Below, in pieces: positions 1-64,000 of a DNA stretch of 64,000 nt (positions within the stretch are counted from its first letter, which is position 1; each line of letters starts with the position of its first letter). The stretch is from contig CAZRHR010000001.1 of assembly GCA_964599915.1 (NCBI GenBank), positions 12,019-76,018 of the forward strand, written 5' to 3'. The stretch comes from an uncultured Candidatus Competibacteraceae bacterium (lineage in GTDB: Bacteria > Bacteroidota > Bacteroidia > CAIKAF01). Made by a program: the position numbers and the translations under genes. The notes beneath the pieces were generated by a model. It had not been told where the DNA came from, did not search any database, and saw only the letters and a program-made list of their open reading frames with translations.

Positions 1-397
1 CGCTGTCCACCTCGCTCTGTTTGTGTTCTGCTCCCCATTGTTGCCAGAGTTCGGCGGCATTCACCACAATGCCGTTGTGCACCAAAACCCAGGGCGCGCT
101 GTGCACGGGCTGGTTGTTGTGGTTTCGGCTTTCGTGGCCGTTGGTTACCAACCGGGAATGGGCAATCAGGTACATGGGGCCGGGGGCCCGTTCCTGAATC
201 AGATTTTTGTATGCGGTAGTGCGCATCAGTTCTTCGGCGGGCCGGGGGCAGCGTACAAAGCGTAGGGTTTGGCTGTCGCGCAAGGCCAGGCCGGAGGCCT
301 CTTTGCCCCGGGTTTGCGAAAGCTGAAGCAGCCTAGACAGGAGTTCGGGCCTGAATTGTTGGCTGTCGCTAAGGTATATGCCGGTTATTCCGCACAT
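1..397 (-). CDS. Class II (Ntn) glutamine amidotransferase, asparagine-synthase-family N-terminus; partial, the gene runs off the left edge
   Basis: My own translation of the minus strand from the ATG at 395-397 gives MCGITGIYLSDSQQF...LIAHSRLVTNGHESRNHNNQPV...VLVHNGIVVN. The Met-Cys-Gly-Ile N-terminus is the catalytic Cys1 signature of class-II glutamine amidotransferases. This gene is absent from the ORF track because no stop codon lies inside the window. Confidence 0.6.
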   Translation of the reverse strand, partial: MCGITGIYLSDSQQFRPELLSRLLQLSQTRGKEASGLALRDSQTLRFVRCPRPAEELMRTTAYKNLIQERAPGPMYLIAHSRLVTNGHESRNHNNQPVHSAPWVLVHNGIVVNAAELWQQWGAEHKQSEVDS

Positions 398-398
398 G

Positions 399-1496
399 TT
401 ATTTGTACAGGCGTTCGTTGTCTTGAATGTCCATCCACATGGCGAACAAAAAGCTTTGAATGGACGAGATGCCCAAAAAGGTAAAGGCGAACAGGGTTTC
501 GAAGTTCATAGGGGCATCAATGCATAAGGCATTAACCACTTTGTACACGTAGGGCAACCAGAGTATTCCCAGAAGGAAAGAAAAGTGGTAGAGCAGAAAC
601 AGGGGGTGGAAATCCCGAAACAGGTATTTGTGCCAAAGCCGGCGGAAAAAACCTTTGAACAGGAGCCAGGCAATGCGGGGAATGACCTTTAGGATTTTCA
701 TTTTGCTTTGTTCACCCACGTCATAAACGGGTTTGATTTCCACCTCGCGCAGGCTGCAAAAGGCAATGTTGAGCTTAACCAGCATGTCGTTGGGATAACC
801 GTAACTGGGGTAAATTTGATGAATGGGAATGGCATTTAGGGCCTTTTTTGAAATGGCGGTGTAGCCAGTCTGGGTGTCGGAAACATGCCAGTAGCCGCTG
901 GCCATTTTGGTTAAAATGGAGAGTACGGAATTCCCGAGGTACCTGATTTTGGGTATAACCAGTAGGGCGCTGCGGTGAATCAGGCGGTTTCCCTTTACAT
1001 AATCTATGCCCTCTTGAACCACGGGCAGGCAAATGCTTTCCAGTTCGGCTGGATCCATTTGCCCATCGCCATCCATGGTGGCGATGCAATCAATTCCATG
1101 GTCTTTGGCCCATTTGTAGCCTGTGGCGATGCCGGCTCCTTTACCAGAATTGCGTTCGTGCTGAATAAAAATGATTCGGTCGCTTTCGGGCTGGGTGTTG
1201 TACACGCTCGAGGGGCAAAGCCATTGGTTTTCTTCCCTTTGCAGTTGCTGAACCACCTGGCTGGCGCGGTTGTACCGGTTTGGCACAACGGTGTTTAGAA
1301 TGTTGCTGATGGCAAAGGGGGCCGGGGATTGGTTGGCGATGTAGTCCAAGATGACTTGGGCCGTTCGGTCGGTGCTGCAATCGTTTACCAGGACAATGCG
1401 GTCCACGAATTGGGGCATGGAATCGAGCACCTCGGTGATTTGGGTTTCTTCGTTGTAGCAGGGTACGACGACGGCTATGGTTTTGTTATGGAGCAT
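399..1496 (-). CDS. GT2 glycosyltransferase of the polyprenyl-phosphate sugar synthase type (DPM1/ArnC-like) with a C-terminal transmembrane region
   Basis: IAVVVPCYNEE...LVNDCSTDRT plus the DGDGQMDP (DxD-type) motif place it in GT-A/GT2. The hydrophobic C-terminal third is typical of GtrB/DPM1-like enzymes. Confidence 0.8.
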   Translation of the reverse strand: MLHNKTIAVVVPCYNEETQITEVLDSMPQFVDRIVLVNDCSTDRTAQVILDYIANQSPAPFAISNILNTVVPNRYNRASQVVQQLQREENQWLCPSSVYNTQPESDRIIFIQHERNSGKGAGIATGYKWAKDHGIDCIATMDGDGQMDPAELESICLPVVQEGIDYVKGNRLIHRSALLVIPKIRYLGNSVLSILTKMASGYWHVSDTQTGYTAISKKALNAIPIHQIYPSYGYPNDMLVKLNIAFCSLREVEIKPVYDVGEQSKMKILKVIPRIAWLLFKGFFRRLWHKYLFRDFHPLFLLYHFSFLLGILWLPYVYKVVNALCIDAPMNFETLFAFTFLGISSIQSFLFAMWMDIQDNERLYK

Positions 1497-3125
1497 TTAG
1501 TGTTTCATTCTATTGAGATACATTTCCACCTTCTGTCCAACAAATAAAAGAGTTATTAAATAATAACAAAATTCAGTTGAAAAAGAATATCTGGGCAACG
1601 GATTTCCGTAAAAAGTGAATATTAAAGAGGAGCCTATCAATAAAAAACCAAGAAAAAGAATCAATAGATCGACTGGTTCTAAACGCTTGAAGTATAAAAA
1701 CTGAAAAATAGTGAATACAAATGCCAAAGTTGAAGTTAAGACCCATAAAACATTCCTAAAGATTTTTTTATTTATCCTTTCATTCCATTTATCATAAAGG
1801 CGAAAAATAAAATTCTCTGACATTTTGGCCCACCTATTCTCAAATCCTATGGTGTCCGAAAATGTATTAGCTTTACCTAAAATATAGTGTAAAAGTGCCG
1901 CCCCCTCCTCCGATTCTCCCAGTGACGAGATGAAATTGTTTGACCTTATCCCCATGGTTCGGTAAGCATTGATAGCCATACCAAAATAAGCTTGATCATA
2001 GTTTAATTTTAAATTATGATGGAAGGCTAAAAAAGATTTGATCTTAGAAAGACCATAATTCATACTATAATTCGATATAAGAAAATACATAGAATCGTTT
2101 GAAATTGGTTCATTCCAAAACAACTGGTTACAAACAACATCTTCTCCATTACCTCTTGCACAGACAAATAAACTATCATTATGTAAATCAGCATAAACTC
2201 CATAACGGGTTCTAATGATGGCTTTAGTATACTCCGCTAAGTCCCATGAAAAGTATCTAATATGAATTGGATTGTTGTGAGGCAAAGATTGTTTAATGAT
2301 TTTTTGCACCAAGAAACGCGACTGGGGAGAAAGAACCATTGCACTTTCTTTATGAATATCGGGATTCTTTCTCACCTTAGAATTCACAAATACACCCTCT
2401 TGGTATTTAAACCGTCCATACGTCAGAATGCTAAACTGGTGATCTAAAGAAATGTGTAAATTATAAAAGGCTAATAAAAAACAGAGTAGGGATAGGGATA
2501 ACAAAAAATACCCCGCCTTGACTAAGTTTTTTTTCCAAAGGAGGTAGGTTGAAATAATAATTGCAATGGGAAGAACAAAAATAGCAGAACTTCGCATGAA
2601 CATAACATAAAAGAATATAAAACCTAAAAGAAGAGGAAATACCCAGTGTTTTTTAGTGCAGGTTAAGTATAAAAGAGATGTGGCAAGGAGAAAGAGTGAA
2701 GAAAATAAACTTTCTGTAAAAATAGCAATTTCCCATTTTATGGTTGTATCTGATATTAAATAAATAACACCAAACAGGAATGAAGACAGAAAAAGAAAAA
2801 TATTATTTCTAAAGGAATAGAGTAGAAGTATTACTGAGAAAAAAGATAGAAATTGTTGGCCATAAACGACAGACATGGGATGGTCATAAATACCTTTTAG
2901 TAAGGCTATAAATAAAGGGTAACCACCTCCAATAAAATGGAAACTTGGCCATTGGTGTTGATGGATGTAAAAAGCTAACTCAAAATATTCGCAACTATCA
3001 GAATAAATAAGAGCAAAGGGAAAATAGTTCCAGATACTCCACCTTCCAATTATAAAGAAAATTGCCAAAACCACAATGCTCAATAGGAAGCGTTTCTCAT
3101 AAAGCATTTTCATAAGTAGTTTCAA
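1497..3125 (-). CDS. Polytopic membrane protein, GT-C fold glycosyltransferase candidate (PMT/ArnT/GT83-like)
   Basis: 542 aa with 10 or more predicted TM helices. The start overlaps the stop of the upstream DPM1-like GT2, the classic pairing of a lipid-linked sugar donor synthase with a GT-C transferase. Confidence 0.55.
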   Translation of the reverse strand: MKLLMKMLYEKRFLLSIVVLAIFFIIGRWSIWNYFPFALIYSDSCEYFELAFYIHQHQWPSFHFIGGGYPLFIALLKGIYDHPMSVVYGQQFLSFFSVILLLYSFRNNIFLFLSSFLFGVIYLISDTTIKWEIAIFTESLFSSLFLLATSLLYLTCTKKHWVFPLLLGFIFFYVMFMRSSAIFVLPIAIIISTYLLWKKNLVKAGYFLLSLSLLCFLLAFYNLHISLDHQFSILTYGRFKYQEGVFVNSKVRKNPDIHKESAMVLSPQSRFLVQKIIKQSLPHNNPIHIRYFSWDLAEYTKAIIRTRYGVYADLHNDSLFVCARGNGEDVVCNQLFWNEPISNDSMYFLISNYSMNYGLSKIKSFLAFHHNLKLNYDQAYFGMAINAYRTMGIRSNNFISSLGESEEGAALLHYILGKANTFSDTIGFENRWAKMSENFIFRLYDKWNERINKKIFRNVLWVLTSTLAFVFTIFQFLYFKRLEPVDLLILFLGFLLIGSSLIFTFYGNPLPRYSFSTEFCYYLITLLFVGQKVEMYLNRMKH

Positions 3126-3329
3126 TTTAAACTCTAAATTTAATACAATTCAAAAACATAAAATTCAACGGACAGTACCATAGGCTAAAGTAAAACATTA
3201 TACGACTATATAGGAGCTTTGGCACTACCATAACTTGTTTTCAGCAAGAGAGGATCTGACCGCAAATAAAGCATGTAATTGTGGTTTAAACAGCCCGAAG
3301 GTAGCATTAATCATTCAAGAACAACTACC

Positions 3330-4475
3330 TCATTTTACCGCCTCAAGGTATAGCTGGTAAAGTTTTTGGGCGTACGGGGTAAAGTCAAATAGCTGGGCTG
3401 TGGCCAAGGCGCCTTCAGAACAATGCAACCAGAGATCCGGCTGGGTTGAAAGTGAAAAGATTTTATCTGCAAAGGCTTCAGGATCTTGGGACATAAACAT
3501 CCAGCCATTATCGCCCTGCTTGTGCAACTTTCGATTTCCTTGTCCATCCAAAGCAAGTACTGGTAATCCACACGCCATGGCTTCGAGAATCACAAGTCCA
3601 AAAGGCTCGTAGGTGGCGGTATGGACATAAACCTGTGCGCCTGCCAATCTTTGCTGAACCTGCGGAACTTGCCCTGGTGCCACGACTTTGTCTGTAAGAT
3701 GTCGGCGTTCAATTTCTGCCCGCACTTCCTCCTGTAAAGGGCCAGCCCCATACATTTCTACCCGGACATCAATATTTCTGGCAAGGCAAGCCTCGGCGAT
3801 ATCCAATAAAAATCGTTGGTTCTTTTTTGCGACGAAGGAACCAATGTTGATAAGGGTAAAGGGTTGCGTTTGATGTTGGGCACGAAAAGGAAGGAAACGG
3901 CTCACATCAATGGCATTATCCAAAGCCACTACCCTATGCTTCCATTCTTTCGGCAAAACAGCTTGAAAATACGTTTGGGTATCCGGACTAATGGCTAAAA
4001 AAGTCGGGGGCACTTTTTGGTACGCCTTGATCAGATGCACCCATTCGTATGCCTCGGTCCAGCGTCTTTTTGACGCCAGATCACCCAGTGAAAGTGGACG
4101 CAGTTGGCGCATGTTATCATGGCAGTGGGTAAAATAAGCGATATCCGGTTTTGGCCGCACATGCGCAACCCACTCAGCCTCATACAGATGAGAATGAACC
4201 ACATGCGGCTTAAAGGTTTCAAGCAAAGCGTCAAATTGCTCCGTTTGAATCGTCCATTTTCCTTTAAGCGAGGGAACCACACGGGCATGTGTAACTACAG
4301 GCTGAATGTCGGGGTATTCATTGCCATAGCCATTTTCGTCCCTTAAGGTAGCCAGCACCACTTCAACCCCATCCAAACGTCGCAAATGACGCACTATGTC
4401 TAAGGCCATGCGTTCTGCCCCTCCGCGATAGAGGTTCGGAACTAAATGAAGTACGCGAAGTTTAGGAAAATTCAT
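3330..4475 (-). CDS. GT4 family glycosyltransferase (GT-B fold)
   Basis: C-terminal EPFGLVILEAMACGLPVLA is the GT4 EX7E-type signature. The likely true start is MNFPKLRVLHLVPN (ATG at 4473-4475), not the upstream ATG at 4565. Confidence 0.85.
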   Translation of the reverse strand: MNFPKLRVLHLVPNLYRGGAERMALDIVRHLRRLDGVEVVLATLRDENGYGNEYPDIQPVVTHARVVPSLKGKWTIQTEQFDALLETFKPHVVHSHLYEAEWVAHVRPKPDIAYFTHCHDNMRQLRPLSLGDLASKRRWTEAYEWVHLIKAYQKVPPTFLAISPDTQTYFQAVLPKEWKHRVVALDNAIDVSRFLPFRAQHQTQPFTLINIGSFVAKKNQRFLLDIAEACLARNIDVRVEMYGAGPLQEEVRAEIERRHLTDKVVAPGQVPQVQQRLAGAQVYVHTATYEPFGLVILEAMACGLPVLALDGQGNRKLHKQGDNGWMFMSQDPEAFADKIFSLSTQPDLWLHCSEGALATAQLFDFTPYAQKLYQLYLEAVK

Positions 4476-4632
4476 GTTTCTTGACGCTTTCAATTTTTCG
4501 CGCTCGAGAAAGAATAGAAATTGTATAATAACTGATTTATGTAAGATTGGGTTTGGATTACCCATATTATATCCAATCGGTTTCCTTGTATTTGAGTATT
4601 GTTATGACTTCGATTGAAGCACAGACATAGCT

Positions 4633-5943
4633 TCATTTAAAGTGGTCATTTAAAATCTCCGAAAGTACCTTTGAGTTAGCTTTTCGGCTAAATTTCTGTG
4701 CAATTCCGGCATCAACTACATCAGGTTCTAATCCTTCCAAATAAAGTTTAACCCAACGCACTAGCCATTCTTTTACATCAGTGAGATTTCGACATATCTT
4801 AAATCCAGGCCATTGGGCTGCAAACTGGTCAATAATGTCGGCATCTCCAGGATAAACAATAACAGGCCTCCTTGCCGCCAAATAATCAAAGATTTTACTT
4901 GAGGGGATGCCAGTATTTTTACCATAAACGGGCATCAACAATACCTGAGCATAATGAATTTCCGGAATAGCGGCTGAAAGCGGTTTCCTAGGAGATAAAA
5001 TAAGATGATTATGGAAATGACGAGGCATTGCCATTTTCACACGCTCAGATTGTTCGGAGGAATACGCAATCCCTTGAAAATGAATTTTCCAATTTAAATC
5101 AGGAAACTGCGAGAGCGCCTCACAAATACAGGGAAGCAGCGATTCTATATCTTGCGAAGGATAAAGGGTTCCACTGTAAAGTAAGGTAAATGAAGTTGAT
5201 GACTGCCACCTTAAGCTATTCGCTCTCGGACTCCCTGTAAATCCATTAATAATAGTGTACCCTTTTTTTCTTAGAAAAGACTCCAGTCTTTTTCTGTAAA
5301 CATCAGATACAGTGATGAAACAACAAGCAGATGTTAACCATTTTTTTTCGAAGTGACTGTTTAATCTTCTAAGCAATCTCTCGATAAGAGATTTTCTCAC
5401 ATTGAGTTTGTTAGTTGTCCAGTCGTCACGATAGTCAGCAATCCATGGGATACCATACTTTTGGTTTAGTCTATATCCTAAATGAAATTGAGAAAATGGA
5501 TTTCCAGAAATCACAAGCCCTTTGATATTACCATACGCTTTAACGATTCGGTGAATTTCTTTCTCAAGGAATCCCATTTCATTCCAACGAATTAAAAAAT
5601 TACCAAGGGAGAGATGAAGCATGGTTAATAATTGTCTGTAAAGTTTAATCTGTTTATTCTTTTGTACAAATAATCTATCCCGTAACGTAGGACTGAAGGG
5701 AACAAAGTGTTCTTCTCCCCAATCATAATATTTGACTTCAACACTTTTTCCAGAAGGCTTCAAGAGGTCTATTTCCGTGTAAACACTTTCTTGCCAATGT
5801 CTTGTTACGACAATAGGATAAATACCGTATTCCCTTAGATGAGGAACCCAACCATACAATCTATTGGCCCCGGTAAGCGTGCAAGGAGGATAAAAATAAG
5901 TAAGAAAAACAACGGGCTTCTCATGCGGCTTTATTTTGGTCAT
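4633..5943 (-). CDS. Putative GT-B fold glycosyltransferase
   Basis: 436 aa soluble protein lying between other GT genes. Its C-terminal half resembles a nucleotide-sugar-binding Rossmann domain. Family not firmly recognised. Confidence 0.45.
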   Translation of the reverse strand: MTKIKPHEKPVVFLTYFYPPCTLTGANRLYGWVPHLREYGIYPIVVTRHWQESVYTEIDLLKPSGKSVEVKYYDWGEEHFVPFSPTLRDRLFVQKNKQIKLYRQLLTMLHLSLGNFLIRWNEMGFLEKEIHRIVKAYGNIKGLVISGNPFSQFHLGYRLNQKYGIPWIADYRDDWTTNKLNVRKSLIERLLRRLNSHFEKKWLTSACCFITVSDVYRKRLESFLRKKGYTIINGFTGSPRANSLRWQSSTSFTLLYSGTLYPSQDIESLLPCICEALSQFPDLNWKIHFQGIAYSSEQSERVKMAMPRHFHNHLILSPRKPLSAAIPEIHYAQVLLMPVYGKNTGIPSSKIFDYLAARRPVIVYPGDADIIDQFAAQWPGFKICRNLTDVKEWLVRWVKLYLEGLEPDVVDAGIAQKFSRKANSKVLSEILNDHFK

Positions 5944-7043
5944 TTCTTGAAAGGAAATCTGGTTAATTTCTTAATTCTTCTTCTCAGATGAACAATAGAA
6001 GGGTAGTCGGTATGCTGCTTTATCGGTAGGTCCATGATCATATCAAATTCCTCCTCGTCCATTCCCCATTTTTTAATAACAAACTGCTTATCTGATGCCA
6101 CCAATTCCGGATCGGCTATTGGCAAACTAAGTTGTTGGAGGGCGACTTCCTTACTTAACTGACCCGCACAAATAAGGGTGGATAAATGGGACTTTCTTTT
6201 GTCAATTCCAAATTTTTTTGGCAGAATATAGGATTGATAAAATCGCGTAAAAACAGATTCATGGTGCTTGCCCCCATAAGGCCTCCATCCTAATTCTTTC
6301 TCAATGGTCTCCTGAATTTCACTCTTCTTATATCGAACATAATTTAATATGGGAACAAAACTAACCTTATAAAATCTTTTGGAATAGATATACCTGTAAT
6401 AATTGAGCAGCGGATAGCTTTTAATAGGAAGATTCCCATAGGCACTATGGATGCCAAGAATATTGGTATGGTCCATTTTAATATGCACCCAAGAATTGGG
6501 CAAAACACCTTCCGTTTCAAAGTTTTCGCCAGAAAGAATGTACTGAATACCATATTTTCGAGCTACCCGCTGAAGAATGGCGGCAATGGCATGGTCAGTT
6601 AAAACCTCAATATCTACTACGGAGGCTTTGAAGTAGGCCAATTGCAAATCCTTAAACTCATCCCAGTCAATCACATACGTATAAAGGTCAATATCTAAAC
6701 TACTTAAGGTTTTTTCTATATTCATAATCGCCAGCTCGGAATTCCAGCCATTATCCAAATGAACCGCAAGGGGCCTCAGCCCAAGTTTTTTTGATAAATA
6801 GGCCACGTACGTGCTATCCGTGCCACCACTTAGGCCAATAATACAATCATAAGGGGCATCTCTGCCCGTCCATTTAATCTCTTTGACCAGCTTATCCAAC
6901 ACCTCCGGCTTTTGTTCTTCAGAGGGCAAGCCCTTCATGCGGGTATCGTAGGTCCTGCAAATGGAACAAACCCCTTCTTTATCAAAAGTAAGAAAGGGAT
7001 CGTCTTGAGCATCAAGTAAACATCTGGAGCAACTGGTTTTCAT
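5940..7043 (-). CDS. N-acetyl sugar amidotransferase, PP-loop ATP pyrophosphatase (WbuX/WbpG/PseA-like)
   Basis: N-terminal Cys cluster CSRC...CSIC followed by the GLSGGTDS PP-loop motif. The 4-nt overlap with the downstream HisF-like gene suggests translational coupling. Confidence 0.8.
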   Translation of the reverse strand: MKTSCSRCLLDAQDDPFLTFDKEGVCSICRTYDTRMKGLPSEEQKPEVLDKLVKEIKWTGRDAPYDCIIGLSGGTDSTYVAYLSKKLGLRPLAVHLDNGWNSELAIMNIEKTLSSLDIDLYTYVIDWDEFKDLQLAYFKASVVDIEVLTDHAIAAILQRVARKYGIQYILSGENFETEGVLPNSWVHIKMDHTNILGIHSAYGNLPIKSYPLLNYYRYIYSKRFYKVSFVPILNYVRYKKSEIQETIEKELGWRPYGGKHHESVFTRFYQSYILPKKFGIDKRKSHLSTLICAGQLSKEVALQQLSLPIADPELVASDKQFVIKKWGMDEEEFDMIMDLPIKQHTDYPSIVHLRRRIKKLTRFPFKK

Positions 7044-7783
7044 TCTTCACTTTCTTCAAAATAATTAATTAATACGGAGCGAAGTCTCCCATAAAATACA
7101 AACATTGAACTTGCCCCTATGCCTTGCACCCCTGACTCCAATGCCTTTTTAATGTCGTCTTTCCCCGAAGCGCCTCCCAATAAAACCAAGGGGACCTGTA
7201 CGCTATCCCTGACAAGCTCAAAGGTCGAAAAGTCGAGGCCCTGATACGTCCCGTCTCTGTCTATGGAATGTAACACAATTTCACCCACGCCCCAATCCTG
7301 TACCCTTTTAATCAGGTCGGATAACTCATGGGATGTTCCGCTCAATTGTCCGCTCATTCCATGGCAGACCCTTTTCCCACTTGGTTCCACGGAGTAATCC
7401 AAACTTGCCATCACAGAACTCGCCCCAATGCTGCGAATGGCCTCTTTGACCAATGCTTGGTTTTTGAATAAAGCCGTTGAAAAACAAACTTTTTCATACC
7501 CCATTTTTATTAGATAATCCACATCGGTCATGTTCCGGATACCGCCCCCATACGCCAATGGCATAAATGCTTCATTTGCGATTTCCCGCAGGGTTTTCCA
7601 TTCTGGTCCGGAGCCATCCAAAGAAGCCCTGAAACCTGATATCATTAATTCGTGAACATTTTTTTCGTTAAATACCTTTACTGCATTAAGCGGGTCGCCA
7701 ACATAAACAGGTTGTTGAAAACGCACTGTTTTATATAAGCCTCCGGAACGTAAGCCCAGCACAGGAATTATACGCGCTTTCAT
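7040..7783 (-). CDS. Imidazole glycerol phosphate synthase cyclase-subunit paralog (HisF-like, WbuZ-type)
   Basis: MKARIIPVLGLRSGGLYKTVRFQQPVYVGDPLNAVKVFNE... is a HisF (beta/alpha)8 barrel signature. It sits in a glycan locus next to the PP-loop amidotransferase and a HisH domain. Confidence 0.85.
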   Translation of the reverse strand: MKARIIPVLGLRSGGLYKTVRFQQPVYVGDPLNAVKVFNEKNVHELMISGFRASLDGSGPEWKTLREIANEAFMPLAYGGGIRNMTDVDYLIKMGYEKVCFSTALFKNQALVKEAIRSIGASSVMASLDYSVEPSGKRVCHGMSGQLSGTSHELSDLIKRVQDWGVGEIVLHSIDRDGTYQGLDFSTFELVRDSVQVPLVLLGGASGKDDIKKALESGVQGIGASSMFVFYGRLRSVLINYFEESEE

Positions 7784-9735
7784 TGACTTATTTTAGATGT
7801 AACCAATACTCTCTTGAATAAATTCTTGCCATGGTGCAAGCTTTTTTCCGGGTGAAATTGAAACCCCCATACATTCCCAGATCTCACTGCGGAACAAAAC
7901 GCCATTCCATGAAAGGAGGTAAACAATACATCCCTGGAATCTTCCGGATCGCAATAGTACGAATGGGTAAAATAAAATTCACCCTCCTCAGTAGATGGCT
8001 CCTCATCCTTTGGCATGGTTTTCTCTGCCTGGTTCCACCCCATGTGAGGAATGGTAAAACCCTGTTTTTCAATAGATGACGGAAAGCGCTTCACCGTGCC
8101 TTTAATGAATCCTAATCCGGCCTCTCGCCCCTCCTCGCTACGCTCAAATAAGAGTTGCATGCCCAGGCAAATGCCAATCAATTGATTGCCTCTGTTTACA
8201 TGTTGCTGCAATACCTCAATCAGATTTTTTTGCCGAAGTTTTTGCATGGCCACGTCAAAAGCACCAACCCCCGGTAAAATAATGGTATGGAATAGGTGGA
8301 TGTCTTCGGCAAAATTTACAACATCTGCTTGAATGCCGGATTTTTTCAGCATTTTTTCAATGGCCCCAACGTTTCCGATACCTATGTTCAAAATGGCTAC
8401 GCCAGATAAAGGTTTAAAGTCAGGGATTTCACTTAAAAGTACGCCCGAATATTTAGTTATCAGGTCATCGGAACCCTCAAGAAGGTGTTTAAAGCGTTCA
8501 TAATTAATGTCTTCATTAAATAGGAGATATTGCTTTTTTCTCGCCGCTTCAGAAAATTGCAGGTATTCGTGCGCATTTAGCGATAGGATGGTTTGCAGTT
8601 TTTCAATCACTTCCTTTGGGGTGGTTTGATGAAGTAGCCACCCGTTATAGCCATCTTCCAGTAATTCCGGAATACCGCAAACGTTTGGGGCAATGATTGG
8701 AATCCCGAGGCTCATGGCCTCCATCATACTTACCGGAATGCCTTCATACAGACTTGTATTTACCAGTACCACCGGATTAATTTCCCTTAGTTTATTAATG
8801 ACACCGGAAGGAGAAATCCAGCCATGCAAATGTACCGACACTTTCGGGTGGTTTTTTAACTTCTTATGCAGTTTTTTTATAAAATCTTGCTCATAAGAAT
8901 CGAGCCGTCCCGCGCCAATATGGTGCCATTCCAGCGGCTCGCCATCCCATAGGTACAGGGCATCTACCAAACATTCCAGATTTTTAATGGGGTTAATGGT
9001 AGAAAGAGATACTATTTTAATTGGTTTTGGTTTGGTTTGATTGGTATGATATTGAGTGGGGATACCAAGCCTCGAAAGTTTGAACTTTTGCGAGTATTTT
9101 AAATTATTAATGATTAAGTGTTTTCTTCCATGTGTTGATATGGTGATGATGGAATCTATATGCTCAAATATAAAATGTCTGAAGGGAAGAAAACCCAAAG
9201 AATGCCGCTCGCCATAAAGGTCATGGCCATGGGCGCGTGCTACCCCCCTGGAAATTTTATTCGACTTTCTCCATTTGGCCAATAAAAAGGCGGCTTCATC
9301 GCTCCAATAGGAATACCAAACACCTCCTTCATCTTTCAGTTGATTTTTCTTCATTTCCCTTCTGATTCCTTGGTCCATCGTATAGGCCTGGATTAGGTAC
9401 ATGGTCGTGGTTTTCCAAGCCAAAAAGTTAAAAAATAAACCATTGGTTGTAAGGTCATGAAATACGTCTTTGCCATGAAAAAGCCATCCTTTAATGGACC
9501 CTAATACCTTGTCCGCAAGGGTTAATCTTTTCCTAATGGGTATTATCTTTATATTTTCCGGGAGCGACTTGTCATAACTTATCTCTTCATACTCAGCAAA
9601 TTCATGCCTTGTGAACACATAGATGTGGGGGATTTCTTTCGCCAAGTACAACAATTCTCCATGGATGAAAGGCTCCCCTTTTCCATAAGGATAATCTGGA
9701 ACCAACACAAACAACTGATTTATTTTAAAGGGCAT
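7780..9735 (-). CDS. Bifunctional protein: N-terminal GT4-like glycosyltransferase domain fused to a C-terminal HisH-type glutamine amidotransferase (WbuY-like)
   Basis: The N-terminal ~430 aa are paralogous to the next gene (shared EGIPVSMME..SLGIPII..VCGIPE GT4 motif). The C-terminal ~200 aa carry LPGVGAF...GICLGMQLLFE...PHMGWN...FQFHPEKS, the canonical HisH catalytic triad context. Confidence 0.8.
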   Translation of the reverse strand: MPFKINQLFVLVPDYPYGKGEPFIHGELLYLAKEIPHIYVFTRHEFAEYEEISYDKSLPENIKIIPIRKRLTLADKVLGSIKGWLFHGKDVFHDLTTNGLFFNFLAWKTTTMYLIQAYTMDQGIRREMKKNQLKDEGGVWYSYWSDEAAFLLAKWRKSNKISRGVARAHGHDLYGERHSLGFLPFRHFIFEHIDSIITISTHGRKHLIINNLKYSQKFKLSRLGIPTQYHTNQTKPKPIKIVSLSTINPIKNLECLVDALYLWDGEPLEWHHIGAGRLDSYEQDFIKKLHKKLKNHPKVSVHLHGWISPSGVINKLREINPVVLVNTSLYEGIPVSMMEAMSLGIPIIAPNVCGIPELLEDGYNGWLLHQTTPKEVIEKLQTILSLNAHEYLQFSEAARKKQYLLFNEDINYERFKHLLEGSDDLITKYSGVLLSEIPDFKPLSGVAILNIGIGNVGAIEKMLKKSGIQADVVNFAEDIHLFHTIILPGVGAFDVAMQKLRQKNLIEVLQQHVNRGNQLIGICLGMQLLFERSEEGREAGLGFIKGTVKRFPSSIEKQGFTIPHMGWNQAEKTMPKDEEPSTEEGEFYFTHSYYCDPEDSRDVLFTSFHGMAFCSAVRSGNVWGFQFHPEKSLHHGKNLFKRVLVTSKISQ

Positions 9736-9788
9736 ACGATATTTTTGTAGCGCAAATAGTCAAAGTGTTCTTTAGCTTGTCATGATGG

Positions 9789-11057
9789 TCATGGCTTACC
9801 ATAAAGCAAGGCAATAAATTCCTTAAAGTTGGTGGTTTCATTAAAATAGGTTTGCTGGATGGCGCAAGAGGCCTGACACATCTCCATATAATCTTGCGTG
9901 GGCATTTGGACCAATTTAAGCAAGGCCCGCCCCAAACTTTCCTTATCCTGTATATCTATACAGAAGCCATTTTTCCCTTCAAAAATAATTTCAGGGATGC
10001 CGCAAACCTTAGGACCTATAATGGGAATACCCAAACTGGCCAGCTCCATCATGCTCACGGGGATACCTTCAAAATGACTGGTATTTACGAGTACTTTAGG
10101 TTTAATCGAACGAACGACCTGTAACACCTGATTTGGTGCCACGAACCCATGCAGGATTACTTTGATTTTCGGATTTTGGGATGATAACTCCCTCATTTGC
10201 TTTATGATGCCTTGGCTATATGGCTCTCCTTTCCCTGCGCCAATATGATGCCATTCAAGCTCACAGGCGTGCCAATGCAGCAGGGTTTGGATGATGGTTT
10301 CTAAGTTTTTCACAGGTGAAATACCCGAAAGACTGAGGAGCCTCAAGGGTGAGTCTTGAGATATGGGCAAGGGTGTCGTTAATGGAATCCCAAGACGGGA
10401 CACATGAATTTCTGCCCCTACATTACCATATTTGGAAGATAAATAGGCTTTCCCATGGTTGGATATGGGAACCACTACATCTATATGTTTAAAAATAAAT
10501 TTGCGGAAAGGGAGGTAATGATTAGGGTGTCTTATTTCATACAAATCTGTATTGTGGGTACGTACAACGGTTCTCTTTATAGTTTTTTCTTTTTTCAGTT
10601 TGGCTAAAGTAAGTGACGACTCTATGGCCCAATAACTATACCAAATCCCATGCTGGGCACCCCTTCCTTCGTGTTTTAAATAAGACTTTATTTGATTTTC
10701 CAGACCCAAGGCCCTAATTTGGTACATCATGGCCGTTTTTATCGCAAGCCAATTGAGGAGCAACCCACGTTCCTTCAGATCCGTAAATATAGTTCTTGCA
10801 CTTCGCCATAGGACTGTTAAGATGGTCATGGCTTTCATTTTCTGCGAAAGATGGGTACCCGCCAACACCATTTTCACATTGTGCTGGGGTATCTGAAACA
10901 GGGGTGGGTGGTCTGGGACACGACCCAACTGATTAAAGATAATGACCTCATCAAATTGCGTGGCTAAATACTGCAACTCCCGATGAAAAAAGGGTTCCCC
11001 GGAAGAGAATGGATAGTCAATGGTGAGGACGAAAAGAACATTTACATGTTTCGACAT
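9789..11057 (-). CDS. GT4-like glycosyltransferase (paralog of the N-terminal domain of 7780..9735)
   Basis: MSKHVNVLFVLTIDYPFSSGEPFFHRELQYLA... and FEGIPVSMMELASLGIPIIGPKVCGIPEII closely parallel the neighbouring fusion protein. Confidence 0.8.
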   Translation of the reverse strand: MSKHVNVLFVLTIDYPFSSGEPFFHRELQYLATQFDEVIIFNQLGRVPDHPPLFQIPQHNVKMVLAGTHLSQKMKAMTILTVLWRSARTIFTDLKERGLLLNWLAIKTAMMYQIRALGLENQIKSYLKHEGRGAQHGIWYSYWAIESSLTLAKLKKEKTIKRTVVRTHNTDLYEIRHPNHYLPFRKFIFKHIDVVVPISNHGKAYLSSKYGNVGAEIHVSRLGIPLTTPLPISQDSPLRLLSLSGISPVKNLETIIQTLLHWHACELEWHHIGAGKGEPYSQGIIKQMRELSSQNPKIKVILHGFVAPNQVLQVVRSIKPKVLVNTSHFEGIPVSMMELASLGIPIIGPKVCGIPEIIFEGKNGFCIDIQDKESLGRALLKLVQMPTQDYMEMCQASCAIQQTYFNETTNFKEFIALLYGKP

Positions 11058-11081
11058 TTAAAACAATTGATTAAGAGAGAT

Positions 11082-12005
11082 TTATTTTCCTCTTATTCCC
11101 AATTTTTTTACATAATGCCATGCATTAGAGAAACCGGGAATTAAACAAAACAGCAAAAACAACTTAGGTTTGCTTTGAGGGTGAAAAGGCTTTAAAAAAA
11201 TAGAGTACAAGAGGTTTTTGTAGGCCATATATTTATTTCCCTCGTAAAAATAATACTGACCAATGTCGAAATAGCAATCACTCAGTATGGTATTCTTGAA
11301 TGAATGAGAAAGCTTACCGGATAAAGGATCTTTGAAAAAAAGTCTTAAGCCATGTAATCTTTTTACTCCCGTGTTGTTTTTTTTATTTATTGAATTCCCT
11401 TCATGTACTCGGTACCACAGCAATGGCTTTGCAAGGTGTAAAAGAGGGAAATCGTTAAGTATACTAATCCATAAAATAGTATCCTCACCAATCGTAACAT
11501 TTTCTGGGAAACGATAGATTTTTAAAATATCCTTATGAACACAAGCACGACTTGGAGAAACAGGACAACGATACAACCACTCAGCAATATTTTCAGAAAC
11601 TTCGGGCACATTTTCGACCAAAGCGGTTTTTCCATCCCAGATACAAAAATTAGATATTACAAGTGCCCTTGGGAAATTTTTTAAATAAAGAAAAAGGTGC
11701 AATTCAATTAGATAATTGGCGGCATAGCGGTCATCACTGTCCAGAAAACAAATGTATTGCCCCAAGGCATGGTCAATTCCGTTGTTTCTTGCGGCACTGC
11801 GTTCGGCGTTTTGCTGATACACATAGCGAATGCGCGGGTCATCGACACAACGTTTTTTCATGACGATGGCCGTATGATCGGTGGAGCCATCATCCACCAC
11901 GATACACTCCCAATCCGTAAAGGACTGTCCACACAGCGAATCCAGCGTTTCGGTAAGAAAATCCGCACGGTTGTAAGCGGGAACGATGATGGAGAAGAAG
12001 GGCAT
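11082..12005 (-). CDS. GT2 glycosyltransferase
   Basis: FSIIVPAYNRADFLTETLDSLCGQSFTDWECIVVDDGSTDHT and DSDD motifs. Paralog of 22509..23450. Confidence 0.85.
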   Translation of the reverse strand: MPFFSIIVPAYNRADFLTETLDSLCGQSFTDWECIVVDDGSTDHTAIVMKKRCVDDPRIRYVYQQNAERSAARNNGIDHALGQYICFLDSDDRYAANYLIELHLFLYLKNFPRALVISNFCIWDGKTALVENVPEVSENIAEWLYRCPVSPSRACVHKDILKIYRFPENVTIGEDTILWISILNDFPLLHLAKPLLWYRVHEGNSINKKNNTGVKRLHGLRLFFKDPLSGKLSHSFKNTILSDCYFDIGQYYFYEGNKYMAYKNLLYSIFLKPFHPQSKPKLFLLFCLIPGFSNAWHYVKKLGIRGK

Positions 12006-12057
12006 TTATGTTTTGGTTTTCCTTGTTGGCTATATTTTAATTCATGGCATTTTCAGG

Positions 12058-13396
12058 TCACACCTGTCCAAAATAATTTTTTTTGACATGAAATTGTTGT
12101 CCCTAAGTTAGGGGTGCAAAAAACAAAATATGTCCCACTCAAATGTATCACTTTTATCGCAAGTTTGTGCGCTGATAGACCGGAATGGATTTCAAAAGCT
12201 GGTTCACGAGCATCAATCTGACAAGCATTCCAAGGGGTTAGATACATGGACACATTTGATGTCTATGATTTTCTTACAACTCTCCAACGTTACCTCTTTG
12301 CGAGATATCAGCAATGGTCTTCGGAGTTCTACTGGCAATTTAAACCACCTAGGGATCCAAAGAGCGCCTTGTAAATCGGCCTTAAGCTACCAGAATCAGC
12401 ACCGTGATTACCGGGTTTTTGAGACGATGTACTACCAGATTTTAGAACGGCTTGGCGGGAGTTTTTCCCAACAAAGGCTGTATGCCAAAAGATTGAAACG
12501 TAAAATCTTTCTTGTGGATGCTACCGTCATTCCCTTTCTCTTGCGTTATTCGACTGGGCTAAGTTCCGAACCACCAAAGGCGCCTTTAAGTTTCATGCAG
12601 TGCTGGATTACGACAATGGTCTGCCCAACTATTGCTATCTCTCAGAGGGAAAGATGTCGGATATCACAGCGGCCAAAAAACGCATGTCTTTTCCCGCAGG
12701 CTCCGTTGTGGTGGCCGATCGGGGTTACATGAATTTTGAATGGTTGAAGCATTTGGACAGCAGCGGGTCAAATTCGTCGTTCGCATCAAATGCAATGTGA
12801 AAATCTAGGTGGAAACCAGCTATGAAACTAACGCCAAGTATCCGCACATCCTATCGGACCAAGACATAAGACTGGTGGGCATTACAGGATTAAAAGACTA
12901 TCCCAAAACACTACGCTTGGTTCGGGTGTATGATGAGCAAAGCGACCAATACCTGATATTAGCCACCAACGAAATGTCTTGGACAGCAGACGCCATTTCA
13001 CAATTATATAAGGCTAGATGGGCCATTGAAAGCTTTTTTAAGCACTTAAAGCAGCTTTTCCGTGTCAAAACATTTGTAGGAACCTCGGCTAACGCAGTAC
13101 GCATACAAATGTGGTGTGCCATGATCGCCATGCTCCTTATCAGTTATTTGAAAAACAAGGCAAAGTACCCCTGGCATCTATCCAATTTGGTTTGCTTTAT
13201 ACGTATCAATTTATTTGCAAAAATAGACTTGTGGTTTTGGCTTAATACCCCATTTTACAAGCCTCAAAAAATCATTCGACCGCCCACTTTATTTTGATGC
13301 AGGGGGATTGGTTTTGCAAAATGGGTTTTTTATGGCCGTAAACACCTAACAATCAAATGACATTTTGGGCGATGAAAAACGTTTTGGACAGCTGTG
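12058..13396 (+). mobile_element. IS4/IS5-superfamily insertion sequence (~1.34 kb) with imperfect terminal inverted repeats CACACCTGTCCAAAAT ... TTTTGGACAGCTGTG
   Basis: The left end at 12058-12073 and the right end at 13382-13396 are inverted repeats of each other. The interior encodes a DDE transposase. The same ends recur around the second copy at 32277..32926. Confidence 0.75.
12130..13297 (+). pseudogene. IS4-family DDE transposase split across three reading frames (two frameshifts)
   Basis: Pieces 12130..12732, 12600..12800 and 12809..13297 lie in frames 1, 0 and 2. They carry VVVADRGY (DDE Asp region) and YKARWAIESFFKHLKQ (the conserved E), so the reading frame is not continuous. Confidence 0.7.
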
Positions 13397-13529
13397 ATGA
13401 AAAATACAGCCGCATGACCCAAAAAAGCAAATAAAAACAGCTAAGTTGCTTATAGTCAATTGTGGTATTTTATGGCGACGACGTCGCGCACAAAACAGGA
13501 AAATTGCTAAGAACCTTAAAAAAACGAAT

Positions 13530-14309
13530 TTACTTACCAAATAGCTTTTTAATAATTTCTTTATTCTTCCAAAACGGAGAGTTCTTAATTTCCTCTAATT
13601 CTTGGACTTTATAAGAGTTTTGAAATAAAACAGATTTGACCCTTTCATAAGATTTATTAAGATAAGTGTTGTTAAACTCTAAACTATAAAATTCTTTGGG
13701 CGAATCATTTCCCAAAAATAAAACACCGAGTCCATAAGAATGATTAAACGAGAATACATTTTTATGATCTTCTGCAATTTCTGTCCATAATTGTTTAACG
13801 CCAAAATTTTCACGTACAACCGTGATGTCATGGAACAAAATTATCCCATTTTTCTTCATTTTTGGAAGCCACTTAGTGTAGTCATTCTTAACTGCCTCAT
13901 AGGTATGAAGCCCATCAATATGAAGTATATCAATTGAATTATTCTCAAATTGAGAAATTTGATCATCAAAATATCCCCTAATTAAGCTGATGTTTACATT
14001 TGCATAATAATTCCGAGCAATTTCCTTAACAAAATCATACATTTTATCACCTTCATATTTACCAGTATTAAGATCCCCTTCCCAGGAGTCAATACCAACA
14101 ATTTTGCAAATAACATCATTTTTATCCTTCAATGCTTGAGCAAATGTAAACAAGGATGTCCCTTTAAAGGTTCCTAACTCAACAACTAATTTGGGATCAG
14201 AGTTCCTTATCAAGTCATATCCAAAAATTTTATGTCCAGACCATGGCAGATGATCGTCAGAAAAGACGGCTTCATAATCAAAAACTGGGTTATAATAGCT
14301 CCAAATCAT
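13530..14309 (-). CDS. Class I SAM-dependent methyltransferase (Methyltransf_24/CmcI-like sugar O-methyltransferase candidate)
   Basis: LVVELGTFKGTSLFTFAQAL...IVGIDSW...ILHIDGLHTYEAV...IILFHDI matches the ELGxxxGxS and HxDxxH pattern of this family. Confidence 0.6.
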   Translation of the reverse strand: MIWSYYNPVFDYEAVFSDDHLPWSGHKIFGYDLIRNSDPKLVVELGTFKGTSLFTFAQALKDKNDVICKIVGIDSWEGDLNTGKYEGDKMYDFVKEIARNYYANVNISLIRGYFDDQISQFENNSIDILHIDGLHTYEAVKNDYTKWLPKMKKNGIILFHDITVVRENFGVKQLWTEIAEDHKNVFSFNHSYGLGVLFLGNDSPKEFYSLEFNNTYLNKSYERVKSVLFQNSYKVQELEEIKNSPFWKNKEIIKKLFGK

Positions 14310-14312
14310 ATA

Positions 14313-15215
14313 TTAATTTTTTGGGTTTCGAATTTTCCAAAAATAATCTCTATAAAAAGAGAAAGGCCTTATAGGTTTGTTAAGGATCATTTTAATCATG
14401 TAGAAAAGAAAAAAAAAGTGAATTCTCTTCTCTGCATAAGCAATTGATAGATATTCATAAGCTACGTAATTTTTGTTAAAGTAATTTTTCAGATCATTGG
14501 GGACTCTTTTTTTTAATTCGTTATTTATTATAATCCAATCTTTATATCGCTGTGGAGAAGAAAATTGAGCAGAGTGTGTAGTAGAAGATTCATGTTGACG
14601 CCACGCCAGAGTTTGTATTGGGATGAATCCAATATCTCCATTCAAAGCACGTAGATAATGAAGTATGGTATCCCACTGCCTTACTTTAAAGAAAAAATCT
14701 GGATAAATTCTAGGTTCAGCACTTTTCCGAAACATAATTGAATTGTTCAGTGGGTTAAAGAAATTCTCTACAAAGAAGTTTAGATTAAAAATCAGTGGGA
14801 CATCTAATTCGACATTCTTAATGATTTCCCCATCTTTATCAACTAAACAGCCATTAGTGAAGCACCATGCTACGTTTTCGTTATGCTCTAAAAACTCTAC
14901 TTGCCTTTTGCATTTTTCCTTATCTATCCAGAAGTCATCGGCTTCTAATAATGCTATGAAAACACCACGAGATTTTTTTATTAAAAATTCATAATTATTG
15001 TGTAGTCCAATATTATTAGTGTGTTTATAATATTTAATATTTTGTGGAAACCTTTTTATCCAACCTTCAACAATTATCTCGGTATTATCCGATGAATCAT
15101 CATCACCTATGAGTAGCTCCCAGGTCTCCGGTAAATCTTGTGAAACTACCGATTGGATGGCCTCAGAAATATATAGGCCCTGATTGAATGCCATCATTAT
15201 AATGGAAAGTTTCAT
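14313..15215 (-). CDS. GT2 glycosyltransferase
   Basis: LSIIMMAFNQGLYISEAIQSVVSQDLPETWELLIGDDDSSDNT and EADDF (DxD) motifs. Confidence 0.8.
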   Translation of the reverse strand: MKLSIIMMAFNQGLYISEAIQSVVSQDLPETWELLIGDDDSSDNTEIIVEGWIKRFPQNIKYYKHTNNIGLHNNYEFLIKKSRGVFIALLEADDFWIDKEKCKRQVEFLEHNENVAWCFTNGCLVDKDGEIIKNVELDVPLIFNLNFFVENFFNPLNNSIMFRKSAEPRIYPDFFFKVRQWDTILHYLRALNGDIGFIPIQTLAWRQHESSTTHSAQFSSPQRYKDWIIINNELKKRVPNDLKNYFNKNYVAYEYLSIAYAEKRIHFFFLFYMIKMILNKPIRPFSFYRDYFWKIRNPKN

Positions 15216-15339
15216 TTAAACTTTGAGGTAAGGGGTTTATAGAAAACTAAAAATAAGTATTAAACCTTCGTATTTCCAAAATTATCGGACACTGATAAAA
15301 AACACAGCCAAAATACAACAATAAAGTCGAAAAATTAAT

Positions 15340-16950
15340 TTAATATACCCTTTTATAAAGTGCTATATCAGAGGAATCGTTGACCGATCCGAAATTAGCT
15401 GCAAGAGTCCATTTTGTGCTATCATTAATGACCGATTTCCTGAACATAGAAATTACAAAACTAGAAATTTCATTGTGAGTATTCTTGTTGGGAGAAGGCA
15501 AAGAGATATACTTGACACATTGAATATCGATTTGCTGGCTGTAGTAATTAAAGATTTTTTCTGGATCGAGGGATCTATCAATATCATAAAAATTCCAATC
15601 AGTAAAATAAAACATAAGATCATTATTTGCCATATATCCCTTTTTACGGTAAAGGTAAACATCAATTGGTATTTCAAGCATTGCACTGTGAAGTAGGAAA
15701 AATCTGTCACTTGGAATCATTTTCTCAAGCAAATAATCAGCCAATTTCAAATTTGTTTTGCGATAAACATTGGAAGAAGGTTCTACTCGAACTAAGTAAA
15801 AGAAGTTGCAAAAGATGAATGCAGCCAGCGAAAATGAGAGTATTTGAGATGCACATGGAAGTTCCCAAAACAATTTTTTCAAAAAATAGGAGAAAAATAC
15901 AAGAAAAGCAAATAGATAAAAGATTGAATATACATGAGGCTGATTGGTGGCTTTGAGTACTAAAAACAAAAAAATAAATAATACAGTGAAAGGATACATT
16001 AACCATAACAAAGAAAAATCATTGTCACGAAACTTGTCATTAGCCCTAAAAGTCGCAATAGTCAAACCAATCAAAAAAAGTAAGATAACAAAAGGTAGGC
16101 CTAATTGCTTAGTAAAACTTTTAAAGAGGGAATAAAAAGATGTAAAATAATCAACATATTGATAATCTGCTGGCTTAGCATAATAATCCAGGAAGAATTG
16201 AAAATGTAAAATACCATATACGCTCCAAACCATTATAAAGAAAGAGGCATAAGTTAAGAAATAAAAAACCTTGATTTTCGAGTAATTACCATTTAAAAAT
16301 TTGAACATAGGGATTAATAAAGGAAAAAAAATTAGTGCTGTATAAACAAAAAAATTATATCGAGAAAAAACGGCAAGCGATATTAGTAAAGGTATTAGGT
16401 ATAAATAATTAAATCCAATGTTTCGGTAAATTATCAACCATAAAAACAAATAAGCAGAAAACAAGCTTAAACCAGAACTTAAATCTGGAACATAGCTAGA
16501 AAGACCCAGTAAGGCATTATAAAATAATGGAATTTGAGAAACGAGTACCAATAAGAGCCAAACGCCTGCTGGCCTTAAATACAATGAAAACCATTTAAAT
16601 AATGCAAAGTTAAAGAAAAATAAAGCGATGAAAGAACGCACAATAATATTAAATCCAGAATTCAACCAAAAAGGATTCACGAGGCACGTCAGAGCAGTAA
16701 AACCACCACTGACAGGATTGCCTACCAATTCATAATAGGCTTGATTACATCGTTCAATAAAAGAGTAGTTTTGTTTAAAAGATAAGAATCTTAAAATCTG
16801 CTTTTTTTCATACATTACCCCATCAAACTCTGGCAAATTCGTTTCCAAATAACTTGCGGAAATAATCGATGAAATCCAAACAACACAAAAGCTCAAGCAA
16901 AAAAGCAGAACTAAATGAAAAAATGGTTTAGGGCGCAATTTCATATTCAC
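15340..16950 (-). CDS. Polytopic integral membrane protein (candidate GT-C transferase or O-antigen polymerase/ligase-like)
   Basis: 536 aa, at least 10 hydrophobic segments, AT-rich codon usage. It follows the aminotransferase, formyltransferase and GtrB-like genes. Confidence 0.45.
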   Translation of the reverse strand: MNMKLRPKPFFHLVLLFCLSFCVVWISSIISASYLETNLPEFDGVMYEKKQILRFLSFKQNYSFIERCNQAYYELVGNPVSGGFTALTCLVNPFWLNSGFNIIVRSFIALFFFNFALFKWFSLYLRPAGVWLLLVLVSQIPLFYNALLGLSSYVPDLSSGLSLFSAYLFLWLIIYRNIGFNYLYLIPLLISLAVFSRYNFFVYTALIFFPLLIPMFKFLNGNYSKIKVFYFLTYASFFIMVWSVYGILHFQFFLDYYAKPADYQYVDYFTSFYSLFKSFTKQLGLPFVILLFLIGLTIATFRANDKFRDNDFSLLWLMYPFTVLFIFLFLVLKATNQPHVYSIFYLFAFLVFFSYFLKKLFWELPCASQILSFSLAAFIFCNFFYLVRVEPSSNVYRKTNLKLADYLLEKMIPSDRFFLLHSAMLEIPIDVYLYRKKGYMANNDLMFYFTDWNFYDIDRSLDPEKIFNYYSQQIDIQCVKYISLPSPNKNTHNEISSFVISMFRKSVINDSTKWTLAANFGSVNDSSDIALYKRVY

Positions 16951-16989
16951 AAGTCTAAGATTTCTTTAATCAGAAATTCAGCTTCAGAC

Positions 16990-17395
16990 ACTGTTTCACC
17001 ATTATATTAGGCTATATGGGCTATTGAAAGCTTTTTTAAACACTTAAAGCAGTTTTTCCGTGTCAAAACATGTGTGGGAATCATGGCTAATTCAGTACGC
17101 ATAAAAATGTGGTGTGCCATGATTTCCATGCTCCTTATCAGTTATTAAAAAAAACAAGGCAAAGCACCCCTGGCATGTATTTAATTTGGTTTGTTTTATA
17201 CGCATCAATTTATTTGCAAAAATTGACTTGTGGTTTGGGCTTAATGCTCCATTTTACAGGCCTCAAAAAATCATTCGACCGCCCACTTTATTTTGATGCA
17301 GAGGGGTTGGTTTTGCAAGATGGGTTATTACAGCTGTAAACGCCTAACAATCAAATGCTATTTTGCGCGATGAAAAACGTTTTGAACAGCCGTGT
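16990..17395 (+). repeat. Solo 3' fragment (~400 bp) of the IS4-like element, with no left end
   Basis: Aligns base-for-base, about 90% identity, with 13005..13396 of copy 1. This includes the transposase C-terminal coding remnant and the right inverted repeat. Confidence 0.7.
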
Positions 17396-17475
17396 TGCAA
17401 AATAGAATTTCTTGAGCGTAAACGCTAAAAATCAGATGCTATTTTTGGAGTTGAAAAACGTTTTTGACAGGTTTT
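17336..17475 (+). repeat. Tandem duplication of the ~60-bp IS right terminus
   Basis: GTAAACGCCTAACAATCAAATGCTATTTTGCGCGATGAAAAACGTTTTGAACAGCCGTG recurs 22 bp later as CGTAAACGCTAAAAATCAGATGCTATTTTTGGAGTTGAAAAACGTTTTTGACAGG. Confidence 0.6.
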
Positions 17476-17480
17476 ATTTT

Positions 17481-18629
17481 TTAACCTCTTTCACAACATT
17501 CAAAAATTTTATTGGTAACATGACTAATATCCGCCTGACTCAAATCATAATACATTGGCAGGCGTATCAAGGAATTGGAATAAAAATCTGTCATTGGCAA
17601 TCTCCTCCCATCGTGTTTTCCTTCATAAAAGGTACTCGTGTGTAAACTGATATAATGAAAAACGGCAAGTATATTATTTGATTTCAAATTATTAATAAGT
17701 TGAGTCCGCTGTTCTAAATCTTTACAAACTAAATAAAACATGTGGAAATTATTAGAAGCAAAATCAGGAATACATGGTAATCCAATGTTATTATTTTCAG
17801 CCCATGATTTCAGGCCCTGATAATAGGTAGTCCAAATTTCTTTTCGGCGGATTTGAATATCTTCTAAGTTCTCTAATTGCGCCCACAAAAAGGCTGCAAT
17901 TATTTCTGAGGGCAAGAAAGAACTTCCAACATCCACCCAACCGTATTTATCAACTTCTCCTCTAAAAAAAGAGGACCGGTTTGTTCCTTTTTCCCAAATA
18001 ATCTCAGCTCGTTTTGCAAACTGCATATCGTTGATCGCTAGCAAACCTCCTTCACCAGAAATGATGTTTTTGGTTTCATGAAACGAGAAAGCAGCCAAAT
18101 GACCAATACTCCCTAAAGCACATTTTACCCCATTCCTACCTGTATAATAACTATCTATGGCTTGCGCAGCATCCTCTATTACAAAAAGACCATGCTTTTT
18201 GGCTATGTCCATGATGATATCCATATCACAAGCCACACCAGCATAATGAACAGGTATGATAGCTTTTGTTTTAGGGGTTATTAACGCTTCAATGGACGCC
18301 TCATCAATACCTGGATGGTCTTTTCTGCTATCAACAAATACCAATTTCGCCCCTCTTAACACAAAGGCATTGGCGGTACTTACAAAGGTATAAGACGGCA
18401 TTATTACCTCATCACCGGGTTGAATATCTATCAAAATGGCAGCCATTTCTAAGGCATCCGTACAAGAAGTGGTCAGCAAACATTTGCCAAAACCGTAGGT
18501 TTTTTCAAACCATTTTTGGCATTTTTGAGTGTATATACCATTTCCCGATAGTTTGCCCGTATGTACTGCGTCGTAAATGTAATGCGCTTCCTTACCCGTG
18601 AGGTGAGGTTTGTTGAAAGGAATATTCAT
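17481..18629 (-). CDS. DegT/DnrJ/EryC1/StrS-family PLP-dependent sugar aminotransferase (ArnB/WecE-like)
   Basis: MNIPFNKPHLTGKEAHYIYDAV...GKCLLTTSCTDALEMA...AIIPVHYAG is diagnostic for this family. Its ATG overlaps the TAA of the upstream formyltransferase gene (TAATG). Confidence 0.9.
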   Translation of the reverse strand: MNIPFNKPHLTGKEAHYIYDAVHTGKLSGNGIYTQKCQKWFEKTYGFGKCLLTTSCTDALEMAAILIDIQPGDEVIMPSYTFVSTANAFVLRGAKLVFVDSRKDHPGIDEASIEALITPKTKAIIPVHYAGVACDMDIIMDIAKKHGLFVIEDAAQAIDSYYTGRNGVKCALGSIGHLAAFSFHETKNIISGEGGLLAINDMQFAKRAEIIWEKGTNRSSFFRGEVDKYGWVDVGSSFLPSEIIAAFLWAQLENLEDIQIRRKEIWTTYYQGLKSWAENNNIGLPCIPDFASNNFHMFYLVCKDLEQRTQLINNLKSNNILAVFHYISLHTSTFYEGKHDGRRLPMTDFYSNSLIRLPMYYDLSQADISHVTNKIFECCERG

Positions 18630-19492
18630 TATGTGAATCTTAATCTAAAATTAACTAACTCCATTTTTTGACCATTTTCATCAAAAAAATCTTTTACACC
18701 TAGCAACCCACTACCACATACAATAATGAAAGTATCATTTTTTTTAAATAACACCTTACCTGGCTTTCTATTTTCGATAAAAACATCTTCTAAGAGAATT
18801 GAATCCTTGACATACAATTTAATATTATTCCAAGTCGTATAAGCACCTTTATATGGATAACCCACTGCGTCAATAAATCTTTTAATATATTCCGCTGAAT
18901 TATTCCAATCGATTACATAATCAGCCTCATCTCTCCAAAGACTATAAGTTGCCAATAATTCATCCTGAGGTTCCGAATGTATAATACCTGCCTTTAATTT
19001 ATAAATTAAATCATTTATAGCCTCTCCATAAAGAAAACTAACTTGTTCAATTGCAACCTTTATTTTTATAGGATAATTAATTTTAATTTTTTTTTGAATG
19101 ATTATCTCTCCTATATCGTAATCCTCTGTGCCAAATAGAATTGAAACCCCAACCTCATTATCACCATTTATAAGTGCAGTTACTAGAGGATTAAAACCTC
19201 TTAATCGAGGTAATAGAGAATCGTGAAAAACAATCAATTTAGAGTTATCTTTTATTAACCACCTCCACCCTATTGCTATGCTATAATCAGCAATACTTTT
19301 TACAATTGTTTTGTTTTGAAGTAAATAGGTAATATTATTGGTCTCACAATATTTTTTAATATCAGTAGAATAATCATTTAAGACATTCTTATCGCTGCCA
19401 ATTATAACACAATCAATAAGTGATAAAAATTTCAAATTTATTGATTTTAAGGCAAAATAACCTTTTCCCCCTAATAGGTATAGATTTATCAT
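18629..19492 (-). CDS. Formyltransferase-fold protein (sugar N-formyltransferase candidate, ArnA-N/VioF/Fmt-like)
   Basis: HDSLLPRLRGFNPL matches the HxSLLPxxRG catalytic motif of N10-formyl-THF-dependent formyltransferases. Translationally coupled to the aminotransferase. Confidence 0.65.
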   Translation of the reverse strand: MINLYLLGGKGYFALKSINLKFLSLIDCVIIGSDKNVLNDYSTDIKKYCETNNITYLLQNKTIVKSIADYSIAIGWRWLIKDNSKLIVFHDSLLPRLRGFNPLVTALINGDNEVGVSILFGTEDYDIGEIIIQKKIKINYPIKIKVAIEQVSFLYGEAINDLIYKLKAGIIHSEPQDELLATYSLWRDEADYVIDWNNSAEYIKRFIDAVGYPYKGAYTTWNNIKLYVKDSILLEDVFIENRKPGKVLFKKNDTFIIVCGSGLLGVKDFFDENGQKMELVNFRLRFT

Positions 19493-19493
19493 A

Positions 19494-20158
19494 ACCCGTT
19501 GTGCGGTTTAAATATCATAATAAAAGAAAAAAGTTGTCCATATTACTGAAAATCAGTGTTTTGATGTAGGATATCAAGCTTACACAAGAATGCACAAGCT
19601 AAAAATAAATTACAACAAATTTTGCAAAGATGACAAGCACGTTCCGCCAGCCAAATCATATCATGCAGCGCATAAGGTTTACTATTATGGGTTTAAATTG
19701 CAACTCATGGGTAGTAAGCAAAGTATTCCTATTACCGCAGGTATGACTGCGGCTAACGTTCATGATGTCAAATATCTTGGCATGATTGATTTTGATGAAC
19801 AAATGTATAACTGTGAGTTAGTTGGAAATAAGGGGTATTTATCATTGGGATATCAAACATCCTTATTTAATCAGGCTAAAATAAAACTCGTCACACACCT
19901 CCGTAGTAATATGAAAACCGTTATGTCATCTTGGAATGAAAAATATTGCTACACAAGAAAACGTATTGAGACTCTATTTTCTCAGCTAGATGATCAGATG
20001 ATGAACAATCGTAATTATGCGAAATCACTCGATGGATTATTTTCACGAATCATTTATATACTCTCATTGGTGGCTGTTCTACAATGGATTAATTATAGCA
20101 ATGGAAAACCCATAAACCATATTAAGCATGCACTCGCATTTTAAACCGCACAACGGAT
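19494..20158 (+). mobile_element. IS982-family-like element, internally deleted (~665 bp), bounded by 19-bp terminal inverted repeats
   Basis: ACCCGTTGTGCGGTTTAAA at 19494-19512 and TTTAAACCGCACAACGGAT at 20140-20158 are inverted repeats (17 of 19 matching). The element sits exactly between the stop of 20162..21127 and the start of 18629..19492. Confidence 0.7.
19590..20144 (+). pseudogene. N-terminally truncated IS982-family DDE transposase (184 aa, lacks the first Asp region)
   Basis: VGNKGY (the GDKGY-like second Asp) and RKRIETLFSQL (the conserved Glu) are present. The N-terminal HTH and first catalytic Asp region are missing. Confidence 0.6.
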
Positions 20159-20161
20159 TTG

Positions 20162-21127
20162 TCATACTGTTGAAAGTTGGATTAAATAAATAGGTCTTTT
20201 TTTAACCCCTTCAAATGTTTTACCCACATATAATCCAACTACTCCCAACATTACTAATAGTAGACCTGAGAAGAACCATATAGAAATAACTAAACTTGTG
20301 TAGCCTTGCACAGTTACCTCCCCGACAAAATACCTAATTAAAAAAACCAACCCCATTACAAATGCTAAAAGCGATACAATAATACCAAATTTTATCATTA
20401 GCCTTATGGGTTTATCTGAATAAGCCAAAATAATGTCTAAAGCTAAATTAAGTAAACGCTTAAAATTATATGATGACTTACCCTCTGATCTTTTTGCATG
20501 CTCTATTGGAATGGCCGTTTGATTAAAGCCTACCCATTTGACCATTGTTGGAAAATATCGTATTGATTCACGCATCAAAGTCAAAGATTGTATAACCTTT
20601 CGGCTATATATTCCAAAGTTTGCAACACTTTCATCCATCTTGTAACCAGTTAAATAACCTAACATCCTATAGAACATTTTTGAGAAAAATCTTTTAAAAA
20701 AGGCATCTTGTCTCTCAATTCTCTGGGCTAAAACAACGTCATAACCCTCATAAGTTTTTTGGTAAAGTTTGTAAATTTCCTCAGGTTGATCTTGTAAGTC
20801 ACAGTCCATAACCACAACCCAGTCTCCCTTTGCATGATCTAGTCCACACGCTATGGCGTAATGTTGCCCAAAATTTCTACTCAACTTAAAACCTTTAACA
20901 CGAGGATTTTTCTTTGCTATATCTTCAATTGCTTCCCATGAGTTATCAGGACCACAATCTTCAACCAAGATAATTTCGTAGTTTAAAGTAATCTTTGAAA
21001 TTGAATGGTCTATTCTTCTAATTAATTCGGGTATAATTTTTTCAGCTCTATAAACAGGGCTCACGATAGAAATATGAGGCTTAAAAGATTTTGAAATCAT
21101 AATTTTACATTTTTGAAGTGGACACAT
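20162..21127 (-). CDS. Polyprenyl-phosphate glycosyltransferase, GT2 (GtrB/ArnC-like), with two C-terminal TM helices
   Basis: ISIVSPVYRAEK...LVEDCGPDNS...RNFGQHYAIACGL...VVMDCDLQDQPEE...GKSSYNFKRLLNLALDIILAYSDKPIRL matches the GtrB/ArnC family closely, followed by a two-helix membrane anchor. Confidence 0.85.
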   Translation of the reverse strand: MCPLQKCKIMISKSFKPHISIVSPVYRAEKIIPELIRRIDHSISKITLNYEIILVEDCGPDNSWEAIEDIAKKNPRVKGFKLSRNFGQHYAIACGLDHAKGDWVVVMDCDLQDQPEEIYKLYQKTYEGYDVVLAQRIERQDAFFKRFFSKMFYRMLGYLTGYKMDESVANFGIYSRKVIQSLTLMRESIRYFPTMVKWVGFNQTAIPIEHAKRSEGKSSYNFKRLLNLALDIILAYSDKPIRLMIKFGIIVSLLAFVMGLVFLIRYFVGEVTVQGYTSLVISIWFFSGLLLVMLGVVGLYVGKTFEGVKKRPIYLIQLSTV

Positions 21128-21239
21128 AATTAATAAGTATCATTTTGTATTGACTAAAGCGGCCAATAAATTAGTTTACTGTGATGCACCATGATGGATA
21201 TGCTCCTGACCAGCGATTAAAGAGACAAAACACCAGCAG

Positions 21240-21420
21240 CCTCTATCTAAATTATTTTGAACAAATCAATTTATTTGCAAAAATCAACTTTGGTTCTTGG
21301 CACAATACTCTACATAATTTTGATGCCAACTTTGGTTGGGTAAAATGGGGGTTAAAGGCCTTATGTATCAAATAATCAAATGCTAATTTACGATGTAAAA
21401 CGGTTTTGGACAGATATGAT
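21240..21420 (+). repeat. Degenerate ~180-bp remnant of the IS4-like 3' terminus
   Basis: INLFAKINFGSWHNTLHNF at the DNA level resembles INLFAKIDLWFWLNTPFYK of copy 1. It ends in AATCAAATGCTAATTTACGATGTAAAACGGTTTTGGACAG, which matches the right inverted repeat. Confidence 0.5.
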
Positions 21421-21423
21421 TTT

Positions 21424-22536
21424 TCATCTTAGATTTATCTTCTCACCTAATTGATGAACATTTACCAAAACATTAGTATTTACTAGATATTCCTTTTCAT
21501 TGCCATTTATCATCCCCTCTGAAACTAATTTAAAGATTGGGGGATTCGCCGTTTCACAAAATAAGGCATCGTAGTCTATGCTGACGGCATGGGCTAATTT
21601 CCAAAATGGAAATGTATATTCTGCGCGCGCATAGGCTTCATTAATAAGTTCTATAACCCTTGCTCCAGTGGGACAAAACATAAGGTTTGATAAACCTGCC
21701 CCATGCAGGGAAATAAACCGCTCCGCTTGGCTCATCATGGCAATCTGTTCCCATACGCTCATGTTTTCAAAAAATATCGCTTCAAACCCTTCTTTTTGAA
21801 GAAACGGCAAAATTTCTTCTTCGTTTTCCACACAACGCACACCTCGCTTCTTACGCGATAAGTACACATGACGTGGAAATAGGGTTTCAGGATTTATTCT
21901 TTTCCAAGCTTCTTGTCGTAGCCGATCAGCCGTTTTCTTAATCAAGGGTGGATAAAAAGAAGCCGTCCAAGGCCTGAGCTCGGGCATATAGAGTTTGTGA
22001 GCGAATACATGTGCTCCCTCCGGAATGAAGCGCGGTGTAAAAGAAAAAGCTTCCAAGGTATCCCATACATAGGGAATGTTTTTCCAGCCCTCAGGTACCA
22101 ATAACACCGCTTTCTTGAGCAAACCTGCCTCTTCGGCCATGATAAGCCGGGGCAAATAAGCATTTACCCAAAACGCATAATTAAACCATTTGGAATGGAT
22201 GACCACACAGGGATCCTCCACCCTCACGGAGGGCAGGCTATTTCCCCAGCGACAAACTGCATATTCCTCAATGGTTTGGCGCCAGAAAGGATAGTAAAAA
22301 GTGTTATCCTCCCTGCCCCGGAGATTAAATGCACAACCAGTAACTAACAGCCCGTTCCTCATCACCAACCCTGAGTGGCTCACAAAGGCATTCTTCAATT
22401 CGCGGATATGAGGTACGGGGGCACAATATTCAGCCCTACGCTCCATCAGGGACCTGTATTCCTTTGGGATTTCTTGTGGAACAGGGACCTTTATGTTCAG
22501 CCATTTCCTCATTTTTTCCTCATTTTTATCATCCAT
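21424..22536 (-). CDS. GT61/DUF563-family glycosyltransferase candidate
   Basis: C-terminal HGAGLSNLMFCPTGARVIELI resembles the conserved HGAGLTN block of DUF563/GT61 proteins. Confidence 0.5.
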   Translation of the reverse strand: MDDKNEEKMRKWLNIKVPVPQEIPKEYRSLMERRAEYCAPVPHIRELKNAFVSHSGLVMRNGLLVTGCAFNLRGREDNTFYYPFWRQTIEEYAVCRWGNSLPSVRVEDPCVVIHSKWFNYAFWVNAYLPRLIMAEEAGLLKKAVLLVPEGWKNIPYVWDTLEAFSFTPRFIPEGAHVFAHKLYMPELRPWTASFYPPLIKKTADRLRQEAWKRINPETLFPRHVYLSRKKRGVRCVENEEEILPFLQKEGFEAIFFENMSVWEQIAMMSQAERFISLHGAGLSNLMFCPTGARVIELINEAYARAEYTFPFWKLAHAVSIDYDALFCETANPPIFKLVSEGMINGNEKEYLVNTNVLVNVHQLGEKINLR

Positions 22537-23450
22537 CTGATGATATCCCCAAAAATGGGTATCGAATACAATAACATCACTGCCAGCGGCTTATTGGTAC
22601 GGCCGTTGTAGCTTGGGGGACACAACAGGAAAGAGCGCAGGCCCTGACTCCAAACCTCACTGCTTTTTTTTTCCCTGAATGCTTTTATGGCTATATGATA
22701 CCTACACATGCTGCGCAGCCTGTTCTTTTCCTTTCGGGGCAGTTTAGCCTTCAATTCGGGACGGGCAAAAATCTTCTTTAAATTAGTCAATTCCCGGCCC
22801 CATTTGTCAGATGCTCCATGCGTAAAACTATCCGGCGCAGCCACATACACCGTGGTGCGCGCTTTGAGCTGATAAACAGGCACACCCGCAGCTACCATAC
22901 GAAGAGAAGTATCCATATCCTCGCAGATGGTTACTGCGGGGTCAAATAAATGTTGGCGCATAACATTCTTGTGCACAGCCCAACGTTGAGGATTTACGGT
23001 GTAACGCAGAAAATAGGAATAGGAGTCAGTGCTTTCCAAATCTGGGCAATGCCGTTCTGTTCGAACGCCGGATGCCGATTCATCCCAAGCATTGGTGAAA
23101 AAGAAGGCCTCGGGTTCTCCTTGAGACGTAATCAAATCATGCAACTGTTGCAAATGTTCGGGCAGGTGATAATCGTCGCTGTCCAAAAAGCAGATGTATT
23201 TTCCCGAAGACAACTTTATACCGCGGTTTCGGGAAACACAACGTTCCTGATTCGTATCATTTTTCAGGTAACGAATACGGGTGTCCTGTTGTGCAAAAGA
23301 GTACACGAGTTCCGCGGTTTGGTCCACAGAGGCGTCATCTACGATAATCAATTCCCAAGAGGTAAAGGTTTGAGCCAATACGCTTTCCAGCGCCTTTGCC
23401 AGGTGATGAGCCCGGTTATAGCTGGGAATGATGAGGGAGAAATAGGGCAT
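22509..23450 (-). CDS. GT2 glycosyltransferase
   Basis: YFSLIIPSYNRAHHLAKALESVLAQTFTSWELIIVDDASVDQT and CFLDSDDYHLPEH motifs. Confidence 0.85.
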   Translation of the reverse strand: MPYFSLIIPSYNRAHHLAKALESVLAQTFTSWELIIVDDASVDQTAELVYSFAQQDTRIRYLKNDTNQERCVSRNRGIKLSSGKYICFLDSDDYHLPEHLQQLHDLITSQGEPEAFFFTNAWDESASGVRTERHCPDLESTDSYSYFLRYTVNPQRWAVHKNVMRQHLFDPAVTICEDMDTSLRMVAAGVPVYQLKARTTVYVAAPDSFTHGASDKWGRELTNLKKIFARPELKAKLPRKEKNRLRSMCRYHIAIKAFREKKSSEVWSQGLRSFLLCPPSYNGRTNKPLAVMLLYSIPIFGDIIRWMIKMRKK

Positions 23451-23670
23451 GGCTTGTTTGGCCGTTCGGTTGTTGCTATTTTATGGTAATTAGGCAATGG
23501 GGCATCAGCCAGAAAGCAAGAGTGAAAGTTTTGATTATTACGTTGCAGCTACTCTTTGGTCTGATAGTAATCGGACGTGCGTTGCATGCTCTGCGGGACT
23601 CCAGTTGCTATATTTGAATGTTTTTATGTTCAGTGAGGCTTTTAGGTTCTTTTTTCGATAAACTCCCATT

Positions 23671-23697
23671 GACAAGCTCAGGGTATCAGAGGGTGAA
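23671..23697. repeat. Direct repeat copy A (GACAAGCTCAGGGTATCAGAGGGTGAA) flanking the AbiE-like cassette
   Basis: Matches 24640..24667 (GACAAGCTCAGGGTAACACAGGGCGTG) at about 22 of 27 positions. Confidence 0.55.
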
Positions 23698-23701
23698 TGT
23701 T

Positions 23702-24327
23702 TTAGGTTGTTTGTCCACCAAGAAAGTGACCTATTTCTGACTTGATTTTTTCTTTGCAGTCATCCCAATTACATGGCAACAACATTTTCGGTTGTGTCTC
23801 TTTATCAGCATCTTCAAAACAGGTAAGGCTTTTTAGGACCATAAAAATAGATCCACTATGATACTTTTTTTTGTAAAAATCAAACATTTCTGAAAGTGAG
23901 TAGATGGAAAGAAGGAAGTATAGATCAATAAAGTCCTTTTTGAACCTCTTCCTGCAATGGCATTCAACTTCATTGCCGCAATATCTTTGGTGGAAGCCAT
24001 ACGAATTCCATCTACCGTACTTGCTTTTTCCAGGATGGGATAGGAATAATTTACAAAATCTACTTTTATATTGTTAATACTAGTGATTAGAATTTTTGAG
24101 GATTTTTTGATCGTAAGCAGTTCTCCTACAGTTGATAACAGATTTAAAATTTCATCCATTTCAAGCCGGGACTCACCAAATAAATCAATATCTACAGAAT
24201 TCCTATGCCCTATTTGAAGAGCTAATGAAGTACCTCCAACAAGATCAAAATCGTTTAAGGCGCTTATTTTCATTAAGCTATTTAAGAGTTCCAGAAGTTC
24301 CTCGCTGACGGTTTGCTTGTGTAACAT
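23702..24327 (-). pseudogene. AbiEii/AbiGii-type nucleotidyltransferase toxin (DUF1814) disrupted by a -1/+1 frameshift in an A5 run
   Basis: N-terminal LVGGTSLALQIGHRNSVDIDLF is the AbiEii GGxxLxL...DxD nucleotidyltransferase motif. Shifting frame at CAAAAAGG (~23916-23922) joins it to ...GRGSKKDFIDLYFLLS..., the family's conserved KDFxDLYFL block. That continues into the 23702..23887 ORF. Confidence 0.6.
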
Positions 24328-24587
24328 CTGAATTCTGATTGATCCATATTAAAAAAGAAGGCCAAAAAAGAGAGCGTTGTTTTTTCAAGATTCCGAATGT
24401 TGAGCACCGATTTTTTTACCTCATCCGCTCCGTAAAATGTGAGCAAATTTCTCCAGTCAGATAACTGCCCGAATTCAACCACCTTGTATATTAGCTGATC
24501 CTTATTTTTTTGCAGGTCAAATATTTCCACATCCATATCCCAAAATAAATAGGGCGAAAATTGATTGATAGGTACTTTGCTTTTCAT
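24282..24587 (-). CDS. Small ORF (101 aa) immediately upstream of and overlapping the AbiEii-like gene; possible cognate antitoxin partner
   Basis: Its position and 46-bp overlap with the toxin gene resemble a bicistronic TA arrangement. No recognisable HTH motif, so the function is unassigned. Confidence 0.3.
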   Translation of the reverse strand: MKSKVPINQFSPYLFWDMDVEIFDLQKNKDQLIYKVVEFGQLSDWRNLLTFYGADEVKKSVLNIRNLEKTTLSFLAFFFNMDQSEFRCYTSKPSARNFWNS

Positions 24588-24639
24588 CTTATTAAAGTTA
24601 GGGGATATTATTTTACAGCGTTCGTTGTTCTTCCCTTCG

Positions 24640-24667
24640 ACAAGCTCAGGGTAACACAGGGCGTGTG
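24640..24667. repeat. Direct repeat copy B flanking the AbiE-like cassette
   Basis: See 23671..23697. Confidence 0.55.
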
Positions 24668-24789
24668 TTACTTGTTCCTTGTTGCTCGCTCTTGGTTCTT
24701 CCCCGATATATTAGGGTCTTAGTTTTCTCTGCATTAGTTGTCATCCTCACGCTAATTCTTGGTCTGGACAGGACTGAAATGTCTTGTCT

Positions 24790-25110
24790 TTTGGTTCTCC
24801 TTGAGCCTTGATCAAATCATGCAGCTATTGGAAATGTTCGGACAGGTGGTAATCGTCGCTGTCCAAAGAGCAGATGTTTTTTCCTTTTGCGGCTTCTATG
24901 CCGCAGTTACGGGTGATGCAGCGTTCAGTGTTTGCTTCATTATGAAGCACGACTTTATTGGGTAGCAAATGCTGAAGGGCTATTTCATAGGAAGGGTCTG
25001 TGGAGATATCATCTACCGCGATGGTTTCAAAATCGGTGAACGTCTAGTCCATAAACGAATCCCAAGCTCGGGTCAAATACTTTTCACGGTTAAAAGCCGG
25101 CATAATTAAA
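24790..25110 (-). pseudogene. 5' fragment (~110 codons) of a GT2 gene paralogous to 22509..23450, with an in-frame stop
   Basis: Minus-strand translation gives IMPAFNREKYLTRAWDSFMD*TFTDFETIAVDDISTDPS...CSLDSDDYHLSEHFQ*LHDLIKAQGEP. A ~100-bp stretch is about 90% identical at the DNA level to 23110..23230. Confidence 0.6.
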
Positions 25111-26146
25111 GTAAAACAGGGTGTTTCTGGCATGAATTTTTATAGCGTATCAATTCATTTACCTTCTGACCATAGCGATGGCGTTCCTTCAAAAAATAAT
25201 TCAGGTTGATTTTAATCCGTCTCCTCTCTTGCCTTTTATTTGCGACAGCCCCGTTGAATGGAAGTTTAATGGCATAAATCAGCGTGTAAATAAGCTCCTT
25301 GAGCCAAAAAAACCTTACCGGACCAGTAATATAGCCCTTTGCCACCCTCAAATAAATTCCCCCTAACGGACCATTGGCTTGCATACCTTCCAGTAACCGT
25401 TGACGATATTCTTCGGTGAGTCTTTCGGCTGGCACATGATGATAAAATTTTAATTCTTCGGCATACCACACTTCGTATCCCAAAAATCGTAATGCCCAGC
25501 AAAGCTCACTGTCTTCACCGCCTGTGGCTAATGATTTTCCGGTTCGCGAAGCAAGAAGAAATTCAAATCCGTTTTCTTTTGCCTTTTGATAGCCTTTCAT
25601 CCGCACCCACATACCCGCACCATAGACCACATTGCGGGTGGGTCTAACTTCGCCGGTTTTAGGAGCCTGCGGTGCACAGGCATAATAATAGGCATATTCC
25701 GAAAACCAATCCGGGATGGGAATTGTGCTTACGGCGATTCCCTGTCCGCCCAAAATTCCGATTTGCGGGTTTTGTTCCATCAATGCATATCCAACATCCA
25801 AATAGTCGGAAAAAAACGAGTTATCGTCGTCGCAGGTAATCACATAGTCGTACGCCGCATGAGCAAATCCATTTTCTTGGGCGTTAAGTTTACCCGGTTT
25901 GGATTCTTCCAAAATGAGCAACGGAAAAGGATTGCCGAGTATGTTCCATTTTTCGCGTGTAAATTCGGCCGTACCATCCGTAGAGGCATTATCTACCAGA
26001 ATCAGCTCCACTCCGGGGATTTGGTTCGTTTTTAATTGGGATAAAGCCTCCAGCGTGGCCGGCAGTTTTTCCTTGCCGTTATAGGTAGAAATTAATATGG
26101 ATATGCCTTGTTTCATTAAACTCAAAATCCATGTTTCAGTTTCCAC
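25106..26146 (-). CDS. GT2 glycosyltransferase
   Basis: ISILISTYNGKEKLPATLEALSQ...ELILVDNASTDGT and CDDDN motifs. Confidence 0.85.
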   Translation of the reverse strand: METETWILSLMKQGISILISTYNGKEKLPATLEALSQLKTNQIPGVELILVDNASTDGTAEFTREKWNILGNPFPLLILEESKPGKLNAQENGFAHAAYDYVITCDDDNSFFSDYLDVGYALMEQNPQIGILGGQGIAVSTIPIPDWFSEYAYYYACAPQAPKTGEVRPTRNVVYGAGMWVRMKGYQKAKENGFEFLLASRTGKSLATGGEDSELCWALRFLGYEVWYAEELKFYHHVPAERLTEEYRQRLLEGMQANGPLGGIYLRVAKGYITGPVRFFWLKELIYTLIYAIKLPFNGAVANKRQERRRIKINLNYFLKERHRYGQKVNELIRYKNSCQKHPVLL

Positions 26147-27033
26147 AAAACAGCCTTGGGAATAAAGGCTACTTTTCCCACCAAAGTTTTTTCGTATTTA
26201 TTCAGCCTGATGGCCTCTTTTTGCCAAAAGGTTCTCCATTTAACAGTGAATGGAGCTTTACAATATATCCGGTTAAACAGTTCGCGTTTCCTTTTTTCTA
26301 GCAGTCCGCTATCTATATCCTTTACCGTTTTGGTATCGGGTAGCATCCTGAAGTTGCCCCAAGTCTGGTCAACGTATTTAATATCTACCATCAGAGACGC
26401 TTTTGCAATGAATTCCAAATCCATATTATAATGGTTTTCAACAGAGTAAAAACCAACCTTACCGTGAATGGATTTTTTATAAAAATAAGCCGTAGGATTT
26501 ACGGGCAAATATTTCCCGCTGAGAATATGCCAGGGCTTGAGTTTTTTAGGACGATTTACATAAATTAATTTACCGTTGCTGTCCCACACATTGCAGTTCC
26601 CTACCATAAACTCGGCTGTTTCTCCACTTTTTATCAGTTGAATAATCTGGTTTAGGGTATTGGGTTGGTAATAATCATCCACGTTTAAAAAGCTGATGTA
26701 TTCACCCTTTGCCATGCGGATGGCTTTGTTCATGGCATCCGATTGTCCCTTGTCTTTTTCGGAAACCCAGCGAGTCTGCGGGTTATTTTTTGCCAGTGAT
26801 TCTATAATTTCCTTAGTACCGTCCGTGCTGGCTCCGTCTATAATAACCAATTCAGATTCTGCACATTGCTGATCCAGATAATTTTGAATGGCGGCCGCAA
26901 TAAATTGCCGGTTGTTAAGAACAACCAAAAGAATACTCAGTACAGGATCAGGTTCAGGGTTGTTCACGAAGCCATTGGTATGTTTGTTCATATTCCATAA
27001 ACATTCGTTTTGCGTCAAACCGTACACAGGCAT
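26122..27033 (-). CDS. GT2 glycosyltransferase
   Basis: LSILLVVLNNRQFIAAAIQNYLDQ...LVIIDGASTDGT and NVDDY motifs. The true start may be the internal MNKHTNGF. Confidence 0.8.
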   Translation of the reverse strand: MPVYGLTQNECLWNMNKHTNGFVNNPEPDPVLSILLVVLNNRQFIAAAIQNYLDQQCAESELVIIDGASTDGTKEIIESLAKNNPQTRWVSEKDKGQSDAMNKAIRMAKGEYISFLNVDDYYQPNTLNQIIQLIKSGETAEFMVGNCNVWDSNGKLIYVNRPKKLKPWHILSGKYLPVNPTAYFYKKSIHGKVGFYSVENHYNMDLEFIAKASLMVDIKYVDQTWGNFRMLPDTKTVKDIDSGLLEKRKRELFNRIYCKAPFTVKWRTFWQKEAIRLNKYEKTLVGKVAFIPKAVLWKLKHGF

Positions 27034-28276
27034 CTTCCGCAGAAAACTCCGCCAACATGGATTGGTCGTCTTGGGGCAGATTGAAATATCGGATTAACGC
27101 ATTTAAAAAAGAGGCGGGATTTTGGTAATCTGACACCAGGAAACCGTTCTTTCCCTCGGTGATTATTTCAGGTACCCCCCCCAAGTGTGAAGCAACCACG
27201 GGTAAGCCAGACGCTAATGCCTCCAAAACAATAAGCGGATGATTGTCAGCTGCCGTAGGATATAACATAATATCCGAAGCCTTCATTAATTCACACATTT
27301 CATGTTCAGAACTTATGTAGCCAATAGGTATATGGTCGTTGGTAAACCGAGAAGTGTCCCCCCCCACGGTAACCAACTTCCACCCTGGGGGCAAGCCGGA
27401 TTCAAGCAGATTCTTAATTATTTTACCTCCCTTAAATGGGTTTTGTGTGGAAAGCTCGGCAGCATAAAACACCACTTTCCAATCCAAATTCCAACCCAGT
27501 TTTTTCCGGTAAGCAGCCTTTTGATTATCCGGCTTAAATACATCCGTATTAATTCCGTTGGGAATAACCTTTACCCTTGAAGCCAATTCCGGGTAGCTGT
27601 ATCTGACCCTTTCGGCCAACCATCGGGAAGGGGCAATCAATAAGGGCGCTGCCCTGCTTATCCATTTTCTTTTTAGTCTAAGAAGTTCTTTGGTTCTGTC
27701 TTTCTTTACGGACGGGTAAATGTTCAGATCGGGACACTCTCCGCAGCCCGTTTTCCAGCCCTCACACTTCATGGAAAAGCCACAATGCCCAGTAAAGATA
27801 TGCTCATCATGCAAAGTCCAGATAAGCTTTCGGGATTTTGCAAAATAGGGCAACAGGGCATAAGAAAAATACCCCCCGTGAAGGTTGTGAAAGTGTACAA
27901 TATCACAGTTTTGAAAATGGGAGTCAGTAAATAGGTTTAACGGGGAAATCTTTTCAATATCAAGCCATCCCCCATTTTGCGCGGCATATTCCACATGATG
28001 CCAAAAGCGATGTATGTATGTGCGGGGGGGGATTTCAAACACCCAAGATTCAGCCGTCTTTTTTGCATGAACCCACAGTCCTGTGTGTTTTTCCTTTTTC
28101 CGAAAATGGTCGGCCAACATAAAGGCCACTTTGGATGCCCCTCCTGAACGGTCATGGGTGTTTATGAATGCAATACCGTCCTCAGAAAAACTCTTGGGAA
28201 CATGGCTTTGCTGCCATATTTCTATTTCCGTAAGAAAAGGCAAGTAAGGTTCTAAATAATTTAAAAAATGTCTCAT
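26954..28276 (-). CDS. GT4 family glycosyltransferase
   Basis: LEALASGLPVVASHLGGVPEIITEGKNGFLV is the GT4 C-terminal signature. The N-terminal domain carries a CGFSMKCEGWKTGCGEC Cys cluster. Confidence 0.8.
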   Translation of the reverse strand: MRHFLNYLEPYLPFLTEIEIWQQSHVPKSFSEDGIAFINTHDRSGGASKVAFMLADHFRKKEKHTGLWVHAKKTAESWVFEIPPRTYIHRFWHHVEYAAQNGGWLDIEKISPLNLFTDSHFQNCDIVHFHNLHGGYFSYALLPYFAKSRKLIWTLHDEHIFTGHCGFSMKCEGWKTGCGECPDLNIYPSVKKDRTKELLRLKRKWISRAAPLLIAPSRWLAERVRYSYPELASRVKVIPNGINTDVFKPDNQKAAYRKKLGWNLDWKVVFYAAELSTQNPFKGGKIIKNLLESGLPPGWKLVTVGGDTSRFTNDHIPIGYISSEHEMCELMKASDIMLYPTAADNHPLIVLEALASGLPVVASHLGGVPEIITEGKNGFLVSDYQNPASFLNALIRYFNLPQDDQSMLAEFSAEDACVRFDAKRMFMEYEQTYQWLREQP

Positions 28277-29106
28277 TTTGGCTTAATTGCCTCCATAAAA
28301 AGAGAATCTGGTTTGCGGGTATAGCCGTTTTCAATATCCAAGCTGTTATATTTTTCCCATTGATTAATCAAGCTTTTATCGGCTGTAGTTTTTTGAACTT
28401 GTACAAAACCGATATTTTCAAGCAGATTTTGTAGGGAATACGGATCGTACATCCATAAATGCACTTCACCTTCCGTGCGGAATTTACCTGTCTGAAATTG
28501 TTTTTTTTCGCTTTCGCTCTTGCCGTTGCTTCCGCCCAACATAAGTATCAGCTTATGTTTCAACTTATCGGTAAACGAACTGTTTTCAGCCGTTTTAGAT
28601 ACTACTTTTTCTCCCGGTTGAAGGAGTTGGTTGCGAAATGCCACAAATTCATCTCCGATGCGTTGTTGTATGAATTCAGTATTCACTAGATTTTCCTTTT
28701 TCCACATTTTAATCATTTCGCCACCACTCTGGTTTCTGGATAATTGATCTATCAATTCAATCACGGCCCACTGATAATTGGCTTTTGTTTTTTCGTCCGG
28801 ATGGTTTCTGACTTCAGCCAGACATTCCAGATAGGATTTTGTGATACCTTCCAAATCGGGCACCGCAATGCGAATTATACCTGCAGGTTTAAGTATCCTA
28901 AAACATTCCGAAATGAAATATTTCCCGCCTTCTTTAGTAAAATGTTCCAATACATGTGAATGATATACAACATCCGTTGAATTGTCATCTAAGGGGATTC
29001 CTTGGGTAAGGTCACAGAGGATAACATCCGGACTATTTGAATAGAAATCAAAATTTATCCAATCTTTATGAAAACGACTTCCGCAGCCTAAATTAACATA
29101 CTTCAT
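28273..29106 (-). CDS. Class I SAM-dependent methyltransferase (Methyltransf_11/23-like)
   Basis: VNLGCGSRFHKDWINFD...DVVYHSHVLEHF...RILKPAGIIRIAVPD is the classic motif I/II/III layout. Confidence 0.75.
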   Translation of the reverse strand: MKYVNLGCGSRFHKDWINFDFYSNSPDVILCDLTQGIPLDDNSTDVVYHSHVLEHFTKEGGKYFISECFRILKPAGIIRIAVPDLEGITKSYLECLAEVRNHPDEKTKANYQWAVIELIDQLSRNQSGGEMIKMWKKENLVNTEFIQQRIGDEFVAFRNQLLQPGEKVVSKTAENSSFTDKLKHKLILMLGGSNGKSESEKKQFQTGKFRTEGEVHLWMYDPYSLQNLLENIGFVQVQKTTADKSLINQWEKYNSLDIENGYTRKPDSLFMEAIKPK

Positions 29107-30631
29107 TTGAGTTTAGGATTTTGCTGAGATGTAAACAAACAATATTAACGGTGTCATAATCGCCTAAAAACGGATACATGAGTGGTCTTTTGGAATGATA
29201 TATACCTCTGAAATTAATTGTAAATCCTGCTGAATTTATGTTTAATTCTGAAGATTTTTTAATCCTGAGAATCAGTACCGCCTCTATTACATGCCAATTA
29301 TGAAGGTTTTGGAACAGTTCTTCATAATTATCATCAACTACACCAACCAAAAAATGTGAACCATGTTCATCGAATGAAATCGATTCCTTTTCGCTGTAAG
29401 GGATTTTATTCTCGTTCAAATTAGCTTCCAATAATTCCAAAGAAATTGGATAGAGGGTATCCTTTAATATTATTGCCTTTTCGATGTCGTGACAACGAAA
29501 TACTTCAGATGCCAAAAGACCGAACTGTTCATTATATAAAAGCAACTTATCGAAGGAATTCTTTTTCGAAAGATGCCATTTTCTAAAAACAACCTCTTTC
29601 TCCAATTTTAGCGTCTCACCTGAATAAAACTTCCAAGTTTTTTGATTCCAAATGTAAGAACCTATGGTTTTTTCAGGTTGATATTTCAGGTTTTTCTCAT
29701 TCTGAAAGTGTTGGGCTGAAGCCGCACTAAGCTTATTCTTCAGCTTTTGCACTAAGGGTGTTTTTTCTTCTTTTACAAAAAAGATGTTTTCAAACAAATG
29801 TTGATCTCTCTTCTTGTCCACCTCTACTTTAGAAGGGTGCTTTAACGGTAGAATGGGCAATGTAGTTCTATTACCCAGTACTGAATCTCCCTTGGTATGG
29901 GTTCCTTCTTCATCAAATCCTATGTTTGAAACCAAATTTACCGAAGGTGTGATGCAAATTCCATTATTTTTCCAAATGGCATATGTCCACTGATAATCCC
30001 AAATGTCTCTCTGTCCAAACTCAACGAGATTAAATTTTTCAATCCAGTATTTTTTAAATGAACGGTTAGAATTTATCTTTTCAATCGTGACAGAATTTTT
30101 AAACGCATCATAATCCTGAAGCTGAAAGCTGAAATGTTTCCAAGCTCTGCGCCAGGTAGCCCATCCCCAACAATGTGGAATTTCAGAAAAAAAGTAAGAC
30201 TCATCAACCCGTTTCGGAAGATCGCTCAATAAATTACCTCCGATGTTCATTACTGCGTCGTTGTTTTTATACTTTTCCAACAATTCGCTGCAGTAGTCAA
30301 AAAAGTCACGGTGTGGCATACAATCGTCTTCCAGAATGATACCCTGTTCTTCATGTTCAAAAAACCAGGTAATTCCAGAGGATGGTCCGGGTCCACAACC
30401 CATATTTTCATCCATAAACCGGATTTTTACTTCGCAGGGCCAGGTTATAGATTCCAACACCGCCTTACGAGCAGCATCGCACTTTTCAATATCTGTCGGA
30501 TGGGATGGTCTTGGTCCGTCGGCAGTAATATATAATTTGTCTGGTCTGTAGGCTGAAATGGCCTGCACAACCTCTCTAACCTTTTCCGGCCGATTAAAAA
30601 TTATTAGAAGTATAGGGGTATTATGATTCAA
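29093..30631 (-). CDS. GT-A-type glycosyltransferase candidate (HlpA-like) with a ~200-aa C-terminal extension
   Basis: N-terminal ILLIIFNRPEKVREVVQAISAYRPDKLYITADGPR and ILEDDC resemble the GT-A family frequently annotated as HlpA-like in Bacteroidota. Confidence 0.5.
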   Translation of the reverse strand: MNHNTPILLIIFNRPEKVREVVQAISAYRPDKLYITADGPRPSHPTDIEKCDAARKAVLESITWPCEVKIRFMDENMGCGPGPSSGITWFFEHEEQGIILEDDCMPHRDFFDYCSELLEKYKNNDAVMNIGGNLLSDLPKRVDESYFFSEIPHCWGWATWRRAWKHFSFQLQDYDAFKNSVTIEKINSNRSFKKYWIEKFNLVEFGQRDIWDYQWTYAIWKNNGICITPSVNLVSNIGFDEEGTHTKGDSVLGNRTTLPILPLKHPSKVEVDKKRDQHLFENIFFVKEEKTPLVQKLKNKLSAASAQHFQNEKNLKYQPEKTIGSYIWNQKTWKFYSGETLKLEKEVVFRKWHLSKKNSFDKLLLYNEQFGLLASEVFRCHDIEKAIILKDTLYPISLELLEANLNENKIPYSEKESISFDEHGSHFLVGVVDDNYEELFQNLHNWHVIEAVLILRIKKSSELNINSAGFTINFRGIYHSKRPLMYPFLGDYDTVNIVCLHLSKILNSNEVC

Positions 30632-30663
30632 TTAACAAGCTTAGGAAAAGATTAAAAAAAAAA

Positions 30664-31482
30664 TTAAAAGTCAATCCAATTCCAATTAATAGACATGATA
30701 CCGGGTGGATACTCTGATTTTATTTTAAATCCAAGCCAATACTTAGGGGCAAAAACTTCAGCATTATGATAATTAAGATATGCACCCCACCATGCAAACG
30801 TGCTATTTGAAATAATTAGTTTGTCTGCATTGAGTAATACCTGAAAATCATTTATTTCAGAATCTGAAATGTATTCAACTTGCAACAATGATTTAAAGGT
30901 ATTCTTTGCCAAAGTTATATCATCTGTTAAAATTACCAAACGGTATTTGCCTATATTTTCGATTAAACTCATTGCATGCAAATAATAGTCAATAGGCAAA
31001 GTATAATCTGTTCCTCCCCAATTTCTATAATCTGTCCCTCTGTAATGGATAACTAAATTCGGTATATCACTTTCAATTAAAAAATAAAATTTATCATTAA
31101 ACCTTTTAATATATTTGTTTTTTAAAGTAAATAATTTCTTAATATCATTTTTAAATTCATAAAAATATTGATCAGTTTGGAAAAATCCATGATAAAGAAT
31201 ATTGTCCTCACCTAAATAATTTAAGAAAGAAATGGCTTCACAATTAGAATATTCTGAAATTGATTTTATTCTTTTTTTGTTAATTCTTAAATACCATAGG
31301 GATAAAATTTTTTTCAATTGAAATTCAAAAATTCCTAGCTTGAAATAATTGAGCCTATTCTTGAAATGAGTTTCTGTTTCAAGCAGAAAGTAATTTGTTC
31401 TAAGTTTTTTACTTAAAGAATAGGCAAAAGCATATTGAAACATTTGGTTTCCTAAGCGGCCTTGAATTTTGACAAAAATCAT
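30664..31482 (-). CDS. GT11 alpha-1,2-fucosyltransferase-like glycosyltransferase
   Basis: IFVKIQGRLGNQMFQYAFAYSL is the GT11 hallmark (GGLGNQMFQYA). Confidence 0.8.
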   Translation of the reverse strand: MIFVKIQGRLGNQMFQYAFAYSLSKKLRTNYFLLETETHFKNRLNYFKLGIFEFQLKKILSLWYLRINKKRIKSISEYSNCEAISFLNYLGEDNILYHGFFQTDQYFYEFKNDIKKLFTLKNKYIKRFNDKFYFLIESDIPNLVIHYRGTDYRNWGGTDYTLPIDYYLHAMSLIENIGKYRLVILTDDITLAKNTFKSLLQVEYISDSEINDFQVLLNADKLIISNSTFAWWGAYLNYHNAEVFAPKYWLGFKIKSEYPPGIMSINWNWIDF

Positions 31483-32258
31483 TTTATCAAAAAATTGAAA
31501 ATTAGGGCATTATTTATAATTATAAACTTTTTAGCTTTAAACATCAAAATATCTCCATATTCATAATCTGGCTGAAAAATTGACTCAAAATCATTAATTT
31601 TAGATAGTTCAAAATATTTAATATGCTTGTTTGTTGATTCATACAAAAGTAGATATTTGTAACCTAAGCTGTTTAGTAATTTTATTATGTTTATTGTCTT
31701 AGAGAAATATTTTGGCTCCCATCCCCCAATACCCAATTTTTTTGAAGATCCACCGCCATATTCAAATTCAATAATTTCTGGAAAATATTTTGCTGGAAGT
31801 TCACCAAATTGTTTAATAATATTGTACTCACTCCCCTCTGTGTCCATTTTAATAATTGTAATCCTTTCAATGTTAAATAATTGAATAATATCACTAAGTG
31901 TTATCGTTTTAACAATCTTAGCCTGACTTTTATTTGTTACGCCCCACCAATCTCTGTTTATGGATGAGACATCAGGACAATTCGCATTTTCAAAAATTCC
32001 AGTATAAATTGTTGTCTCCCCTGTTTCGTCTGTCAAACAGGCTTGCACCAACTCAATTTCATTCTTTCTTATAATTCTAAGTAATCTTTCAGAAGGCAAT
32101 GGTTCAATTGCAATCGTCTTATAATTATTTTTAGCAAATAACTCACAATAAAAATTGTAAGTACCTACACCTACATCAATTGCATAACCATGCCGTTTCT
32201 TGTCGTAAATATGCAGTAACTTAGTTAAGTTTTTTAAAATAGTTTGTTCAACATTCAT
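31479..32258 (-). CDS. FkbM-family methyltransferase
   Basis: YAIDVGVGTYNF...IAIEPLP...IIKMDTEGSEYNII matches the FkbM DxGA and IDVEGAE motifs. Confidence 0.8.
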   Translation of the reverse strand: MNVEQTILKNLTKLLHIYDKKRHGYAIDVGVGTYNFYCELFAKNNYKTIAIEPLPSERLLRIIRKNEIELVQACLTDETGETTIYTGIFENANCPDVSSINRDWWGVTNKSQAKIVKTITLSDIIQLFNIERITIIKMDTEGSEYNIIKQFGELPAKYFPEIIEFEYGGGSSKKLGIGGWEPKYFSKTINIIKLLNSLGYKYLLLYESTNKHIKYFELSKINDFESIFQPDYEYGDILMFKAKKFIIINNALIFNFLIK

Positions 32259-32276
32259 TGATATATGATTTTAATT

Positions 32277-32926
32277 CACAATTGTCCAAAATGTTATTAA
32301 TCGCCCAAAATGTCATTTGATTGTTAGGCGTTTACGGCGGTAAAAAACCATTTTGCAATACCAATCCCCTGCATCAAAATAAAGTGGACGGTCGAATAAT
32401 GTTTTCAGGTTTGAAAAATGGGGTATTAAGCCAAAACCACAAGTCTATTATTGCAAATAAACTGATGTGTATAAAGCAAACCAAATTGTATAGATGCCAA
32501 GGGCACATTGCCTTGTTTTTCAAATAACTGGTAAGGAGCACGGCTATCATGGCACACCACATTTGTTTGCATACTGTGTTAGCCGAGGTTACCACAAACA
32601 TTTTGACACGGAAAAGCTGCTTTAAGTGCATAAAGAAGCTTTCAAAAGTCCATCTGGCCTTATTTAATTGTGAAATGGTGTTTGCTGTCCAAGACATTTC
32701 ATTGGTGGCTAAAATGAGATATTGGTCGCTTTGTTCATCACACACCCGAATCAAGCGCAGTATTTGGGGATAGTCTTTTAATCTTGTATTGCCCACCAGT
32801 CTTATGTCTTGGTCCGATAAGATGTGCGGATGCTTGGCGTTAGTTTCATAGCTGGTTTCCAACTAGATCTTCGATGTCCCTATTTTTATGACAAAAAAAT
32901 TATTTTGGACAGGTGTGATTAAAAAC
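32277..32926 (-). mobile_element. Second, internally deleted (~650 bp) copy of the IS4-like element retaining both terminal inverted repeats
   Basis: Ends are CACAATTGTCCAAAAT (32277-32292) and ATTTTGGACAGGTGTG (32911-32926). Relative to copy 1, roughly 12106..12795 is deleted. The remaining sequence is about 85-90% identical. Confidence 0.7.
32374..32862 (-). pseudogene. C-terminal 162-codon transposase fragment of IS copy 2
   Basis: METSYETNAKHPHILSDQDIRLVGNTRLKDYPQILRLIRVCDEQSDQYLILATNEMSWTANTISQLNKARWTFESFF... is about 85% identical to 12809..13297. Confidence 0.7.
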
Positions 32927-32949
32927 ACACTGAAAATCTGTTTGCCCAA

Positions 32950-33741
32950 TTAGTAAATTAATTTAACTCCTAACTCAAAAAACCTTTTAATAAAGATAAA
33001 TGAATACATATATCCATGCAACTTTAAAAAAGCAAAATTCATTTCGCGTAGTTTTTTCTTGTAGCTTCTTGGATCATGAAAGTCACTATTTTTTCCATGT
33101 ACTTGATAAATACCTGTTAAATCTGGTGTGTAAAAAGCTTGCCCCTTTTTAAGTATTATGTTATAAAGCATCCAGTCTCCGAAAGGAACTTTTAATAAAT
33201 GATTTTGATAAACTGGAAAATTAAAAATGTTCCTAAAAACAACCGTTAAAGTGAAGGCATAGTTTTCTTTCATGAAATCTGTTAATTCAAAAACTCTTTC
33301 CTTTTTATCTCCCAAATTTTGTCTTTGACCATTTATGAGATTTCTTTGCTCTACTGCTGTATAACACATCACATACTCCTGATTCCCCTCCAAAAAATCC
33401 ACCTGCCTTTGCAGCTTGCAGGGGTCAGTCCAGTAATCATCACCTTCACACAGGGCAATATATTTCCCATTTGCTTGCCCTAATGCCCAGATAAAATTGG
33501 GCATCATGCCTTTATTTTGGGTATGCCGGATGTAGCGAATCCAAGAAGCGCGCGGATGAGTAGCCATTATTTCCTGCATTACACCGGCCGTATTATCCGG
33601 AGAACAGTCGTCGGCAACAATTAGCTCCACGGGGAAATCACAGTCCTGCATCAGCACCCCTTCTACGGCCTGGCGTATAAAGGCTTCGTGCCCGTAAGTA
33701 ATCATAACCACGCTCACGGTAGGTTGCTTTAGCTCACTCAT
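32950..33741 (-). CDS. GT2 glycosyltransferase
   Basis: VSVVMITYGHEAFIRQAVEGVLMQD...LIVADDCSPDNT and CEGDDYW motifs. Confidence 0.85.
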   Translation of the reverse strand: MSELKQPTVSVVMITYGHEAFIRQAVEGVLMQDCDFPVELIVADDCSPDNTAGVMQEIMATHPRASWIRYIRHTQNKGMMPNFIWALGQANGKYIALCEGDDYWTDPCKLQRQVDFLEGNQEYVMCYTAVEQRNLINGQRQNLGDKKERVFELTDFMKENYAFTLTVVFRNIFNFPVYQNHLLKVPFGDWMLYNIILKKGQAFYTPDLTGIYQVHGKNSDFHDPRSYKKKLREMNFAFLKLHGYMYSFIFIKRFFELGVKLIY

Positions 33742-34355
33742 CGCGCGGGGACTCCCTTCACTGTTTTTCTGTCTTCAACATTTTGAGTTACCACAGCACC
33801 CGCTCCCACACGTGCTTCACAACCTACGCGCACACCAGGCAAAAGGGTTGCATTGGCTCCGATATGGGTATAACTTCCAATATAGCTATTACCTAAAATG
33901 GTGGCTCCCGGCGATAATTCTACGAAGTCACCTAATACACTATCGTGTGTAAGTATAGCATTCGAATACATCAGTAGTCCTTTCCCTGTTTTTACTGAAC
34001 TTGTAATGGTGGTATGCGCCAATATGGTTGCCCCATCACCTAACTCTACACCAAAATGACCAATAGATGCCAGGGGAGAAATTACAGAATGGACTTTACC
34101 ACCCCATGCTTCGAATAGTACACACATTTGAAGGCGTAGTTTGGGGTTGCCTAAGCCTAAAGCAAAATCGTTTGAGTAATCCTTGAAATATGCCTTTACC
34201 TCTGTTTCACTTTTCAGAATAGGAAACTGACCGAAAAGTTGTTGGGGTAAATCAGTTGACACGTTGTCAAAAAACACCAAATTATCTGTACGGCCCAATT
34301 CATAGCAAACTTCCAATAATTCTTTGGCAAAGCCTTTAGCACCTACAATAATCAT
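33738..34355 (-). CDS. Hexapeptide-repeat sugar N-acetyltransferase (PglD/NeuD family)
   Basis: N-terminal Rossmann-like MIIVGAKGFAKELLEVC followed by a left-handed beta-helix repeat region (IGHFGVELGDGATILAHTTI...). There is a 4-nt overlap with the next gene. Confidence 0.75.
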   Translation of the reverse strand: MIIVGAKGFAKELLEVCYELGRTDNLVFFDNVSTDLPQQLFGQFPILKSETEVKAYFKDYSNDFALGLGNPKLRLQMCVLFEAWGGKVHSVISPLASIGHFGVELGDGATILAHTTITSSVKTGKGLLMYSNAILTHDSVLGDFVELSPGATILGNSYIGSYTHIGANATLLPGVRVGCEARVGAGAVVTQNVEDRKTVKGVPAR

Positions 34356-34364
34356 ATATAATGC

Positions 34365-35471
34365 TCAATTGGAGTTGATATTGGTTAACAGCAGCTCATT
34401 CACCCACATACAAATCTTTTCAACATGCTGTAGTTCAATATTATGATACAATGGCAAACACAAAATACGTTGGGCTATACTTTCTGAAACGGGAAAGTTT
34501 TCTGCATTCACATAAGGCAGGGTATTCAAGCTCGGGTAAAAGTACCTACGCACAAGAACACCCTTCGCTTTTAAATGGCTTTCAGCATGAATCAACAAGT
34601 CTTCATTTTCAAAAATAACGGGAAAATAACTGTAATTCCATTCACATTCTTCTCGCATTTTTAAAAGTCCAAGATTAGGTTTAAGTAGCTTCCTATACGT
34701 ATCCACAGCTTGTTTTCGGCCCTTTAAGATGGTTACCATATATGGCAGCACAGATATACCCATAGCGGCCTGTAATTCACTGATTTTACCGTTAATACCC
34801 AAACCGTGAAAAGCCAGAGGCCCATCATGTCCGAAATTGTGGCTGTAATAAATTTGGTGAAAAAGTTCAGGGTCTTTAGAAAATACGGCACCGCCCTCGC
34901 CCGTGTGAAAAATTTTGGTCGCATGAAAGCTGCATGTACTGATGTCGCCATACTCGAAGATACTTTTGCCTTTGTATTTCACTCCGAAACAATGAGCTGC
35001 ATCATAGATGACCTTAATATTGTGTTTATTGGCAATGGCCTCAATGGCCTCCACATGACATGGATTACCAAACACATGCGTAGCCAAAATGCAGGTGGTA
35101 CATGGGGTTATAGCAGCTTCAATTTTGGTTTCATCAATGGTTAAATATTCGGGGTGTATATCCACAAAGACGGGGGTGCAGTTTTCCCATACGATCGCTG
35201 CAGTAGTGGCCACATAACTGAATGGCGTGGTAATGATTTCCCCTCCATTCCCCATTAACTTCAGAGCTACCTGCAATGGAAAGGTACCATTATTGGTAAT
35301 GAGTATTTTGCTTTCTTGTAAACCGAGGTAATCCGTCAACTTTTGTTCAAGTTCCAGCACAAGTTGTCCCCGATTAGTGAGCCACTGGTTGTCATAGGCG
35401 CGCTGCACCTGCACCATATACTCATCTAAGGGTGGAAGGAAAGATTTAGTTACGGGAATCATCTTATTCAA
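34365..35471 (-). CDS. DegT/DnrJ/EryC1/StrS-family sugar aminotransferase (PglE/WecE-like)
   Basis: Full-length PLP aminotransferase of this family (GKSIFEYGDISTCSFHATKIF lysine region). Sits upstream of the PglD-like acetyltransferase. Confidence 0.9.
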   Translation of the reverse strand: MNKMIPVTKSFLPPLDEYMVQVQRAYDNQWLTNRGQLVLELEQKLTDYLGLQESKILITNNGTFPLQVALKLMGNGGEIITTPFSYVATTAAIVWENCTPVFVDIHPEYLTIDETKIEAAITPCTTCILATHVFGNPCHVEAIEAIANKHNIKVIYDAAHCFGVKYKGKSIFEYGDISTCSFHATKIFHTGEGGAVFSKDPELFHQIYYSHNFGHDGPLAFHGLGINGKISELQAAMGISVLPYMVTILKGRKQAVDTYRKLLKPNLGLLKMREECEWNYSYFPVIFENEDLLIHAESHLKAKGVLVRRYFYPSLNTLPYVNAENFPVSESIAQRILCLPLYHNIELQHVEKICMWVNELLLTNINSN

Positions 35472-36268
35472 AGTGGAATAGAACGGTCTAAGAATAATAA
35501 TTCTCCCTTTTCATATGCACCCTGAGCTTGCTTTAAATTATACCATATTTTGGGACGTATAATTATACTTTCGGGATTGCTATTCAAAAATGCAGCCCAC
35601 CAACTAAACGTACTATTTGCCAAAATTATATTCCTACACTTTGCCATAAGGTGCAACTCTTCAAAATCCTTTAGGCTAAATAAATCATCACAGAACAGAA
35701 CATTAATTGACAACCCAAAGTTTTCTTTACACCATGCCATATCATTGGAAAATACAATAAACTTAGTTGATGGATCTTGAGATTGTATATAATTAATAGC
35801 TTTGTTATAATAATCGAAAGTTAAATTTTTAAATATTATAGTATTTTCCGGGTTTAAATAATCTCCTCTTCTAATGTGTATGGCTGTGTAATTTCCTGAT
35901 TCTATAAATAAAACAGCATTTTTGTATGCGTCCCTTTTATTTTTTATTTCAAAATCAAGCCTAAGTTTAGGAATCACGTTTTGAAAATAACATGGATAGG
36001 CCCAATATCCATTTAAATAAGTGTAATTGCCCACTTTTGTAATATCAATTTTATCCCAAATTGGGTCTATAATTTTTTTGTGTCGAAAATTAAAATATAA
36101 ACCCTTTGGAAAACTATTCTTATTAAACAGAGAATAGCTAATGTTGAAATTATTCAAATAATTATCAGATTCAAAATCCAAAAAACAAGACTTATCTGAA
36201 ATGGCTTTAGATAATGCATATTGGAACATTTGATTACCTAAGCCAGCAAATATTTTTATTACAACCAT
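35468..36268 (-). CDS. GT11 alpha-1,2-fucosyltransferase-like glycosyltransferase (second copy)
   Basis: VVIKIFAGLGNQMFQYALSKAI is the GT11 hallmark. Confidence 0.8.
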   Translation of the reverse strand: MVVIKIFAGLGNQMFQYALSKAISDKSCFLDFESDNYLNNFNISYSLFNKNSFPKGLYFNFRHKKIIDPIWDKIDITKVGNYTYLNGYWAYPCYFQNVIPKLRLDFEIKNKRDAYKNAVLFIESGNYTAIHIRRGDYLNPENTIIFKNLTFDYYNKAINYIQSQDPSTKFIVFSNDMAWCKENFGLSINVLFCDDLFSLKDFEELHLMAKCRNIILANSTFSWWAAFLNSNPESIIIRPKIWYNLKQAQGAYEKGELLFLDRSIPL

Positions 36269-36387
36269 TTAAAAAGACGATAGATGTAAAATTTAATCCT
36301 TTTAAACCATGAGAAATGTTTGAAATTTACCCAAAGCTGATCACTAGCAACACCGTCAACGGCATCTTTAATAAGTGTAAAACCTCC

Positions 36388-36909
36388 TTAGTTAATGAAA
36401 TGTTCAACTTCATTTTTTAACGGTTGATTTTTGTAGAGTGGGATATTTTCAACCTCCATCCAAACCATTTTAATTTTATTGATATCATTTCCTGCACCCT
36501 CTAATACTAAAAGTTCAGCAACCTGAATATCCAAATGCACAAAATCAATCCATTCAATTTTTTCTCCTGTGAGGATATTTGGTAGTTTGATTGTTGAAAC
36601 CATAATAAAGACTGCAAATTTAAGCCAAAGAAAAATTTCTTTCATTTTGTATAATTCAAACAATGAACTTGACTTGTTTCCATATTACCAGTCAATAACC
36701 TATGCGCATTTTCTGGATTCCCTGAGGATAAAAAAACTATGAAAACCCCTTTCTTTAGCAAGAGCTTTTTGTATAATTATAAGGTTTTTTTCATCAAATT
36801 TTTTGATGTTTTGATACATGAGAACAATAATTTTTGCTGAAGGTTCAAATGCGTATATCTTGCAATTTTTAAAATATTTAGAACATCTATTGCATCTAAT
36901 ACATTGCAA
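36388..36909 (-). pseudogene. FkbM-family methyltransferase remnant split into two ORFs and N-terminally truncated
   Basis: 36700..36909 has YAFEPSAKIIVLMYQNI (the FkbM AFEP motif). 36388..36663 has LDIQVAELLVLEGA (the IDVEGAE motif). A stop/frameshift lies between them. Confidence 0.55.
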
Positions 36910-37040
36910 CTGCCTATGTCAAAAATTGTCATATCCTTATGTTTTGAAAAAAAGTAGCTTAGTTCTTTTGCAAACTCAATGAATCATCAATATAATTACC
37001 AGCAAAGTCTTTATTCATTCTTTAAGTTGTATTTCTCATG

Positions 37041-37769
37041 TTATATTATAATTTCTTTCATTTCGTTTTTAAGTACAAAAATGGAGTTAATTGTTGTGTC
37101 AGAATGGTGATGATAGCCATTACTAGTAAGTAAATCGATAATATCCATGTTTTTTCTCCACTGATGAGTACCTATTTTTCTTATTGTTTCTACACAAATC
37201 ACTTTTGGCAAACTCCCCTCATAATCAATAGATTCAAGAATTTTTTGATCATAGCCCTCTACATCTATACTTAAAAAATCTGGAAAAATATTATTGCAAT
37301 AGTTCATAAGTAATTCTTGAATAGTGATTACATCTATCGAAACGATCCCAATAGTTCCACCATTTATTCTTGCTTCTTCTTCGCTGAATGTGCCCAAAGC
37401 AGAATTACTGTTCTGATAAAATTGAAGCGTTCCTTTCTTATCTGAGATGCCGATCTCAAGATTCCTATCTGCTGGTCTGAACTTATTGAAAAGTTCTATT
37501 GAAACAGGATTAGGATCAATGTTTATGCCTCTTGAACCTGAAGAATAAAACAAAAAAGTGTTATTTAGTGAGAAAGGGTGATTTGCGCCGATGTCTATGA
37601 AGGAAGGCTTATCCAATTGAATTATATTCTTGAAAATGAAACTAACGATGAGGTCCTCTCCGCATTGCGAGTAAGATAATTTCACAAAACTTTCAGATAC
37701 TTTTGTATCGTTTTTATGCTTCAGTTGGGTTAGAATTTTTTTTATCATTCTTTTCTTTATTTTGAACAT
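37041..37769 (-). CDS. FkbM-family methyltransferase
   Basis: FIDIGANHPFSLNNTF...SIDVEGYDQKILESI are the FkbM motifs. Confidence 0.8.
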   Translation of the reverse strand: MFKIKKRMIKKILTQLKHKNDTKVSESFVKLSYSQCGEDLIVSFIFKNIIQLDKPSFIDIGANHPFSLNNTFLFYSSGSRGINIDPNPVSIELFNKFRPADRNLEIGISDKKGTLQFYQNSNSALGTFSEEEARINGGTIGIVSIDVITIQELLMNYCNNIFPDFLSIDVEGYDQKILESIDYEGSLPKVICVETIRKIGTHQWRKNMDIIDLLTSNGYHHHSDTTINSIFVLKNEMKEIII

Positions 37770-37869
37770 GAAAGAATTTGAATTAGTGTAGTTTTAACAT
37801 ATTTAGCATGTCTGAGGAAACGGATTAATAAAAAATCGCATCATATTACCACAACAAGATTTTTAAATA

Positions 37870-39111
37870 TCACTCACGGCTATAGTTAAAATCAACTTGG
37901 GGTATTATATAACCACTTCGTTTCCCGTAATAAAAATCCATAAATGATTCATCACATAATTCAAAGTTAAGTATATCCTTTAAATATCCTAAAAGCTCAG
38001 TTGATTCCAAATGAAAGTTTAGTTGGACAGCATAAATTCCTGAATTCAATGTTCCGCCGGGTAATAAAAAAGTACAATTAATTCTACCTGGCGCTTCTGT
38101 GATCATTGGGGACGGGTTCTCAAAAATAACCTCCTCATTATTCCCTCTAACAATAAGATTTATATAAAAACCATTTAAAATAGAGTGCTCGAATTCAACA
38201 TTAAATCTTATTGCGTCTGAAGGATTTAACTGGTTGCCATCACTGGAAATGTGCACCCGATGCACCCATAAGCCTTCGCTTAGACGCCCTTCATCTCCCA
38301 AGATAACATTGATTTTTCTTGGTTCAGTGTCATCCATGTAAGCACGGATTGCACGGCTTGTTTCATCAATAGTTTTGATATTGCCATTTTTTAAAAACAT
38401 TACAGAACTGCATAGCGCTTTAATACTCAGTAAATTGTGACTAACAAAAAGCACCGTTCGACCCTCTGATGCACTTACATCCTTCATCTTTCCCAAACAC
38501 ATCTTCTGAAACTCACCATCCCCAACAGCCAATACCTCATCCACAATCAAAATCTCACTTTCCAAATGGGCCGCTACCGCAAAAGCCAATCGCACATACA
38601 TGCCGCTGCTATAGCGCTTTACCGGCGTGTCAATGTAGCGTTCCACTCCGGCAAAGTCTATGATTTCATCCAGCTTTCTGGTGATCTCATGTTTGCGCAT
38701 CCCCAAAATGGCACCATTTAAATAAATATTTTCCTTTCCGGTAAGCTCCGGGTGAAATCCTGTACCGACTTCAAGCAGGGAAGCGATGCGACCCTTTACT
38801 TTGATGTTTCCGGTCGTAGGGGCCGTTACCTTGGAGAGTATTTTTAATAAAGTGCTTTTCCCTGCGCCATTGCGCCCAATAATACCCAAAACTTCACCTT
38901 GTTCCACATCGAAACTTACATCTTGCAACGCCCAAACATAATCGGAAACTCCTTTTTGGGTGCGGTCATTTGTTTCACCAATTTTTTGAAATGGATCTTC
39001 TTTTCCCCTCATGGTATGCCACCACCGAAGGACATCGTCACGTAAGGTGCCGCTGCCAACGGTGCCAAGTCGGTATTGTTTAGAAATATTTTGGGCTTGG
39101 AGGATTTTCAT
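37870..39111 (-). CDS. wzt: Polysaccharide ABC exporter ATP-binding protein (Wzt/TagH-like) with a ~160-aa C-terminal extension domain
   Basis: Walker A GIIGRNGAGKSTLLKIL, signature YSSGMYVRLAFAVA, Walker B ILIVDEVLAVGD. The extra C-terminal domain is the Wzt-type substrate-recognition region. Confidence 0.9.
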   Translation of the reverse strand: MKILQAQNISKQYRLGTVGSGTLRDDVLRWWHTMRGKEDPFQKIGETNDRTQKGVSDYVWALQDVSFDVEQGEVLGIIGRNGAGKSTLLKILSKVTAPTTGNIKVKGRIASLLEVGTGFHPELTGKENIYLNGAILGMRKHEITRKLDEIIDFAGVERYIDTPVKRYSSGMYVRLAFAVAAHLESEILIVDEVLAVGDGEFQKMCLGKMKDVSASEGRTVLFVSHNLLSIKALCSSVMFLKNGNIKTIDETSRAIRAYMDDTEPRKINVILGDEGRLSEGLWVHRVHISSDGNQLNPSDAIRFNVEFEHSILNGFYINLIVRGNNEEVIFENPSPMITEAPGRINCTFLLPGGTLNSGIYAVQLNFHLESTELLGYLKDILNFELCDESFMDFYYGKRSGYIIPQVDFNYSRE

Positions 39112-39237
39112 GAATAGGATTAAAGATAAGTGTGATTTAAAATATGCGTTTGGCTTAATTTATGTTCAGCGTAGTAAGGAACAGAATTTTTCAGGCACAT
39201 AGTTTATTAAAACAATAAAGATACTTACTATCAATAC

Positions 39238-40083
39238 TTAGACCGTATCCATAAAGGTCTTTTCTGTGCGATTAAAAATCAAAATGCCCACCATCAAAGC
39301 AATCGAAGCGAATACTGTACTATATAACAATCCCATGAGGGGCACCTCGCCTGTACCGCCGGTAAATCCAAGCCTGAATGTTTCAATGACTGGCGCGAGG
39401 GGATTCAAATATAGGAAGGCCTTATACCTTTCAGGGATTTCAGACATTGGATAAATAACCGGGGTAATGTACATAAGCAGAGAAACCCCAAAGCTGATAA
39501 AATAGTTTAGGTCACGGTATTTGGTGGTAAGGGAAGACAAGATAATCCCCAGACCCAATCCGATGCAAGCCATCAAAAGAACCAACAAGGGAAAAAGCAA
39601 TGCGTAAATGTTCATTGAGGCCATACCTTTGTTGGCATAATACACCCAAAAAACCATGAACATGGCCATTTGAAGGAAAAACTTAAATAAACTAGAAATT
39701 ACCACAGAAATCGGGGATACCAACCTGGGAAAATATACCTTTCCGAAAATAGCGGCATTCGACACAAAAGTATTGGCTGTACCGGTAAAGCAGCTTTGGA
39801 AATAACTCCACAGGGTGGTACCTGCAAGGTAAAATAAAGGTCCAGGGATGCCATCCGTGGGAATTTGGGCAATGTGGGAAAATACAAAGGTAAAGGAGAA
39901 CACGGTGAATAAAGGACCAAGAAACAGCCATAAAGGACCGAGGATGGTCTGCTTGTATTGAGCCACAAAATCCCTCCTTACAAACAAGGCAATCAAATCT
40001 CTGTATCGCCAAACTTCTTTTAAATTCACATCGAATAAAGAACGTTTGGGGGAAATTATTTCTGTCCAACTTGTTTGGTTCAT
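39238..40083 (-). CDS. wzm: ABC-2 type polysaccharide exporter permease (Wzm-like)
   Basis: 281 aa, six TM segments, ABC-2 family layout. Sits immediately upstream of wzt. Confidence 0.85.
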   Translation of the reverse strand: MNQTSWTEIISPKRSLFDVNLKEVWRYRDLIALFVRRDFVAQYKQTILGPLWLFLGPLFTVFSFTFVFSHIAQIPTDGIPGPLFYLAGTTLWSYFQSCFTGTANTFVSNAAIFGKVYFPRLVSPISVVISSLFKFFLQMAMFMVFWVYYANKGMASMNIYALLFPLLVLLMACIGLGLGIILSSLTTKYRDLNYFISFGVSLLMYITPVIYPMSEIPERYKAFLYLNPLAPVIETFRLGFTGGTGEVPLMGLLYSTVFASIALMVGILIFNRTEKTFMDTV

Positions 40084-40368
40084 TTTTAAAGGGTCGTATG
40101 GAGTGGTTTTATGAAGATTAAAGTGGCATTGGCTTTGCTTGCTAAGTTTCGTTAAAAATAGAAATTAGGGTATCTTAAAATGATTTAAAATAGAGAAAAA
40201 CTAAACCTGCATATTTAAGCTATGGGGAAGAGGTTTAGCAGATTTCCTACATCACTTATTGATGTTGAAGCTTCTATGGTAAGGCTACAATGAAACCTGC
40301 GTGTCATGGCTTCGCCCTCTCAGTCCCATTCATGAGCCAAGCAAAACAAAGCATCGGGCGCGTTGTTG

Positions 40369-40890
40369 CTACGCTTTCCAAACCAGCAAAGACCCGGCAG
40401 CCAGGAGCTGCGTGAAGTCTTCTTCCGGCTTTATGACGAGAAAACGGATTTTACGGCCGATGGCCGCTTCCGCCTTTTCAACCAAATGCAACAAATAGGC
40501 CTTGTCCACATGCCCAACTAAGGCCAAGTCGATGATTCCTGAGTCTTTCCCCATGGCATAATCACCGGTTAAGTAGGCAGCTTCCAAGTGACCTAATTTT
40601 TGAACTACATCCTCCACAATTTTATCTAAACCCATGTATTTGGCGACCAAACCGGAAATTTCCTTGAACAAAGGATGACTTGTCTGGGCTCGATATTGCA
40701 CCGTGTTCCCCTGAACCTGCGATGCTAAAATCCCTGCGGAGGTCATCCTGTTTAATTCCAGTCGAATGCCATTGGTACTCTCCCCGAATTCTTCAGCGAG
40801 TTCCCGCAGGTATGCCGTAGTGACTGGATTAAGGAAAAACTTAACCAGGAGACGAATTCTCGTTTTGGATGTAATTAACGCCTCAATCAT
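40369..40890 (-). CDS. Winged-helix DNA-binding domain fused to a minimal-nucleotidyltransferase-like domain; putative regulator at the head of the locus
   Basis: N-terminal RIRLLVKFFLNPVTTAYLRELAEEFGESTNGIRLELNRMTSAGIL is ArsR/MarR-like wHTH. The C-terminal TGDYAMGKDSGIIDLALV resembles the GSxxxGxxxxxSDIDL pol-beta nucleotidyltransferase motif. Confidence 0.45.
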   Translation of the reverse strand: MIEALITSKTRIRLLVKFFLNPVTTAYLRELAEEFGESTNGIRLELNRMTSAGILASQVQGNTVQYRAQTSHPLFKEISGLVAKYMGLDKIVEDVVQKLGHLEAAYLTGDYAMGKDSGIIDLALVGHVDKAYLLHLVEKAEAAIGRKIRFLVIKPEEDFTQLLAAGSLLVWKA

Positions 40891-41227
40891 TGAGCAACAA
40901 AATTACTCATTTTTTCATGTATCCAATTAAAACCATCCTTTTTTCTTTAGAACCATGGTTAAATTTTACGGGGTAGGATAAAAATGGATTGGGTCATGCG
41001 CTGTGAAAGCGTGGCACATGTGCTCATTTTACGATGGCAGGTCTTGGACTCGATTTTAATATCAGATGGCTTGAAGTATCAGGTGTCAAGGGTTTGGATT
41101 ATAAAAGTTTCTTATTTCATCTGGCTTTTGAAACGTCGCATGGCTGCACACCTTTTGAAATTAATTCTTCTTTGCTCCCTTTGCCGCTGAAAAAAGTAGG
41201 TGAGGTCGGGATTTTTTTCTCATTTTT

Positions 41228-44200
41228 GTGTGCATAACCTGTATGTCTATGTTCGGTAAAAAACTGGCGGCCGTCTTTTTTATTTTAAGCGTCCATTGCA
41301 TGATGGGATATGGGCAAGTCATTTGGCTTTACTTACCTCACGATGGCGCCATTACGGGAGATCGGGACATGAGTTTTGAATGGCGTAGAAAATCGCCCAC
41401 CGCGACCTACACCTTAGCACTCTCCACGGACAGTCTTTTTTCCAATCCTTTGTTACTTTCCACCAATGTGCCCAAGGCTAACATAGGAAACTTACTCTAT
41501 GGACAAACCTATTGGTGGCGGGTCATCGGCTCCGGCGGGGACACTTCGGTGATCCGAAAATTTGAGGTCATGGATATAAAGGCTGCTGGCCCACTTTCCC
41601 TTTGGCTAAGGGCGGATAGTGCGGTAACGTTGAATGGCAGTGATTTGGTGAGCGGATGGACCGATTTGAGCGATTCCATGCGCTCAGCGTCACAACTTAG
41701 TCCCTTCATCATGCCCAGTTGGGTGAGTACCTCTTTTAACAACCTGCCTGCGGTTCGTTTTGGTAAGAATGGAGGAAGTGGACAACAAACCACCTTGACG
41801 ATACCACCCTTAGCTTTAAACACGCCCATTTGTGTATTTTCCGTCCACCGAGTTTTAAGCAATAACAATCTCGTTCAGTATCTAATGGCAAATACCTTAG
41901 CTGGTATTTTTTTAGGAGGGACAGTTAGTGGCGTAACAAATTCCGGCATTTATAATGATCCTAGTGTATTCGCTGCAACAGGCACAATGTTTCAAAATCT
42001 GAACCTTACCACTTGGCGAAAAAACCAAATACGAAGAAATGGAAGCAATTTATCCACCACCGGGAGCATCGGAAATTTATCTGTGAATACGCTTGGGGGA
42101 AGACCAGAAATAGCCACCCTCTTCTTCCACGGACTTCTTCCAGAACTTTTGGTGTATAAATCTGCCTTACCTGATTCTACGCGCGATAAAGTCGAGCGAT
42201 ATTTGGTATCGAAATATGCACGTCCGGTTCGGCTTCCTGCCGATACACTGGTCTGCGGTCCGTCCCTAAGCCTTACGCTTCCCGGAGGCACAGAGGAATT
42301 TTCGTCCATACTTTGGAGTACTGGGGCCACAGGCACCAGCATTAACATCACCCAAAACGGGACCTATTGGGTTAGAGGAGCCAGCCGGCTGGGTGGATAC
42401 ATCACCACCGACACCATTAGGGTAACAGGCATTCATAGCATTCCCGTTACGTCCATTACAACCCCTCAGCGTTTTATTTGCTATGGAGATACATTAACTA
42501 ACGTTTATTTAAACGCAAATCCTAATCAACCTTGGTATTGGAGCAATGGATTCACTGGAAATACCTTGGTGATAACCCAACCCGGAACTTATCAAGTTTT
42601 TCAACCGCATCCATCTGGATGTATTCTTTCCTCACCTCCATTGCAAGTCATCAATAGGGTAAATGCAGATTTCGTTTTGCCTAATGGCTGTGAAGGCGAT
42701 ACGTTAATGTTCACTGATTTGTCTCAAGACGCCTTGAATGACCCCATCGTATTTTTCAACTGGCAATTTGGCCCGAATGCCATTCCAGATACCACCCATA
42801 GAGATACGGTATTTACGGTTTTTAATCAACCCGGCAGTTATCCAATACAACTCATCGCTTATAATTCTCTAGGTTGCCCGGATACCACTGAAAGAATGTT
42901 GGTGGTTTCACCAAAACCGGCCCCCCAGTTTTCCATTAATAATGAATGCGTAGGCAACCCTGTCACCTTTACAAATCTTACCGCCATTCCTACGGGTACA
43001 TCGCTATCTCAAGTCCGCTGGAATTTAGGCAATGGGGTTGTTTCTAATCAAATAGGCCCTACCACTTCCTACGCACAATCCGGCACATATCCTGTGCAAC
43101 TTCGGGTTAAATTTTCTAATGGCTGCATCGACAGCCTTGAACAAGCCGTCCAAATAAACAAGGATGTTTCGCCTATCTTTTCTCTTCCCAAGGATACTTT
43201 TTGTTTTGGTGAACTCATCTATACTGCGGATCAATCTCTCTACAGCAACACGAACCCAGGAACCATTCAATGGCGCATTAATGGTGCCATTGAGGCTTCC
43301 GGAATAAATTTTTCCAAACCAGCCGCTCCTGTTGGCAACAACGTTTTACGCATGACCTTGCAGTCTTCAAATGGTTGTGTCGCTGAAACTTCTCGCCATT
43401 TTTTTGTACAAGCGCTACCTACCGCACAGATAGCATCCTCCACGCAACTAGCCTTTCCCCCAGCTAACCTTCAGTTTATCAACAACTCATTGGGAGAGTT
43501 TGACCAAGTAAGATGGGTCGACCCGTTTGGCATTACCGTGCTCAATCAAGATACGTGCTTCACCACCCTTTCAGATACAGGTCTCTATCAAGTGTTTCTG
43601 CATGTACAAGACCGATTTGGTTGTATGGATTCGACCTCGCTCCCCATTCGCATCGTTTTACCGCAGATGAATACAAAACTGTTCAATCTGCAATGTACCG
43701 TAAACAACGGATACGTTAGCGCAAATTTTTCCATTAGAAATGAAAGCTTTCAACTTCCCATCCAGGAAATGGAGCTTGCCCTGTTTGTGGACCAAAGTTC
43801 AAGGTTTACAGAGGAATGGAAAGGGCAATTAGCCCCAGGTAGCTTACTTGAATATGTGTACAATGCTCAAGTGGAAACCATTGGAAATCCAAACGTTTGC
43901 TGTGTTCAGATTCAACGCATCCGTTCTGAATATAACCCTGGGCAGTTTTTAGAACAAGCAGGAGGAACCTATTGTGAAGCCATGACCAATGAATTTATGT
44001 TGGTTCGGCCATTTCCCAATCCTACTTCCGGTCCTGTAAGTGTTTTTGTAGTTCTACCTGATTCAGGAGAAGCCACCTGGAGCCTGTCTGCATCATCCGG
44101 AACCACCGCAATGGCAGGAAATTGGTCGGGCCAGGCAGGAGTGCACGAACTTAATTTGGACTTGTCCGCCCTCTCTGTAGGCCTATATTTTTTAGAAGTA

Positions 44201-44248
44201 AGGTTTAAAAACCAAACCGTACATACAAAGATTTTGGTTCATCGCTAA
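41228..44248 (+). CDS. Large secreted PKD-repeat protein with a T9SS type-A C-terminal sorting domain
   Basis: Signal peptide, multiple PKD-like repeats (GSYPIQLIAYNSLGCPDT, GTYPVQLRVKFSNGCIDS), and a C-terminus of GLYFLEVRFKNQTVHTKILVHR. The true start is probably MSMFGKK or MFGKK. Confidence 0.7.
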   Translation: MCITCMSMFGKKLAAVFFILSVHCMMGYGQVIWLYLPHDGAITGDRDMSFEWRRKSPTATYTLALSTDSLFSNPLLLSTNVPKANIGNLLYGQTYWWRVIGSGGDTSVIRKFEVMDIKAAGPLSLWLRADSAVTLNGSDLVSGWTDLSDSMRSASQLSPFIMPSWVSTSFNNLPAVRFGKNGGSGQQTTLTIPPLALNTPICVFSVHRVLSNNNLVQYLMANTLAGIFLGGTVSGVTNSGIYNDPSVFAATGTMFQNLNLTTWRKNQIRRNGSNLSTTGSIGNLSVNTLGGRPEIATLFFHGLLPELLVYKSALPDSTRDKVERYLVSKYARPVRLPADTLVCGPSLSLTLPGGTEEFSSILWSTGATGTSINITQNGTYWVRGASRLGGYITTDTIRVTGIHSIPVTSITTPQRFICYGDTLTNVYLNANPNQPWYWSNGFTGNTLVITQPGTYQVFQPHPSGCILSSPPLQVINRVNADFVLPNGCEGDTLMFTDLSQDALNDPIVFFNWQFGPNAIPDTTHRDTVFTVFNQPGSYPIQLIAYNSLGCPDTTERMLVVSPKPAPQFSINNECVGNPVTFTNLTAIPTGTSLSQVRWNLGNGVVSNQIGPTTSYAQSGTYPVQLRVKFSNGCIDSLEQAVQINKDVSPIFSLPKDTFCFGELIYTADQSLYSNTNPGTIQWRINGAIEASGINFSKPAAPVGNNVLRMTLQSSNGCVAETSRHFFVQALPTAQIASSTQLAFPPANLQFINNSLGEFDQVRWVDPFGITVLNQDTCFTTLSDTGLYQVFLHVQDRFGCMDSTSLPIRIVLPQMNTKLFNLQCTVNNGYVSANFSIRNESFQLPIQEMELALFVDQSSRFTEEWKGQLAPGSLLEYVYNAQVETIGNPNVCCVQIQRIRSEYNPGQFLEQAGGTYCEAMTNEFMLVRPFPNPTSGPVSVFVVLPDSGEATWSLSASSGTTAMAGNWSGQAGVHELNLDLSALSVGLYFLEVRFKNQTVHTKILVHR

Positions 44249-44266
44249 ATTATATAGTTTTGACCC

Positions 44267-44776
44267 ATGATTCAATCTTCGTCCACCGAGGCATGGTATG
44301 TCTTTTATTGCAAGTCTAGAGCCGAAAAAAAACTGTTTGAAACCTTAAAACTCTTCGGACTTTCGCCATTTCTTCCTTTAATTACGGTAAAAAGACAATG
44401 GTCAGACCGGATAAAAAAAGTATCGGTCCCCCTGTTTCCTAATTACATTTTTGTTTTTTGCACGGCCTCACAAGTCCCAAAAATCTTGAGTTTTAATCAC
44501 GTGGTTGCCCCAGTGAGACAAAATGGACAATGGGCTACATTGAAAAGCCATGAAAAAGTTTATATCGAACAAGTCCTCGCCACTGGCTACCATTTTGAAC
44601 TTGTTGAAACCAAAATAGCAGAAGGAGATTTAGTGGAAGTTTCAATTGGGGCATTGAAAGGCATTCAAGGACGGGTACTTCACCATCAAGGGCAAATCCG
44701 TGTGGTTATTGAGGTAGAAGTTTTAAATAAATCCATGGTGGTCACCGTTCCTTCAAGCCAACTACGCAAACTTTAA
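44267..44776 (+). CDS. UpxY/UpdY-family NusG-like transcription antiterminator
   Basis: WYVFYCKSRAEKKLFETLKLFGLSPFLPLITVKRQW...LFPNYIFV is the NGN domain. The C-terminal GDLVEVSIGALKGIQGRV is a KOW motif. It is the first gene of a plus-strand glycan operon. Confidence 0.75.
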   Translation: MIQSSSTEAWYVFYCKSRAEKKLFETLKLFGLSPFLPLITVKRQWSDRIKKVSVPLFPNYIFVFCTASQVPKILSFNHVVAPVRQNGQWATLKSHEKVYIEQVLATGYHFELVETKIAEGDLVEVSIGALKGIQGRVLHHQGQIRVVIEVEVLNKSMVVTVPSSQLRKL

Positions 44777-44825
44777 GGGATTTATACCTTATCTTCACCC
44801 CCGACAATTAAAACCTTTGTTTTTC

Positions 44826-46664
44826 ATGTGCGGAATTGCTGGCACGACCCATCCCACCCAAGCAGCCTCTTTGATTCGGTCCATGACGCAAGCCATGGCC
44901 CATCGTGGACCCGATGCAGAAGGCCACTTTGTCCATCCCGAACGTCCACTCGCTTTAGGTCATCGTCGGCTTTCGATCATAGACTTGTCCGAAGCCGGTT
45001 CCCAACCTTTTTATAGTGCCTGTGGCCAGTATGTGATGGTATTCAATGGAGAAGTTTTCAATTTTCAAGAAATTGCAACGGAACTTTTGAATGAAAAAAG
45101 CCTCACGTTCAGATCCCGCACAGATACCGAAGTTATTTTAGAAGCCTTTGTGCACTGGGGCCCCAACTTTGTCCATAAGCTCAATGGCATGTTCGCCATC
45201 GCTATTTACGACGTTCGCGAAGACAAACTCTTTCTCTGGAGAGATCGACTTGGCATCAAGCCCATTTATTTTTACCACCACGGCCGGCATTTTGCTTTCG
45301 CCTCTGAACTCGGCTCCCTTAAAGCCGCAGTTCCCTTCTCTACCATCAATCAAGCGGCTGTTTCCTTATATTTTCACCTTGGGTACATTCCGGCACCCCA
45401 TACCATTTACTCAGAAGCTAAAAAACTTCCCGCCGGACATTGGCTCACTTACGAAAAAGGGCAAATTCAATCGGGTGCATGGTGGCCCATCGAAGAAGTC
45501 AGCAACCATGCGTACCAAGGCAGCCTGGAAGAAGCCACCGAGGAACTGGACCAACTTCTTACAGACGCCGTAGCCAAACGACTTGTAGCAGACGTTCCCT
45601 TCGGAACGTTTCTCAGTGGTGGCATTGATTCCAGTTTGGTCACCGCTTTGGCGGCCAAACAATACGGCCCGGGCCTAAGAACCTTTTCCATTGCCATGGA
45701 CCAGCAAACCCATGACGAATCATCCTATGCATTGGCCGTAAGCAAGGCGCTCGGAACCAACCATACTTCTTTCAAAGTAACGGCCAATGATGCCATGGAT
45801 TTGGTCACCGCCCTTCCAGACATTTACCAAGAACCTTATGCCGACAGCTCGGCCATGCCCACCTTGCTTGTGTCGCAACTCGCAAGGCAACATGTGACCA
45901 TGGTACTCACCGGAGACGGAGGCGATGAATTGTTCCTTGGTTATGGCGCCTACCGGTGGGCCGAACGATGGAACCAGATGCCTGGATTTTTACGCCAAAC
46001 AGCCGCCTTCGCCCTCTCCATCGGAAAAGAGCGCCATAAAAGAGCCGCCGATTTGTTGCGAGGCCCCAAAAATGTTTCTACCTATTCGCATATTTTTTCC
46101 CAAGAACAATACCTGTTTTCCGACCGCGAATTACCTGCCTTGCTAAACTTTCCGCCACAACTGAACTCCATTTCACCCCTTTTCCCCGAAAGACCACTTT
46201 CCCCCGCCGAACAACAAGCTTTTTTCGATTTGCAATATTACCTGCCCGACGATTTATTGGTCAAAGTGGACCGGGCCACCATGCGACATAGTTTGGAAGC
46301 CCGCGTACCTATCCTCGATTACCGGGTCGCCACCTTTGCCATGAATCTTCCTCCTCATTTCAAAATGCAGGGAGATATTCAAAAGCATATTTTAAAAAAT
46401 GTCCTGTACAGATATTTACCCGCCTCCTTGTTCGACCGACCCAAATGGGGTTTTTCCGTTCCACTCGCCACCTGGCTACAAAAAGAACTTGCACCCCTTG
46501 TGGACCAATGGGTTGCGCAACCCGAGGCCTACGCCCATGGTTGCCTTCAACATGCCACCGCACTGCAATGGCTAAACCGCTTTAAAGCCGGCGAAACCCG
46601 CCTTTACAATAGGATTTGGCTCATCCTTCAGTTTAACCTTTGGTATGCCCGAAACCATGCGTAG
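44826..46664 (+). CDS. asnB: Asparagine synthase (glutamine-hydrolysing), AsnB/WbpS-like
   Basis: MCGIAG N-terminus (the true start, not the upstream MFFM), HRGPDAEGH, and SGGIDSS PP-loop. Confidence 0.9.
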   Translation: MCGIAGTTHPTQAASLIRSMTQAMAHRGPDAEGHFVHPERPLALGHRRLSIIDLSEAGSQPFYSACGQYVMVFNGEVFNFQEIATELLNEKSLTFRSRTDTEVILEAFVHWGPNFVHKLNGMFAIAIYDVREDKLFLWRDRLGIKPIYFYHHGRHFAFASELGSLKAAVPFSTINQAAVSLYFHLGYIPAPHTIYSEAKKLPAGHWLTYEKGQIQSGAWWPIEEVSNHAYQGSLEEATEELDQLLTDAVAKRLVADVPFGTFLSGGIDSSLVTALAAKQYGPGLRTFSIAMDQQTHDESSYALAVSKALGTNHTSFKVTANDAMDLVTALPDIYQEPYADSSAMPTLLVSQLARQHVTMVLTGDGGDELFLGYGAYRWAERWNQMPGFLRQTAAFALSIGKERHKRAADLLRGPKNVSTYSHIFSQEQYLFSDRELPALLNFPPQLNSISPLFPERPLSPAEQQAFFDLQYYLPDDLLVKVDRATMRHSLEARVPILDYRVATFAMNLPPHFKMQGDIQKHILKNVLYRYLPASLFDRPKWGFSVPLATWLQKELAPLVDQWVAQPEAYAHGCLQHATALQWLNRFKAGETRLYNRIWLILQFNLWYARNHA

Positions 46665-47889
46665 CCTATATCTTTCTTACGATGGCATGACCGATCCACT
46701 GGGACAATCCCAAGTGCTGCCCTATCTGCAAGGTCTAGCAAAACAAGGCTGGGAAATCACCCTCATCAGTTTTGAAAAACAAGAACGCTTTTCTCAAGAA
46801 AAAGCCACCATAGAAGCCCTTACCCAAGCTGCAGGAATCCGCTGGATCCCGCTTCCCTACACCAAAAAGCCCCCCGTTTTATCCACCCTTTGGGACCTTT
46901 ACAAACTGTTTCAAACCGTAAAAAAGGAACATCGAAACCAGCCTTTTCAATTGGTTCACTGCCGCAGCTACATCACCGCATTTGCCGGATTACACCTGAA
47001 AAAAAAACATGGGGTGCCTTTTCTGTTCGATATGCGAGGATTTTATGCAGATGAACGGGTAGAAGGAGGCATTTGGAACCTGAAAAATCCACTCTTCAGC
47101 CGCATTTATCAGTATTTTAAATCGGCGGAGCAAAAGTTCCTCACCCAGGCCGATGCCATTGTTTGCCTCACCCACAAAGGAAAGGCAGTGATGAAAGATT
47201 TCCCCGGCGTTACGTCCTCTGTTCACGAGAAAATAGCAGTCATCCCATGCTGTACAGACATGGACCATTTTTCCTCACGTCAGGTTCAGCCGGCCATGGT
47301 AGAAGCATGGAAAACCAAGCTGGCCTTGCCAACCGGCACTGAGCTCATCGCTTATTTAGGTTCCCTTGGGACGTGGTATCTGGTGGAAGACATGGCGCGC
47401 TTTATGGCTGTTGCACACGCTGCGCGCCCCCAATTGGTCTGGTTAATCATCACCCGCGACCAGCCCGATGCACTTTGGCGCGCCGCAGAAAAACACGGCT
47501 TACCCAAAGAGGCCATCAGGATTTTTCCGGCCAAGCGAGATGAATTACCAAGCCTGTTGTCATTGGTGAAAGCCTCTTTGTTTTTTATCCAGCCTTCCTT
47601 TTCCAAGCAAGCCTCCAGCCCCACCAAGCAAGGAGAACTTATGGCCATGGGGATTCCCGTCATTTGCAACGCAGGCGTAGGCGACTCAGATTTCCTCGTT
47701 CAAAAATACCAGTCCGGACTGGTGGTTGAAAAAATGGAAGAGGCAGATTTTCAAAAAGTATTGGAGCACTGGGAAGAACTTTTGCATCCGGATACGGAAG
47801 CCATCCGCCGTGGCGCTTACGACTATTTTTCTTTGGAAAAAGGCGTAGCCACTTACGCCGGTCTATATACCTCCCTCACCCAAAAATAG
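46645..47889 (+). CDS. GT4-like glycosyltransferase
   Basis: GT-B protein whose start overlaps the end of asnB. C-terminal GELMAMGIPVICNAGVGDSDFLV is a degenerate EX7E region. Confidence 0.7.
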   Translation: MPETMRSLYLSYDGMTDPLGQSQVLPYLQGLAKQGWEITLISFEKQERFSQEKATIEALTQAAGIRWIPLPYTKKPPVLSTLWDLYKLFQTVKKEHRNQPFQLVHCRSYITAFAGLHLKKKHGVPFLFDMRGFYADERVEGGIWNLKNPLFSRIYQYFKSAEQKFLTQADAIVCLTHKGKAVMKDFPGVTSSVHEKIAVIPCCTDMDHFSSRQVQPAMVEAWKTKLALPTGTELIAYLGSLGTWYLVEDMARFMAVAHAARPQLVWLIITRDQPDALWRAAEKHGLPKEAIRIFPAKRDELPSLLSLVKASLFFIQPSFSKQASSPTKQGELMAMGIPVICNAGVGDSDFLVQKYQSGLVVEKMEEADFQKVLEHWEELLHPDTEAIRRGAYDYFSLEKGVATYAGLYTSLTQK

Positions 47890-48207
47890 TCCGTGTAGGC
47901 CGGAAGTTTGATTTTAGGGCGCCTGCCGCCGTAGGCCTTTTTCCTCCCCAAACATTTCCCAATCTCTAAAGACCCAATAGCCCCAAGGGTACAAGAACGG
48001 CGGCACCGCGTGCTCCGCTCAAAGTCCTCACCGCTGGCGCCCCGCCCTTTCAGGCGGCAGGTCGCCAGCCGTTCCGGGCTTCCGCTTCGCCCGCTGGCGC
48101 GGGACAGGCGTTCCAGCAGCTCCCCGAATCCCATAAGCCATGTTAGCCTTACCTGCCAAAACACCGGCTAACCAAGGATTTTCCTATCTTTCGAGAAAAT
48201 ACTTCCT

Positions 48208-48636
48208 ATGCATCGTACCTATCTCTTTTCCTCCCTCCTTTTCGTTTTCCTTCTTTCCACCCACCTGCATGCACAGGGCACCCTTCAGTTCAACCGTGTT
48301 GTGCTGGTTTCCAACTCCGCAACTGTACCAGCCGGAAAGGTGTGGAAAGTAGAATCCGTTTTATCTACCAGCACCCTTGCTGCCAACAACAACAGTGAGT
48401 CTAGTGTAAACACAGTAAGCTTAAACATTGTAGTTAACGGTACCTCAGTCATAGTAGAGCGCTCCAGTGTAGGCATTGGTTCGCAAACCGGAAGCGCAGG
48501 TGTTATGCGTGCTTACTGGGGATATGCTTCTGCCGGCGTAACCAAACTGCCTTTTTGGCTTCCGGCCGGAAGTACATTAGCAGCATCCACCAACGCACTG
48601 GCGGTGTCCGTGATTGAGTTTAATGTGCTGCCGTAG
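48208..48636 (+). CDS. Small secreted protein, unknown family (paralog A)
   Basis: Signal peptide ending ...HLHAQG. Conserved blocks TLQFNRV, TVPAGKVWKVES, KLPFWLPAGS and SVIEFNVLP are shared with 48877..49269. Confidence 0.55.
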   Translation: MHRTYLFSSLLFVFLLSTHLHAQGTLQFNRVVLVSNSATVPAGKVWKVESVLSTSTLAANNNSESSVNTVSLNIVVNGTSVIVERSSVGIGSQTGSAGVMRAYWGYASAGVTKLPFWLPAGSTLAASTNALAVSVIEFNVLP

Positions 48637-48876
48637 AGAACCCTGCGGATAAAAAAATTATCTGCTGGTGGATTAAAACAAAATATCATATGTTAATAAA
48701 ACAACTCAATGATACGTCTATCAAGGAATATCATTATACCGTCACTGTTATTTTCAATCATGCAGCATTTAATTTGAGATGCACCATGTGGTTGAATTAA
48801 AAAAATACACCCCCATCCTCCAGCAGCAAACGTAGGATTTTGCCTACCTTTATTTCCACATCGATTACAAACCACC

Positions 48877-49269
48877 ATGACTCGCCTTACGCTAATTTCC
48901 CTTTCCGTTTTTTTCCTCCTTGCATGGTCCAACCTCATGTCTGCGCAAGGGACCTTGCAGTTTAACCGTGTACTTATGGTGGGAAATGTGGAACAAACGG
49001 TACCCGCGGGCAAAGTTTGGAAAGTGGAATCCATTATCTACAGCAGCGCCCCTACTCCCATCATGGGAGGCAACCAAAACGACCAACTTTTGATTGATGG
49101 CAGTGCACTCACGGTGCGGGCTACACGTTCTTCCAATGGTGGTTATAATGCCGTAACGTATGGCGTTTGGGAACAAAAACTTCCCATCTGGTTACCTGCG
49201 GCCAGCCGATTACAGACAGGCGCGAATGTGCAGAGCATAAGTGTAATAGAATTCAATATTCTACCTTAA
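48877..49269 (+). CDS. Small secreted protein, unknown family (paralog B)
   Basis: Signal peptide ending ...LMSAQG. Shares TLQFNRV, TVPAGKVWKVES, KLPIWLPAAS and SVIEFNILP with paralog A. Confidence 0.55.
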   Translation: MTRLTLISLSVFFLLAWSNLMSAQGTLQFNRVLMVGNVEQTVPAGKVWKVESIIYSSAPTPIMGGNQNDQLLIDGSALTVRATRSSNGGYNAVTYGVWEQKLPIWLPAASRLQTGANVQSISVIEFNILP

Positions 49270-49641
49270 GTCGAAAGACCCAAATTCCCGAAAGAGAGCA
49301 GTACGATAATCTAAGGAGATGGTATCTATAAAGCGAACATTGCATAAGTGGTAAAACGCCGCATTTAAGATAATAATCCAAAGCTTAGGTGACTCAGGGT
49401 GATCCTAAAAGCTCCATTCTGCAGAGTTTCTCATAGAAAGTTTCTTCCAGCTTACAACCATCTACTTGTTTATATTTAATCCTATTAGCCTAGACCTATG
49501 AGGGCCGGATTAACTATTTACCAATAAATTTATTTCCTTAGTAAAATAAATATATTCGTAGGTATTTAAATTTTTACTGCCTTATTGTTTTTCATTCAAG
49601 CAACCTAAAACAAGGCCTTGACAACAAAAAAAATTTAAGAG

Positions 49642-50250
49642 ATGTCAAAAAACCTACTTTTTGCGCTTACTGCGTTGATTTGGCTTGGTTGCCAACCCAT
49701 CATGCTGAAAATGTATGGGATTAAAGATCCCGATGTAGAAAATGAAAAAAGCATCATTAGAACGGCGCTTCGTTACCGATTGGATACCACTCATTTGGTT
49801 ACGGTAAGCGGTAAAGATTTCCTTGATGTTCTCAACGGACAATCCATACCCGATGGAGCCATCTACGACCGAAATGGACAGTTTATAGAATACAAGGATA
49901 CGGATTCCTCTTGTAACGCTGGTCTGTTCGGTTTTATTCCGGCCTTAAATCTCACTGACCAATACAGGCAACCCGAGCGGCCAAGTCTGCAAATGGAGCT
50001 GGCAAAATATCGAGATTTGAAAGGCAATCCCATTCAACTGACAGAAGAAGCAGATTTTTACCTTCTCATTTATTGGTCAGTCTGGACAGGAAGACTGAAC
50101 AAGGACCATGTAAAGGTTTGGGAAGATTTGGCAAAGCGCAACACGAAATGTAAAATTAAAGTGATAAAAGTGAACTTAGACCTACAATCTTATTGGGAGG
50201 AAAAGGAGCGGGAAAGCATTATTGAGGCCATTCGGAAAAAGGGGAAATAG
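49642..50250 (+). CDS. Putative lipoprotein, unknown function
   Basis: N-terminal LTALIWLGC is a lipobox-like signal. No recognisable catalytic motif. Confidence 0.4.
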   Translation: MSKNLLFALTALIWLGCQPIMLKMYGIKDPDVENEKSIIRTALRYRLDTTHLVTVSGKDFLDVLNGQSIPDGAIYDRNGQFIEYKDTDSSCNAGLFGFIPALNLTDQYRQPERPSLQMELAKYRDLKGNPIQLTEEADFYLLIYWSVWTGRLNKDHVKVWEDLAKRNTKCKIKVIKVNLDLQSYWEEKERESIIEAIRKKGK

Positions 50251-50470
50251 GGTGACAGAATCAGTGGTCCTTTAATCATTGTTGGACGGAAGATAGGGCA
50301 CAATCATCCGTGGTTTCGGCTAGGCTCAACCACCGAAGGACTGGAATACCCAAGACAACTCAACCTTTATTTCAGACTACAGCCTCGACATAACAATTCA
50401 TTCAATTCAACGAGTATTAATACACCCTTATTGAAGGAAAACAGCAACTGAGTCCGAGCGGAGCCGAGGG

Positions 50471-51997
50471 CTAACTCCCCCACATCGCACGGTCCAAACT
50501 CCTATACTGAATCGCCTCTGCCACATGCGCTGCCTGAATGTCTCGCGCACCCTCCATATCTGCAATGGTTCTACTCACTTTCAATATGCGATCATACGCC
50601 CTGGCCGACAAGCCTAATTTCTCCATCGCTTTTCCCATCAATTGCTTTCCTGCTGCATCAGGTGTAGCAAAAGTTCTCAGCTGAGCAGGTGTCATCTGCG
50701 CATTGATGTGAACCCCAGAAGATGCCGCAAAGCGCTCGGCCTGCACACAACGCACCCGCTCCACCCTTGCACGAACCACTTCTGAACGCTCGCCGATGCG
50801 TCCAGATTGGAGTTCGGTAACTGGCACAGGTGCTACTTCAATATGTAAATCGATACGATCCAACAAGGGACCTGACACCCTATTTAGATACTTCTTCACT
50901 ACTCCAGGCCCACAAGTACAATCTCTATCCGGATTATTATAATGTCCGCAGGGACATGGATTCATAGCAGCCACCAACATAAAACCTGCGGGATAATCTA
51001 CGGAAAAGCGTGCCCTGGAAATGGTGACCCGCCGGTCTTCAAGAGGCTGCCTTAGAACTTCAAGGACCGTTCGACGGAACTCAGGCAATTCGTCTAAAAA
51101 CAATACGCCATTATGCGCAAGACTTATTTCACCTGGCTGCGGATGCCCTCCCCCTCCCACCAGCGCCACATCACTTACCGTATGGTGAGGCGCCCGAAAT
51201 GGCCTTTGCTGCACCAATCCTACTTGCCGACCTAGCTTACCGGCAACAGAATGAATTTTTGTCGTTTCGAGAGCCTCTCTGGTGTTTAATGGGGGCAAAA
51301 TCCCTGGCAAACGGCGAGCAATCATGGTTTTACCGGAACCAGGAGCGCCAATTAACAAAATATTATGGCCTCCACAGGCCGCGACCTCCATGGCACGACG
51401 TACAGATTCCTGTCCGCGGATTTCAGATAAATCCGGACCTTCTATTGCATCCATGGGGGCCAGCGTACCCTCCGGCAATGAGGGGATTTCTCCGGTCTCA
51501 AAAAACTGGGTTACCACCGTAAGATGAGAAGCCGAAATCAATGTAATTCCGCTCACTAGCGCTGCTTCACGGGCATTGGCTTCGGGTAAAATAACTCCTT
51601 TAAGACCCATTTCCTGCGCCATCATGGTCATGGGAAGTGCACCTCGAATGGGCCGTAAACTGCCATCCAAGGCAAGCTCGCCCATCATCAAATAATCGGA
51701 TAATCCTTCATGTGGAATTTGACCACTAGCGGCCATAATGCCAATGGCAATAGGTAAATCATACGCTGCACCTTCCTTTCGAATATCTGCCGGAGCCATG
51801 TTTACCGTAATTTGTTTCCCAGGACGTTGATATCCATTGTTCAACAAGGCGGCCTCAATCCTACGCTCAGACTCTTTTACTGCATTGTCTGGCAATCCCA
51901 CCAAAAAATACCGAAGACCCGGGGCGGTATGAACTTCTAAAGTAATGGGTATGGCTTGAACGCCTGTAAGAGCTGCTCCTATACATTGTACCAGCAT
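50471..51997 (-). CDS. comM: YifB/ComM-family Mg-chelatase-like AAA+ ATPase
   Basis: N-terminal Lon-like domain, Walker A LLIGAPGSGKT, and the conserved C-terminal ChlI-like region. Confidence 0.9.
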   Translation of the reverse strand: MLVQCIGAALTGVQAIPITLEVHTAPGLRYFLVGLPDNAVKESERRIEAALLNNGYQRPGKQITVNMAPADIRKEGAAYDLPIAIGIMAASGQIPHEGLSDYLMMGELALDGSLRPIRGALPMTMMAQEMGLKGVILPEANAREAALVSGITLISASHLTVVTQFFETGEIPSLPEGTLAPMDAIEGPDLSEIRGQESVRRAMEVAACGGHNILLIGAPGSGKTMIARRLPGILPPLNTREALETTKIHSVAGKLGRQVGLVQQRPFRAPHHTVSDVALVGGGGHPQPGEISLAHNGVLFLDELPEFRRTVLEVLRQPLEDRRVTISRARFSVDYPAGFMLVAAMNPCPCGHYNNPDRDCTCGPGVVKKYLNRVSGPLLDRIDLHIEVAPVPVTELQSGRIGERSEVVRARVERVRCVQAERFAASSGVHINAQMTPAQLRTFATPDAAGKQLMGKAMEKLGLSARAYDRILKVSRTIADMEGARDIQAAHVAEAIQYRSLDRAMWGS

Positions 51998-52055
51998 GCG
52001 CTTTTTTTGGCAAAGCTACAACCTCAGAACCCCCAATGTCAATAGAGAAAGTGTG

Positions 52056-53045
52056 TTAAGCGTAAAACTTTTTTGTAAATGCTGCAAAGGGACCCTGCCG
52101 TAATATCAAACGCTTCCACACGGCAAGCAAAAAACCAAGGCCATATCCAAACAATTGAATGTACGCAGCAGGCACTGCCAAAAATCCCACTTTTGCATGG
52201 CCATCTGTACGCCAAGCATCAAAGCACACAAGAAGCATAAAAAAAAGGGGAGCCGCCAAAAACCAAAAACACCAAAAAGCTAAAACCATACAAACCAAAT
52301 GACCTAACACAAAAACAGAGGGTAAAAAATGCACCAATTTCAAGGCCTGAGGATGTATTTTAAATAAATTAATGCGTGCAATGCCACTATTAAAGACCTG
52401 TTTGTAAAAAGTCCAAAAACGTGTCCTGCGTTTATGGTACACATAAGCCTCAGGAATTAATCCCATGCGAAACCCACCTGCTTGTATGCGCAAACTCATG
52501 TCAATGTCCTCGCCAAAACGCATGGAGGAAAATCCACCTGTAAAGTCAAAAACGGCGCGGCTAAAGCCCATGTTGAAACTGCGTGGAAAAAATTGATCCA
52601 TTCGCTTTTTCCCACCTCGGATGCCTCCCGTGGTAAAAAAGGAGGTCATGGCATAATTGATGGCACGCTGGAGCAGGGTAAAAGAAGGATGCGCACGGTC
52701 AGGACCACCAAAGCAATCCCATTTTTCCTGTAAAATTCCTGCATGAACTTCCTCCAAATACCTTGGTGGAAGAACACAATCTGAATCTAAAAACAAGATA
52801 AAATCTCCCTTGGAACGTTCTGCCCCAAAATTTCTTGAAAGCCCTGGCCCGGAATTCGGCTTGGTGAAATAGTGAAGATTGAGTTTTCCTGAAAAAGCGG
52901 CTACTTCCTCTTTGCAAGGCAGCGTGGAACCATCTTCCACAAGAATCACTTCAAAATAGGTATAGGTCTGATGAATAAGACTTTCCAACAATTCTCTTAC
53001 TTCATCAGGCCGGTTGAATACTGGCACCACCAAACTATACAACAT
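52056..53045 (-). CDS. GT2 glycosyltransferase with a C-terminal membrane anchor
   Basis: YSLVVPVFNRPDEVRELLESLIHQTY...VILVEDGS and FLDSDC motifs. Hydrophobic C-terminus. Confidence 0.8.
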   Translation of the reverse strand: MLYSLVVPVFNRPDEVRELLESLIHQTYTYFEVILVEDGSTLPCKEEVAAFSGKLNLHYFTKPNSGPGLSRNFGAERSKGDFILFLDSDCVLPPRYLEEVHAGILQEKWDCFGGPDRAHPSFTLLQRAINYAMTSFFTTGGIRGGKKRMDQFFPRSFNMGFSRAVFDFTGGFSSMRFGEDIDMSLRIQAGGFRMGLIPEAYVYHKRRTRFWTFYKQVFNSGIARINLFKIHPQALKLVHFLPSVFVLGHLVCMVLAFWCFWFLAAPLFFMLLVCFDAWRTDGHAKVGFLAVPAAYIQLFGYGLGFLLAVWKRLILRQGPFAAFTKKFYA

Positions 53046-53101
53046 GGGAACAAATTAAGCCTTTTTCTTCATTCCCATGGTTAGATTTTTCAAGTTCGGG
53101 G

Positions 53102-53980
53102 TTAAACGGTTACCTGCGCTGTTACAGTCGACACTTTGGGAGGAACAATAAGCACAGGGTGGTCGAAGTGATGTGTCACATATTGCGGAAACACCTCACC
53201 CAAAAATCTCCCAAACGGACCTTCAGATTCTGCCATAACCACCATCAAATCGGCTTGAAGCTCCTTCGCCATTTGAATGGTACCGCTTCCCTTGGACTTT
53301 AGCGGACGAATCTCCGAACGAACAGGAATATCTCTTTGGGTAAAATACCGCTCTGCCTGGGCAACTATCGCGCGAAGGTGAGTTACAGATTCTTGGTCAT
53401 GATGCCTTTCCATGCCCAAAATATGTACTTCGGCATGGCTGGCCTCGGCCATCCGAACCGCATATGGAATTTTTTCACGCGAATTAAAATTTTCAATTTC
53501 TAAACCCATGAAAATCCTTCTAAACCCTGGCGTGTCTTCAGTAGAACGAATGGCAAGCACGGGCAACGCCGTTTTAATGGCCAGCTTATTAGCTTGGCTA
53601 TCATGAAAAAGTGCATCCTGCTTTTTATCTCCGAAAGTACCCAAGACCAACATGGATATTTCCGCAGCCTTAGATTTGAGCTCAACGGCTTTCTGAACTT
53701 TTCCTTCCATCCATTCATAGCCCACACGCACACCATAAGACCGTAAAAAACTGGCGCCCAAATCTTCCAGCCTTAAGCTAGCAAACCTCCGGAACACTTC
53801 CACCGATCGTTGTCCATCCGGAACACCCAGTTGGGTTTCTGAGTAGCGATCGTGAATCAACCACAAACTCAAGTTACAGGACATGCGTCCTGACAAATAA
53901 GCCGCATGGTGCGCTGCGGCAATAGCTACGGGAGAAAAGTCAAATGGCACCACGAGGGTTCGGAAAAGTGGAGAAGCTGC
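53102..53980 (-). CDS. Tandem-domain universal stress protein (UspA family)
   Basis: Two Usp-like halves, each ending in a G-x2-G-x9-G(S/T)-like ATP-binding region (LGTFGDKK...). The likely start is MAASPLFRTLVVPFDFS. Confidence 0.65.
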   Translation of the reverse strand, partial: AASPLFRTLVVPFDFSPVAIAAAHHAAYLSGRMSCNLSLWLIHDRYSETQLGVPDGQRSVEVFRRFASLRLEDLGASFLRSYGVRVGYEWMEGKVQKAVELKSKAAEISMLVLGTFGDKKQDALFHDSQANKLAIKTALPVLAIRSTEDTPGFRRIFMGLEIENFNSREKIPYAVRMAEASHAEVHILGMERHHDQESVTHLRAIVAQAERYFTQRDIPVRSEIRPLKSKGSGTIQMAKELQADLMVVMAESEGPFGRFLGEVFPQYVTHHFDHPVLIVPPKVSTVTAQVTV

Positions 53981-54084
53981 CATAACTAAAAGATTTTCTA
54001 AAAGATACATATAAAAACCTTTAATCACCAAAACTATTTTGTTAAAACCCCTTACATCTTGTTCATTTTATTCACTAAATTCAC

Positions 54085-56424
54085 TTGCCATGGCCCATTC
54101 AGTTTCTCTATATTTGTCAAGCAAAAGTTGGACAAACCGTCCTCTTTTCTTATCGCTCAAATCGAATCCCGGTGGACTATTTACTTTCGCTCAATTCTCC
54201 TCAAAGGCAGGCCGTAGAAACCATTGAAGGTCCTATTATGATCATTGCCGGTGCAGGTTCCGGCAAAACCAGGGTCCTTACCTACCGCATCGCCTACATG
54301 GTAGAACATGGCATAGACCCTTTTAACATTCTGGCGCTCACCTTCACCAATAAGGCCGCCAGAGAAATGAAAGAGCGGATTTCTAAAGTCATTGGCCCCT
54401 CCGAATCTAAAAACTTGTGGATGGGCACCTTCCACTCCGTTTTTGCACGGATTCTGCGCCAAGAAGCAGATAAAATCGGATATCCAAAAAATTTCACCAT
54501 CTATGATACGGACGATGCCAAAAGCCTCATCAGAAATATTTTAAGTGAAAATGGACTGGACGATAAAATCTATAAAGTCAATACTGTCCTTAATCGTATT
54601 TCCAATGCTAAAAACGCTTTAATCACGGCGCAGGCTTACCAAAATGATCCTGATCTCCTTCAAGATGACACCTACGCCAAGCGACCCAAAACAGGAGAAA
54701 TTTATGCCCAATACACCCACCGGTGTTTTCGCGCAGGCGCCATGGACTTTGATGACCTGCTGCTAAAAACGTATGAACTTTTTTCCAAATTCCCTGAAAT
54801 CCTTTATAAATACCAGAGCCGATTTCAATTCATCATGGTAGATGAGTTTCAGGATACCAACCACGCCCAATACACCATCATTCGGCAAATGGCCGCCCTG
54901 TACCAAAACATCTGCGTGGTAGGTGATGATGCCCAATCTATCTATGCTTTCCGCGGAGCCAATATTCAAAATATTTTGAATTTTGAGCGCGACTATCCGG
55001 ACCTGAATGTCTTTAAACTCGAACAAAATTATCGGTCTACTCAGCTCATTGTCAATGCGGCCAATGCCATCATTTCCAACAATAAAAAACAGCTTAAAAA
55101 AAATGTCTGGACGGCCAATGACCAAGGCGCTCCTCTAAAATTATTCAAAGCCAACTCAGACAACGAGGAAGGGGGATTCGTAGCCCAAACCATTTACGAG
55201 CTGCAAATGCAGCACCAAAAGAAAAATACGGATTTTGCCATTCTTTATCGCACCAATGCACAAAGCCGGGCCATTGAAGAAGCGCTCAGAAGAATCAATA
55301 TCCCCTACAAAATCTATGGCGGCATTTCCTTCTATCAAAGGAAAGAAATCAAAGACATGCTGGCCTATATCCGCATGGTCATCAATCCACAAGATGATGA
55401 AGCGCTCCGCAGAATCATCAATTACCCCATCCGTGGTATTGGAAAAGTCACCATTGATAAACTGACTGTCCTGGCCGGAGAGCAAAATACTTCACTCTGG
55501 AACATCCTACAATATTTGTCGCAATTCAATCTGCAAGTTAATGCCGGCGTACTGAAAAAACTGGAGGAGTTCACCCTTATGATTCGGGGATTTCAAGAGC
55601 GGTTACTTCAAACCCCTGCTTATGATTTGGCCTCTGATCTTGCCAAATCCTCCGGTTTATTGCATGAACTCAATGCCGACAAAACCCCGGAAGGCGTATC
55701 TCGGTACGAAAACCTTGTGGAACTTTTAAATGGTATCCGAGAATATCAAGACCGTGAAAAAGATGATGAATCCATCGCTGACATGCCCCCATTAGCTGCT
55801 TTTATGCAGGAAGTAGCCTTGCTTACAGATAAAGACGAGGAAGACCCCGAAGACAGCGATAAAGTAAGCCTCATGACCGTTCACTCCTCCAAAGGGTTGG
55901 AATATCCCATTGTTTTCATTGTAGGAATGGAAGAAAATCTTTTTCCCTCCATGTTAAGCATTAATTCCAGGGAAGAATTGGAAGAAGAACGACGACTTTT
56001 TTATGTGGCAGTCACCCGCGCCATGGAACAAGTCTATCTGAGCTTTGCCACCACTCGGTTTCGCTGGGGACAAATAACCCATGGCGAACCTAGCCGATTT
56101 ATCACGGAAATTGATCCGGCGTTTCTTGAGCCCATCCAAGCCTCAGCGAGACCCACACCAGAAGCAAAAACAAAACTTGCCCAACAATACCGCATCCCGG
56201 CCCATGCTAAACTGAAACATATGCAAACGGCTACTGCCGCTTCATCGAATGTAGATGTAAACGCTTTTTCCATTGGACAAACCGTCATGCATAACCGCTT
56301 TGGGAAAGGCGAAATTCTGGATTTAGATGGCCCGGTGGATGGAAAAATGGCCACCATCCGGTTCGAAGCACATGGCGAAAAAAGACTGTTATTAAAATTT
56401 GCCAAACTTGAAATCCTTGGGTAA
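54085..56424 (+). CDS. uvrD: ATP-dependent DNA helicase, UvrD/PcrA/Rep family
   Basis: LNSPQRQAVE...GPIMIIAGAGSGKTRVLTYRIAYM (motif I), DEFQDTN (motif II), and a full set of superfamily 1 helicase motifs. An alternative in-frame GTG start at 54172 would give the canonical short N-terminus. Confidence 0.9.
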   Translation: MPWPIQFLYICQAKVGQTVLFSYRSNRIPVDYLLSLNSPQRQAVETIEGPIMIIAGAGSGKTRVLTYRIAYMVEHGIDPFNILALTFTNKAAREMKERISKVIGPSESKNLWMGTFHSVFARILRQEADKIGYPKNFTIYDTDDAKSLIRNILSENGLDDKIYKVNTVLNRISNAKNALITAQAYQNDPDLLQDDTYAKRPKTGEIYAQYTHRCFRAGAMDFDDLLLKTYELFSKFPEILYKYQSRFQFIMVDEFQDTNHAQYTIIRQMAALYQNICVVGDDAQSIYAFRGANIQNILNFERDYPDLNVFKLEQNYRSTQLIVNAANAIISNNKKQLKKNVWTANDQGAPLKLFKANSDNEEGGFVAQTIYELQMQHQKKNTDFAILYRTNAQSRAIEEALRRINIPYKIYGGISFYQRKEIKDMLAYIRMVINPQDDEALRRIINYPIRGIGKVTIDKLTVLAGEQNTSLWNILQYLSQFNLQVNAGVLKKLEEFTLMIRGFQERLLQTPAYDLASDLAKSSGLLHELNADKTPEGVSRYENLVELLNGIREYQDREKDDESIADMPPLAAFMQEVALLTDKDEEDPEDSDKVSLMTVHSSKGLEYPIVFIVGMEENLFPSMLSINSREELEEERRLFYVAVTRAMEQVYLSFATTRFRWGQITHGEPSRFITEIDPAFLEPIQASARPTPEAKTKLAQQYRIPAHAKLKHMQTATAASSNVDVNAFSIGQTVMHNRFGKGEILDLDGPVDGKMATIRFEAHGEKRLLLKFAKLEILG

Positions 56425-57745
56425 CAATAGACACTTTCTGCTTTTATTCCTTTTACTTTTTAGCCTCGATGCCTTAAAAAGTCAAACGCTCACACCGGAT
56501 TCGCTCGTCCAGGCCATGCTCACAGGAAAAGATAGCATTTGGCTTCCACTTCGCACCCATACCTTCCAAAAAGCGATGAGCCAAGATGTGCTTATCCAAA
56601 CCATACGGATGTTTTCACCGCCTGCTAAGCCGTTAATGGCAGATACTGGACTTTGTGTATTTAAGGGACATCCAACCCTCTACCGTTTTCATTTATCCAA
56701 AACCAATCCAGACCTACACTTTTCCCTTTCACTAAAAATGATGGAAGATTCCATCGCCGGAATATGGATACAGCCGGGAACACCTAAAGTAAGCATCCCA
56801 CAACGGCCAGCATGGGCACAGACCTTGTCTGAACCTGAAAACATTTGGATTCCATTTGAAAAAGGAGCCTTCGGAGCTTTCCTTTTTCGGCCAAAAAATG
56901 AAAGTCTCCAAAAACCTTTGGTCTATCTTCTGGCTGGTTCCGGACCTCAAGATGCATTCAGCACCACAGGGCCAAACCAACCACTAAAAGAACTTGCACA
57001 ACGTCTTCAATGGCATGGATTTACAGTAATCGTCCATCCCAAAGTCAGTGTTTTTCTACCGGAGTTCTTATCCAAAAATCCTAAAGCCGGACTTCACGAA
57101 GAATACCATGCGCCTGCTGAAGCTGTGCTGGCATGGCTAAGTCAAAATGAATTACATAACCTGCCTGTGTTTTTGGTAGGACATTCTCTAGGGGGTGTTA
57201 TGGCGCCGTGGATAGCAGCCAACCATCCACAGGTCAAAGGAGTCATTGGTTTGGCTGCACCTTCTACCCCACTTTACCATTTGGTTCCGCAACAATTGCG
57301 CTTTCTGGCAAAAAAATCCGGCCAATGGAAAAGTCAGGTAGTCCGCCGCCAAATCCAGGATATGGAACGGGATATGACTACGTTTCATCGGACAGGACAA
57401 TTGGAAAAAAGTCCTCTGGCAGGTGTACCGATTGCTTATTGGGAAAGTGTGAGAAATTTTGCCGTAGAAAAACCCAAACAATTTTCACCAATTCCTCATC
57501 TGTTTGTTGGTGGAACCTCAGATTATCAAGTTCCTATAGCAACCATAAAAGACTGGAAAAAATGGATTCCCCAAAGTCAGTTTTTAACCTTTGAAGGAAT
57601 GGATCATTTGCTGCGCATGTCTTCCTTACCCATGGGTCCAGAAGCGTATAACAGATACTTTCCAATCGACACCCTCATGGCAGATGCCTTGGCGGATTGG
57701 ATGTTGGGGTCAATAGACCCCTCAATTGATCAACGGAATAAGTGA
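56399..57745 (+). CDS. Secreted alpha/beta-hydrolase (esterase/peptidase-like)
   Basis: Signal peptide and VFLVGHSLGGVMAP nucleophile elbow (GxSxG). Confidence 0.6.
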   Translation: MPNLKSLGNNRHFLLLFLLLFSLDALKSQTLTPDSLVQAMLTGKDSIWLPLRTHTFQKAMSQDVLIQTIRMFSPPAKPLMADTGLCVFKGHPTLYRFHLSKTNPDLHFSLSLKMMEDSIAGIWIQPGTPKVSIPQRPAWAQTLSEPENIWIPFEKGAFGAFLFRPKNESLQKPLVYLLAGSGPQDAFSTTGPNQPLKELAQRLQWHGFTVIVHPKVSVFLPEFLSKNPKAGLHEEYHAPAEAVLAWLSQNELHNLPVFLVGHSLGGVMAPWIAANHPQVKGVIGLAAPSTPLYHLVPQQLRFLAKKSGQWKSQVVRRQIQDMERDMTTFHRTGQLEKSPLAGVPIAYWESVRNFAVEKPKQFSPIPHLFVGGTSDYQVPIATIKDWKKWIPQSQFLTFEGMDHLLRMSSLPMGPEAYNRYFPIDTLMADALADWMLGSIDPSIDQRNK

Positions 57746-59340
57746 AATTGGCCCACATCGGACTTTGGTTCTCCTTGACAATTCAAATATTGAACCACTA
57801 CAAAATACACGCCTTCAGTCATTCCACCGACTAAACCAGCCCCATCCCAACCCTCAAGGAAAGACTCAGAAACAAAAATTTTCATGCCCCAACGGTTATA
57901 GATAGACATGCGAAAGCCGTCTAAAGGTGTGGCCAAAATGGGTAAATACACATCATTCACACCATCTGCGTTGGGCGTGAATACGTTGGGTAAAATGGGA
58001 GGAACGGTGTTTTCGATACGAATAACTTGTACACTGTCGCGATAGGTTTGGCAGCCTCTGGAAACGGTCAAGAAAAATTTACCGGGTTCATCTGGCTGGG
58101 TCACCGGGCTACCGTCCTCCTTCGCCCAAGCCAAAGCTTCCCACTGACTTTGTATTGGGATTAATGGCGGTTCGTTGCACATAAATACGGTATCTGGCAG
58201 CACCACCGGAAGGGCTCGGTCTGGTTCTGGGATAAAAGGCAGCATGGAGGTAACCACGTATCCATCTACCGCGGAAAAGTTCAAGGCAGAGGGATTAAAC
58301 TGAATGGCGTCCTCCAAAGCATCAGGACAAAAAATCCGACCTACCCGATTTCCCCCTGGCATGGCCAAATAAATATGTTGATCGGCAGCCAATTGCAACA
58401 TCCCTAAACTGCCAGGTTGGGCCATGGTATGCTGAATAACTGTATATGGATTAGACAAAGGATTGGCTTGGGTTAAATCGTAAGCCAAAACCCGACCAGC
58501 TGCATCCTTTTGCCCTTCATGGGTTACATAAAGGCGTTCTCCACTGGGTGAAAAACTCGCGGAATAAGGCTGAATACCCACAGAGCCAAGAAGAATGGTG
58601 TCTAAAACTCCGGTGGCGGTATCAAAACTAGCCAAGGTAAAATTCTCAAACGAAATGGTAAGAGAGTCTACATTCTCTTTTCCAAGGAAAAGGGTATTTC
58701 CAGCCCTGTTGGTGCGGATGGTTCTGTAACGACCTGCTTGTCCTAAACGAGAAAAAACGGTATCCACCACTTGCCCGTTATTCACACGGAGACTGACGAA
58801 GCGGTTGGAATTGTGTATATGACCCACCAGCCAATAAGAGTTAAATCCTTTAAGTCGCACCAGTTCAAAGGTTGGTCCAAGCGAATCATAGACCATTTGA
58901 GGCACACCAAACACCTGGTCAGAAGGACCACCGGCCATGCGTTGGTGCATCAATTGATAATTGTTCGTAGAAGGTGCCATCCACCAACCGTCGTACACAC
59001 CAGTTGAATCTCCGAGGGGTGCAAGCACTTTGCTTCGGTAATCCATGGCATGGGCATAAGGAGGATTAGCTCCGTTTAATGCCGCGTAATTCGAAGAAAA
59101 AAGACCCGTGGAGGAAAAGATGACATCTAAAGCTCCTGTCTTCAAAGTTGACACATTCGAGCCATTGGCGTGACTTACTTGTGGGAAAAAAGGAGTGGCG
59201 GCCGCTTGGTTCCAAGAAATACCTGCCTGCTGACCAAAAGTCCAATTCCAGCTGCTGGGTTGGGCAAAAGCCACATTTGGAAGCCATAAAGCGCATCCGG
59301 ACAAACAACCTAAAAGGCTGCGTTTAAGCATACTTTGCAT
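57730..59340 (-). CDS. Secreted protein with a T9SS type-B (gliding-motility-associated) C-terminal sorting domain
   Basis: Signal peptide. C-terminal NVFTPNADGVNDVYLP...WDGAGL...GVYFVVVQY matches the T9SS type-B / CHU_C domain pattern. Confidence 0.7.
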   Translation of the reverse strand: MQSMLKRSLLGCLSGCALWLPNVAFAQPSSWNWTFGQQAGISWNQAAATPFFPQVSHANGSNVSTLKTGALDVIFSSTGLFSSNYAALNGANPPYAHAMDYRSKVLAPLGDSTGVYDGWWMAPSTNNYQLMHQRMAGGPSDQVFGVPQMVYDSLGPTFELVRLKGFNSYWLVGHIHNSNRFVSLRVNNGQVVDTVFSRLGQAGRYRTIRTNRAGNTLFLGKENVDSLTISFENFTLASFDTATGVLDTILLGSVGIQPYSASFSPSGERLYVTHEGQKDAAGRVLAYDLTQANPLSNPYTVIQHTMAQPGSLGMLQLAADQHIYLAMPGGNRVGRIFCPDALEDAIQFNPSALNFSAVDGYVVTSMLPFIPEPDRALPVVLPDTVFMCNEPPLIPIQSQWEALAWAKEDGSPVTQPDEPGKFFLTVSRGCQTYRDSVQVIRIENTVPPILPNVFTPNADGVNDVYLPILATPLDGFRMSIYNRWGMKIFVSESFLEGWDGAGLVGGMTEGVYFVVVQYLNCQGEPKSDVGQFHLFR

Positions 59341-59381
59341 GGGAGAAAATAAGATAAAAGCCTATGTCGGTGATTGTATGA

Positions 59382-59996
59382 TTAGGGCTTTAAGCGTTTT
59401 ATTGAACAACCGACCGCAGCGGTAGTGGAAGGCTCAATGGCTTGTCCTTTCACTAAATTTTGCATCGCCTGCTCCAGAAATCTTTGCTTTACTTGGCTGG
59501 CATCGCGATGGCTATCATCTATGGCGCCTTTATAGACCAACGTAAGTTTACTATTAAATAGAAATACATCAGGGGTTTTAGTCGCGCCAAACGCATCTGC
59601 CAAGGTGGAATTCGCATCCAACAAATAGGGGAAATCATACTCTTGCTGGCTAGCATATGACTTCATTTCTTCAAAAGAATCTACATCACCGCGCTGTGCC
59701 TCGTTAGAATTAATAGCCACCATGCCAATCTCGTTGGCTTTCGCCAATTTAGATAAAAGGCGATAGCGTTCCTGCGTGGCCACCACATAAGGGCAGGTAT
59801 TACAACTAAAAATCACCAACAGCCCGTTGGTCTTTTTAAGTTGCTGAAGGGGCAACATTTTTCCTGAAACATCTTTGAGTTTTACCTCGCCCATGGGTAG
59901 CGCATCTCCAATAGACAAAGAAGTGGTGCGACGAAAACTAAAACCCAATAGGGCCAAAGAGGTCAATAGAACTGCGAAAGATATTTTCCGATGCAT
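59382..59996 (-). CDS. Thioredoxin-fold thiol-disulfide oxidoreductase (TlpA/redoxin-like)
   Basis: Signal peptide. SCNTCPY CxxC active-site context within a redoxin-like fold. Confidence 0.6.
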   Translation of the reverse strand: MHRKISFAVLLTSLALLGFSFRRTTSLSIGDALPMGEVKLKDVSGKMLPLQQLKKTNGLLVIFSCNTCPYVVATQERYRLLSKLAKANEIGMVAINSNEAQRGDVDSFEEMKSYASQQEYDFPYLLDANSTLADAFGATKTPDVFLFNSKLTLVYKGAIDDSHRDASQVKQRFLEQAMQNLVKGQAIEPSTTAAVGCSIKRLKP

Positions 59997-60073
59997 AGGC
60001 CTATTTTTTCTGAAAAAAAGTTTACCTTAATTTAGAACGTAAGGGAGTGAAAATGGTTTCAACGGGTGATGAA

Positions 60074-60985
60074 TTAATAAAGAATATCTACCCGGTATTG
60101 CAAGCCTGCCCCCGGCCGAGCTTCTGCAAGAGCAATCCAAACTGAGCAGCCGGGATTTCCCCAACCTTTTCCTTTTTGATGAAGTAAGTAGGCGTGGCCT
60201 GTCACCAATTCTCTTCTGGACAAAGTCCACCGCTCATCCAAACAGGTATTTAAGGCGCCAATCATGGCATCGAACTGGGGTTTCACTTGCGGCTTGGCTT
60301 CTACCGGTCCAAAGCCAAACATGTACACCATTTTACGAAGGTTTCCTGCCATATTTTCTTTTTGCGGGGGGGCGTCAAAAAAACGAGACACCGTGTCAGG
60401 ATTGCCGGCCTCAATCCGCGCCATTAAATACATTAATTTTTCGCAGGGATAAGTATTATAGGCTGCTGCGTGGGTTTCATTGAAACGCTTTTGCGCTTGG
60501 GTAAGCACCTCGGTGGCGTTGCGTACAGCGGTATTCATTTCCACCACAGTTTGATACACCTCCTGCTGACTTTGGGGCAGTTGATTCACCTGCGTTTGTA
60601 CGGGTGGGAATTTGAACATCTTTCCTGAAATCTTTTTCAATCTAGGCACCACTTGCCATTCCATGGCAGTAAAAAACTGCCGCATAGAAGCGGTCATCGT
60701 GGAGTCCACCGGTCCTTTCGCATCTTTTCCGCGATAAGGCGTAAGACGCTTTACTTCAGGCAAAGCCAATTCAAATTGTTGAATACATTCAAGAACCACT
60801 TTTTCCTGTTCCTGTTCGGAGGCCTGGCCAAACATGGTAAAAAGCTGGTTTAGCTGGCGAATCACTTGGTCGCCATACCGGTTGACCATGCGGGCATGAT
60901 CATAGGGATGATCTCCGAAAACCAACGTTTTTTGGGCGTGTAGGCTGCTACCTACCAACCATAGCATACATAACCATTTTACCAT
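60074..60985 (-). CDS. Hypothetical secreted protein
   Basis: Probable start MVKWLCMLWLVGSSLHAQ (signal peptide). No recognisable family motifs. Confidence 0.4.
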   Translation of the reverse strand: MVKWLCMLWLVGSSLHAQKTLVFGDHPYDHARMVNRYGDQVIRQLNQLFTMFGQASEQEQEKVVLECIQQFELALPEVKRLTPYRGKDAKGPVDSTMTASMRQFFTAMEWQVVPRLKKISGKMFKFPPVQTQVNQLPQSQQEVYQTVVEMNTAVRNATEVLTQAQKRFNETHAAAYNTYPCEKLMYLMARIEAGNPDTVSRFFDAPPQKENMAGNLRKMVYMFGFGPVEAKPQVKPQFDAMIGALNTCLDERWTLSRRELVTGHAYLLHQKGKGWGNPGCSVWIALAEARPGAGLQYRVDILY

Positions 60986-61084
60986 GGTACCAAGGTACAA
61001 TTTTTATCGGGAACCATAAGAAAACAGCCCTATCCATGAACAAAAACAGGGTTTTGGGTTTATGTTTGCCAAAATCTTTGTCAC

Positions 61085-63460
61085 GTGCGTTCGCTTGTTA
61101 CCTTCTTCTTCTTGATGCTCAGCTTTCCCATCCTTTTTTCCCAAGGCATTATACGTGGAAAAATTGTAGATGAAAACACCAATGAACCTGTACCCGGTGC
61201 TACTGTTTTGGTGGAAGGCAGCAGTAATGGAGGAGCTGCAAACCTAGATGGCCTTTTTGAAATTCAAAATGTCGCCAATGGTTTCCAAAACCTACGGGTG
61301 AGCGCGGTGGGTTTTGAAACCCGGATTATCAGAGATATTCAGGTAAACAACCAAACCCCAGCCAACATCACCATTGCCCTTTTGCCCTTGGTGAACCAAC
61401 TTGAAGGCATTGATGTTCGGCCTTCCCCATTCAACCGGACGGATGACACCCCACTTTCTCTGCGAACCATTGGTATTGCCGAAATTGAAAGAAATCCCGG
61501 TGGAAACCGCGATATTTCTAATGTATTGCGTTCTTTCCCTGGCGTAGGCTCTACACCCGCTTTTCGCAACGACATCATCATCCGTGGAGGCGCACCGAAT
61601 GAAAACCGGTTTTTCTTGGATGGTGTAGAAGTGCCTGTGATCAATCACTTTCAAACGCAAGGGGCATCTGGAGGACCTGTTGGGATCATCAATGTAAACC
61701 TGATTCGGGAAGTAGATTTTATTTCCGGTGCTTTTCCCGCCAATCGCGGAAACACCATGAGCTCAGTGTTGGAGTTTAAGCAGGTCGAGGGCAACAAGGA
61801 CCGTTGGCAATTTAGAGGAACGGTGGGAAGTTCAGACGCGGGTTTTAAGGCAGATGGCCCCATTGGGAAAAAGTCTACCCTGATAGCTTCCGTACGCGCT
61901 TCATATCTTCAATTCCTCTTCGCCGCGCTTAAATTGCCGTTTTTACCCACCTATTATGATGCACAATTCAAGTATGCTTTCCGTCCGGACGACAAAAGCG
62001 AGCTTATCATCCTTGGTTTAGGAGCCATTGATTTGTTTTCCTTGAATACCAAAGCAAACGAAACAGAAGAACAACGTTATCAATTGGGTGTGCTTCCGGT
62101 GAATCAACAATGGAATTATACCATTGGAGCAACTTACCGACGCTTTACCAAAGGTGGAACCCACTTATGGGTGCTTTCCAGAAATATGCTCAACAATGAG
62201 GCCGTGAAGTATGCCAATAACATAGAAACGCCCCAAAACCTTATCTTGGATTTCCGCTCTCAAGAAGCCGAAAACCGGTTTCGTTATGAATTTTCTACCC
62301 AACGCAAAAAATGGCGGATTTCTGGTGGGGTCAATGCCGAGTATGCACGCTTTACCAACCGAACCTTCAACCGTGTGAATACCCTTGCCGGTATCGACAC
62401 CATCGACTTCAATAACCAGTTAAATTTGTTTATCGGAGGGTATTTCGGACAAATCAGTCGGAAATTTTTCAAGGATAAATTGTCCTTAAGCGCCGGTTTT
62501 CGTTTGGACCATAACAGCTACAACGCTAGCATGGCCAACCCGTTCAACCAGTTTTCACCGAGGTTTTCTGCCTCTTGGAATTTTCACAAAAACTTTTTCC
62601 TGAATGGTTCTATCGGTCGCTATTACCAGCGTCCAGCCTATACCCTCATGGGATTTTCAGACCCTGCCGGCAATTATGTGAATCAACAACGTTTAACCTA
62701 CATTCGTTCCGACCATTATACCGCCGGCTTAGAATGGGCACCAGGGCCCAACACTCGATTTACCGTAGAAGGTTTTTGGAAACAATACGCCAATTATCCT
62801 TTTTCCCTTCGTGATTCTGTAAGTTTAGCCAACTTGGGGGCTGATTTCGGCGTAGTAGGAAATGTGGAAGCCACCAGTGCAGTAGGAGGAAGGGCACGAG
62901 GTATTGAATTTCTGGCCCAACAAAAATTGTTTAAAGGATTTTATGGTATTCTGGCCTACACGTTTGTGCGAAGTGAATTTCAAAATTTACAAGGAACCTA
63001 CATTCCTTCTGCATGGGATAGCCGCCACATCATCACCCTAACGACGGGTTATAAAATCGGTCGCAACTGGGAAATTGGGGCACGTTGGCGTTTTGTGGAT
63101 GGTTTACCTTTTACGCCCTATGACACCCTCACCAGCACCATTAAAGAGGTATGGGACATTACCCAACAAGGAGTGAACGACGCATCGGCAACCAACACGC
63201 AAAGAATTTCAGCTTTTCACCAGTTGGATTTACGTGTGGATAAAGTTTGGTACTTTAAAAAGTGGTCTTTCAACCTTTATCTGGACATTCAGAATGTCTA
63301 TGGGTTCAAGTCGGAAGGACGGCCTTTCCTTACGGTGGAAACGGACGAAAATGGACAACCTGTGACAAATCCAGCCGATCCAGACCGTTATGTTCCTAGG
63401 TTCATCAGGAATACAGCAGGAACCACCTTACCCACCATTGGGATTATTGTGGATTTCTAA
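61085..63460 (+). CDS. TonB-dependent outer-membrane receptor with an N-terminal carboxypeptidase-regulatory-like domain
   Basis: Signal peptide, then GIIRGKIVDENTNEPVPGATVLVEG (CarbopepD_reg), a plug region, and a long beta-barrel ending in the aromatic ...IGIIVDF. Confidence 0.85.
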   Translation: MRSLVTFFFLMLSFPILFSQGIIRGKIVDENTNEPVPGATVLVEGSSNGGAANLDGLFEIQNVANGFQNLRVSAVGFETRIIRDIQVNNQTPANITIALLPLVNQLEGIDVRPSPFNRTDDTPLSLRTIGIAEIERNPGGNRDISNVLRSFPGVGSTPAFRNDIIIRGGAPNENRFFLDGVEVPVINHFQTQGASGGPVGIINVNLIREVDFISGAFPANRGNTMSSVLEFKQVEGNKDRWQFRGTVGSSDAGFKADGPIGKKSTLIASVRASYLQFLFAALKLPFLPTYYDAQFKYAFRPDDKSELIILGLGAIDLFSLNTKANETEEQRYQLGVLPVNQQWNYTIGATYRRFTKGGTHLWVLSRNMLNNEAVKYANNIETPQNLILDFRSQEAENRFRYEFSTQRKKWRISGGVNAEYARFTNRTFNRVNTLAGIDTIDFNNQLNLFIGGYFGQISRKFFKDKLSLSAGFRLDHNSYNASMANPFNQFSPRFSASWNFHKNFFLNGSIGRYYQRPAYTLMGFSDPAGNYVNQQRLTYIRSDHYTAGLEWAPGPNTRFTVEGFWKQYANYPFSLRDSVSLANLGADFGVVGNVEATSAVGGRARGIEFLAQQKLFKGFYGILAYTFVRSEFQNLQGTYIPSAWDSRHIITLTTGYKIGRNWEIGARWRFVDGLPFTPYDTLTSTIKEVWDITQQGVNDASATNTQRISAFHQLDLRVDKVWYFKKWSFNLYLDIQNVYGFKSEGRPFLTVETDENGQPVTNPADPDRYVPRFIRNTAGTTLPTIGIIVDF

Positions 63461-63468
63461 ACTTCCTC

Positions 63469-63969
63469 TCAAAAACGTAAACCTACACCCAAGACCAATT
63501 GGCGGGTGGAATGGTTTACACTTTGCCCACCAATGGTTTCCATGCGATGGTTGAGTCCCGGCTCAAAGCGCACATCGAGTCGAAGTTTGAAAATATCGGC
63601 GCCAATGCCCGCGTGCCAGCCAAAAGTGGTCGCAGCGAAATCGGAGGTAGCGTCTGCTGAACCATTGCGCACATCGAAAAGGTAACTCATGGAAGGTCCA
63701 CCTTGAATACGAAGGACAGAAAACAGACGAATACCCATAGAAAGGTGACCATCTAGACGGGTAAACGTATAATCTTTGAAAGCAAACTCCTGTGCGCCGG
63801 GAGGGCGGGCGACAATACTTCCTTCGTTGCGGGTAAAACCTAATTCAGGCTGGGCGAAAAAAGACAACACCCGAATCCGAAAATGGCCTACGATTTGTCC
63901 TCCAGCATTCCAATTGCCTGAACCATATTGGGTTCCGGGCGCAGGCGTATTGGCGGTCACGTCTGCCAT
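63469..63969 (-). CDS. Outer-membrane beta-barrel protein (porin/OmpA-like barrel); the start may lie beyond 63969
   Basis: Alternating hydrophobic beta-strand pattern and a C-terminal LGVGLRF ending in an aromatic residue. Confidence 0.45.
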   Translation of the reverse strand: MADVTANTPAPGTQYGSGNWNAGGQIVGHFRIRVLSFFAQPELGFTRNEGSIVARPPGAQEFAFKDYTFTRLDGHLSMGIRLFSVLRIQGGPSMSYLFDVRNGSADATSDFAATTFGWHAGIGADIFKLRLDVRFEPGLNHRMETIGGQSVNHSTRQLVLGVGLRF

Positions 63970-64000
63970 GTCTAAATCTGTCCATGTAAGTCCACCGCGA

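What the first reader, a model, noticed from the sequence alone, without database searches (positions are those of the whole stretch)
23671..24667. Frameshifted AbiEii-like nucleotidyltransferase toxin cassette flanked by ~27-bp direct repeats inside the glycan locus
Between two GT2 genes lies a ~1-kb insert bounded by GACAAGCTCAGGGTA(T/A)CA(G/C)AGGG. It encodes a DUF1814/AbiEii-type nucleotidyltransferase with the GGTSLALQ...DIDLF motifs and a small overlapping upstream ORF with no recognisable fold. The toxin frame breaks in an A5 run. A one-base shift there restores the family's KDFIDLYFL block, so the gene is either recently inactivated, phase-variable, or mis-sequenced. A toxin-antitoxin or abortive-infection module sitting in a surface-glycan locus is notable. 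The 101-aa partner does not resemble the canonical AbiEi wHTH antitoxin and may be a new partner type.
Basis: partly seen in the sequence, partly recalled or inferred. Interest (0 to 1): 0.5.

Follow-up and report, generated by a model that had tools for sequence, protein, structure and literature searches.

The report
Decayed toxin-antitoxin pair in glycan locus
A widespread two-gene module (a small DUF6922 protein plus a MenT/AbiEii-type nucleotidyltransferase, probably a toxin-antitoxin pair) sits at a recombination scar in a sugar-coat gene cluster; its enzyme gene is broken by a real one-base deletion, and its flanking "repeats" are copies of a short motif common across bacteria.

Summary
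The sequence features are real, and all lie on the minus strand. A 101-aa ORF (24587→24282) overlaps by 46 nt an AbiEii/DUF1814 nucleotidyltransferase gene (24327→23702). That gene is broken in an A5 run at 23937-23941. Adding one A gives a 208-aa protein that passes PF08843. A related strain, 98% identical over this stretch, carries A6 and an intact gene.

The partner is not a new fold family in name: it is Pfam DUF6922, uncharacterised, with no paper found. It is the obligate partner of this NTase clade. It lies upstream in 75 of 75 metagenomic loci, and the overlap is exactly 46 nt and dual-coding in 72. In phage-like contigs and one plasmid it is fused to a HigA-like HTH. This supports an antitoxin role, closest in logic to MenA1-MenT1.

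The "direct repeats" share the core CCCTGAGCTTGTCGAAGGG, which occurs across many bacterial phyla (at least 120 loci, about 4 expected). They are not cassette-specific ends.

Related loci without the cassette, plus a truncated GT2 pseudogene, show that the cassette sits at a recombination junction of a mosaic glycan locus rich in IS fragments.

Verdict: an ordinary, recently inactivated copy of a little-studied TA-like family. Interest is modest.

The parts
24282..24587 (-). Intact gene for a 101-aa DUF6922 protein, the putative antitoxin or regulator of the downstream NTase
23702..24327 (-). Pseudogene of an AbiEii/MenT-type (DUF1814) nucleotidyltransferase. As it stands it encodes 134 native residues plus a 30-residue out-of-frame tail (ORF 24327->23833). 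The remaining 74 codons lie in another frame and end at TAA 23704-23702.
   Evidence: More than 7893 homologues were found, and the listed best hits are mostly 202-206 aa. The allele in L004 is intact.
23937..23941 (-). Frameshift site: an A5 run (T5 on the + strand) in the Ser-Lys-Lys codons, between NTase motif III (KLNAIAGR) and motif IV (KDFIDL). The intact allele has A6.
   Evidence: See and the alignment with L004. The same A5 is present in two Logan assemblies from different runs.
24282..24327 (-). 46-nt overlap of the two genes. The NTase ATG lies inside the invariant Phe-Arg-Cys codons of DUF6922. Both frames are under constraint.
   Evidence: The overlap is exactly 46 nt in 72 of 75 metagenomic loci. 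Information content is 1.11 bits per position against 0.77-0.80 in the flanks, and the third-position minima are lost.
24632..24682 (.). Upstream repeat copy. On the coding strand the core is the canonical CCCTGAGCTTGTCGAAGGGA (24651->24632), preceded by an 8-bp hairpin, GTAACACA-CGCCC-TGTGTTAC.
23664..23714. Downstream repeat copy with a degenerate core, CCCTGAGCTTGTCAATGGGA (23683->23664). It overlaps the NTase stop codon.
24790..25133 (-). Truncated GT2 pseudogene. The ATG at 25133-25131 is kept. Two CAG->TAG stops lie at 25046-25044 and 24827-24825. Homology ends after about codon 115.
   Evidence: It matches PF00535 with E = 9e-22. It is 57% identical to the GT2 that directly follows the orthologous GT in cassette-free loci. 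It is colinear with L141 at 78.6% DNA identity as far as 24832. The sequence was read directly.
24793..24884 (.). A 92-nt stretch at the 3' end of the GT2 pseudogene that is 89% identical to 23113-23204 inside the intact GT2. It marks a partial duplication or recombination.
22509..23450 (-). Intact 313-aa GT2 downstream of the cassette. It is a divergent allele, only 66-71% identical in DNA to the GT2 of the cassette-free loci.
25106..26146 (-). 346-aa GT2 upstream of the cassette, belonging to the left block, which is 78-90% identical to the cassette-free loci

Best explanation
The region holds one copy of a conserved bicistronic module. An upstream 101-aa DUF6922 protein is coupled, through a 46-nt dual-coding overlap, to a roughly 205-aa minimal nucleotidyltransferase of the DUF1814 (AbiEii/MenT/JHP933) family.

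Most likely function (inferred): the pair is a toxin-antitoxin module. By analogy with the MenT toxins, the NTase would add nucleotides to tRNA 3' ends and block translation. DUF6922 would bind and neutralise it. This could happen by blocking the active site, or by inducing autophosphorylation of the Thr/Ser in the GGTS motif, as MenA1 does with MenT1.

State of this copy (shown): the NTase gene is dead. A one-base deletion (A6 to A5) between motif III and motif IV removes motif IV and the C-terminal helical domain. The DUF6922 gene is intact.

Locus history (shown for the layout, inferred for the event): the low-GC cassette lies at a recombination junction of a mosaic, IS-littered polysaccharide locus. 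The ancestral GT2 was truncated there, and a divergent GT2-GT61 block follows.

Flanking repeats (shown for distribution, inferred for meaning): the two repeats are copies of a short motif found across many bacterial phyla. They are not target-site duplications or attachment sites specific to this module.
For: Identity of the genes:
- PF08843 scores 52.9 bits against a cut-off of 22.5, and PF21956 gives E = 2.3e-16.
- PADLOC AbiEii models hit the NTase; nothing in PADLOC hits the partner.
- The AF2 model of homologue P0003 (pLDDT 94.6) matches JHP933 best (4o8s/4ok0, E = 4e-8, TM 0.61-0.64), then MenT1 (8an4/8an5) and MenT4 (6y56).

Obligate pairing:
- A DUF6922 ORF lies upstream in 75 of 75 metagenomic loci with enough upstream DNA, and the overlap is exactly 46 nt in 72.
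- The same arrangement appears in nearly all the other loci fetched; in L005 no upstream gene was called.
- The overlap is dual-coding.

Antitoxin-like behaviour of DUF6922:
- HigA-like HTH_3-DUF6922 fusions precede distant NTase relatives in 5 IMG/VR contigs and on Microscilla plasmid pSD15.
- A stand-alone copy on a Hymenobacter plasmid lies beside Fic/VbhA and traN.
- The literature shows that DUF1814 toxins pair with unrelated antitoxins, including the 68-aa MenA1, which has no DNA-binding domain (PMC10435456). It also describes antitoxin-induced autophosphorylation (PMC11375011).

Real inactivation:
- L004 has A6 and an intact frame at 98% identity.
- A5 is identical in assemblies from two separate runs.
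- The window copy has Cys at the nearly invariant Tyr170 downstream of the break.
- A substitution of a conserved toxin-specific residue, D211A, abolishes MenT3 toxicity (PMC7450476).

Junction:
- In L141-L144 the orthologous GT is followed directly by a 313-aa GT2 and then GT61, with no cassette.
- The left block is colinear with L141 as far as 24832, and the right block is only 66-71% identical.
- The GT2 pseudogene is documented.
- Cassette GC is 35%, against 41% for the window and 42-49% for the flanks.
- IS fragments are present in the locus.

Repeats:
- It is absent from all other module loci and from the cassette-free loci.
Against: - No experiment shows toxicity or neutralisation for any DUF6922-NTase pair, and no paper mentions DUF6922.
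- Not all DUF1814 proteins are toxic. MenT2 showed no detectable effect (PMC10435456).
- Many copies sit stably among housekeeping genes, between Tex and TatA or beside PdxJ. The NTase is unusually conserved for a toxin, at about 60% identity across the listed best hits. Both points could indicate a non-toxic cellular role.
- The only two copies of the motif in 64 kb bracket the low-GC cassette exactly. A pure 'generic repeat' reading leaves this unexplained.
- The two Logan runs may come from the same study as the window's assembly, so they may not be fully independent.
Confidence: 0.62

Rival explanations
1. One reading: the cassette is a discrete mobile insert, and the two direct repeats are its functional ends. 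They could be a target-site duplication, attachment sites, or hairpin ends used by a transposase or recombinase acting in trans.
For: - The motif occurs only twice in the window, and the two copies bracket the low-GC cassette exactly.
- Cassette-free orthologous loci carry neither the motif nor the cassette.
- Both copies are kept in the related strain L004.
Against: - The core is a motif shared across many phyla, often found in tandem arrays or inverted pairs unrelated to any cassette.
- No other DUF6922-NTase locus examined carries it: the 17 loci checked by pattern, and none of the loci held.
- The two copies are only 75% identical over 51 nt.
- No significant structure was predicted around the repeats (z = -1.8 to +0.7).
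- The junction is not a clean insertion. The GT2 is truncated, there is a partial duplication, and the right-hand block is divergent.
- A metagenome scan for the downstream repeat plus its flank found nothing.
Confidence: 0.12
2. The module is not a toxin-antitoxin pair. It is a two-subunit cellular enzyme, an NTase with a DUF6922 specificity or regulatory subunit that modifies RNA or a small molecule. Its loss here is neutral decay.
For: - Some lineages keep a stable chromosomal position between housekeeping genes.
- The NTase is highly conserved, and the coupling is strict and dual-coding.
- Some DUF1814 proteins are not toxic (PMC10435456).
- ANT(2'')-type and CCA-adding enzymes appear among the weaker fold matches.
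Against: - The HigA-type HTH fusions of DUF6922 have the classic antitoxin architecture.
- Copies occur beside other TA genes and conjugation genes on a plasmid, and in phage-like contigs.
- Several loci carry multiple copies.
- The distribution is patchy, the GC differs from the flanks, and pseudogenes occur.
Confidence: 0.2
3. The frame break is not a true loss of function. It is a sequencing error, a phase-variable switch, or is bypassed by programmed frameshifting or transcriptional slippage.
For: - The break lies in a homopolymer.
- A6 and A5 alleles both exist in closely related strains.
Against: - A5 is identical in the window and in assemblies of two different runs.
- A tract of 5-6 A is short for slippage-based switching.
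- The run is not conserved among homologues, ranging from 2 to 7 with several codon choices.
- A further substitution lies at a nearly invariant Tyr downstream.
- No slippery heptamer is apparent at the site (my reading of the sequence).
Confidence: 0.06

Closest known systems
MenA1-MenT1 (Rv0078B-Rv0078A) of Mycobacterium tuberculosis
   Same: - Both have a short DUF1814-type NTase of about 190-205 aa, and MenT1 (8an4/8an5) is among the top fold matches.
- In both, a small upstream partner lacks a DNA-binding domain (PMC10435456).
- The gene order is partner first, then NTase.
- The GG[ST] motif carries a possible phosphoacceptor (PMC11375011; by inference here).
   Different: - DUF6922 (101 aa, helical) shows no detectable sequence or fold relation to any PDB chain.
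- The 46-nt dual-coding overlap is specific to this family.
- NTase sequence identity to MenT1 is only 14-17% in the structural alignment.
- The host is probably a member of Bacteroidota, not an actinobacterium.
- Nothing has been tested experimentally.
AbiE (AbiEi-AbiEii) type IV TA / abortive-infection system of Streptococcus agalactiae and Lactococcus
   Same: The NTase passes the Pfam AbiEii model and weaker PADLOC AbiEii models. It has motifs I-IV once the frame is corrected.
   Different: - There is no AbiEi (COG5340, wHTH plus C-terminal domain) partner.
- The NTase is about 90 residues shorter than typical AbiEii and covers only model positions 9-172 of 238.
- There is no evidence of phage defence.
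JHP933 of Helicobacter pylori (PDB 4o8s/4ok0)
   Same: It is the best structural match (E = 4e-8, TM 0.61-0.64). It is a compact DUF1814 NTase.
   Different: Sequence identity is 18-19%. No related partner gene is known to me for JHP933 (from memory, not checked here).
HigA/Xre-type HTH antitoxins
   Same: In phage-like contigs and on pSD15, the DUF6922 domain is fused to a HigA-like HTH_3 domain directly upstream of the NTase. This is the usual layout of a DNA-binding domain plus a toxin-binding domain.
   Different: The window's protein has no HTH. It is the stand-alone form.
REP/MITE-like short interspersed bacterial repeats
   Same: The repeat core is a short motif with many copies, found singly, in inverted pairs and in tandem arrays.
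   Different: Known REP families are specific to a species or genus (my general knowledge). This 19-20-mer is shared nearly unchanged across phyla. I could not match it to any Rfam family or to any paper by sequence.

Membership tests
DUF1814 / AbiEii nucleotidyltransferase (PF08843) | Score above Pfam's gathering threshold | tested here: met
   The corrected protein scores 52.9 bits and the ORF as it stands scores 37.1 bits, against a cut-off of 22.5.
DUF1814 / AbiEii nucleotidyltransferase (PF08843) | Pol-beta motifs I and II (hG[GS] ... DxD) | tested here: met
   The sequence reads LVGGTSLALQIGHRNSVDIDLF. G31, G32, D46 and D48 are invariant in 40 homologues.
DUF1814 / AbiEii nucleotidyltransferase (PF08843) | C-terminal motifs III and IV present in one reading frame | tested here: not met
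   Motif III (KLNAIAGR) is in frame. Motif IV (KDFIDL) is out of frame because of the A5 deletion at 23937-23941. Both are in one frame in the corrected sequence and in L004. The gene is therefore a member by descent but a pseudogene.
DUF1814 / AbiEii nucleotidyltransferase (PF08843) | DUF1814-type fold | tested here: met
   The model of homologue P0003 (65% identical, pLDDT 94.6) matches JHP933, MenT1 and MenT4 best.
DUF1814 / AbiEii nucleotidyltransferase (PF08843) | Nucleotidyl transfer to tRNA, and growth inhibition | not testable with these tools
   This needs expression and biochemistry.
AbiE type IV TA / Abi system | AbiEi (COG5340; wHTH plus C-terminal domain) antitoxin encoded upstream | tested here: not met
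   The partner hits only DUF6922 in Pfam at E <= 1 and nothing in PADLOC. Its model is all-helical with no winged-helix match.
AbiE type IV TA / Abi system | Abortive-infection phenotype against phage | not testable with these tools
   No assay was possible.
MenAT1-type system | Partner homologous to MenA1 | tested here: not met
   The DUF6922 profile and model gave no hit to any chain of 8an5. The resemblance is functional and architectural only.
Pfam DUF6922 (PF21956) | Score above the gathering threshold | tested here: met
   The score is 59.4 bits against 27, covering residues 10-60. A profile search found 2131 representative clusters.
Toxin-antitoxin module (generic) | Two adjacent co-oriented small genes that always occur together | tested here: met
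   The pair was found in 75 of 75 loci.
Toxin-antitoxin module (generic) | Toxin toxicity neutralised by the cognate partner | not testable with these tools
   This is inferred only from the family relationship and from the HTH-DUF6922 fusions.
Phase-variable (contingency) gene | Long, conserved simple-sequence tract whose length varies within a population | tested here: not met
   The tract is A5 or A6. Among homologues the run is 2-7 with varied codons. Two runs gave the same A5. Variation at the level of reads was not tested.
Mobile cassette with target-site duplication or attachment-site repeats | Repeats specific to the element, and an empty site carrying one copy | tested here: inconclusive
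   The core motif is spread across many phyla and absent from other module loci. The cassette-free loci L141-L147 carry no copy at all. They are only 78-83% related, and the right-hand block differs.

The most novel reading that the evidence does not exclude
DUF6922 is the neutralising domain of a large, unstudied toxin-antitoxin family built on minimal MenT-like NTases. The family is mostly in Bacteroidota, with HTH-fused versions in phage-like contigs and on a plasmid. Its invariant 46-nt dual-coding overlap would enforce translational coupling. In addition, the cross-phylum CCCTGAGCTTGTCGAAGGG motif copies that bracket this cassette would be functional recombination or mobilisation sites, rather than inert repeats, and would move such modules into variable glycan loci.
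Probability: 0.08. Interest if true: 0.6.

Novelty: new variant of a known kind. Interest (0 to 1): 0.33.

Why it matters
The window's copy is a dead gene and of little consequence in itself. It does point to a very large family whose partner protein has no described function, no solved structure and no literature that I could find. More than 7800 NTase homologues were scored, and the partner family has more than 2100 representative clusters.

MenT and AbiEii toxins are regulated by strikingly different antitoxins. A third, unrelated antitoxin type would be a cheap and direct test of how general the 'antitoxin-induced autophosphorylation' model is. This one has both a stand-alone form and an HTH-fused form, and a strictly conserved dual-coding overlap.

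The cassette's position at a recombination scar also illustrates how surface-glycan loci are rebuilt from blocks. Separately, the short motif shared across phyla deserves identification.

Tried and rejected
- Rfam on the region (E <= 10) and on the whole window (gathering threshold) found no family for the repeats or anything else.
- Folding the repeat regions as RNA on both strands gave no significant structure, z = -1.8 to +0.7. The promoter and terminator scan was at background level.
- I suspected the ubiquitous motif is the apex of hairpins with variable stems. Across 138 copies, flank pairing was barely above control (mean 1.7 against 1.4 pairs), so I dropped the idea.
- I tried to separate coding from intergenic motif copies by open-frame length. 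This is uninformative in high-GC genomes.
- One genome locus, L046, has two direct motif copies 1.5 kb apart. They enclose a YidD-like gene (my reading of the ORF) and an unannotated 241-aa gene, not a TA cassette.
- Literature searches for DUF6922 and for the motif or its translations returned nothing.
- A metagenome scan for the downstream repeat plus its flank, meant to find an empty or filled right-hand site, gave 0 hits.
- PDB sequence searches with the NTase and with both profiles gave nothing significant.
- NCBIfam gave no meaningful model for either protein.
- The afdb50 fold library was unavailable.
- A general link between the family and glycan loci is not supported: 2 of 34 loci of at least 5 kb had glycan-like neighbours in a crude BLAST test.
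- DUF6922-NTase fusion by frameshifting is not supported. Among the 150 best DUF6922 representatives, none is long enough to be a DUF6922-NTase fusion.
- I could not name the organism. It is probably in Bacteroidota, judging from a CarboxypepD_reg-TonB receptor and the names attached to homologues.
Full report
**1. What is in the sequence**

All relevant features lie on the minus strand. A 101-aa ORF runs 24587→24282. A 164-aa ORF runs 24327→23833 and carries GGTSLALQ…DIDLF. A 61-aa ORF (23887→23702) lies in another frame and holds the family's C-terminal part.

The break is an A5 run at 23937-23941, which reads as T5 on the + strand. Adding one A gives a continuous 208-aa protein with …AIAGRGSKKDFIDLYFL….

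The 15-mer GACAAGCTCAGGGTA occurs exactly twice in the window, at 23671 and 24639. Chance expectation is 0.05. The similarity extends to 51 nt at 75% identity. Both neighbouring genes are GT2. The observation therefore stands, with small corrections.

**2. The two genes**

The corrected NTase passes Pfam AbiEii/DUF1814 at 52.9 bits against a cut-off of 22.5. The correction lengthens the match from residues 20-99 to 21-144. PADLOC's AbiEii models also hit it, more weakly.

The listed best hits are nearly all 202-206 aa and about 60% identical. An AF2 model of the intact homologue P0003 (pLDDT 94.6) matches JHP933 of H. pylori best, then MenT1 and MenT4 of M. tuberculosis. All three are DUF1814 NTases.

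The small ORF is not unclassifiable. It matches Pfam DUF6922 with E = 2.3e-16. A profile search of 1.84 billion representatives found 2131 clusters at E ≤ 0.001, and the 150 listed are mostly about 95-106 aa.

**3. The pair is a strict unit**

- In loci fetched through individual homologues, a DUF6922 gene precedes the NTase wherever one was called (no upstream gene was called in L005), and it is 101 aa in most of them.
- In 80 metagenomic loci found with the NTase profile, all 75 with enough upstream DNA carry a DUF6922 ORF. In 72 of them the overlap is exactly 46 nt.
- The NTase start codon sits inside the invariant Phe-Arg-Cys codons of DUF6922.
- Per-position information content across 83 aligned loci is higher in the overlap (1.11 bits) than in either single-coding flank (0.77 and 0.80 bits). 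The third-codon-position minima disappear. Both frames are therefore constrained.

**4. What the partner probably does**

Distant NTase relatives (31-39% identity) occur in five IMG/VR contigs and on Microscilla plasmid pSD15. There they are preceded by proteins in which a HigA-like HTH_3 domain is fused to DUF6922.

On a Hymenobacter plasmid a stand-alone DUF6922 precedes the NTase. That pair lies next to a Fic/VbhA pair and traN.

A DNA-binding domain fused to a toxin-binding domain is the usual antitoxin layout, so DUF6922 is most simply the NTase-binding, neutralising domain. The literature shows that DUF1814 toxins are paired with unrelated antitoxins. These include the 68-aa MenA1, which has no DNA-binding domain and blocks two MenT1 protomers (PMC10435456). 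Both MenA1 and MenA3 induce toxin autophosphorylation on a Ser/Thr of the active-site loop (PMC11375011).

By analogy, the NTase here would extend tRNA 3' ends, and DUF6922 would inhibit it, with T33/S34 of GGTS as candidate phosphoacceptors. All of this is inference. Nothing has been tested for this family.

A non-toxic cellular role remains possible. Several lineages keep the pair between Tex and TatA, or beside PdxJ. In addition, not every DUF1814 protein is toxic (PMC10435456).

**5. The frameshift is real and recent**

Contig L004, from a different sequencing run, is 98% identical across the cassette. It carries A6 and an intact frame.

The A5 allele is identical in the window and in assemblies of two further runs.

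The break separates motif III from motif IV and removes the C-terminal helices. In MenT3, substitutions of single conserved residues in the pol-beta motif or of toxin-specific residues abolish toxicity (PMC7450476).

Downstream of the break, the window copy has Cys where a nearly invariant Tyr stands (SLTYF). L004 keeps the Tyr.

The A-run is not conserved among homologues, ranging from 2 to 7 with several codon choices. It is simply Lys-Lys codons in AT-rich DNA, not a phase-variation tract. DUF6922 is intact, which gives the common decay state of a dead toxin with a retained antitoxin.

**6. The repeats**

On the coding strand, the upstream copy contains CCCTGAGCTTGTCGAAGGGA. The downstream copy contains a degenerate version, …GTCAATGGGA.

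A scan of one genome per GTDB species for CCCTGAGCTTGTCRAWGGGA stopped at its 120-locus limit. Hits came from Actinomycetota, Chloroflexota, Acidobacteriota, Cyanobacteriota, Planctomycetota, Patescibacteria, Bacteroidota, Pseudomonadota, Spirochaetota and others. About 4 hits are expected by chance (my estimate).

The copies occur singly, as close inverted pairs, or in tandem arrays.

No other DUF6922-NTase locus checked carries the motif, and neither do the cassette-free loci. The repeats are therefore generic short repeats, not ends specific to this module.

One point remains unexplained. The only two copies in 64 kb bracket the low-GC cassette exactly. For that reason I keep the mobile-cassette model as a minor rival. 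I could not identify the motif with Rfam or in the literature.

**7. How the cassette got there**

In contigs L141-L144 the orthologue of the upstream GT (83% protein identity) is followed directly by an overlapping 313-aa GT2 and then a GT61, with no cassette.

The window is colinear with that arrangement at 78.6% DNA identity, but only as far as about 24832. That stretch ends in a GT2 pseudogene (25133→~24790). Its ATG is kept, it has two CAG→TAG stops, and it is truncated after about codon 115.

In order, the following come next on the coding strand:

- about 110 nt of repeat debris;
- the cassette;
- 214 nt of intergenic DNA;
- a complete GT2 that is only 66-71% identical to the L141 GT2.

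The last 92 nt of the pseudogene are 89% identical to the matching part of the intact GT2.

Cassette GC is 35%, against 41% for the window and 42-49% for the flanks.

The locus also carries a DDE transposase fragment (19590-20144) and three copies of a 400-600-nt IS remnant.

The cassette thus marks a recombination junction in a mosaic polysaccharide locus, not a clean insertion between two genes.

The closest relatives of the module also sit beside polysaccharide genes (L004, L132, L136 and the P0002 contig). A broad sample does not: 2 of 34 loci in a crude test.

**8. Comparison with known systems, and verdict**

The NTase is a member of DUF1814/AbiEii by descent, but a pseudogene. The system is not AbiE, because it has no AbiEi. 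It works most like MenA1-MenT1 without being homologous in the partner.

I rate it a new variant of a known kind: a known toxin family with a catalogued but uncharacterised partner family and an unusual conserved dual-coding overlap.

As a finding in this window it is ordinary, a recently decayed TA-like module at a recombination scar. Interest is modest at 0.33. The value lies in the family-level lead and in the unexplained cross-phylum motif.

Noticed in passing
It occurs singly, as close inverted pairs, or in tandem arrays. Related units such as GCYTGTCGAAGGGA also occur. It has no Rfam family and no literature hit by sequence. Its nature is unknown.
   Followed up: partly
The ATG is kept, two CAG->TAG nonsense codons lie at 25046-25044 and 24827-24825, and homology ends after about codon 115. 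It is the remnant of the GT2 that directly follows the upstream GT in cassette-free relatives.
   Followed up: yes
window 12799-13405, 16985-17404, 32268-32872: Three copies (82-90% identical) of a 400-600-nt repeat. From its sequence it appears to carry the C-terminal fragment of an IS4/IS5-type transposase (ORF 32374..32862 -). The copy at 32268-32872 is inverted relative to the other two, so inverted copies bracket the 15-kb block that contains the cassette. Logan contig L001 ends in these repeats.
   Followed up: partly
window 19590-20144 (+): A 184-aa DDE_Tnp_1 transposase fragment lies on the opposite strand inside the glycan operon, next to a low-GC (33%) GT2 gene at 20162-21127.
   Followed up: no
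window 24282-24327; 83 aligned loci: The 46-nt overlap between DUF6922 and the NTase is invariant in length in 72 of 75 loci. By my reading of the coordinates it is also kept in a 34%-identical plasmid copy whose annotated NTase start is later. It shows dual-frame constraint. This is unusually long and rigid for a TA-like operon.
   Followed up: yes
L228-L232 (IMG/VR contigs), L237 (Microscilla pSD15), L236 (Hymenobacter plasmid): HigA-like HTH_3-DUF6922 fusion proteins precede distant relatives of the NTase in phage-like contigs and on a plasmid. A stand-alone DUF6922-NTase pair on a Hymenobacter plasmid lies beside Fic/VbhA and traN.
   Followed up: yes
L004, L132, L133, L136-L140: Eight of the short-read contigs fetched for the closer relatives start about 210-290 nt upstream of the DUF6922 gene, in DNA that looks repeat-rich. 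This suggests that assemblies regularly break at repeats in front of this module.
   Followed up: no
window 24735-24750 (+): GTTGTCATCCTCACGC, between the GT2 pseudogene and the upstream repeat, looks like a degenerate copy of another very common short repeat, GTCATCCTGAGCG...GAAGGA. That repeat also appears next to the motif in many of the genome loci.
   Followed up: no
L156, L157, L176, L216: Some metagenomic loci carry two NTase paralogues of this family within a few kb, so the module can be multi-copy and clustered.
   Followed up: no
window 37870-39111 and about 400-40000 (-): The surrounding polysaccharide locus spans roughly 40 kb on one strand and includes an ABC-transporter ATPase. 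It looks like an ABC-transporter-dependent glycan pathway. A TonB receptor with a CarboxypepD_reg domain (61085-63460) suggests a host in Bacteroidota.
   Followed up: partly

What the first reader, a model, noticed from the sequence alone, without database searches (positions are those of the whole stretch)
48208..49269. Tandem pair of paralogous small secreted proteins of an unrecognised family
Two ~130-140-aa proteins each have a signal peptide cleaved after AQG. They share tight conserved blocks: TLQFNRV, TVPAGKVWKVES, KLP(F/I)WLPA(G/A)S and a C-terminal SVIEFN(V/I)LP. The middle region is variable. I cannot place the family. The arrangement (duplicated, secreted, conserved ends, variable centre) is typical of ligand-binding or fimbrial-tip-like or lectin-like proteins. 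They lie between the glycan operons and comM, just downstream of the GC-rich element.
Basis: seen in the sequence. Interest (0 to 1): 0.55.

Follow-up and report, generated by a model that had tools for sequence, protein, structure and literature searches.

The report
Unnamed secreted jelly-roll family linked to fibres
The two small genes are real, exported members of a large, unnamed Bacteroidota protein family that elsewhere forms arrays of up to 22 copies directly behind a collagen-like surface-fibre gene, which suggests (unproven) that they are interchangeable fibre-associated binding modules.

Summary

The family is large: 1,782 representatives at 50% identity, and every named source is an uncultured Bacteroidota genome.

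The tandem pair is not the family's hallmark. In the closest relative, A and B lie 5.8 kb apart, and their orthologues sit on different contigs elsewhere. The typical arrangement is a translationally coupled array of 3-22 paralogues directly downstream of a collagen-like trimeric fibre gene. That fibre has no tip domain and ends in an invariant peptide, NTL[IV]YTxDGF. All 33 such fibre genes are followed by a family member. In two fusion proteins the domain sits at the C-terminal end of larger multidomain proteins.

My best reading, at about 40% confidence, is that these are exported, fibre-associated variable binding modules. Here they occur as two solitary, separately transcribed copies. The function is untested.

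The parts
48208..48636 (+). ORF A, 142 aa: family member (A-type). Predicted signal peptide at residues 1-22 (48208-48273), mature jelly-roll domain from Gln23 (48274-48633), stop codon at 48634-48636.
   Evidence: ORF and sequence. (family HMM E 2.3e-47). (AF2 pLDDT 85: helix 2-22, then 7 beta-strands). (dN/dS 0.16 against L001). (exact protein present in independent assemblies).
48877..49269 (+). ORF B, 130 aa: family member (B-type). Predicted signal peptide at residues 1-23 (48877-48945), mature domain from Gln24 (48946-49266), stop codon at 49267-49269.
   Evidence: (family HMM E 3.8e-42). (AF2 pLDDT 90.4: helix 2-23, then 8 beta-strands). (dN/dS 0.04). (96% identical orthologue in L001, 79% in L024).
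48176..48192 (+). Promoter-like motif upstream of A, GGATTTTCCTATCTTTC, containing TATCTTTC. This resembles the Bacteroidota -7 box TAnnTTTG. It ends 15 nt before the ATG.
   Evidence: conserved in L001 and shared with the B upstream region. (similar TAyCTTT boxes upstream of many solitary family members). Consensus from PMC6847099 and PMC9723704. Function is inferred, not tested.
48835..48852 (+). Promoter-like motif upstream of B, GGATTTTGCCTACCTTTA, containing TACCTTTA. It ends 24 nt before the ATG.
   Evidence: exact match; 0.13 matches expected by chance. Conserved in L001. Function is inferred.
48637..48876 (.). A-B intergenic spacer. Positions 48639-48834 have no counterpart in L001, where 5.8 kb lies at the same place (two-component system, T9SS-tailed protein, 165-aa ORF).
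   Evidence: blastn synteny blocks. (L001 gene map). (the L001 intervening genes are absent from the window).

Best explanation
ORF A and ORF B are two solitary, separately transcribed members of a large uncharacterised Bacteroidota family. Its members are Sec-exported, single-domain proteins of about 105-115 mature residues with an 8-stranded jelly-roll fold.

The conserved parts are the first and last beta-strands (QGxLQFNxV and SVIEFNVxP-COOH) and two PAG-containing segments (TVPAGKVWKVE and LPxWLPAGxTL). Two other segments are hypervariable and tolerate insertions of up to about 90-97 residues.

In most related genomes the family forms translationally coupled arrays of 3-22 paralogues. These arrays start immediately after a gene for a trimeric collagen-like fibre that has no globular tip and ends in the invariant peptide NTL[IV]YTxDGF-COOH.

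Proposed mechanism (inferred). After export, the modules associate through their conserved face with the fibre's conserved C-terminal tail and display their variable loops. One stalk would then carry a repertoire of binding specificities. This would be a 'split' version of fibre adhesins whose variable tips are normally fused to the stalk. A and B would be extra, independently regulated modules of that repertoire.

Shown: the genes are real; their N-termini look like Sec signal peptides (judged by eye and by the predicted helix; no predictor was run); the predicted fold; the size of the family; the array architecture; the strict fibre-tail association; and the C-terminal fusions.

Inferred: physical docking to the fibre, surface exposure, and ligand binding.

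Confidence by step: real secreted jelly-roll family, about 0.9; functionally tied to the fibres, about 0.55; tip or adhesin modules supplied in trans, about 0.35-0.4.
For: Real genes: dN/dS 0.16 and 0.04; 213 close homologues; 1,782 representatives at 50% identity.

Extracytoplasmic location: conserved hydrophobic N-terminus followed by Gln; mature domains mostly carry 0, 2 or 4 Cys.

Arrays: 528 members in 81 sequences, up to 22 per locus. 207 gene junctions are ATGA overlaps.

Fibre link: for runs of 3 or more members, a fibre gene lies immediately upstream in 49 of the 56 runs whose 5' end is inside the locus, against 2 of 35 singletons. All 33 fibre genes with the TL[IV]YTxDGF tail are followed by a family member, against 4 of the 22 other cluster-0 genes. 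Tail-type fibres have no C-terminal globular domain, and their stalk ranges from none to about 90 overlapping G-X-Y triplet matches. The fibre matches Pfam Collagen, the Lcl/Scl collagen adhesins and phage collagen-like tail-fibre PHROGs. Its N-domain gives a sub-threshold match to Bdellovibrio MAT_N.

Fusions: P0257 is LamG (Pfam E 2e-16) plus a weak, sub-cutoff Ig_3 match plus this domain at the extreme C-terminus. P0147 has a repeat and predicted coiled-coil region followed by two confident and two weak tandem copies at the C-terminus.

Variability pattern: within arrays the N-block is about 65% identical, the C-block about 43% and the centre about 12%.

The MAGs that hold the closest A-type and B-type orthologues (CAZOEO, VGMT01, CAILUT) also carry fibre-headed arrays (L036, L040, L047).

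Precedent for swappable beta-sandwich tips on trimeric bacterial surface fibres: PMC10769870.
Against: No fibre gene, collagen repeat or TL[IV]YTxDGF tail occurs anywhere in the 64-kb window. Solitary members, including A and B, sit in unrelated contexts with no conserved partner.

Neither the family nor the tail-type fibre has a lipobox or a T9SS C-terminal domain, so a route across the outer membrane is unexplained. They could be periplasmic.

No multimer prediction or binding data could be obtained.

Confidence: 0.4

Rival explanations
1. The proteins are self-assembling structural subunits. They would polymerise or oligomerise into a heteromeric pilus-like appendage or surface coat, in the way jelly-roll Ena spore pili or minor pilin sets do. 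The collagen-like protein would be a co-assembled component rather than the scaffold.
Confidence: 0.15
2. The proteins are freely secreted or periplasmic soluble binding proteins, such as lectin-like or nutrient- or surface-binding factors. They would be co-expressed with the fibre but not attached to it, and the solitary copies such as A and B would act alone.
For: 35 of the 93 runs are solitary genes with their own promoters and no fibre nearby. A and B lie next to a glycan biosynthesis and export locus. The variable loops and disulfide-type Cys counts suit an extracytoplasmic binder.
Against: This does not explain the 33 of 33 association with the tail-type fibre, or why such fibres lack a tip. 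It also does not explain why the conserved surface is so strongly constrained across paralogues whose centres are only 12% identical. The neighbours of solitary members are not conserved, so the position next to the glycan locus is probably incidental.
Confidence: 0.2
3. The proteins are periplasmic assembly factors for the fibre, analogous to phage tail-fibre assembly proteins encoded just downstream of fibre genes. They would replace the intramolecular Peptidase_S74 chaperone that tail-type fibres lack.
For: The genes lie immediately downstream of the fibre gene. In loci with two fibre genes, the one carrying Peptidase_S74 is followed by another fibre gene, and the one without S74, which has the tail, is followed by the array.
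Against: One fibre would not need 10-22 highly diverged chaperones. Hypervariable, insertion-rich loops are not expected in a chaperone. There is no match to the tail-fibre assembly families in Pfam or PHROGs, and no family member was found on viral contigs. Solitary copies without a fibre are under strong purifying selection.
Confidence: 0.1
4. The domain is a sorting or anchoring module, a new kind of C-terminal secretion or attachment domain, and the standalone copies are cargo-less or competitor versions.
For: In P0257 and P0147 the domain lies at the extreme C-terminus of multidomain proteins. The last residues (..EFNVxP-COOH) are nearly invariant. T9SS cargo genes are common in the array loci.
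Confidence: 0.07
5. The two ORFs are spurious or decaying reading frames with chance similarity.
For: They have no annotation anywhere, and they lie in a variable region at the edge of a glycan locus.
Against: Pairwise E is 1e-28 and the family HMM gives E 1e-42 to 1e-47. dN/dS is 0.04-0.16. The AF2 models are confident. There are 1,782 family representatives.
Confidence: 0.01

Closest known systems
Bdellovibrio mosaic adhesive trimer (MAT) fibres (PMC10769870)
   Same: Both are trimeric cell-surface fibres with a conserved cell-proximal N-domain, in versions with and without a Peptidase_S74 chaperone, and with a large repertoire of independently folding, swappable beta-sandwich tips. The array-heading fibres here give a sub-threshold match to the MAT N-domain model (44.5 and 39.3 bits against a cutoff of 60). 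Some loci also hold an S74-type fibre.
   Different: MAT tips are fused to each fibre, about 21 full-length genes scattered in the genome. Here the stalk has no tip, and up to 22 small domains are separate genes, each with its own signal peptide, in one operon. The stalk is collagen-like, whereas MAT stalks are beta-helix or beta-prism. The organisms are Bacteroidota. The window itself contains no fibre gene.
Phage fibre-tip adhesins and tail-fibre assembly proteins supplied in trans (T2-type gp38, Mu Tfa; from background knowledge, not tested here)
   Same: A small protein encoded directly downstream of a fibre gene binds the fibre's C-terminal tip and can determine receptor specificity. It has conserved attachment parts and hypervariable receptor-contacting parts.
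   Different: There is no sequence or profile similarity and the family is absent from viral contigs. The proteins here are Sec-exported cellular proteins, and there are up to 22 paralogues per fibre, not one.
Collagen-like proteins with jelly-roll heads or partners: C1q/TNF-type heads, Bacillus BclA with its C1q-like C-terminal domain, and the ExsFA anchor
   Different: The similarity is weak and no better than to cupins or nucleoplasmin. In C1q and BclA the head is fused to the stalk. ExsFA binds the N-terminal end of BclA. There is no sequence relationship.
[not shown]
   Different: Sequence identity is 8-10%. Nucleoplasmins are eukaryotic nuclear histone chaperones that form pentamers. The resemblance is of fold only and has no functional or evolutionary meaning.
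Bacillus Ena endospore pili (DUF3992; 7a02)
   Different: Ena subunits polymerise through an N-terminal Cys-containing connector. The proteins here lack any such extension, and A and B have no Cys. There is no sequence similarity.

Membership tests
T9SS type A C-terminal sorting domain (Por_Secre_tail, PF18962 / TIGR04183) | A match to the C-terminal domain profile at the C-terminus of the protein | tested here: not met
   Neither ORF A nor ORF B matches in Pfam or NCBIfam at E up to 1. The same libraries detect the domain in neighbouring proteins.
T9SS type B C-terminal sorting domain (TIGR04131) | A match to the type B C-terminal domain profile | tested here: not met
   A and B do not match. 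The model does detect the about 950-aa array-flanking protein.
Cupin superfamily | Jelly-roll or double-stranded beta-helix fold | tested here: inconclusive
   [not shown]
Cupin superfamily | Conserved metal-binding His/Glu motifs (GX5HXHX3-4EX6G and GX5PXGX2HX3N; quoted from background knowledge) | tested here: not met
   The mature sequences of A and B contain no histidine at all. None of the invariant or nearly invariant family columns is His.
TNF / C1q-like trimeric heads | Significant structural match to TNF or gC1q domains | tested here: inconclusive
   [not shown]
TNF / C1q-like trimeric heads | Homotrimer formation around a three-fold axis | not testable with these tools
Phage tail-fibre assembly proteins and fibre-tip adhesins | A match to known assembly-protein or adhesin families, or occurrence in phage genomes | tested here: not met
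   There are no PHROGs or Pfam matches. No relative was found on IMG/VR viral contigs. The BFVD fold search gave nothing at E below 0.018.
Phage tail-fibre assembly proteins and fibre-tip adhesins | Encoded immediately downstream of a fibre gene | tested here: not met
   There is no fibre gene in the window. The feature is met for array members in relatives, where 33 of 33 tail-type fibres are followed by a family member.
Bdellovibrio MAT fibre superfamily | A long trimeric fibre protein with the conserved MAT N-terminal domain and a tip fused to it | tested here: not met
   A and B are single-domain proteins of 130-142 aa. The neighbouring fibres in relatives score 39-44 bits against the Bdello_MAT_N cutoff of 60, so even they are not established members.
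Chaperone-usher or type V (FimA/Mfa) pilins | A lipoprotein or pilin precursor with a donor-strand extension, and an adjacent usher, chaperone or anchor gene | tested here: not met
   There is no Cys lipobox. The fold is predicted complete, with no terminal extension. There is no fimbrial Pfam or NCBIfam match and no usher or chaperone gene in any locus.
The family described here (unnamed) | Signal peptide ending ..A|QG; the blocks LQFNxV, TVPAGKVWKVE, LPxWLPAGxTL and C-terminal SVIEFNVxP; length 120-150 aa | tested here: met
   The family HMM gives E 2.3e-47 for A and 3.8e-42 for B over its full length. All invariant columns are present in both.

The most novel reading that the evidence does not exclude
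A split, combinatorial adhesin system. One tip-less collagen-like stalk ends in a universal docking peptide (NTL[IV]YTxDGF-COOH). Up to 22 separately encoded, co-translated jelly-roll modules, plus dispersed solitary ones such as A and B, cap it interchangeably, possibly as mixed trimers. This would give uncultured freshwater Bacteroidota a large repertoire of surface-binding specificities from a single fibre gene.
Probability: 0.3. Interest if true: 0.8.

Novelty: new variant of a known kind. Interest (0 to 1): 0.6.

Why it matters
If the reading is right, it describes a new way for bacteria to build variable surface adhesins: a conserved stalk with a docking peptide, and a large set of exchangeable tips encoded in trans. 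The known design fuses each tip to its own fibre, as in Bdellovibrio MAT fibres and phage fibres.

Even without the mechanism, the result defines a sizeable protein family (at least 1,782 clusters at 50% identity) that was missing from every profile library I could search. It has a confident predicted fold, clear signature motifs and a strict genomic association. Together these make the function directly testable.

All homologues with a named source come from uncultured Bacteroidota, mostly freshwater Flavobacteriales and Crocinitomicaceae MAGs, whose surface biology (attachment to particles or algae, predation, phage evasion) is poorly known.

For this window specifically, the two genes are ordinary solitary members of the family. 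The interest lies in the family they reveal.

Tried and rejected
- **Profile and sequence libraries.** Pfam, NCBIfam, PHROGs, PADLOC and PDB sequence profiles gave nothing significant for A or B. The KRE1, flavodoxin and antibody-light-chain hits are noise.
- **Viral contigs.** No relatives were found, so a phage origin is not supported.
- **P0147 as a direct fibre fusion.** BLASTP between its N-terminus and an array fibre gave E 0.5. I therefore describe it only as a multidomain protein with C-terminal copies of the domain.
- **PF26696 'PTL_trimer'.** This label is precomputed on the fibres, but the family is absent from the local Pfam copy and from the literature search.
- **Array-terminal 'END' proteins.** hhalign supports only a 22-column motif match, VPxGKxWK, so I do not count them as members.
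- **Conserved partners of solitary members.** The downstream 202-aa lipoprotein-like gene is conserved only in L001/L002. The about 1,340-aa neighbours in L009/L010 and in L048/L050 are unrelated to each other.
- **GC-rich element upstream.** There is no Rfam match, the fold is no better than shuffled sequence (z -0.94), and it is single-copy. No link to these genes was found.
- **Repeats.** There is no DNA repeat or recombination signature around the pair.
- **Literature.** Searches for a description of such arrays found nothing relevant.

Full report
**1. The observation**

The window has two + strand ORFs at exactly the reported coordinates: A at 48208-48636 (142 aa) and B at 48877-49269 (130 aa). 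They are 41% identical (BLASTP E 1e-28).

Each begins with a short charged N-terminus and a hydrophobic stretch that ends ..HA-QGT (A) or ..SA-QGT (B). AlphaFold models this stretch as a lone helix ahead of the beta domain.

Against the orthologues in the closest relative (L001), dN/dS is 0.16 for A and 0.04 for B. The identical A protein and the same A-B arrangement occur in an independent metagenome assembly. These are real, constrained genes.

One detail needs correcting. The conserved Gln, together with family members that read AQT-L or GQT-L without the Gly, points to cleavage before Gln and not after AQG. This matches the Bacteroidota 'Q-rule' (PMC5837995, PMC10653852). It is an inference, because no signal-peptide predictor was available.

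**2. No known family, generic fold**

Pfam, NCBIfam, PHROGs, PADLOC and a profile search of all PDB sequences gave nothing significant. None of the listed homologues carries a precomputed Pfam domain, and every source name is 'hypothetical', apart from one evidently spurious label.

AlphaFold2 with family alignments gave confident models: A at pLDDT 85 and B at pLDDT 90.4. Both are small beta-sandwiches, with 8 strands in B.

Cupin membership is excluded: the mature proteins have no histidine.

**3. A large family**

A word-indexed search found 213 homologues. An exhaustive profile search of 1.84 billion representatives found 1,782 at E up to 0.001 and 803 at E up to 1e-10. Nearly all are standalone proteins of 120-150 aa.

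A scan of species-representative genomes gave 73 loci. All are from uncultured Bacteroidota MAGs, mostly freshwater Flavobacteriales and Crocinitomicaceae. No relative was found on 2.9 million viral contigs.

A 509-member alignment shows high conservation at AQGxLQFNxV, TVPAGKVWKxE, an NG turn, PxWLPAGxTL and the C-terminal SVIEFNxxP. The centre is close to random. Two hot-spots accept insertions of up to 97 and 89 residues. Mature domains mostly carry 0, 2 or 4 cysteines, as expected for extracytoplasmic proteins.

**4. The pair is not the family's typical arrangement**

Window positions 42212-48638 and 48835 onward are collinear with L001. However, L001 has 5.8 kb between A and B where the window has about 196 unrelated bases. 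That 5.8 kb carries a LuxR-type response regulator, a Y_Y_Y sensor kinase, a T9SS-tailed protein and a 165-aa ORF.

A-type orthologues (L008-L010, 72-82% identical) and B-type orthologues (L024, L043, L048, L050, 73-79% identical) lie on different contigs in different contexts.

A and B each have a TAyCTTT box 15-25 nt upstream of the ATG, and it is conserved in L001. Many solitary members have similar boxes. The box resembles the Bacteroidota -7 promoter element TAnnTTTG (PMC6847099, PMC9723704). The two genes therefore look like independent transcription units that happen to be neighbours in this lineage.

**5. What the family usually looks like**

Across 81 sequences, the family HMM finds 528 members. 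They form runs of up to 19 consecutive genes on one strand, and up to 22 per locus. Runs are often paired as two divergent arrays. 207 gene junctions are 4-nt ATGA overlaps.

Clustering of the neighbouring genes gives a recurrent operon:
- a collagen-like secreted fibre gene;
- N family members;
- a small terminal protein that shares only the VPxGKxWK motif;
- a small T9SS type A cargo protein;
- a protein of about 950 aa with a T9SS type B sorting domain, whose cluster relatives carry PKD domains.

The fibre matches Pfam Collagen, the Lcl and Scl collagen adhesins and phage collagen-like tail-fibre families. Its N-domain gives a sub-threshold match to the Bdellovibrio MAT fibre N-domain. Some loci also have a second collagen fibre with a Peptidase_S74 chaperone domain.

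For runs of three or more members, a fibre gene lies immediately upstream in 49 of the 56 runs whose 5' end is inside the locus. For singletons the figure is 2 of 35.

The fibres that head arrays have no globular C-terminal domain. After a stalk that ranges from none to about 90 overlapping G-X-Y triplet matches, they end in a Gly/Ser-rich linker and the invariant peptide NTL[IV]YTxDGF-COOH. All 33 genes with that tail are followed directly by a family member. Only 4 of the 22 other fibre-cluster genes are.

**6. Fusions**

Two of the 150 listed profile hits are multidomain proteins.
- P0257 (451 aa) has a confirmed LamG domain and a weak, sub-cutoff Ig_3 match, then this domain at its extreme C-terminus.
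- P0147 (731 aa) has a repeat and predicted coiled-coil region followed by two confident and two weak tandem copies. It ends ..SVIEFTP.

I could not show that P0147's N-terminus is homologous to the array fibres.

**7. Interpretation**

The conserved terminal strands and the two PAG segments contrast with the hypervariable, insertion-tolerant loops. Together with the strict coupling to tip-less fibres that carry an invariant C-terminal peptide and the position of the domain at the C-terminal end in the fusions, this points to exported modules that associate with the fibre and provide variable binding surfaces. In effect the design is a split form of the swappable-tip fibres described for Bdellovibrio MAT proteins (PMC10769870).

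The MAGs that hold the closest A-type and B-type orthologues also carry fibre-headed arrays (L036, L040, L047). The window's organism may well have one outside the 64 kb examined. A and B would then be dispersed, separately regulated members of the repertoire.

This mechanism is inferred. I put about 0.4 on it overall.

Weaknesses:
- The window has no fibre gene.
- Solitary members have no conserved partner.
- There is no known route across the outer membrane for either component.
- No multimer prediction was possible.

The rivals are self-assembling subunits, free soluble binders, periplasmic assembly factors and a novel sorting domain. They are listed with their evidence. 'Spurious ORFs' is refuted.

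**8. Novelty and score**

None of the libraries I could search contains the family, and the literature searches found no description of such arrays. Because the fold is generic and the function is untested, I class it as a new variant of a known kind (variable-tip surface fibre systems) and not as categorically new.

The window's two genes are unremarkable members. The interest (0.6) comes from the family and the array-fibre association they lead to.

Noticed in passing
window 47990-48130: A GC-rich stretch lies between the GT4 stop codon and ORF A. It is single-copy in the window, has no Rfam match, and folds no better than shuffled sequence (z -0.94). It lies inside the 85.7%-identical synteny block with L001. 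An Arg/Gly-rich minus-strand ORF (47853-48164) overlaps it and looks spurious. No link to ORFs A or B was found.
   Followed up: partly
L001 10432-16251 (equivalent to window 48639-48834): The closest relative carries 5.8 kb between the A and B orthologues: a LuxR-type response regulator, a Y_Y_Y/HisKA_3 sensor kinase, a 318-aa Por_Secre_tail protein and a 165-aa ORF. All are absent from the window. Whether this is an insertion in L001 or a deletion in the window is unresolved.
   Followed up: partly
window 37870-47889: This is a glycan export and biosynthesis locus. It holds a Wzt/Wzm-type ABC-2 exporter, a 1006-aa PKD plus Por_Secre_tail (T9SS) protein at 41228-44248, a NusG/UpxY-like antiterminator at 44267-44776, AsnB and a GT4 glycosyltransferase.
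   Followed up: partly
window 49642-50250: A 202-aa ORF with a lipoprotein-like N-terminus (..WLGC..). It matches no family and is conserved only in L001/L002. It is not a general partner of the family.
   Followed up: partly
L004, L006, L027, L035, L040-L042, L047 (upstream of the largest arrays): A cytoplasmic protein of about 470 aa with no Pfam or NCBIfam match is encoded divergently from the fibre gene in 11 loci. It may be a dedicated regulator.
   Followed up: no
L014, L015, L029, L031-L033, L049, L051, L060, L065: A 232-aa protein that looks like an outer-membrane beta-barrel (weak, sub-threshold Autotransporter beta-domain match) follows the terminal gene of some arrays. It might be an anchor or an exporter.
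   Followed up: no
L008, L024, L036, L039 (MAG CAZOEO01) and L038, L044 (MAG CAZJFM01): These MAGs are titled 'Candidatus Competibacteraceae' (Gammaproteobacteria), yet they carry loci typical of Bacteroidota, including the closest named orthologues of A and B. The bins are probably mislabelled or contaminated.
   Followed up: no
L035, L040, L041, L047 (mid-array): A second, 453-454-aa fibre-cluster gene with a different C-terminus (..GIVILAYQ) sits in the middle of the longest arrays and splits them into two blocks.
   Followed up: no
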